This document shows positions 1-24,000 of a DNA stretch of 24,000 nucleotides, piece by piece. Source of the stretch: Chamaesiphon sp. OTE_70b_metabat_96 (GTDB lineage Bacteria > Cyanobacteriota > Cyanobacteriia > Cyanobacteriales > Chamaesiphonaceae). The position numbers were made by a program, and so were the translations under genes. Where the stretch lies: the NCBI GenBank assembly GCA_031376885.1, contig JANMEL010000124.1, positions 1-24,000 of the forward strand. Direction: 5' to 3'. Every line of letters begins with the position of its first letter. Within the stretch, counting starts at the first letter, position 1. The notes under the pieces were generated by a model. It saw only the letters and a list, made by a program, of their open reading frames with translations, ran no database searches and was not told the origin of the DNA.

Positions 1-1
1 A

Positions 2-79
2 TTAATTATTCGTCAGAGCTATGGGTTTAAAAATTTCGATCTGATGAAACAGAAGTTATTAGCTTGCTTATTAAAATAA
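2..79 (+). CDS. C-terminal fragment of a transposase (ISL3-like), truncated by the window start
   Basis: An open frame from the window edge ends ...IIRQSYGFKNFDLMKQKLLACLLK*. The YGF(K/R)NF...LL tail resembles the conserved C-terminus of ISL3-family transposases. A GGCTCTCC-type terminal sequence (read as ggagagcc) ends at about position 140 and could be the right IR. Only 25 codons are visible. Confidence 0.3.
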   Translation, partial: LIIRQSYGFKNFDLMKQKLLACLLK

Positions 80-273
80 TTTCCGCTCCGCTCCAATTAT
101 TTCAATAAGCAATGCTTATCACCATACCAGCGGGAGAGCCATATTTCTATTAGTAACAACCAAAGAGCGAAGTTTAATCTTTCTAAAGAGAGACAGCAAA
201 TCTCCCTCTTGTGAAAGAAGGCAGTTCGCATCTCGATTGGCTAGGATCTTTGGATATCAAAATCTAAATCCAA

Positions 274-1284
274 ATGAAACTCAAACCGATCGAACAACAA
301 GTTGTTGCCGTTGTGGGAGCCTCCAGTGGCATTGGACGAGAAACCGCGCTTGGATTTGCCAAACGACGGGCAAAGGTAGTGGTTTCAGCGCGCAGTGAAT
401 CGGGGTTGGCATCATTAGTCCAGGAAATAACCGATTTGGGTGGATCGGCGATCGCGGTTCCGGCTGACGTGTCGGATTTCGAGCAGGTGCAAAAGATCGC
501 CGATCGCACGATCGAACATTTCGGGCATTTGGATACATGGGTAAATGCCGCTGGTACGGCAGTGATTGCTCCCTTCGAGCAAGTAACTCCAGCAGAGTTC
601 AAGCGGGTAATCGAGGTGAATCTGATGGGTTCAGTGTATGGGGCGATGGTGGCAATGCCTTTGCTTAGACGCACGGGGCGAGGTGCGATTATCACGGTTA
701 CTTCAGTTGAAGCTCGTCGATCGATGCCACTTCAAAGCTCTTACTCTGCATCAAAACATGGGCTAGAAGGCTTCATGGATTCGTTGCGATCGGAGCTAAA
801 GCATGAAGGATTTCCCATCAGTATTACCAACATCATGCCCTCAGTAATTAATACCCCCTTTTATAACAAGGCGCGGACAAAATTGGGTGTCAAACCGACA
901 GGAGTGCCGCCATACTATCAGCCAAGTCTAGTTGCTGACGCAATTTTACACGCGGCGGAATATCCCACCCGCGACACGATCGTTGGCGATGTCGGGCGCG
1001 TAGTCGATATTCTCCAAAAGATCGCTCCAGACTTCACTGATACCCTCGTCGGTGCGATCGCAATTCCCGGACAACGCACCGACACGATTAAAGCCGTAGA
1101 CGACCCCAATAATCTCTTTGAACCGATCGAAGGATACAACACCACGACTGGAGACTTTACAGACAAGACGATTCCCAGTTTCTTGGACTGGTTCGATCTC
1201 CATCCAGCAATGAAATGGGGCACCGGAGCCGCACTAGCAGTACTAGCTCTAATCGCTGCCAATATCTTGCCGGACATGGATTAG
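274..1284 (+). CDS. SDR-family (short-chain dehydrogenase/reductase) oxidoreductase with a C-terminal hydrophobic anchor
   Basis: 336-aa ORF. It has a Rossmann glycine motif VVGASSGIGRE, VNAAGT (NNAG-like), catalytic Ser...YSASKHG (YxxxK), and a C-terminal hydrophobic helix GTGAALAVLALIAANIL. Confidence 0.9.
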   Translation: MKLKPIEQQVVAVVGASSGIGRETALGFAKRRAKVVVSARSESGLASLVQEITDLGGSAIAVPADVSDFEQVQKIADRTIEHFGHLDTWVNAAGTAVIAPFEQVTPAEFKRVIEVNLMGSVYGAMVAMPLLRRTGRGAIITVTSVEARRSMPLQSSYSASKHGLEGFMDSLRSELKHEGFPISITNIMPSVINTPFYNKARTKLGVKPTGVPPYYQPSLVADAILHAAEYPTRDTIVGDVGRVVDILQKIAPDFTDTLVGAIAIPGQRTDTIKAVDDPNNLFEPIEGYNTTTGDFTDKTIPSFLDWFDLHPAMKWGTGAALAVLALIAANILPDMD

Positions 1285-1345
1285 TAACAAGACACTCCAG
1301 CAATTAAAATCATAGGCGTTGTACAGTACCTCCTATTCGGTCAAG

Positions 1346-1497
1346 CATCTTTTTATCCCACAAACCAACAAGGCGGTCGGTTTCAGCAATCCAACCGTCT
1401 CAAACAACCTATGCTTTGAGGGGGGGGTTCGGGGGGGGGGACACTCCCCCAACCCGACGGGGGGTCTGGGGGTCGGAACCCCCAGATCCGGGTTCTC
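1346..1497 (+). repeat. G-tract-rich structured repeat, copy 1 (inverted partner at 2474-2619)
   Basis: It aligns by eye to the reverse complement of 2474-2619. The 3' ~90 nt are nearly identical apart from homopolymer lengths: G8 at 1420-1427 and G10 at 1431-1440, against 7 and 8 in the partner. It contains the perfect hairpin TCTGGGGGT-CGGA-ACCCCCAGA. Confidence 0.75.
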
Positions 1498-1567
1498 TCT
1501 TCACTAATAACAATCGCCACCCACCAATATTTGTCAAGTTTTAAAAATTAATTAAAAGGTAATTAAA

Positions 1568-2296
1568 ATGGAAACCCAATTAACTAGTAATAAGAATAAT
1601 TCACCCGAAAATTTTAGCGATACCGAACGGTGGGGATCGCTAATTTCCGGCGGTGCGCTGGTGTTAGCCGGATTGAGTCAGCGTTCCTTGCGCGGTGCTT
1701 TGATGGCGATCGCAGGTGGCACTTTAGCCTATCACGGTATCGCCGGACAGAAAAGTGTGCAAGATACAGTGACGGAAGCAACTGGACTCAACAAGCCCTT
1801 ACGGGTCGAAAAAACCGTAACGATTCAGAATAAGTCACCCGAAGAACTTTACCAGTTCTGGCACAATTTTGAGAACTTACCGACATTTATGAAGCACCTC
1901 AAATCAGTAACTGTGCTGAATGATACGGCGGTCAGTGAGCGTAGCCGAACTGCTCATTGGGTGGCAAATGCACCGCTGGGTAATAGCGTTGAATGGGATG
2001 CCGACATCATTAACGATCTCGAAAATCAGTTAATTAGCTGGGCATCAGTTCCAGGTGCAAATGTCGAAAATTCCGGCTTTGTCCGCTTCAAAGCTGCACC
2101 TCCAGGACGCGGTACCGAAGTCAAAGTGGTACTTGAGTATAGCGTCCCTGGTGGCGTGCTCACCGCCGCGATCTCCAAGCTATTCGGCGAAAACCCCGAA
2201 CAGCAGATTGGCGACGATCTCCGCCGCTTCAAGATGCTGATGGAAACAGGCGAATTTGCTACTACAGAGGGTCAATCTTGTGGAGCGCGTGTCTAA
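1568..2296 (+). CDS. SRPBCC-family (polyketide cyclase/dehydrase-like) protein with an N-terminal membrane-associated segment
   Basis: 242-aa ORF. The N-terminal Gly/Ala-rich hydrophobic stretch (GSLISGGALVLAGLS...LMAIAGGTLAYHGIAG) resembles a YgaP/DUF2892-type segment. The remainder (ELYQFWHNFENLPTFMKHL...WEADI...VRF...GTEV) is typical of cyclase/dehydrase SRPBCC proteins. Confidence 0.8.
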   Translation: METQLTSNKNNSPENFSDTERWGSLISGGALVLAGLSQRSLRGALMAIAGGTLAYHGIAGQKSVQDTVTEATGLNKPLRVEKTVTIQNKSPEELYQFWHNFENLPTFMKHLKSVTVLNDTAVSERSRTAHWVANAPLGNSVEWDADIINDLENQLISWASVPGANVENSGFVRFKAAPPGRGTEVKVVLEYSVPGGVLTAAISKLFGENPEQQIGDDLRRFKMLMETGEFATTEGQSCGARV

Positions 2297-2473
2297 TTAC
2301 CTCTTAGAGGTTGTTTGAAAAGTATACGGGTGGCACTCGAAAACCCTAGAAGATCCCCCCAGCCCCCCTTAAAAAGCCTACCGTGTGTACACAAGTCGGC
2401 TAGAGTTCGTTTTAGGTTGATTTACCCCTCCCCTTTACACTCATTGCTCAGATCCGTTGGTATTTCTTGTGCT

Positions 2474-2619
2474 AAGAAAACCCGGATCTGGGGGTTCCGA
2501 CCCCCAGACCCCCCGTCGGGTGGGGGAGTGTCCCCCCCCGAACCCCCCCTCAAAGCATAGGTGGTTGGAGACGGTGGGTTGGATGTGCGACCGCTTTGTT
2601 GGTGTGTGGGATGCAGATG
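2474..2619 (-). repeat. G-tract-rich structured repeat, copy 2 (inverted relative to 1346-1497)
   Basis: The reverse complement reads catctgcatcccacacaccaacaaagcggtcg...cctatgctttgagggggggttcgggggggggacactccccc..cccgacggggggtctgggggtcggaacccccagatccgggtt, matching copy 1. Confidence 0.75.
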
Positions 2620-2690
2620 TTGTTGAGAGAATCGCAAAATCCGTCTCAGGAAAACTTGTGTATACACGGTAGCTTTTTAAGGGGGATTTA

Positions 2691-2738
2691 GCGGTGTTTT
2701 TATTCTGGGGGAACCCCAGAATAAAAAAACGACAAGAC
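2691..2738 (-). repeat. 48-nt hairpin mini-element (copy A), inserted in the right arm of the MITE-like repeat
   Basis: gcggtgtttttattctgggggaaccccagaataaaaaaacgacaagac. Its reverse complement matches 22113-22160 almost base for base, and it interrupts a sequence that is continuous in the opposite arm. Confidence 0.65.
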
Positions 2739-2889
2739 AGGGGGATTTTCTAGGTTTGCGAGTAACAAGACTGACTTGAAAAACACCTTCTTATAGATAT
2801 CCATCAGGCTACAAGATCGATTCGCCATTCGCGACGCTACGCGAACGAATCCAAAATCTAAACCACCATCAATATAGGGACAAATTACG

Positions 2890-4104
2890 ATGAGAGCAGT
2901 TTGCTGGCAAGGTACTAATAAAATTCAGGTAGAAACAGTTCCAGATCCCAAAATCCTCAATCCCCGTGATGCGATCGTCCGCATCACTACCACAGCGATT
3001 TGTGGCTCCGATCTGCACTTGTATAACGGTCTAAACCCCACCATGAAAAAAGGGGATATCCTCGGTCATGAATTTATGGGCGAGGTGGTGGAACTGGGGC
3101 GTAAAGTTACTAATGTCAAAATTGGCGATCGAGTCGTAGTACCATTTACGATTTCCTGTGGCTCCTGCTTCTTTTGCAGTCGGGAAATGACCTCATTGTG
3201 CGATAATTCCAACCCTAATGGGTGGCTGGCGGAACAAGTGATGGGTCACTCACCAGCGGGACTAATGGGGTATTCGCATCTGTTGGGTGGCTATGCTGGC
3301 GGTCAAGCTGAGTATGCCCGCGTGCCGTTTGCCGATGTCGGTTTATTCAAGATTCCCGACGGCTTAACTGACGAGCAGGTCGTATTTTTTACCGATGTTT
3401 TCCCCACTGGCTATATGGCCGCCGAAAACTGTAATATCCAGCCTGGAGATACCGTCGCGATCTGGGGTTGTGGCCCCGTGGGTCAATTTGCGATCCGCAG
3501 TGCCTTTATGCTTGGTGCCGAGCGGGTAATTGCGATCGATCGCGTCCCCGAACGCTTGGCGATGGCCAAGGCTGGCGGGGCGGAGGTACTCAATTATGAA
3601 GAAATTGAAGTCGGCGAAGCCCTCAAAGAAATGACGGGCGGACGCGGCCCCGATTCGGCGATGGATGCTGTCGGTATGGAAGCGCACGGGATGGGGTTAG
3701 AAGGCTTTTATGACAAAGCGATGATGGCAGTTAAGCTCGAAACCGATAACCCCACCGCACTACGTCAAGCGATCGTCGCCGTCCGTAAAGGTGGTAGCGT
3801 TTCTGTACCTGGTGGTTATAATGCCTTTGTTGACAAAATCCCGATGGGTGCGTTTATGAATAAAGGCTTGACGATGAAATCGGGACAGACTCACGTTCAC
3901 AAGTACCTGCAACCCTTACTCGATCGAGTTCAAAATGGCGATATCGACCCGACATTTATCATCACTCACTCTCTCCCCCTGGAGCAAGCCCCCCACGGCT
4001 ACGAAATCTTCAAGCATAAAAAAGAGAGCTGTATCAAGGTCGTACTCAAACCAGGTCAGATCGAGCGACCATTGGCAATACCGATCGATAGCCCAATCTA
4101 TTAG
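2890..4104 (+). CDS. Zinc-dependent alcohol dehydrogenase family protein (glutathione-independent formaldehyde dehydrogenase-like subgroup)
   Basis: 404-aa ORF. Features seen: catalytic Zn ligands in ICGSDLH and GHEFMGEV, the structural Zn motif [15 protein letters not shown], the GGQAEY...FPTGY block, the GCGPVG nucleotide fold, and DAVGMEAHG, as in FdhA-like MDR enzymes. Confidence 0.9.
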
Positions 4105-4343
4105 GATTTGAGGCTGAGTTAACCATAGCACTAGGAATGAGGATTAAATAACTTGCGTAGGTTGGGTTTTCTCCAAAGGAGACGCTACGCGTTGGCAACG
4201 CCTGCGCTTTACGCTCACGCGGGCTGCTACCCAACCTACAGATATATGGCAACCGCCAGGGCGGTTAGGACATCTATAGATGCTTCCGCTCTGGCGGAGG
4301 CTACGCCAACAAACCATTAGTAGGTCAGCTTTCCCAAACTGAC

Positions 4344-4398
4344 CCCTCTCTTGAAAAGGTGCTCTACTTGGGGAGACCCCAAGACCGCACTTTTCGCT
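4344..4398 (-). repeat. Imperfect palindromic repeat; uninterrupted (empty-site) homolog of the repeat at 22083-22185
   Basis: The reverse complement reads agcgaaaagtgcggtcttggggtctcccc|aagtagagcaccttttcaagagagg. The copy at 22083-22185 has the same two halves separated by the 48-nt mini-element. Confidence 0.6.
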
Positions 4399-4465
4399 GT
4401 CCCCTGACCTCTGACCCCTGCTATATGTATCTCGATCGGTTCACGATTCGATCGCTCGATCGACA

Positions 4466-4510
4466 CAACATCCCCAACTTCTAATCATATAGAAGTCGGG
4501 GATAAGTTGT
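4466..4510. repeat. Degenerate CCCCGACTTCT/AGAAGTCGGGG hairpin repeat
   Basis: acaacatccccaacttct-aatcatat-agaagtcggggataagttgt. It shares the AGAAGTCGGGGAT core with the perfect palindrome at 18134-18164. Confidence 0.45.
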
Positions 4511-5014
4511 GCTCTTTTCCAATATTTCAATCCCTGTCAGGAAACAAAATAATTCAGCTATTAACTACTGACGACCGCTCTGATAGGAAGTTTAGTTCCC
4601 CGTCAGTAGTATTTAAGTGGAGGACGCGACAAAAACTCCACACTAGTTAGTTATTCTATTGGTTCAAGAATATAATAAAATGACAATTTTAGTACTATTT
4701 TTTAACTGTCCACCAACTTACCGTCGCTCTCCTTCAGTTGATAGTAATAGGTCACAGCGATATAACCCCCATCCAGTAAATACAATGAAATAGCTCTTGC
4801 AACCTTCAGAAAATAAATTATCTCTCAGTTGCTTGCCCCTTGAATTAATCTTAGCTAATCCGATCGCCATATTAAATCATCCAAAAGGATGAGTTTTTCA
4901 ACAAATTAAGTTTGGTATGATTAGTTATCGGATTGTACGCTGAAATAGAGACTTTCTTTGAGACGATCGCGTTTCTAGATCTCGGAGCTGCTGCTGTTGT
5001 TGATTAAATTCCTT

Positions 5015-5656
5015 CTATTCGAGACTCAATAATTGGTCGCGATCGGAATGCATATCCCATTGAGTTTCAGCCAAAAGAAATAGATTTCCTGCCGTAACAA
5101 TCCCTGTCCACAAGAATTGCCAAGTAGGGACATATTGCAACAGAGCAATCGCGCCGAGATGGATGAGGCTACTCACCAAAAATGCATGAGACTTTAGACC
5201 CCAAGCGGTGATGACATAACCGATCGCACTAACTCCCAACCAGATCGAGCACAGATGCGGCAATACCACCCATCCACCGCCAAGAATGCCCCAATCAGTC
5301 AATAACACACCACCAATAGTCAGCCCTATCCAAGCATATACTAACCATCGCAATCGCTCCACTGTCACCCAATACCAAGTCAGATGGTAGGTACTCCAAG
5401 CACCGATTAACGTCAAAATCGACCAGACGATCGCCTGATCTGCCCAACCCACAGTCAGAAACTGCGCTGTTGAAAAAATCACCGCAGTAATTACGCCCCA
5501 CAAAATGAAAACTTGGTCGATGCGGGTATAAAAACTCGAAAATAGTCTATAGTCTTTGATTTGAATGTGGATATGGAGCAACCCTTCAAGATCTTGTAAA
5601 TCCAAAGCGTGTTGTTTGCGTTGGAGAATCGGCGAGACGGTGCTAAAAGCAGTCAT
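5015..5656 (-). CDS. Polytopic integral membrane protein, function unknown
   Basis: 213-aa ORF with about 5-6 Trp/Gly-rich hydrophobic segments, e.g. VFILWGVITAVIFSTAQFL, IVWSILTLIGAW, LVYAWIGLTIGGVLL, WLGVSAIGYVITAWG and LIHLGAIALL. I recognise no family. Confidence 0.7.
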   Translation of the reverse strand: MTAFSTVSPILQRKQHALDLQDLEGLLHIHIQIKDYRLFSSFYTRIDQVFILWGVITAVIFSTAQFLTVGWADQAIVWSILTLIGAWSTYHLTWYWVTVERLRWLVYAWIGLTIGGVLLTDWGILGGGWVVLPHLCSIWLGVSAIGYVITAWGLKSHAFLVSSLIHLGAIALLQYVPTWQFLWTGIVTAGNLFLLAETQWDMHSDRDQLLSLE

Positions 5657-5676
5657 TAAACTTCCTGCGAAAGTCA

Positions 5677-5745
5677 GGGGATAGGGGATAGGGGATAGGG
5701 GATAGGGGATAGGGGATAGGGAATAGGGGATAGGGAATAGGGGGA
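5677..5745. repeat. Heptanucleotide tandem repeat (GGGGATA)n, about 9.5 units with two GGGAATA variants
   Basis: Read directly: ggggata x6, gggaata, ggggata, gggaata, ggggg. It starts about 20 nt upstream of the start codon (5656) of the minus-strand membrane-protein gene. It is STRR-like, the cyanobacterial class of short tandemly repeated heptamers. Confidence 0.92.
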
Positions 5746-5996
5746 ACTTTAGATGAAAATAATACTAAAAAAGATTGTATTGTTACTTTCGCAGGAGGTC
5801 TATTATATCGGGATTACTGAATATTTGGCTAGATCCAACCTCGATTTGGTGGATATTTTAGCTCAGGTATGTCTAACTATAAAGCTAATCTTTAGTTATT
5901 GCTAGTTATGATAATTTGTTTTCTCAAAATAATTAAATCTCGTTGGCATAGCCTCTCGTGAGAGAATCGGATCTCCAAAAGGGTCGATATCGGCAA

Positions 5997-7082
5997 TTAC
6001 GTCCAGTAGAGAATTTTGGCATTGGGGAATCGGCGGGCTAATTCCCGATCGAAAAAGCCGCGCAACTCTTTCATAACATCCTTCTCATAGACATATTTAG
6101 TCCCACCAAACTTGTTGCGTTTGGCTGTGCGAGTAGACTCATCCATCTCTAATTTGGTCTGAGGATACCATTTCAAGATAGTTTCCTTAGAACCTGGTGT
6201 AAAGCGGTGCGAAATCAGCTCAAATGTCAAATCGCAATCAAAATCCAATACTGTCTCGATCGAATCCAACAACTCACCATAGTGCAATTGCCAATCCTCA
6301 ATCGGCATAATCGGCGCAATTACCAACCCAATCGGATAGCCACCGCCACCGCGATCGGCAGGCAAAGCCAACTTCCGCAATGCCTGCAACCTGGCCTGTA
6401 CGGTAGCTGTACCGCCCTCAAGCCGCAAGGAGACAGGTGCAGCATTAACACTAAACCGACAGCGCGTACGTCCGTTATGGGGCAAATCTAGCAGGGAATC
6501 CACCCCATCAAATTTGGACACCCAGCGCAAATATCCATCCTCGCGGGTACCAAAGTAGCGGATGCATTCTGCCAGACTACCAGTTAAATGCTCGATGCCT
6601 AGAGGATCCGTATAGCAACTAACTTCAAAGCTGGTAGCTTCACCAGCACGTTCGTACGCTGCCAAATTTGCCAAAGTCTGCGGCAGATTGGCAAATGCCC
6701 GAATTACGGGCGGCCCCTGAAGACTACCTGCTAAATAACAGTACTGACAGTGAGCCGGACACCCTTGAGCAAGGTGAAATTGCCAATCTGCTGAGGGGGG
6801 GATCGGGCTGAGTTTGAAGCTACTCGGAGGGGCTGTGACCACAGCTAGAGTGCGTTTGGCAATTTGATAAGTTTCGCGCTCATTCTCCCCCCGTAATCCA
6901 GTGAGGCGGTTGTGGGCGAGGATTTCAATGGGTAAATTTAAGGACTCAATCCGTGCCAATATCTGCTGTCCCCAAGGTTCTGCCATGGCCGCAGGTGTAA
7001 ACAATACTTGCTCTGGCATCCAGAGTTTAGTTTTGGTTGAGAATATTAGTTCGGGAAGTGTAGACTCAATTGAGATCGGCAA
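5997..7082 (-). CDS. splB: Spore photoproduct lyase family radical-SAM protein
   Basis: The radical-SAM cluster motif GCPAHCQYCYL matches the SplB pattern GC..HC.YCYL. The conserved SC.TD Cys (EVSCYTD), LTFELISHRFT and the C-terminal FPNAKILYWT closely parallel B. subtilis SplB (ITFELIQHRFT, FPNAKIEYFT). The ORF-track start at 7082 is TTG. The ATG at 7019 (MPEQVLFTPAA...) aligns better with the SplB N-terminus. Confidence 0.85.
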   Translation of the reverse strand: MPISIESTLPELIFSTKTKLWMPEQVLFTPAAMAEPWGQQILARIESLNLPIEILAHNRLTGLRGENERETYQIAKRTLAVVTAPPSSFKLSPIPPSADWQFHLAQGCPAHCQYCYLAGSLQGPPVIRAFANLPQTLANLAAYERAGEATSFEVSCYTDPLGIEHLTGSLAECIRYFGTREDGYLRWVSKFDGVDSLLDLPHNGRTRCRFSVNAAPVSLRLEGGTATVQARLQALRKLALPADRGGGGYPIGLVIAPIMPIEDWQLHYGELLDSIETVLDFDCDLTFELISHRFTPGSKETILKWYPQTKLEMDESTRTAKRNKFGGTKYVYEKDVMKELRGFFDRELARRFPNAKILYWT

Positions 7083-7180
7083 AATAATTATAATTTATAC
7101 GATTTTTGTGACTACTTATAGTTTGACATTTCTCGCGACGATCGATTAGGGGTCAGACTTACCGAAAGGCGGGCGGAAAG

Positions 7181-7201
7181 CCCCCCGATTCATCGGTGGG
7201 G
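7181..7201 (+). other. IS left-end (LE) subterminal hairpin, putative TnpA binding site
   Basis: ccccccgat-tc-atcgg(t)gggg: a 9-bp stem with one extrahelical T (7197), preceded by AAAG. Confidence 0.6.
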
Positions 7202-7389
7202 ATGAACGCTGCTGCGGCTTTAGCAAGCGAGCTTTTCGGGGGAAGCTTCCCCCGAAAACGTCGCGCCGCCTAAAAGCGTAGATTAAGCCAAGCCAACGGC
7301 GTAGGCGCGGCTTTAGCCGCATAAGTTATACAAAGCTCTTCTATATATTTATTGTTGCCTTAGATAGCTCAATGCTATATAATATATTT

Positions 7390-7788
7390 ATGAGTACTAA
7401 ATATAAATCTAACAACAATATAACTTATTCCTGTAAGTATCATGTCATTTGGTGTCCAAAGTACAGACGGAAGGTGTTGATCCACGATGTTGACATTCGG
7501 CTTAAAGAAATTATCAAAGCTGTATGTGATGAATTCCAAGCTGAACTAATCGAACTTGAGGTTATGCCCGATCACGTTCATCTCTTAGTCGAATGCGATC
7601 CTCAATTCGGAATTGCCAAACTAATTAGGTATATGAAAGGGCGTTCTTCGCGATTGCTTCGACAAGAGTTTCCTTGGCTGAAGAGTCGCCTACCAACGCT
7701 TTGGACAAATTCTTATTTTGTCTCAACTGTTGGCGGTGCCCCTATTGCAGTAATCAAAAAATATATCGAGGATCAGAAAAGTGTCTAA
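7390..7788 (+). CDS. tnpA: IS200/IS605-family Y1 (HUH) transposase TnpA
   Basis: MSTKYKSNNNITYSCKYHVIWCPKYRRKVL..., the HUH motif PDHVHLLV, and the catalytic Tyr region WTNSYFVSTVGG. The ORF track starts 18 nt earlier at 7372, but the MST... start fits the typical family length better. Confidence 0.9.
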   Translation: MSTKYKSNNNITYSCKYHVIWCPKYRRKVLIHDVDIRLKEIIKAVCDEFQAELIELEVMPDHVHLLVECDPQFGIAKLIRYMKGRSSRLLRQEFPWLKSRLPTLWTNSYFVSTVGGAPIAVIKKYIEDQKSV

Positions 7789-9076
7789 CTATGGTTGTCA
7801 ACAAATATTGATTAGTCCAGATTCGATTCTTAGAGCAATTCTAGAATTTATCTGTGGAGAGTCCGCAAAGCTTGGTAATTGCGGAACATATTATTCTCGT
7901 CAATTGTATTTTAAGACTGGATTAATTCCAACTAAATATGACCTTCATCGAGAGTTATCCATTAACCCACATTATAAGGCTCTCCACTCACAGGTTGCTC
8001 AACAATGTTTGACAACTATCGCTGAATCTTTCAAGTCTTTTATTGGGCTACTGAAAGGAATCAAAAATACTGGACGGGTCTCCCGCCCATCTGGTACTGT
8101 AACTCAGAAACCTCGATTACCAAACTACCGAAAAGGTGGATTAGCTTTAATCACATTTCCTAGTCAAGCTGTCAAACTCAAGCCAGAAGGTCTAAGATTT
8201 CCACTAGGCAGCAAAGTCAAAGCATGGTTTAGATTAGATGCTTTCTATCTACCAATGCCCTCAAACTTAGATTTTAAAACGATTCGAGAGTATCGAATTC
8301 TACCTCGCAATGGTTGCTTTTATCTAGAGCTAGTTTATAAAACTGAAGATGTCCAGGCAGACGTAGACTTATCTAAAGCATTGATGATCGACCACGGAAT
8401 GAACAACTGGTTAACCTGTGTCAGTAACACTGGAACTAGTTTTATCATCGATGGTCTGCACCTTAAATCTATCAATCAGGGCTATAACAAGCGTGTTGCT
8501 CATCTAATGGAAGGCATGGCTAATGGTTATTGGTCTAAGCGATTAGAGCGGTTAACCGAAAATCGTAATCGGACGATGCGAGATGCCATCAACAAAGCTG
8601 CTCGAAAGGTAATTAATCATTGCTTGGAGAACAACCTTGGTACTGTTGTATTTGGTTGGAATAAAGGTATGAAAGATGGTGCCAATATGGGAGCTAAGAC
8701 CAATCAAAAGTTCGTCCAAATTCCTACTGGCAGACTCAAAGATCGTATTGCCGGGCTATGCGAACAATATGGCATTAAGTTTGTAGAAACTGAAGAATCC
8801 TATACGTCCAAAGCATCATTTGTCGATCTCGATCTGCTACCTACGTTCGGCAACTGGGCGGGTGACCCGACCAGTGAAAAACCTGAAGGGTGGGCACCAA
8901 GTGGCAAACGAATTAAGCGTGGATTGTATACAACTGCTTTGGGTTGGTTGATTAATGCCGACTGCAACGGTAGTGCAAATATTGGTCGAAAAGTAGCGAC
9001 AATACTAGGACTAGATCTTAGTGGAGTCGGTAGAGGGTCTTTGTCTTCCCCTTTGAGAGTCCCTTTGTGGTCTTAG
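7781..9076 (+). CDS. tnpB: IS200/IS605 accessory protein TnpB (RNA-guided RuvC-like endonuclease family)
   Basis: 431 aa with a GTG start overlapping the tnpA stop by 8 nt. RuvC-like triad candidates are D in LMIDHGMNNW, E in VETEESYTSK and D in INADCNGSANIGRK. No CxxC...CxxC zinc finger lies between the E and the last D. Confidence 0.9.
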   Translation: MSNYGCQQILISPDSILRAILEFICGESAKLGNCGTYYSRQLYFKTGLIPTKYDLHRELSINPHYKALHSQVAQQCLTTIAESFKSFIGLLKGIKNTGRVSRPSGTVTQKPRLPNYRKGGLALITFPSQAVKLKPEGLRFPLGSKVKAWFRLDAFYLPMPSNLDFKTIREYRILPRNGCFYLELVYKTEDVQADVDLSKALMIDHGMNNWLTCVSNTGTSFIIDGLHLKSINQGYNKRVAHLMEGMANGYWSKRLERLTENRNRTMRDAINKAARKVINHCLENNLGTVVFGWNKGMKDGANMGAKTNQKFVQIPTGRLKDRIAGLCEQYGIKFVETEESYTSKASFVDLDLLPTFGNWAGDPTSEKPEGWAPSGKRIKRGLYTTALGWLINADCNGSANIGRKVATILGLDLSGVGRGSLSSPLRVPLWS

Positions 9077-9113
9077 TCAAGAATCCCCCGCATTCATGCG
9101 TGGGGAGTTTCAA
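8950..9113 (+). ncRNA. Predicted TnpB-associated omega-RNA (reRNA) scaffold spanning the tnpB 3' end and the IS right end
   Basis: Inference only. In characterised TnpB systems the guide RNA scaffold is encoded by the 3' end of tnpB plus the RE. The RE hairpin (9085-9105) and the TCAA terminus are present. The 5' boundary is a guess. Confidence 0.3.
9085..9105 (+). other. IS right-end (RE) subterminal hairpin
   Basis: cccccgcat-tc-atgcg(t)gggg: a 10-bp stem with one extrahelical T (9101), preceded by GAAT and followed 4 nt later by TCAA. Confidence 0.6.
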
Positions 9114-9170
9114 GGATATCCTGACTCGCATTTAACTAATACCAAATCCGCTTCGCAAACCCTTCTTTCG

Positions 9171-9226
9171 CGCCCTTTAACCCCTCTCCCCCTCCCCCCC
9201 TCTCCCCTACCCCCTACCCCCTTTCA
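9171..9226. repeat. C-rich polypyrimidine low-complexity tract (G-tracts on the minus strand)
   Basis: cgccctttaacccctctccccctccccccctctcccctaccccctaccccctttcatcc, including CCCCTAC x2, which is related to the reverse complement of the GGGGATA heptamer family. Confidence 0.7.
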
Positions 9227-9397
9227 TCCTTAGGAATACCTCGATTTTTTAAATATTGTACTTATGACAGAGTTCTTTGCTAACTAGCTTGGATAGATTG
9301 GTAGGCAGTTAAGCTAACGATTTAGATCGGTAGTCCGATATTTTTAGCTAACACCAGAGCCAAATCATCCAGCTAGTAAATAACGGAGTTCAAACTC

Positions 9398-9670
9398 ATG
9401 AAAAAATCATCTTCGCTCATCCTCATCACTGGTACCATCTTTGCTACCATTGCTTCACTTGCAACGATGACTCCCCCCACTGTCGCTCAAACAACTACCC
9501 CCAATACAGGTACTCAAGAGCAGCGTACCACGACTACATCCGAACGCAACGATGACAACTCAGGTCTATGGGGATTGGCTGGCTTAACTGGGCTGCTCGG
9601 ATTCATGGGACGACGGAAAGAAGAAGATCGTACTAATATGCCTGCCTACCGCGATCCTAACGTTCGGTAG
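9398..9670 (+). CDS. Small secreted/anchored protein with a WGxxGxxG C-terminal motif
   Basis: 90 aa. It has an N-terminal signal peptide (MKKSSSLILITGTIFATIASLATMTPPTVAQ), a Thr-rich low-complexity middle, then WGLAGLTGLLGFMGRRKEE, i.e. WGxxGxxG plus a hydrophobic stretch plus a basic cluster. GGAG lies upstream of the ATG. Confidence 0.7.
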   Translation: MKKSSSLILITGTIFATIASLATMTPPTVAQTTTPNTGTQEQRTTTTSERNDDNSGLWGLAGLTGLLGFMGRRKEEDRTNMPAYRDPNVR

Positions 9671-9984
9671 TTTTGGCGAAACGGCAGGGAATCTACCACC
9701 CTAAAGTGATTAGGTTGGAAAACACGATTTGTTTGCCTGAAACCGATTAATTGGTGGTAAGGCATGACAAATCTAACGATCGACAAAACTCAAGTATTCA
9801 ATTTGATAGATGGTTAGTCCGAAAAATTATTTTAAAATATCAGGTGATAAATAAGCCTTTGTAGGGTGGGCACTGCCCAACAGCTAGGTTTCCCCATAAT
9901 CTATTTTATAAATAATTGCACCTACCTACTTAGATTAATTTATCCAAACCATTCGTTGCCAAAGCCTCTCGGAACAATAATCTT

Positions 9985-12249
9985 ATGGAAACTAATCCTC
10001 AGCCCAAACCGCCATTTCAAGAAACTAATGAAGACACCCCTGAAATTGGGGGAGGACTCCATGTGATTGAGTATTGGGCAGAGAAAACACTATCGCCCCA
10101 AGGCTCAAAGCTGTGGAAAACGCTACTCCACAAAAGTGCTTGTCTGTCTTGCTCTTGGGGCACAGGCGGACAAAAAGGCGGATTTACTGATGAAACAGGT
10201 GAAAAACTCCAACGCTGTATGAAAAGTGTGGAGGCGATTTCTGCGGAAATTCAGCCAGGATTATCGACACATTTCTTCGATACAAATCCGATCGCCAGAC
10301 TGCGCCAATTATCTTCACTAGAAGCTGACAAGTTAGGTAGATTGAGCTTTCCAGTGATTTTGCGATCGGGTAGTTCTCACTATGAGCGAATTTCTTGGGA
10401 TGAGATTTATTCGATCGCAACTACTGCATTTCAAAAAGATCCAGAGCGAATCGCTTCCTATAGTTCTGGGCGGGGTTCCAATGAAGCCGCCTTTTTATTG
10501 CAACTAATGATGCGAACTCTTGGTTCTAATAATCTCGCAGACTGTTCTGATTTGTGTCATGCACCTTCGACTACCGCTCTAAATGAGATGTTTGGAACTA
10601 ATACTTCGATCGTCAGTTTGGAGAGCTTAAAAGAAGCTGACTGTGTGGTATTAGCGGGGGCAAATTCGCCCTCAAATCATCCGCGCTTGATGAATGAGCT
10701 GATTAAGATCCGCGATAAAGGTGGCAAAGTAATTATCATCAATCCCGTGATGGAAATTGGGCTGGTAAAATTCGGCTCCCCCGCATTTCCCGTCAAATCG
10801 CTGATTCCTGGCTCGGATATTGCCGAGCTTTATCTCCAACCGATTCCAGGTAGCGATGTTGCCTTATTCGTCGGCATTCAAAAAGCACTCATGGGGCAAG
10901 GTAGAATCGATCGAGCCTTCCTCCAAGCACATACCCAAGGCTGGGAAGCTATCCTCGCCCAAGCCCAAGCGACTTCCTGGGAAACTATTACTACCACCTG
11001 CGGAGTCTCCCGCACCGAAATCGAAACCGCCGCCACCATCATCGGTACCTCGAAGCGAGTCGTATTTGGCTGGGCGATGGGAATTACCCAACAGACTAAC
11101 GGCGTAGATAACGTCTACAGTATCGCCAACACCGCATTAGTCAGCGGCAATGCTGGCAAAATGGGAGCCGGAGTCATGCCCGTGCGGGGGCATTCCAACG
11201 TCCAGGGCTTTGGTTCGATGGGCGTGACGGTGAAACTCAAAGCTGAGATTAAGCAAGCCTTGGAGCGGCTATTAGGGCGACCTCTGACACTACCCAAGGG
11301 CTATCACACCCGCGATTTGATTGAAGCCGCCGAAGCAGGGAAGGTAGATAGCCTGCTCTGTGTCGGCGGCAATATCTATGGAGCTAATCCCAATTCAGCC
11401 CAAGCGAAACAAGCTTTGGGCAATATTGATACGATTATTTATCTAGCCACCAAACCCAATATCGGACATTTTAATGGACTCGCGAAAACTAACACGATTA
11501 TTATTCCCGTGTTAAATCGGTTCGAGCATCCATATAAAACGACGACGGAATCGGGCAATAACTTTGTGCGGCTCAATGATGAAGGTGAAACTCATTTAAA
11601 AGATGCCGATTTGGTTGGGGAAGTCGAGTTTATTACTAAGTTGGCACATAATCTACTCGGAGATGCGCCGATTCAATGGCGCAAATTGCAAGATCCTCAT
11701 TATGTCCGACAACTAATCGCTCAAACTATCCCAGGTTATGAAAAAATCGCCACTATTGATGAGACAGAGGAAGAGTTTATTATTTCTGGACGGATTTTAA
11801 CTGAACCTCATTTCAAAACACCGTCAGGGAAAGCAAATATGTTTGTGACACCTTTACCCAATCTTACTTTGCCAAAAGCTGAAGAATTTGGGATTGAGGC
11901 ATCTACAAAGAGTCTAGTTCTTGCCCTAATGACCGGACGCAGTTATTCCCAACACAATACAGTAGTCTATAAAATTGGCGACCATTATCGCGGGATGCCC
12001 CATCGAAACTGTATTTTAGTCAACCGAATCGATGCCGAAAAAATTGGTTTAGCAGCACACGATCGCGTCACAGTACAAGGAGATGCAGGTAAATTAGACA
12101 ACGTAGAAATCATCTATGGTGCAGTACGATCGGGTGCAGCGTTGATGTTTTATCCAGAAGTGAATGTCATTTTCAAAGCAAAAATAGAACCGCGATCGGG
12201 TACCCCTGCTTATAAGCGCGTGCCTGTAGCAATCTACCGCAATAAATAA
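9985..12249 (+). CDS. ydeP: FdhF/YdeP-family molybdopterin oxidoreductase
   Basis: 754 aa. It shows block-by-block resemblance to E. coli YdeP: the N-terminal Cys cluster (CLSCSWG...C), SGRGSNEAAFLLQL...GSNNLADCSDLCHAPS, NHPR, PVRGHSNVQG, TPSGKANMF and TGRSYSQHNTVVY..YRG. Confidence 0.9.
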   Translation: METNPQPKPPFQETNEDTPEIGGGLHVIEYWAEKTLSPQGSKLWKTLLHKSACLSCSWGTGGQKGGFTDETGEKLQRCMKSVEAISAEIQPGLSTHFFDTNPIARLRQLSSLEADKLGRLSFPVILRSGSSHYERISWDEIYSIATTAFQKDPERIASYSSGRGSNEAAFLLQLMMRTLGSNNLADCSDLCHAPSTTALNEMFGTNTSIVSLESLKEADCVVLAGANSPSNHPRLMNELIKIRDKGGKVIIINPVMEIGLVKFGSPAFPVKSLIPGSDIAELYLQPIPGSDVALFVGIQKALMGQGRIDRAFLQAHTQGWEAILAQAQATSWETITTTCGVSRTEIETAATIIGTSKRVVFGWAMGITQQTNGVDNVYSIANTALVSGNAGKMGAGVMPVRGHSNVQGFGSMGVTVKLKAEIKQALERLLGRPLTLPKGYHTRDLIEAAEAGKVDSLLCVGGNIYGANPNSAQAKQALGNIDTIIYLATKPNIGHFNGLAKTNTIIIPVLNRFEHPYKTTTESGNNFVRLNDEGETHLKDADLVGEVEFITKLAHNLLGDAPIQWRKLQDPHYVRQLIAQTIPGYEKIATIDETEEEFIISGRILTEPHFKTPSGKANMFVTPLPNLTLPKAEEFGIEASTKSLVLALMTGRSYSQHNTVVYKIGDHYRGMPHRNCILVNRIDAEKIGLAAHDRVTVQGDAGKLDNVEIIYGAVRSGAALMFYPEVNVIFKAKIEPRSGTPAYKRVPVAIYRNK

Positions 12250-12358
12250 ACAATATTGGAGATTTAAGTCTGTATTTGAGACTCATAAGGAACAAGAAAT
12301 ATTGGATTAGTAACAATAATTGACGTTTCAAGTTACCCATTTTTAAAGGTTTAATCTA

Positions 12359-12616
12359 ATGACATCACCAACTCCTCTACACGGCACAGAACTAATTGCT
12401 TGTGCCCAAGCAAATGCAAAAGAAGAAATTGCGATCGCCGCACGGCAGTGTGGGTACAGCGATGATATCAACACTTTCCAGCGCGAGTTAGCGAGTGCCT
12501 TAGAGCATATTGGGATCAAAAATAAAGACTTTGACGATTTGCTTAAAATAGTTGGAGTTAAGCCAGGATCGGGAATTGAAGTTGCACCTGGCGGATCGAC
12601 ATCAACCGAGTTGTAA
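12359..12616 (+). CDS. Hypothetical small protein
   Basis: 85-aa ORF with protein-like composition (…ELIACAQANAKEEIAIAARQCGYSDDINTFQRELASALEHIGI…). I recognise no family with confidence. Confidence 0.5.
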   Translation: MTSPTPLHGTELIACAQANAKEEIAIAARQCGYSDDINTFQRELASALEHIGIKNKDFDDLLKIVGVKPGSGIEVAPGGSTSTEL

Positions 12617-12806
12617 GTTTTTAAACAAATGAAAATTTAACGATCTTAGATTAAATCCTTATTCCTTAATTAGGTTGTACAAATAAACGATCGATATTCA
12701 TTTTGGCAGACTTGACTGACGATCGACAATCTTTCGATCGACCGACATAAATACTGATTTCTTAGTCTAAAATCAACAATCAAACCTCATCAAAATAATT
12801 AGAGCA

Positions 12807-12947
12807 ATGAAAATAACTACCCAAGTATCTGAATTAAATCCCCCAAATATCACGCCTTCTGTAAGCACAACTATCACTGGTATCTTATTCTTAATGCCGC
12901 TATCTTTGTTTTTACTGGGTTTATTCACAGGCGTAATTAATCCTTAG
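12807..12947 (+). CDS. Candidate 46-aa single-pass membrane peptide (below the ORF-track size cutoff)
   Basis: My own translation is MKITTQVSELNPPNITPSVSTTITGILFLMPLSLFLLGLFTGVINP*. It has one clear hydrophobic helix but no strong RBS. It may be non-coding. Confidence 0.25.
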   Translation: MKITTQVSELNPPNITPSVSTTITGILFLMPLSLFLLGLFTGVINP

Positions 12948-13043
12948 CAGACTGTTCGATCGACTATCATCATTCCCTCAGGTAGGGTAATGAGGGTTTA
13001 ATAGAACGATATGAGTATTGATGAAATTATTTAATTAAGATAA

Positions 13044-13406
13044 ATGAACGAAAGATCGATCGTAACTCAGTCAAATAGCCCAGGTTATTACAATCATGAT
13101 ATTTCTGGACTAGATCTAACTTTATCGGCAGCGATCGGCATGAGTACTTTGAGTACGATCGCCGTTCTTGTTTATGTTAGTAGGTCAAAGAAACAACAGG
13201 ATTTACTCCCGCCCAAACCGCCGCAAGCTATGTGCGAGGGTTGTAAATATTTTAACGATAACCAGTTTCTTCGATGTGCTCTTCATCCAACCAATGTACT
13301 CACCACAGAATCAGTTGACTGTATGGATTATACATCGAAAACTAAATTAAAACAATTTGGAAAATTGCAAAAAGTATTGCTCTCAATCCAGAAAATCTTT
13401 CTCTAA
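13044..13406 (+). CDS. Hypothetical membrane-anchored Cys-rich protein
   Basis: 120 aa with one TM segment (LTLSAAIGMSTLSTIAVLVYV) followed by CEGCKYFNDNQFLRCALHP......VDCMDY, a four-Cys pattern. It ends 48 nt upstream of the next gene. Confidence 0.6.
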   Translation: MNERSIVTQSNSPGYYNHDISGLDLTLSAAIGMSTLSTIAVLVYVSRSKKQQDLLPPKPPQAMCEGCKYFNDNQFLRCALHPTNVLTTESVDCMDYTSKTKLKQFGKLQKVLLSIQKIFL

Positions 13407-13454
13407 TCGATCGATCGAAAAATAACTAATGTCTATGATGCGAGGAACTATTGT

Positions 13455-14987
13455 ATGCAACCAGATTATCTGATTATCGGCAGTGGTTTATCAGCTTTGA
13501 CCTTTGGTGCTTTGATGGCAAATGCTGGTAAAACTGTCCAAATCCTCGAAGCTCACGAGCATCCAGGCGGATTTGGGCACACATTTACAATGGCCAAAAA
13601 GTACACCTTTAACGCTCAATTTCACTACGTTTGGGATTGTGGTGAAGGGCAAACAGTTAATAAGGTGCTCAAAAAACTCGGATTAGATCGGGAAGTAACC
13701 TTTGAGCGATACGATCCAAATGGTTTCGATCGGATGCGAATGCCCGGATATAAAATGGATATTCCTTCAGATCCAGAAGAACTGATTTCGCGACTATCTG
13801 GATTATTTCCCGACCATTCTCACAAAATTCGTCAATTTGTAAATGAAGTCGAAAAAACAGGCGCAGGCTTAAAAATAGCCGCGCCACCACTGAAACCGCT
13901 CGAACTCCTCAAGCACCCTCAGCAAGCTTTCAGTGCGGTCTCTAACATCAATAATACCCTTCAGGATGTATTTGACAAATTCCAGCTTCCTCAAGCCGCC
14001 CAGACCCTTTTAGCCCTGCAATGGCTGGATTTTTTACTACCACCAAACCAACTTTCTTTCTTTGCGTGGGTAGCATTATTTAGAGGTTATCAAGCAGGGG
14101 CATTTTACCCAACCCAGCATTTTGAAGATGTAATTAATTCATTGGTGAAGACGATCGAATCAAATGGTGGACAAGTATTACTCAACCATGAAGTCATCAA
14201 TTTTAGACTTACAGATAAAACGGTGACGGGAGTTGAGGCGATGAATCTCGCCACTCATCAAACCGCAGAATTCACAGGCGATACGGTAATCTGTAATATC
14301 GACCCTCAACGCGCCGCCAAAACGATCGGATTAGAAAAGTTTTCTAAAGCTGTACGCCAGAAACTTGACTATAAATATTCGGCATCTAACTACATGGTCT
14401 ATTGTGTTGTCAAAGATCTCGATTTACGAGACTACGGCTTTGGCAAGTGGAATGTCTCACATACCGGACATGAAAGTCTGAATGAAGCCTTCGCCCAAAT
14501 GTACGATCGACATGATTATTCTAATCCAAGTTTTGCCATCACTACGCCGACATTATTGACAGAGGCGAGTCGAGATTGTCCGCCAGATTGTCAGATTGTC
14601 GAATTTCTAACTGTTGCTAATTATGCCTACTTTAAGCAATTACGCGATCGCGATGTTAAAGCTTACAGGCAGAAAAAACAAGAGATTTTAGACTCGATTC
14701 TCGATGTGGTGGAGAAACATTATGTGCCAAATTTTCGGCAGCATCTGGTGTTTGAGATTACAGGTAGTCCGACTACGAATGAACGCTATTGCTGGTGCCC
14801 TGAAGGAAATTCTTATGGTTCGATTTTGACTCCGCGCAATATGGGTTTAGGGCGATTGAATCATGAAACTTCACTAGATAAGTTCTATTTCTGTAATGCG
14901 TCATCTGGCTACCCAGGTTTTGCACCAACAATTTGGACGGGGGCATTGTTGTATCAACGATTGTCTGGAGATGTGGTCTTGGGTTGA
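13455..14987 (+). CDS. NAD(P)/FAD-dependent oxidoreductase, phytoene-desaturase (CrtI)-like family
   Basis: 510 aa. It has an N-terminal dinucleotide-binding fold, DYLIIGSGLSALTFGALMANAGKTVQILEAHEHPGG. Its length and C-terminal Gly-rich FAD motif region are typical of CrtI-like/amine-oxidase-fold enzymes. Confidence 0.85.
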   Translation: MQPDYLIIGSGLSALTFGALMANAGKTVQILEAHEHPGGFGHTFTMAKKYTFNAQFHYVWDCGEGQTVNKVLKKLGLDREVTFERYDPNGFDRMRMPGYKMDIPSDPEELISRLSGLFPDHSHKIRQFVNEVEKTGAGLKIAAPPLKPLELLKHPQQAFSAVSNINNTLQDVFDKFQLPQAAQTLLALQWLDFLLPPNQLSFFAWVALFRGYQAGAFYPTQHFEDVINSLVKTIESNGGQVLLNHEVINFRLTDKTVTGVEAMNLATHQTAEFTGDTVICNIDPQRAAKTIGLEKFSKAVRQKLDYKYSASNYMVYCVVKDLDLRDYGFGKWNVSHTGHESLNEAFAQMYDRHDYSNPSFAITTPTLLTEASRDCPPDCQIVEFLTVANYAYFKQLRDRDVKAYRQKKQEILDSILDVVEKHYVPNFRQHLVFEITGSPTTNERYCWCPEGNSYGSILTPRNMGLGRLNHETSLDKFYFCNASSGYPGFAPTIWTGALLYQRLSGDVVLG

Positions 14988-15113
14988 ATAATTTACGCAC
15001 TAAGGTTTGTTTGAGTTGTTGCGTATATCTACCCACCCCGCCCTGTCGGGAATCACCCCGACTTTGAGGGGATTTTCGCATTTCATAACATCAATAATTT
15101 CAGGAGTAAAACT

Positions 15114-16382
15114 ATGGAAATTGCAGTAATTGGTGGTGGCGCGAGTGGGATGGTATCAGCTTATTTACTCGACAAACAAGGGCATGATGTCACCGTATTT
15201 GAACGACAACCGATGTTGGGCGGACATATTCGGACATTGAATAAAAACGTGAAACCGGATCGATCGGATTGTACCGAAATTCTTGAAGGTGGCGTGCTGG
15301 AATTTCCAACTGCATTTACAGATTTTATCGCGTTGATGAAAGAATTGGATGTGGAACTAGAGCCTGTAAGTGTTGGTTCAGGCATGTTTTTTAATCATGG
15401 CGATCGATTTTTATCATCCGTCATTACCGATAACAACTTTTCAGGTATTCACCGTCTCATCGAACATTTACGCTTCGATACTCTTTATGCACGTTCTGCT
15501 AGCTTGTGGTTGAGAATCCAACTTGCTAATCTGCAAAATCTAGCAGATATTCCCCTATCTGCATATCTCAAAAGTTCGAGTATTCGCGATACCTGGCTGA
15601 AATTGCTAGTGATGTATAGTTACTCGATTCCGTTTGAATTAATTGATGATTTTCCAGCAGAATTAGCGATTCCAACTTTACGTGCTTATATTGCGACTAA
15701 TTGGGTTCGGGTGAAAGGTGGCGTGTATACTTATATCGAAAAAATCTTAGCGCGATTTAAGGGCGAGATTGTACTTGGGGTCGAGATCGATCGAATGATT
15801 AGAAGTATAGATGGTGTCAAAATTATGCTATCTACAGGTAAAATTCATGAGTTCGATCGAGTTGTATTTGCCACACCTCCAGATCGAGTACTGGCACTAT
15901 TAGGCGATCCAACTACTACCGAAATCAAAAGATTTTCTGATTGGAAAGCTAATCACATCACTAGCATAGTTCACCAGGACGCTTTGATGTACGATCGCTT
16001 TGGCATTCATAAACCCTCAGAATTTGATTTCTTTCAAACAGATACTCGCTGGGGCTATAACGGCTATCTAAATCAGCTTTGTGACATCTCATCGCCACCG
16101 CATTATTTCTTATCATTCCAACTAGAAGAATTAATTGCACCAGAGCAAATTATTCACACTCAAGCACATCACACTCCGATGTACACGACTGAATCCTTCC
16201 GCTACCGCGATGAAGTGGTTGCCACCAATGGCGAAAATCACACCTATCATGCGGGAGCCTATCTTGGTGATGGTTTGCATGGTGGAGCGATTACCTCTGC
16301 TGTCAGAGTCGCCAAATTAATTGGCGTGAGTCAAGATATTTCCTCAGTCGAAAGCAAACGGGAGCAGATTTCATTTACATAG
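15114..16382 (+). CDS. FAD-dependent oxidoreductase (amine-oxidase fold, COG2907-like)
   Basis: 422 aa. The N-terminus is IAVIGGGASGMVSAYLLDKQGHDVTVFERQPMLGGH, and the C-terminal GAYLGDGLHGGAITSA resembles the FAD-binding tail. GGAG lies upstream of the ATG. Confidence 0.85.
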   Translation: MEIAVIGGGASGMVSAYLLDKQGHDVTVFERQPMLGGHIRTLNKNVKPDRSDCTEILEGGVLEFPTAFTDFIALMKELDVELEPVSVGSGMFFNHGDRFLSSVITDNNFSGIHRLIEHLRFDTLYARSASLWLRIQLANLQNLADIPLSAYLKSSSIRDTWLKLLVMYSYSIPFELIDDFPAELAIPTLRAYIATNWVRVKGGVYTYIEKILARFKGEIVLGVEIDRMIRSIDGVKIMLSTGKIHEFDRVVFATPPDRVLALLGDPTTTEIKRFSDWKANHITSIVHQDALMYDRFGIHKPSEFDFFQTDTRWGYNGYLNQLCDISSPPHYFLSFQLEELIAPEQIIHTQAHHTPMYTTESFRYRDEVVATNGENHTYHAGAYLGDGLHGGAITSAVRVAKLIGVSQDISSVESKREQISFT

Positions 16383-16509
16383 ATCGGATCTATTCAACTA
16401 TGCAATGCTTTCCTCATAAAATCCTCACAATCTTAGCTTAGGATCGAAGTAGATCGATCGGCATTGCAAAATAGATAATTATTACAATGCAACTCATTGG
16501 AGAACTGTG

Positions 16510-16617
16510 ATGTCAAAAGAGAAAAAAACTAAAAAAGAAGTCAAAAAGCCCAAAGCACCAACGGATGAAACCAAGAAGGAAAAGAAAGATCCCAAGCGGT
16601 ATGACTCCAAGCCATGA
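16510..16617 (+). CDS. Candidate 35-aa lysine-rich microprotein (below the ORF-track size cutoff)
   Basis: My own translation is MSKEKKTKKEVKKPKAPTDETKKEKKDPKRYDSKP*. GGAG lies 8 nt upstream of the ATG. The composition is highly basic and disordered. Confidence 0.35.
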   Translation: MSKEKKTKKEVKKPKAPTDETKKEKKDPKRYDSKP

Positions 16618-16686
16618 AATCTAACCAAAATCCACAAAGGCAAACAGCGACTCCCGCCTGCTGAATATTAATGTTTTATAGTCAGG

Positions 16687-16911
16687 ATGAGAATTAAAAA
16701 ACTATTTTTCACGAAAATTTTTATGCAGAATAAAATTGAACTAACTAAGTCTGTTCCCCAAGAGCGATGGGGCGAATTCTTTGACCAGTTTGTCGATGCA
16801 CCTACTGAAATCTTCACCGGACAGAGTGAAAGCGGACGAATGTTAGCGGTGTGGATTAATGACGCTGCTGGGACAAAAACATTAGTTAAGTTACAACCAG
16901 TAGAATCATAG
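16687..16911 (+). CDS. Hypothetical small protein
   Basis: 74-aa ORF. A more likely start is MQNKIELTKSVPQERWGEFFDQF... at 16723. The sense-strand translation looks more protein-like than the overlapping antisense ORF at 16668-17000. Confidence 0.4.
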   Translation: MRIKKLFFTKIFMQNKIELTKSVPQERWGEFFDQFVDAPTEIFTGQSESGRMLAVWINDAAGTKTLVKLQPVES

Positions 16912-17024
16912 CCATATGTGCGGCTGGCTCTAGACATAGCGTAAAACTCGATCGAATCCCTGACTTCTTTGTCAAGTCGGCGATCGTCAAAAGCGAACAA
17001 ACCACAAATTTGGAATATACACTA

Positions 17025-18074
17025 ATGAAGACTAACGCCTATGCAGCTCAAACCGCTACGACTCCACTCGCACCATTCAATATTCAACGTCGCGATGTCG
17101 GGCACAATGATGTTCAGATCGACATTCTCTATTGCGGCGTGTGCCATTCGGACTTGCATACCGTCCGCAGTGAATGGCAGGGTACCACTTATCCCTGCGT
17201 ACCCGGACATGAAATCGTCGGACGTGTCGTAAAAGTTGGCAAAGATGTCCACAAATTTAAAGAAGGCGATCCCGTTGGGGTGGGTTGTATGGTCGATTCC
17301 TGCCGCACCTGTGCCAACTGCAAAGACGATTTAGAACAATTCTGCCCAGACACAGTATTTACCTACAACTCTCCCGACACACATTCTGGCGGCATTACCT
17401 ACGGGGGCTACTCCGAGAGCATCGTCGTCGATAAAGCATTTGTGTTTACAATTCCCAAGCATTTGGATCTTGCCGCCACCGCTCCACTGCTTTGTGCTGG
17501 AATTACCACTTATTCTCCATTGCGCCACAACAATGTCAGTAAAGGCCAAAAAGTTGGTGTTGTCGGACTCGGTGGATTAGGTCATATGGGGGTGAAATTA
17601 GCCAAGGCTCTCGGAGCACATGTGATTGTCTTCACTACTTCGGCGAATAAAGTCGAAGATGCACTGCGGCTAGGTGCCGATGAAGTCGTCAATTCCAATC
17701 ATGCAGACGAGATGAAAAAACACCTCAATAGTTTCCACTTCATTCTCGATACCGTGTCCGCGCAACATGACATCAATGCTTACTTGCTGTTATTAGGGCG
17801 CGATGGCAACCTCACCCAAGTCGGCGTACCGCCCAAACCGCTTGCTCTAAACGTCAGTAGTCTCATCTATGGTCGCCGCAGTCTCAGCGGCTCCCTCATT
17901 GGCGGCATCAAAGAAACTCAGGAGATGCTGGATTTCTGCGGCAAGCATAACATCACCGCCGACATCGAACTGATCCCGATCCAGAACATCAATGAAGCTT
18001 ACGATCGATTGGTCAAAAGCGACGTAAAATACCGCTTCGTCATCGATATGGCATCGTTAACACCTAAAACTTAG
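17025..18074 (+). CDS. yahK: NADP-dependent alcohol/aldehyde reductase, cinnamyl-alcohol-dehydrogenase family (YahK-like)
   Basis: It is close to E. coli YahK along its length: YCGVCHSDLHTVRSEW, YPCVPGHEIVGRVV, the structural Zn motif CRTCANCKDDLEQFC, PLLCAGITTYSPL, VGVVGLGGLGHMG, ETQEMLDFC and VKYRFVID. The ATG at 17025 is preferred over the TTG at 17010 in the ORF track. Confidence 0.92.
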   Translation: MKTNAYAAQTATTPLAPFNIQRRDVGHNDVQIDILYCGVCHSDLHTVRSEWQGTTYPCVPGHEIVGRVVKVGKDVHKFKEGDPVGVGCMVDSCRTCANCKDDLEQFCPDTVFTYNSPDTHSGGITYGGYSESIVVDKAFVFTIPKHLDLAATAPLLCAGITTYSPLRHNNVSKGQKVGVVGLGGLGHMGVKLAKALGAHVIVFTTSANKVEDALRLGADEVVNSNHADEMKKHLNSFHFILDTVSAQHDINAYLLLLGRDGNLTQVGVPPKPLALNVSSLIYGRRSLSGSLIGGIKETQEMLDFCGKHNITADIELIPIQNINEAYDRLVKSDVKYRFVIDMASLTPKT

Positions 18075-18099
18075 CTAATTATATTGGGAACGGCTAAAT

Positions 18100-18195
18100 A
18101 CTGGACTTTTCAGATTGAGAAGCACGGGGGACAGATCCCCGACTTCTCGGAGAAGTCGGGGATCTTGCGTAATTCTAAGAAGTCCAGTTTTTAAG
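18100..18195 (+). terminator. Nested hairpin followed by a T-run between convergent genes; putative terminator of yahK
   Basis: The outer stem ACTGGACTT (18100-18108) / AAGTCCAGT (18180-18188) is followed by TTTTT. It encloses the perfect 15-bp palindrome GATCCCCGACTTCTC-G-GAGAAGTCGGGGATC (18134-18164). Confidence 0.4.
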
Positions 18196-18322
18196 CATTC
18201 TTAGTATAGCTCTTGACAGCTCACACCAGAATGACTAACTAGTGCGAGCAAGATCTGAGCTACCCAGTCTCCAATTTTGAGGATTGAGTAGCCGACGATC
18301 GAACCGTCGGATCTATCATAGT

Positions 18323-19195
18323 CTAGGCATTGAGAATAAATTTCTCGATCGCCGCAGCAACACCATCATCTGAGACACTAGGTGCTACCCAGTCGGCGAA
18401 AGACTGTACCTCGGTGGGAGCGTTACCCATCGCGACACCGATTCCCGCATAGGCGAGCATTTCCACATCGTTATAATTGTCACCGATCGCCAGGACATTT
18501 GCGGCAGTGATGCCGAGTAGCTCTTTGGCGATATAATCGATCGCACTGCCTTTATTTACACCAGCACTAGTAGCTTCGAGAAATATCGGTGCAGAGGTAG
18601 TCAGATGTACATCGTCTTGATGATAGCGTTGGCGGAGATCGAGGAGCAAGCTATTAATCAAGTCTACATCTTCGCACATGGCGAGAACTTTAGTTGGTCG
18701 ATCGGTCAGGGCGGTGCGAAGATCTCCCACAGGATAGGCGGGAATGCCACTGCGTCCGACGTATAATTCGGTATCGGGATTGAGATCGCGAACGTAGAGA
18801 TTGTCATCGCGATAGACGTGGATGGATAACTTATCAATTAGATGGGGTTGCTCTAGATAATCGAGTAATTCGCGAGCAATTTCCACAGATACGGGGAGAT
18901 GACGGTGGATTTTGGCTGTAGCTGGATCTTGAATCCAAGCACCCTGATAAGCTAGGAGGGGAAAATCCGCACCGATTTCGTGATGGAATCGCAATGCTGA
19001 TTTGTACATCCTACCAGTGGCAATACCGACGCGCACCCCTTGAGCTTGGGCTGCTTGAATCGCCTGTTTGACTCGCGTACTTACGCCATTGGAGTCTCCC
19101 GCGAGGGTACCATCGATGTCTAGAATTAGCAGTTTGATTTCAGCAGTGTTTGGTAATGACATAGATGGTGAAGGGTAAATTCCGCAGCCACCCAT
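18323..19195 (-). CDS. Cof-type HAD-IIB family hydrolase (sugar-phosphatase-like)
   Basis: HAD motif I is LILDIDGTL, motif II is IATGR, and motif IV is GDNYNDVEM. The likely true start is MSLPNTAEIK... at 19162, not the longest-ORF start at 19195. Confidence 0.9.
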   Translation of the reverse strand: MGGCGIYPSPSMSLPNTAEIKLLILDIDGTLAGDSNGVSTRVKQAIQAAQAQGVRVGIATGRMYKSALRFHHEIGADFPLLAYQGAWIQDPATAKIHRHLPVSVEIARELLDYLEQPHLIDKLSIHVYRDDNLYVRDLNPDTELYVGRSGIPAYPVGDLRTALTDRPTKVLAMCEDVDLINSLLLDLRQRYHQDDVHLTTSAPIFLEATSAGVNKGSAIDYIAKELLGITAANVLAIGDNYNDVEMLAYAGIGVAMGNAPTEVQSFADWVAPSVSDDGVAAAIEKFILNA

Positions 19196-19208
19196 AGACT
19201 ACCATAGG

Positions 19209-19628
19209 TTGGGATGCTTTCTAAGCGGATCTGCACCAAGCAGGGCAGCGGCGGGTGAAGCGGATAGTTGCAGATTGGAGAGTCTAGTGAAATTAAAATT
19301 TTATGGCGAAGAATTTCCATTTGAATTTATAGAGCATAGCGATTGCTCCATAACGTGCCTCTTAGTCCATACTGATGAGACTGAAGAGAAATTTTCTGAG
19401 CTTCTTGAAGCCGAAGCCGTTCGAGAAGAAGAAGATGGTTCATGGTATTTAGATGAAAATGGAGAAAGGCTGGAATCTGAAGAGCTATTTGCGGCATCTC
19501 CATGGAGCTTGGAAGGTCACTACGGAGAGATAAAATTATTAAGTCGAGTACAAAGAGCGAACGGTGAGATTTATTTCAATACTCCTGACGGGTATGGTGG
19601 TGAATCATTCAGATGGTTGAGAGCCTAG
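19209..19628 (+). CDS. Hypothetical acidic protein
   Basis: 139-aa longest ORF. A GTG at 19287 preceded by GGAG (VKLKFYGEEFPFEFIEHSD...) is a more plausible start. The protein is Glu-rich and I recognise no family. Confidence 0.5.
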   Translation: MGCFLSGSAPSRAAAGEADSCRLESLVKLKFYGEEFPFEFIEHSDCSITCLLVHTDETEEKFSELLEAEAVREEEDGSWYLDENGERLESEELFAASPWSLEGHYGEIKLLSRVQRANGEIYFNTPDGYGGESFRWLRA

Positions 19629-19736
19629 TGGTGAGAACTGATAATCTTGTCATTGGGTTGCCGCATAACAACTCCTTTAATGCTCATTCCTCTGAGCTAA
19701 AATGAAGAGGTTCTGAGTCGCAGAGAGGTTAAGCCG

Positions 19737-20012
19737 ATGGCAGTACGACAACCACGATATAGCAAGGAAGAATTCGCCCAGCGTGGTAATGAGATTTATG
19801 AAAATCAGGTGCGCGCCCAAGTTGAGGAAGGCAATCACGGCAAGATTGTGGCGATAGACATTGAGACTGGAGCGTTTGAGGTCAATAATACTCCGATGGT
19901 GGCAGTCGATCGGCTTTACGAGCGATATCCTGATGCCCAGCCTTGGGTCATTCGGATCGGTCATCGAGCAGTCTTCCGTATGGGTAGCCGTAGTCTGAGG
20001 AAGCCCGTATGA
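19737..20012 (+). CDS. Small conserved hypothetical protein, of the type found upstream of clan-AA aspartic protease genes
   Basis: 91 aa, with GAGAGG upstream of the ATG. From memory, the pattern RYSKEEFAQRGNEIYE...GKIVAIDIETGAFEV...DRLYERYPDAQPWVIRIG matches small cyanobacterial proteins paired with retropepsin-like genes. Confidence 0.6.
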   Translation: MAVRQPRYSKEEFAQRGNEIYENQVRAQVEEGNHGKIVAIDIETGAFEVNNTPMVAVDRLYERYPDAQPWVIRIGHRAVFRMGSRSLRKPV

Positions 20013-20110
20013 TGTTCGGTGTGGTCAATGATAACTGTGAAGCCATCATCAAAGTTGCGCTCGGTTGGGATCGTAGTAGTGAGCCGCTGCATAATGAACA
20101 TCTGCGGTGA
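20009..20110 (+). pseudogene. Truncated retropepsin-like (clan AA aspartic protease) gene remnant
   Basis: The ATGA start/stop overlaps the upstream ORF. The translation MMFGVVNDNCEAIIKVALGWDRSSEPLHNEHLR* resembles the N-terminus of AF_0612-type aspartic proteases but stops before any DTG active-site motif. No frame downstream restores one. Confidence 0.35.
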
Positions 20111-20163
20111 GCCAAACAACATGTCGCTCCAGATCGATCGAACCTTGTAGGCAATTCGGGTTG

Positions 20164-20772
20164 TTATAGGGATATCGCGGGTGGTTGTTCAACTAAACCC
20201 AGATCGGCAGGGAGAGCAACATAAATTAAATGATCCACCCATTGCTCATTTTCATAGTAAAAGCCGCGACGAATACACTCTTTTTGCAAGCCAACACTTT
20301 GAGCAAGAGCTATAGAAAGATGATTGTCAATATTAATAGCAGCTTCGATCCGATGATACCCGAAATGATTAAATCCGCTCATCAACACTGCGCTTACTGC
20401 TTCTTTCCCAAAACCCTGTTTCCAATATTGATTATGGATGCTGTAGCCTAAATTAGCCCACTGTTTCTCTTCACGCTGAATCGTTGATAGATCGACATTG
20501 CCGAGGTGTTGGTTTGTTTGCTTGGAGAAGACCCCAAAGATATAAGCATAATCCCTAGATGCTTGTTCCTGATGGCGTTCGCACAAACTTGAAAACCAAG
20601 CTCGATCGCAACCTTCTAAACTAATCTGCCCCTCATCATATTGAGATTGCTGTGGCAATCGCTCTGAAAAACCAGCATACCAAGCTTCATAGTCACTAGG
20701 TTTTTGAGGTCGAAGGATCAGGCGTTCAGTCTCAATTGTTATTGGCCAAGATATTTGATTCATTGCAAGCAT
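20164..20772 (-). CDS. GNAT-family N-acetyltransferase (RimJ/RimL-like, Acetyltransf_3 type)
   Basis: 202 aa. It has the N-terminal IETERLILRP signature, an acetyl-CoA motif A-like YWKQGFGKEAVSAVL, and GYHRIEA. Confidence 0.9.
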   Translation of the reverse strand: MLAMNQISWPITIETERLILRPQKPSDYEAWYAGFSERLPQQSQYDEGQISLEGCDRAWFSSLCERHQEQASRDYAYIFGVFSKQTNQHLGNVDLSTIQREEKQWANLGYSIHNQYWKQGFGKEAVSAVLMSGFNHFGYHRIEAAINIDNHLSIALAQSVGLQKECIRRGFYYENEQWVDHLIYVALPADLGLVEQPPAISL

Positions 20773-20804
20773 TTATCAGCAGAAAAGATGTTAAGGTAAT
20801 AAAA

Positions 20805-21956
20805 CTAGTTGGAAGTTATCAAAGATTCCCAAGTCGCGATCGATTCTCGAAGTGATTTTGGTAGACTCTGCTTTTCTAAATCGATAAACTGTGTCGCTGT
20901 AGCTTGGCTTTGATAGGTCGTTGTGGGGTAGTCAGCAAGTGCCGCACTGGTGAGGTAGGTTAAACCATTTAAGTTCGGGAATTGACGATTTGCCAATGTT
21001 TTTTGAAAAGCATTCAGTCGAGCGATCGACAATGTTTTAATTACCACTGGTGCAAATCTGGCAGTGGGTGAAGATTGATAGCGGGTAATTTTGCCGTCTT
21101 GAGTTAGGACAATCCTCATCATTCTACCTGTCATATCGCCCGATACACTACTGCTGAAAACTTCATTAGCAGCAAGTGGTGAAATCGTACCAAATGTGTC
21201 AAACGAAACGTTAATTTTTCGCTTCGCACCGCTGGCGGTTTGATTTTGAACTATCTTTTCGGCATTCTGAGTGAGATGATAAATATAGCTACGATTATCG
21301 TTCCGATAGGCTTCGCCAACGGGACTAGTAACGATTGCTTGCCAGCCTTGAATCGCAATTTTAGTACAGGCTTGATTAGGGCGATAGATCCCCAGACAAC
21401 CATCATAGGTTTTGGCTCTAACTTCGGTAATGCGGAGTTTTCCAGACTGGGTATTAGTTTCCCTTGCCACCTGTCGAATCAGCTTGCTGGCGACAGGTTG
21501 AGGTAGAAAGCTCCGCTCTGGATTTTCGAGACGGAGAGTTTGACCTGTGCGATCGGTACGATAATACCAGGTTTGAAGCTTGTCGCTCACCTCAATTCGC
21601 CAACCTGTGACGATCGCCATCGAGCAAATTTCCCCACCTTGTGGCAATCCCAAACAACCATCCGGCCAATTTTGCTCTGACACACTCACCACGCCAATCT
21701 GAGCCACTCCAAACTGCTTTTTCACTGCTTGACGAATCGACTGAATTACCGCAGGCGCAGGAGCCTGTTTTGTCGCGCTGGGGCGGTTCGTTGGTTGGCT
21801 CAGGGCGGGGATATTGGCGGTGCTGGCGATCGCACTACCGATCGACAAACTCGCACATATCACACTCAGCCACAGTCTAGACTTTGAACGCTGAAATCGA
21901 GCTGAATACATATCTTTCACCACAGGAGTTTCGAGGTTGGGCGGCGGACGATCCAC
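20805..21956 (-). CDS. Secreted hypothetical protein with an internally duplicated Cys-containing module
   Basis: The signal peptide is RLWLSVICASLSIGSAIASTANI, with a probable start MYSARF at 21911. Two paralogous modules are present: IRQAVKKQFG...NWPDGCLGLPQGGEICSMAIVTGWRIEV and IRQVARETN...KTYDGCLGIYRPNQACTKIAIQGWQAIV. Confidence 0.75.
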   Translation of the reverse strand: MDRPPPNLETPVVKDMYSARFQRSKSRLWLSVICASLSIGSAIASTANIPALSQPTNRPSATKQAPAPAVIQSIRQAVKKQFGVAQIGVVSVSEQNWPDGCLGLPQGGEICSMAIVTGWRIEVSDKLQTWYYRTDRTGQTLRLENPERSFLPQPVASKLIRQVARETNTQSGKLRITEVRAKTYDGCLGIYRPNQACTKIAIQGWQAIVTSPVGEAYRNDNRSYIYHLTQNAEKIVQNQTASGAKRKINVSFDTFGTISPLAANEVFSSSVSGDMTGRMMRIVLTQDGKITRYQSSPTARFAPVVIKTLSIARLNAFQKTLANRQFPNLNGLTYLTSAALADYPTTTYQSQATATQFIDLEKQSLPKSLRESIATWESLITSN

Positions 21957-22082
21957 CTATAGTTACTCTGACACTCGTTGGCGTAGCCTCTCCTTTGGAG
22001 AATCGATGATAAGAGTTTCCGGTTGTGGAGTAGTGCTAAAATTTAAACTGGCATCTAAAAAATCCTCAGATCGCAAACAAAA

Positions 22083-22185
22083 GAGCGAAAAGTGCGGTCT
22101 TGGGGTTTCCCCGTCTTGTCGTTTTTTTATTCGGGGGGAACCCCCGAATAAAAACGCCGCAAGTGGAGCACCTTTTCAAGAGAGG
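22083..22185 (+). repeat. Palindromic dispersed repeat interrupted by the 48-nt hairpin mini-element (copy B at 22113-22160)
   Basis: gagcgaaaagtgcggtcttggggtttcccc [gtcttgtcgtttttttattcggggggaacccccgaataaaaacgccgc] aagtggagcaccttttcaagagagg. The flanks equal the reverse complement of 4344-4398, and the insert equals the reverse complement of 2691-2738. Confidence 0.65.
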
Positions 22186-22193
22186 ACTATTGC

Positions 22194-23468
22194 ATGAAAA
22201 TTACAGAAATATCGCTCAAACACTACCGTGGAGCAGAATCATTACAGTTGCAACTGGGGCAGAACCTAAATGTTTTTGCTGGAGTTAATGGATCTGGCAA
22301 ATCTACGGTGCTGGATAGTATTGTAGTCATGCTTTCTTGGGCGGTAAGTCGGATTAAATCTGTGGGAGCTTCTGGACGACCCATATCCGAAGCAGATATC
22401 ATGAATGGCCACTCTTCAGCATTAATTGAAATTGTTTGTACTGAGGGCGATCGGATAATCGAGTGGAAACTATCAAAAAGCAGAAAAGGTCACGGCTCAC
22501 CAGCCGATCGTAGTAACCTAAATAATTTAAGTGAATTCACAAAACAGATTCAATCAGAGATTTCAGCAAAACATGAAAGCATTAACTTACCTCTTTTCGT
22601 TCACTATTCAGTAAATAGAGCTGTACTAGATATCCCATTAAAGATCCGAAAAAAAAATTCATTCAATCTACTTAGTATTTATGATGAATCTCTTACTACC
22701 GGATCTAGTTTTCGGACTTTTTTTGAATGGTTTCGAGAACGAGAAGATCTAGAAAATGAAAACATTAAATATCTCGCCCATCCACTAGCGACATTATCTA
22801 CATCAACAGATTCACAGCTAGAAATTGTCCGAAATGCTTTGCAGAAATTTTTACCAGAATTTACTAATTTTAGTATTCGTCGTAGTCCATTGAGAATGGA
22901 GGTTAAAAAGGGTGGTGAAACTTTAATAGTGAATCAACTTTCTGATGGCGAAAAGTGTTTAATTGCTTTAGTTGGGGATCTAGCAAGAAGAATGGCTATT
23001 GCTAACACTATGAGACAAGATCCCTTAGAAGGTGATGGAATTGTTCTCATTGACGAGGTTGATTTACATTTACATCCCAGATGGCAAAGAACTGTTATTT
23101 CAAAACTGACTGAGGTCTTTCCCAATTGCCAATTTATCATCTCGACTCATTCGCCTCATGTCATTAATCATGTACACCCAGAAAATCTTTTTTTACTGGA
23201 TCGAACCGCTGATGGTATTACAGCAACACATCCCTCAAAATCTTATGGAAATAATGTCGATCGCATCCTAGAAGATTTAATGGGTCTACAAACTACACGG
23301 ACAGATGATGTTTTCCAAGAACTTAGAGATATATACGAGCTAATTAGTCAAAATTTATTGCCCGATGCTACTAATAAAATCGTGACATTAAAACAAAAAA
23401 TTGGGATAGACCCTGAATTGGTAAAAGCTGAGGTCTTAATAAAAAGAAAAAAATTAATTGGTAAATGA
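22194..23468 (+). CDS. ptuA: ABC/AAA-type ATPase of the AAA_15/AAA_21 class (Septu PtuA-like defence ATPase)
   Basis: 424 aa. Features seen: Walker A GVNGSGKST (K36), an ABC-signature-like LSDGEK, Walker B IVLIDEVDLHLHP and the H-loop STHSPH. AGAGG lies upstream of the ATG. The gene is visibly more AT-rich than its neighbours and is translationally coupled to an HNH gene. Confidence 0.8.
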   Translation: MKITEISLKHYRGAESLQLQLGQNLNVFAGVNGSGKSTVLDSIVVMLSWAVSRIKSVGASGRPISEADIMNGHSSALIEIVCTEGDRIIEWKLSKSRKGHGSPADRSNLNNLSEFTKQIQSEISAKHESINLPLFVHYSVNRAVLDIPLKIRKKNSFNLLSIYDESLTTGSSFRTFFEWFREREDLENENIKYLAHPLATLSTSTDSQLEIVRNALQKFLPEFTNFSIRRSPLRMEVKKGGETLIVNQLSDGEKCLIALVGDLARRMAIANTMRQDPLEGDGIVLIDEVDLHLHPRWQRTVISKLTEVFPNCQFIISTHSPHVINHVHPENLFLLDRTADGITATHPSKSYGNNVDRILEDLMGLQTTRTDDVFQELRDIYELISQNLLPDATNKIVTLKQKIGIDPELVKAEVLIKRKKLIGK

Positions 23469-24000
23469 AGCATATTATCAAGCAATCTGAGCCAATAAAA
23501 TTTAGTGAATGGAAAGCACTTGCTAATGATGAGTGGCAACCTACCTATCCTAATTTAATGGGTGATGAAAAAAAGGCTGTTCATATATCACTGATGGAAG
23601 AACAGGGATACATTTGTTGTTACTGCGAGAACCGATTGATTGAAGTGGATTCTCATATCGAACATTTTAGACCACAGCACGATCCAATTGTTGATGCTTT
23701 AGATTATAGTAATATTATCTGCTCTTGCCAAAATCGAATTCAAAAAGGCGATCCACGTCATTGTGGTAATTTAAAAAATAAATGGTTCGATGATAAACTA
23801 TTAATTTCACCTCTTGAGGAGGGTTGTGAAAATAGATTTCGTTTCAATGGTGATGGTAGGATTTTGCCAACAGATCCTCATGACAAAGCTGCAATTACAA
23901 CTATTGAAAAATTGGGACTCGATCTGCCATTGATGAATAAGTTGCGAAATCAAGCTATTGAAGTATTTTTAGATGAGGAATTGACAGAAGAGGAGGTTGA
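23465..24000 (+). CDS. ptuB: HNH endonuclease, TIGR02646-like (Septu PtuB-like); partial, runs off the window end
   Basis: My own translation from the ATG at 23465 (ATGA overlap with the ptuA stop) is MKHIIKQSEPIKFSEWKALANDEWQPTYPNLMGDEKKAVHISLMEEQGYICCYCENRLIEVDSHIEHFRPQHDP...CSCQNRIQKGDPRHCGNLKNKWF... It has no stop for 178 codons. C.YCE...(H)IEHF.P plus CGN.K form the HNH-like pattern. It is not in the supplied ORF track because no stop codon falls inside the window. Confidence 0.75.
   Translation, partial: MKHIIKQSEPIKFSEWKALANDEWQPTYPNLMGDEKKAVHISLMEEQGYICCYCENRLIEVDSHIEHFRPQHDPIVDALDYSNIICSCQNRIQKGDPRHCGNLKNKWFDDKLLISPLEEGCENRFRFNGDGRILPTDPHDKAAITTIEKLGLDLPLMNKLRNQAIEVFLDEELTEEEV

Follow-up and report, generated by a model that had tools for sequence, protein, structure and literature searches.

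A Probable Stand-Alone Septu Operon on a Low-GC Accessory Cassette of a Chamaesiphon-Like Cyanobacterium

To our knowledge, Septu has been studied so far only in Escherichia coli and Bacillus. In the operons of type I-A retrons, the msr/msd ncRNA lies upstream of the gene for reverse transcriptase (RT), and both are located directly 5' of ptuA. The stand-alone Septu of E. coli is represented by the PDB entries 8EE4, 8EE7, and 8EEA (Li et al., 2024, cited through PMC12819146, PMC12640716, and PMC13096335), and the Septu EcB88 is found in PMC13096335. The PtuA proteins of retrons have an N-terminal extension and a helical flap, which bind RT, ncRNA, and msDNA, and PtuA's C-terminal extension, described as three helices, clamps PtuB (PMC12819146). 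At one position of the signature motif, Q is found in the retron PtuA, an active ATPase, and L in the PtuA of E. coli Septu, which is reported to be without ATPase activity (PMC12819146). The Walker A, Walker B, and HNH residues are needed for defence in E. coli Septu (PMC13096335), and the H57A mutation in PtuB of Ec78 abolishes defence (PMC12640716).

The stretch of DNA analyzed here (24,000 nt, hereafter the window) ends with two genes that very probably form a stand-alone (type I) Septu, i.e., a translationally coupled two-gene operon on a ~2.07-kb low-GC accessory cassette with no retron. All coding features of the operon lie on the + strand. The first gene, ptuA (22194–23468), encodes a 424-aa ABC-type ATPase of Septu, as identified with PADLOC, Pfam, PDB, AlphaFold, and Foldseek. 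The four motifs read in this gene by a preliminary description of the window were all found: Walker A GVNGSGKST (22281–22307, including K36), the signature motif LSDGEK (22938–22955, residues 249–254), Walker B IVLIDEVDLHLHP (23040–23063, D287/E288), and the H-loop STHSP (23142–23156, H319). The signature is LSDGE, with neither Q nor L, so the ATPase behavior of this protein is not predictable from its sequence.

The assignment of the pair to Septu, also proposed in the preliminary description, is borne out decisively by profile and structure matches for both proteins. PtuA matches the PtuA1 profile of PADLOC (PDLC00271) with an E-value of 3.6e-154, residues 1–422 of the protein corresponding to positions 1–417 of the 421 in the model. 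Among Pfam families, AAA_15 (85 bits) and AAA_21 (82 bits) were found above their cut-offs, and AAA_23 and SMC_N also match. In the sequence search of the PDB, the matches are PtuA chains. The AlphaFold model of PtuA has a pLDDT of 86.1 and a pTM of 0.82, and three C-terminal helices (residues 371–422) close the predicted fold. When this model was compared with the PDB by Foldseek, all 50 of the 50 best matches were PtuA.

The stop codon of ptuA and the start codon of the second gene, ptuB, overlap in the sequence ATGA (23465–23468), the ptuB ATG occupying 23465–23467 and the ptuA TGA 23466–23468. This overlap was noted previously, together with the frame that stays open up to the window end, and is consistent with translational coupling of the two genes. 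Direct adjacency is common among related loci: of 83, 79 have ptuB abutting ptuA, and the gap between the two genes is zero in 73 of these 79. Of the four exceptions, three lie at the end of a contig. Within the window, ptuB occupies positions 23465–24000 and would end at 24097. Because its frame runs past the edge, the gene is missing from the ORF listing of the window. The window is extended by the Logan contig L001, which is 100% identical over a 1849-nt overlap. On this contig, PtuB is complete at 210 aa, of which 178 codons are inside the window; the frame, which might have been disrupted beyond the edge, is thus intact.

PtuB is the HNH nuclease of Septu. Its Cys/His motif CCYCE-x8-HIEHF (23615–23677) contains H64 and H67; the latter (23663–23665) is the predicted catalytic residue and is aligned with H57 of Ec78 PtuB. 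These are followed by N83 (23711–23713), a residue of the H-N-H set, and by CGNLKNK (23762–23782), which was recognized in the sequence. The preliminary description had given the first motif as CCYCE-x10-HIEHFRPQ. The motif itself and CGNLKNK were both correctly read, but the spacing is 8 residues rather than 10. The 178-codon fragment encoded in the window matches the PADLOC PtuB1 profile (PDLC00320) with an E-value of 3.2e-75, and the complete protein with 1.7e-86, its residues 4–207 corresponding to positions 1–200 of the 202 in the model. The profiles of both PtuA and PtuB are covered to their C-terminal ends. PtuB also scores 96.7 bits on TIGR02646 (cut-off 52.15) and finds PtuB chains in the PDB (E-values 5e-9 to 4e-5), to which its H-N-H residues align. 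Neither an HNH domain nor any other family was found in PtuB by the Pfam search, and the HNH assignment therefore rests on the TIGR02646, PADLOC, and PDB matches. In total, the Walker A, signature, Walker B, and H-loop motifs of PtuA and the H-N-H residues of PtuB are all intact.

Both structure-based and sequence-based searches place the retron proteins nearest to the window PtuA. In the sequence search of the PDB, PtuA of the retrons Ec83/Ec78 was found with an E-value of 3e-55, as compared with 1e-31 for E. coli Septu PtuA, and in the Foldseek search with 3e-35, as compared with 1e-28. The PADLOC models ATPase_I-A and HNH_I-A and the NCBIfam models for Ec78 PtuA and PtuB also match the window pair. 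Such matches would be expected if the pair were the effector of a type I-A retron (Ec78/Ec83-like, "type II Septu"), with RT and msr/msd outside the examined sequence and msDNA as an antitoxin sequestering PtuAB. This explanation is, however, highly improbable. None of the ORFs in the 24-kb window, which covers ~22 kb upstream of the pair, contains an RT domain, and neither do the ORFs of L001 over the 1.8 kb downstream of the window. The absence of RT and retron RNA upstream, as described previously, was thus confirmed, and the suggestion that a retron RT could lie beyond position 24000 found no support in the next 1.8 kb of L001. At the gathering threshold, the Rfam search of the window revealed no retron RNA, the only match being CyVA-1 at 4703–4779. 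Where the retron ncRNA and RT would be, 237 nt of dispersed repeats are located directly 5' of ptuA, followed by a divergent gene for a 383-aa protein with no Pfam matches. The structured DNA 5' of ptuA consists of copies of repeats dispersed elsewhere. The protein itself has neither of the retron-specific parts: residue 2 of PtuA aligns with residue 62 of Ec83 PtuA, which leaves no N-terminal extension, and residues ~257–297 of Ec83, forming the helical flap, have no counterpart. Moreover, both NCBIfam equivalogs score below their cut-offs (NF041760 for PtuA, 329.7 vs. 500 bits; NF041761 for PtuB, 105–106 vs. 150 bits), and the PADLOC profiles for Septu PtuA1 and PtuB1 score far above the Ec78 models (512 bits for PtuA and 250–287 bits for PtuB). 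Additionally, RT does not adjoin ptuAB in the close relatives L002 and L004. The locus is accordingly described below as a stand-alone Septu.

The ptuAB pair is a low-GC accessory cassette in this Chamaesiphon-like cyanobacterium, an affiliation based on Chamaesiphon proteins in clusters of ≥90% identity. The GC content is 0.365 for ptuA and 0.354 for ptuB, as compared with 0.453 elsewhere in the window, and the low GC of both genes reported earlier from visual inspection is thereby confirmed. In two related loci, L090 and L091, a block of ~2.07 kb with ptuAB is missing at the same site, and the flanks are ~93% identical. The cassette has been lost from a sister genome and is therefore dispensable. 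The GTDB genome contigs were scanned with PtuA for the taxonomic scatter of its relatives and for their adjacency to ptuB. Relatives at 55–65% identity were found in cyanobacteria, Desulfobacterota, Gammaproteobacteria, Chlorobia, and Methanosarcinales, and none in these contigs exceeded 65% identity. The empty sites, low GC, and scattered relatives agree with the accessory character suggested previously.

These observations also bear on a housekeeping role. The Pfam matches to SMC_N and AAA_23, as well as weak NCBIfam matches to RecF, Rad50, and RecN that are restricted to the first ~50–120 residues, could point to a RecF/Rad50/SMC-like ATPase that works with a partner nuclease in DNA repair or chromosome maintenance. 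The scores are far below the cut-offs for such proteins (49 vs. 172 for RecF; 31 vs. 1000 for Rad50). A housekeeping operon that is universally conserved is also at odds with the presence/absence comparison, in which L090 and L091 have an empty site in place of the pair, with its patchy spread over bacterial phyla and archaea, and with its atypically low GC. The probability of a housekeeping function is practically negligible.

Downstream of ptuB, L001 carries four more genes: one for an 84-aa protein, one for a zeta toxin, one for a 92-aa protein, and one of the alcohol dehydrogenase family. The order ptuA, ptuB, small gene, zeta-toxin gene is repeated in L004, where the upstream context is different, so that ptuAB, the 84-aa gene, and the zeta-toxin kinase might be regarded as a single four-gene defence system. 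This is very unlikely. A zeta-toxin gene adjoins ptuAB in only one of the 83 related loci, and two more have only a distant match elsewhere. The 84-aa gene stays in L090 and L091, which are without ptuAB. The toxin-antitoxin genes of the window share 69% identity with those of L004, as compared with 88% for ptuAB, and the GC content of the toxin-antitoxin genes (0.42–0.46) is host-like, unlike that of the cassette. PADLOC gives no defence match for either the 84-aa or the zeta-toxin gene. The four-gene system was thus rejected.

On its left side, the ptuAB cassette is bounded by a low-copy dispersed repeat (21960–22027, no strand assigned) ending in TCGATGATAAGAGTTTCCGGTTGTG; its end part occupies 22003–22027. 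In L004, the same repeat end lies directly 5' of the cassette and a second copy lies after ptuB; in L090 and L091, it is found at the empty site. A sub-element of the repeat (21981–22002) is found again at 4169–4190 and 2821–2843. The three loci fit equally well with site-specific insertion of the cassette beside the repeat that ends in GAGTTTCCGGYTGTG and with homologous recombination between repeat copies.

Between this repeat and ptuA lies the cassette leader, or 5' untranslated region of ptuA (22028–22193, + strand). It is not present at the empty sites, being missing in L090, and is 88% identical to positions 5381–5438 plus 5431–5447 of L004. Within the leader, two palindromic mini-elements form a nested insertion of ~92 nt (22085–22177, no strand assigned), which ends 16 nt 5' of the ptuA start. 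The outer 54-nt palindromic element (22084–22112 and 22157–22185) is an inverted copy of 4345–4398 (93–97% identity) and is split by an inner 52-nt palindromic hairpin element (22109–22160) that has another copy at 2691–2742 (87% identity). The L004 cassette lacks exactly the stretch 22085–22177, which is bordered on both sides by AGAG. The nested mobile mini-repeats mentioned in the preliminary description were thus recovered, with their other copies located in the window and with their absence from L004. In the region of the inner element, hairpin arms were found at 22115–22137 and 22141–22163. The hairpin at 22115–22163 was rejected as a canonical terminator: on both strands, the T-run precedes the stem and an A-run comes after it. 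A scan for promoters and terminators 5' of ptuA revealed no signals above chance. The Shine-Dalgarno-like sequence GAGAGGA, located 7–13 nt upstream of the ptuA ATG, is kept at the boundary of the nested repeat. This highly structured repeat near the ptuA start could impair expression.

The window PtuA differs from its nearest relatives by an in-frame deletion of 90 codons. The junction, between codons T201 and L202 (22794–22799, + strand), was located by alignment with the proteins P0002, P0003, and P0006 and with the locus L004. The three proteins (513–521 aa) are 90–93% identical to the window PtuA and bear the 90 codons, and the L004 DNA has 276 extra nt at the deletion site. No convincing microhomology was seen at the junction in comparison with L004. 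In the AlphaFold model of P0002, the extra residues (~197–285) form four helices, and the remaining secondary structure is as in the window PtuA. This four-helix insertion is located between the two ATPase lobes, where it occupies the site of the msDNA-clamping helical flap/hairpin of retron-type PtuA. Its distal part aligns weakly and partially, as found by phmmer, to the retron I-A PtuA of Ec83 and 9N69. The Foldseek search with the long-form model again retrieved PtuA chains, a result compatible with a common as well as a separate origin of the insertion and the retron flap.

Short-linker proteins make up the majority of the PtuA family, in which a length of 421–430 aa is common. Besides the window PtuA, at least three or four of them fall within the long-linker clade, and the boundaries differ from one to the next. 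Judging by these alignments, the loss of the 90 codons in the window PtuA is recent, because the nearest relatives are 93% identical. The short-linker protein is most likely still functional, because the deletion brings it to the common length of 421–430 aa. In comparison with L004, ptuA has a dN/dS of 0.10 (0.07–0.13 on either side of the deletion junction) and ptuB one of 0.16. These values correspond to purifying selection on both genes. Since the deletion is recent, however, purifying selection over the whole divergence cannot prove that the deleted form is active.

The deletion also allows the locus to be viewed as a decaying remnant that no longer works in defence. In addition to the 90 codons gone relative to relatives that are 90–93% identical, the nested repeat 16 nt 5' of the ATG is not found in L004, and the neighborhood appears to be eroding in L090, which is without ptuAB and the 92-aa gene and has a truncated zeta-toxin gene. 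Nevertheless, both frames of the window pair are intact and every catalytic motif is kept. The deletion keeps the frame exactly and takes out a single discrete module, and its product spans the 421-position profile and has a confident fold. Short-linker PtuAs are the family majority and have arisen repeatedly within the long-linker clade, with differing boundaries. The preserved Shine-Dalgarno-like sequence and the dN/dS of 0.07–0.13 on both sides of the junction also argue against decay. A remnant is therefore an unlikely explanation, although a less remote one than those discussed above, and a working stand-alone Septu is preferred.

We infer the defence activity, the trigger, and the nuclease target of the window pair by analogy with E. 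coli Septu and retron PtuAB (PMC12819146, PMC12640716, PMC13096335), whose proteins have 24–32% identity to the window PtuA in structural alignments. PtuA would oligomerize and hold PtuB via its three-helix C-terminal extension, possibly with the 6:2 PtuA:PtuB stoichiometry taken from the work on E. coli Septu and retron PtuAB. In the uninfected cell, nucleotide-bound PtuA would keep the HNH nuclease in check. A phage cue or a fall of ATP at the time of infection may free the nuclease, which would then cut host tRNA (tRNA-Tyr in the E. coli systems) or nick DNA. This cutting would stop translation or replication, and phage production would be aborted.

The recurrent presence or absence of the four-helix module may tentatively be regarded as an evolutionary switch in the triggering or restraint of stand-alone Septu, although this idea is itself rather doubtful. 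The module could perhaps be a clamp for a ligand or nucleic acid, or a phage inhibitor might act on it, and the long-linker RT-less Septu could be an intermediate whose PtuAB was taken over by retron I-A. Natural pairs with and without the module would represent such a switch if it is regulatory or a sensor. The short window PtuA and the long forms with 90–93% identity make up a ready-made natural pair for the function of the insertion. Apart from this pair, the locus leaves the current understanding of Septu unchanged: ptuAB is an ordinary Septu pair, callable by standard defence-system annotation. It adds a well-delimited cyanobacterial Septu with a clean comparison of occupied and empty sites and a directly clonable cassette of 2.07 kb.

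Among known systems, the locus resembles E. coli Septu in being an RT-less two-gene ptuA-ptuB operon, with an ABC ATPase PtuA that has no N-terminal extension or flap and a TIGR02646-type HNH PtuB. The PtuA proteins are colinear over their full length (window residues 1–421 vs. 1–459), and structural alignment of the window PtuA model with 8eea/8ee4 gives a TM-score of 0.71–0.76 at ~24–26% identity. Unlike E. coli Septu, the window PtuA has E in the signature, where L was reported (PMC12819146), and the host is a cyanobacterium. The closest solved relatives are the retron I-A effectors Ec78 (Eco7) and Ec83 (Eco4), represented by PDB entries such as 9KJX, 9NNB, 9E8Z, and 9N69 (E-value 3e-55; TM-score 0.72–0.78). 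They share with the window pair the catalytic motifs and probably also PtuA's C-terminal extension and the C-terminal region of PtuB. Unlike Ec78/Ec83, the window locus has no RT, ncRNA, msDNA, N-terminal extension, or helical flap and misses the equivalog cut-offs. Gabija GajA, PARIS AriA, and the OLD nucleases share the motifs of the ABC-ATPase head, with weak sequence matches (E-values 1e-6 to 1e-4). In contrast to these proteins, the window PtuA has no fused Toprim nuclease and has a different partner, and their scores are orders of magnitude lower than those of PtuA. The long-linker relatives P0002–P0011 (513–534 aa; loci L004 and L002) are RT-less as well, with a core identity of 78–93% and a PtuB identity of at least 86%, and the L004 locus shares the cassette leader with the window. 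They have an insertion of ~90–125 residues, forming four helices between the lobes, and the window PtuA is the form without it.

The gene pair at the end of the window is a stand-alone (type I) Septu cassette of about 2.07 kb, a known system, in a lineage where Septu has not been studied experimentally. The ptuA gene (22194-23468, + strand) encodes a 424-aa protein with Walker A (GVNGSGKST, K36), the ABC signature LSDGEK, Walker B (IVLIDEVD) followed by LHLHP, and the H-loop STHSP. Its TGA (23466-23468) overlaps the ATG (23465-23467) of ptuB, whose frame is open for 178 codons up to the window end; this truncation at the edge is the sole reason why it was not listed among the ORFs. The gene length, motifs, and overlap agree with the preliminary description, as does the lower GC content of both genes (ptuA 0.365 and ptuB 0.354 vs. 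0.453 in the remaining window). The HNH-type motifs CCYCE, HIEHFRPQ, and CGNLKNK proposed for the second frame are also present, but with a spacer of eight residues (CCYCE-x8-HIEHFRPQ), not ten.

The Septu interpretation made there is supported by profile and structure searches. PtuA matched the PADLOC PtuA1 model PDLC00271 end to end (E 3.6e-154). PtuB matched the PtuB1 model PDLC00320 (E 3.2e-75 for the partial protein, E 1.7e-86 for the complete one) and NCBIfam TIGR02646 (96.7 bits, cut-off 52.15). In Pfam, PtuA matched AAA_15, AAA_21, AAA_23, and SMC_N, and no family was matched by PtuB. Strong matches in a PDB sequence search were limited to PtuA and PtuB chains. PtuA aligned with E. coli Septu PtuA 8EE4 colinearly from 1 to 421 (E 1e-31), and with PtuA of Ec83 and Ec78, retron type I-A systems with PtuAB effectors, in two stretches (E 3e-55 to 1e-41) because the retron proteins have extra segments. 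For the AlphaFold model of PtuA (64 homologues in the alignment, pLDDT 86.1, pTM 0.82), the best 50 Foldseek matches in the PDB were all PtuA (TM-scores 0.7-0.78). H67 of PtuB aligned with H57 of Ec78 PtuB, where the H57A substitution abolishes defence (PMC12640716).

The Logan contig L001 (3774 nt), identical to the window across the 1849-nt overlap, contains the complete PtuB of 210 aa, ending at the equivalent of window position 24097; the second ORF is thus intact past the window end. The preliminary description had left room for a retron reverse transcriptase beyond position 24,000, but none was found among the genes 3' of ptuB on L001. As it had stated for the upstream region, none was found among the ORFs of the 24-kb window either. 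These other ORFs encode dehydrogenases, a polyketide-cyclase-like protein, a spore-photoproduct lyase, IS200/IS605 TnpA and TnpB, a molybdopterin oxidoreductase, desaturase-like oxidoreductases, a HAD hydrolase, a GNAT protein, and unassigned proteins. The sole Rfam match in the window was the cyanobacterial sRNA CyVA-1 (RF02965), full-length at 4703-4779 (- strand) with 68.8 bits vs. a gathering score of 41.4. NCBIfam equivalogs for the Ec78 retron matched below their cut-offs (330 vs. 500 and 105 vs. 150). In retrons, an N-terminal extension of PtuA binds the reverse transcriptase and ncRNA (PMC12819146). The window PtuA starts at the position aligned with Ec83 PtuA residue 62 and therefore has no such extension. 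With no reverse transcriptase in the window or on L001 and no such extension, the retron reading was rejected.

Directly 3' of ptuB, L001 carries an 84-aa gene without an assigned family and, next to it, a zeta-toxin-family kinase gene of 193 aa (PF06414, 44 bits) at 1990-2830, equivalent to window 24141-24981, which likely form a toxin-antitoxin pair. A 92-aa gene on the opposite strand and a zinc-dependent dehydrogenase gene follow.

The ptuAB pair belongs to the accessory, not the housekeeping, genes. The window's housekeeping proteins cluster with Chamaesiphon proteins at 90% identity or more. A related contig, L090 (GCA_031422115.1), is about 93% identical over the GNAT gene and a 383-aa gene (20123-21977); this identity resumes exactly at the PtuB stop (24097-24490). 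About 22028-24096 is replaced there by 18-22 nt of filler, and a second, short contig, L091, has the same empty arrangement. The accessory status suggested earlier is therefore borne out against a universally syntenic housekeeping operon. A sister cassette with 88-89% identical ptuAB (L004) stands in a different context, 3' of a PIN toxin-antitoxin pair and a DUF3854 gene. PtuA relatives at 55-65% identity were found in cyanobacteria, Desulfobacterota, Gammaproteobacteria, Chlorobia, and Methanosarcinales archaea. Of 83 related loci, 79 have ptuB directly adjoining ptuA, and contig ends account for three of the other four.

Several neighboring features were also observed. The 383-aa protein (20805-21956, - strand) has an N-terminal signal-like hydrophobic segment, no match in Pfam or NCBIfam, and a 391-aa homologue adjoining the GNAT gene in L090. 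The L090 zeta-toxin gene is reduced by a loss of about 300 nt to a 90-aa remnant, and the following 92-aa gene is absent. In L004, a counterpart of this two-gene toxin-antitoxin pair, 69% identical, lies 3' of ptuAB. In the relative GCA_043755575.1 (L002), ptuA lies directly 3' of mfd, and the ptuB call (11723-12223) follows a 123-nt gap and amounts to just 166 aa, with 'MKEQGYICCYCE' as its first residues. Either the start was mis-called or this PtuB is truncated at its N terminus.

The cassette begins directly 3' of a dispersed repeat ending TCGATGATRAGAGTTTCCGGYTGTG in the window as well as in L004. Its left edge is marked by the low-copy dispersed repeat ending GAGTTTCCGGYTGTG (window 22003-22027; L004 5366-5380 and 7745-7759; L090 1861-1875 and 3768-3782; L091 508-522), possibly a site of recombination or integration. 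In L004 a further copy of the edge repeat lies 3' of ptuB, and one copy is kept at each empty site. This arrangement is compatible with gain or loss of the cassette by recombination at the repeats, three loci being too few to prove a mechanism. Nested mini-repeats 5' of ptuA, noted previously, were found again: 22084-22185 repeats, in inverted orientation, the 54-nt palindromic element at 4345-4398, with the loop of this copy interrupted by another palindromic element of 52 nt (22109-22160; second copy at 2691-2742), and 21981-22002 recurs at 4169-4190 and 2821-2843. The L004 leader is the same except that it lacks exactly 22085-22177, with AGAG at both bounds, so the nesting is genuine and represents a secondary insertion 16 nt 5' of the ptuA ATG. 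A Shine-Dalgarno-like GAGAGGA is retained at the insertion boundary.

Other elements occur elsewhere in the window. An IS200/IS605-type element (7372-9076, + strand) encodes the Y1 transposase TnpA (138 aa, PF01797, E 7e-46) overlapping a 431-aa TnpB-like protein (OrfB_IS605 and Cas12f1-like TNB domains). G/C-run-rich inverted repeats at 1384-1498 and 2475-2585 (arms 54-65 nt, 83-88% complementary) bracket the polyketide-cyclase-like gene (1568-2296), resembling an inverted pair of mini-elements on either side of a gene. About 10 tandem copies of AGGGGAT (5676-5750) lie just 5' of a 213-aa ORF (5015-5656, - strand) without a family match.

The only feature exceeding routine annotation is the recurrence of short-linker PtuA forms, which lack a helical insertion between the ATPase lobes. 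The closest relatives of the window PtuA have 513-521 aa (P0002, P0003, and P0006; 93, 91, and 90% identical). Compared with them, exactly 90 codons are missing in frame between T201 and L202 (nt 22796/22797), leaving the length of the common 421-430-aa form. In the P0002 model, four helices are predicted with confidence for the extra residues (~197-285), and all other secondary-structure elements are the same; the deletion thus took out one discrete module. In a neighbour-joining tree of core columns, without bootstrap support, short-linker forms branch at four or five distinct places within the long-linker clade and differ in their alignment boundaries; the outgroup is short-linker throughout. 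Relative to L004, dN/dS is 0.10 for ptuA (0.13 before the junction, 0.07 after) and 0.16 for ptuB, which shows long-term purifying selection and has no bearing on the time since the recent deletion.

In retron PtuAs, the site of this module holds the msDNA-encircling helical flap or hairpin (PMC12819146; PMC12640716). The distal part of the module aligns weakly with the flap region of Ec83 and 9N69 retron I-A PtuA, and no reverse transcriptase was found near the long-form relatives. The signature-motif position is E in the window PtuA, Q in retron PtuA, and L in E. coli Septu, and ATPase behaviour is therefore not predictable. Stand-alone E. coli PtuAB is described as a 6:2 PtuA:PtuB assembly whose DNA nicking drops with increasing ATP (Li et al., 2024, as cited in PMC12819146 and PMC12640716). 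E. coli Septu acts in an abortive-infection-like manner and needs the Walker A/B and HNH residues (PMC13096335). By analogy, the cyanobacterial pair is most likely an ATPase-gated HNH nuclease that would be released upon infection. PtuB's C-terminal domain is clamped by paired PtuA C-terminal extensions (PMC12819146), and the window PtuA model ends in three C-terminal helices resembling such an extension.
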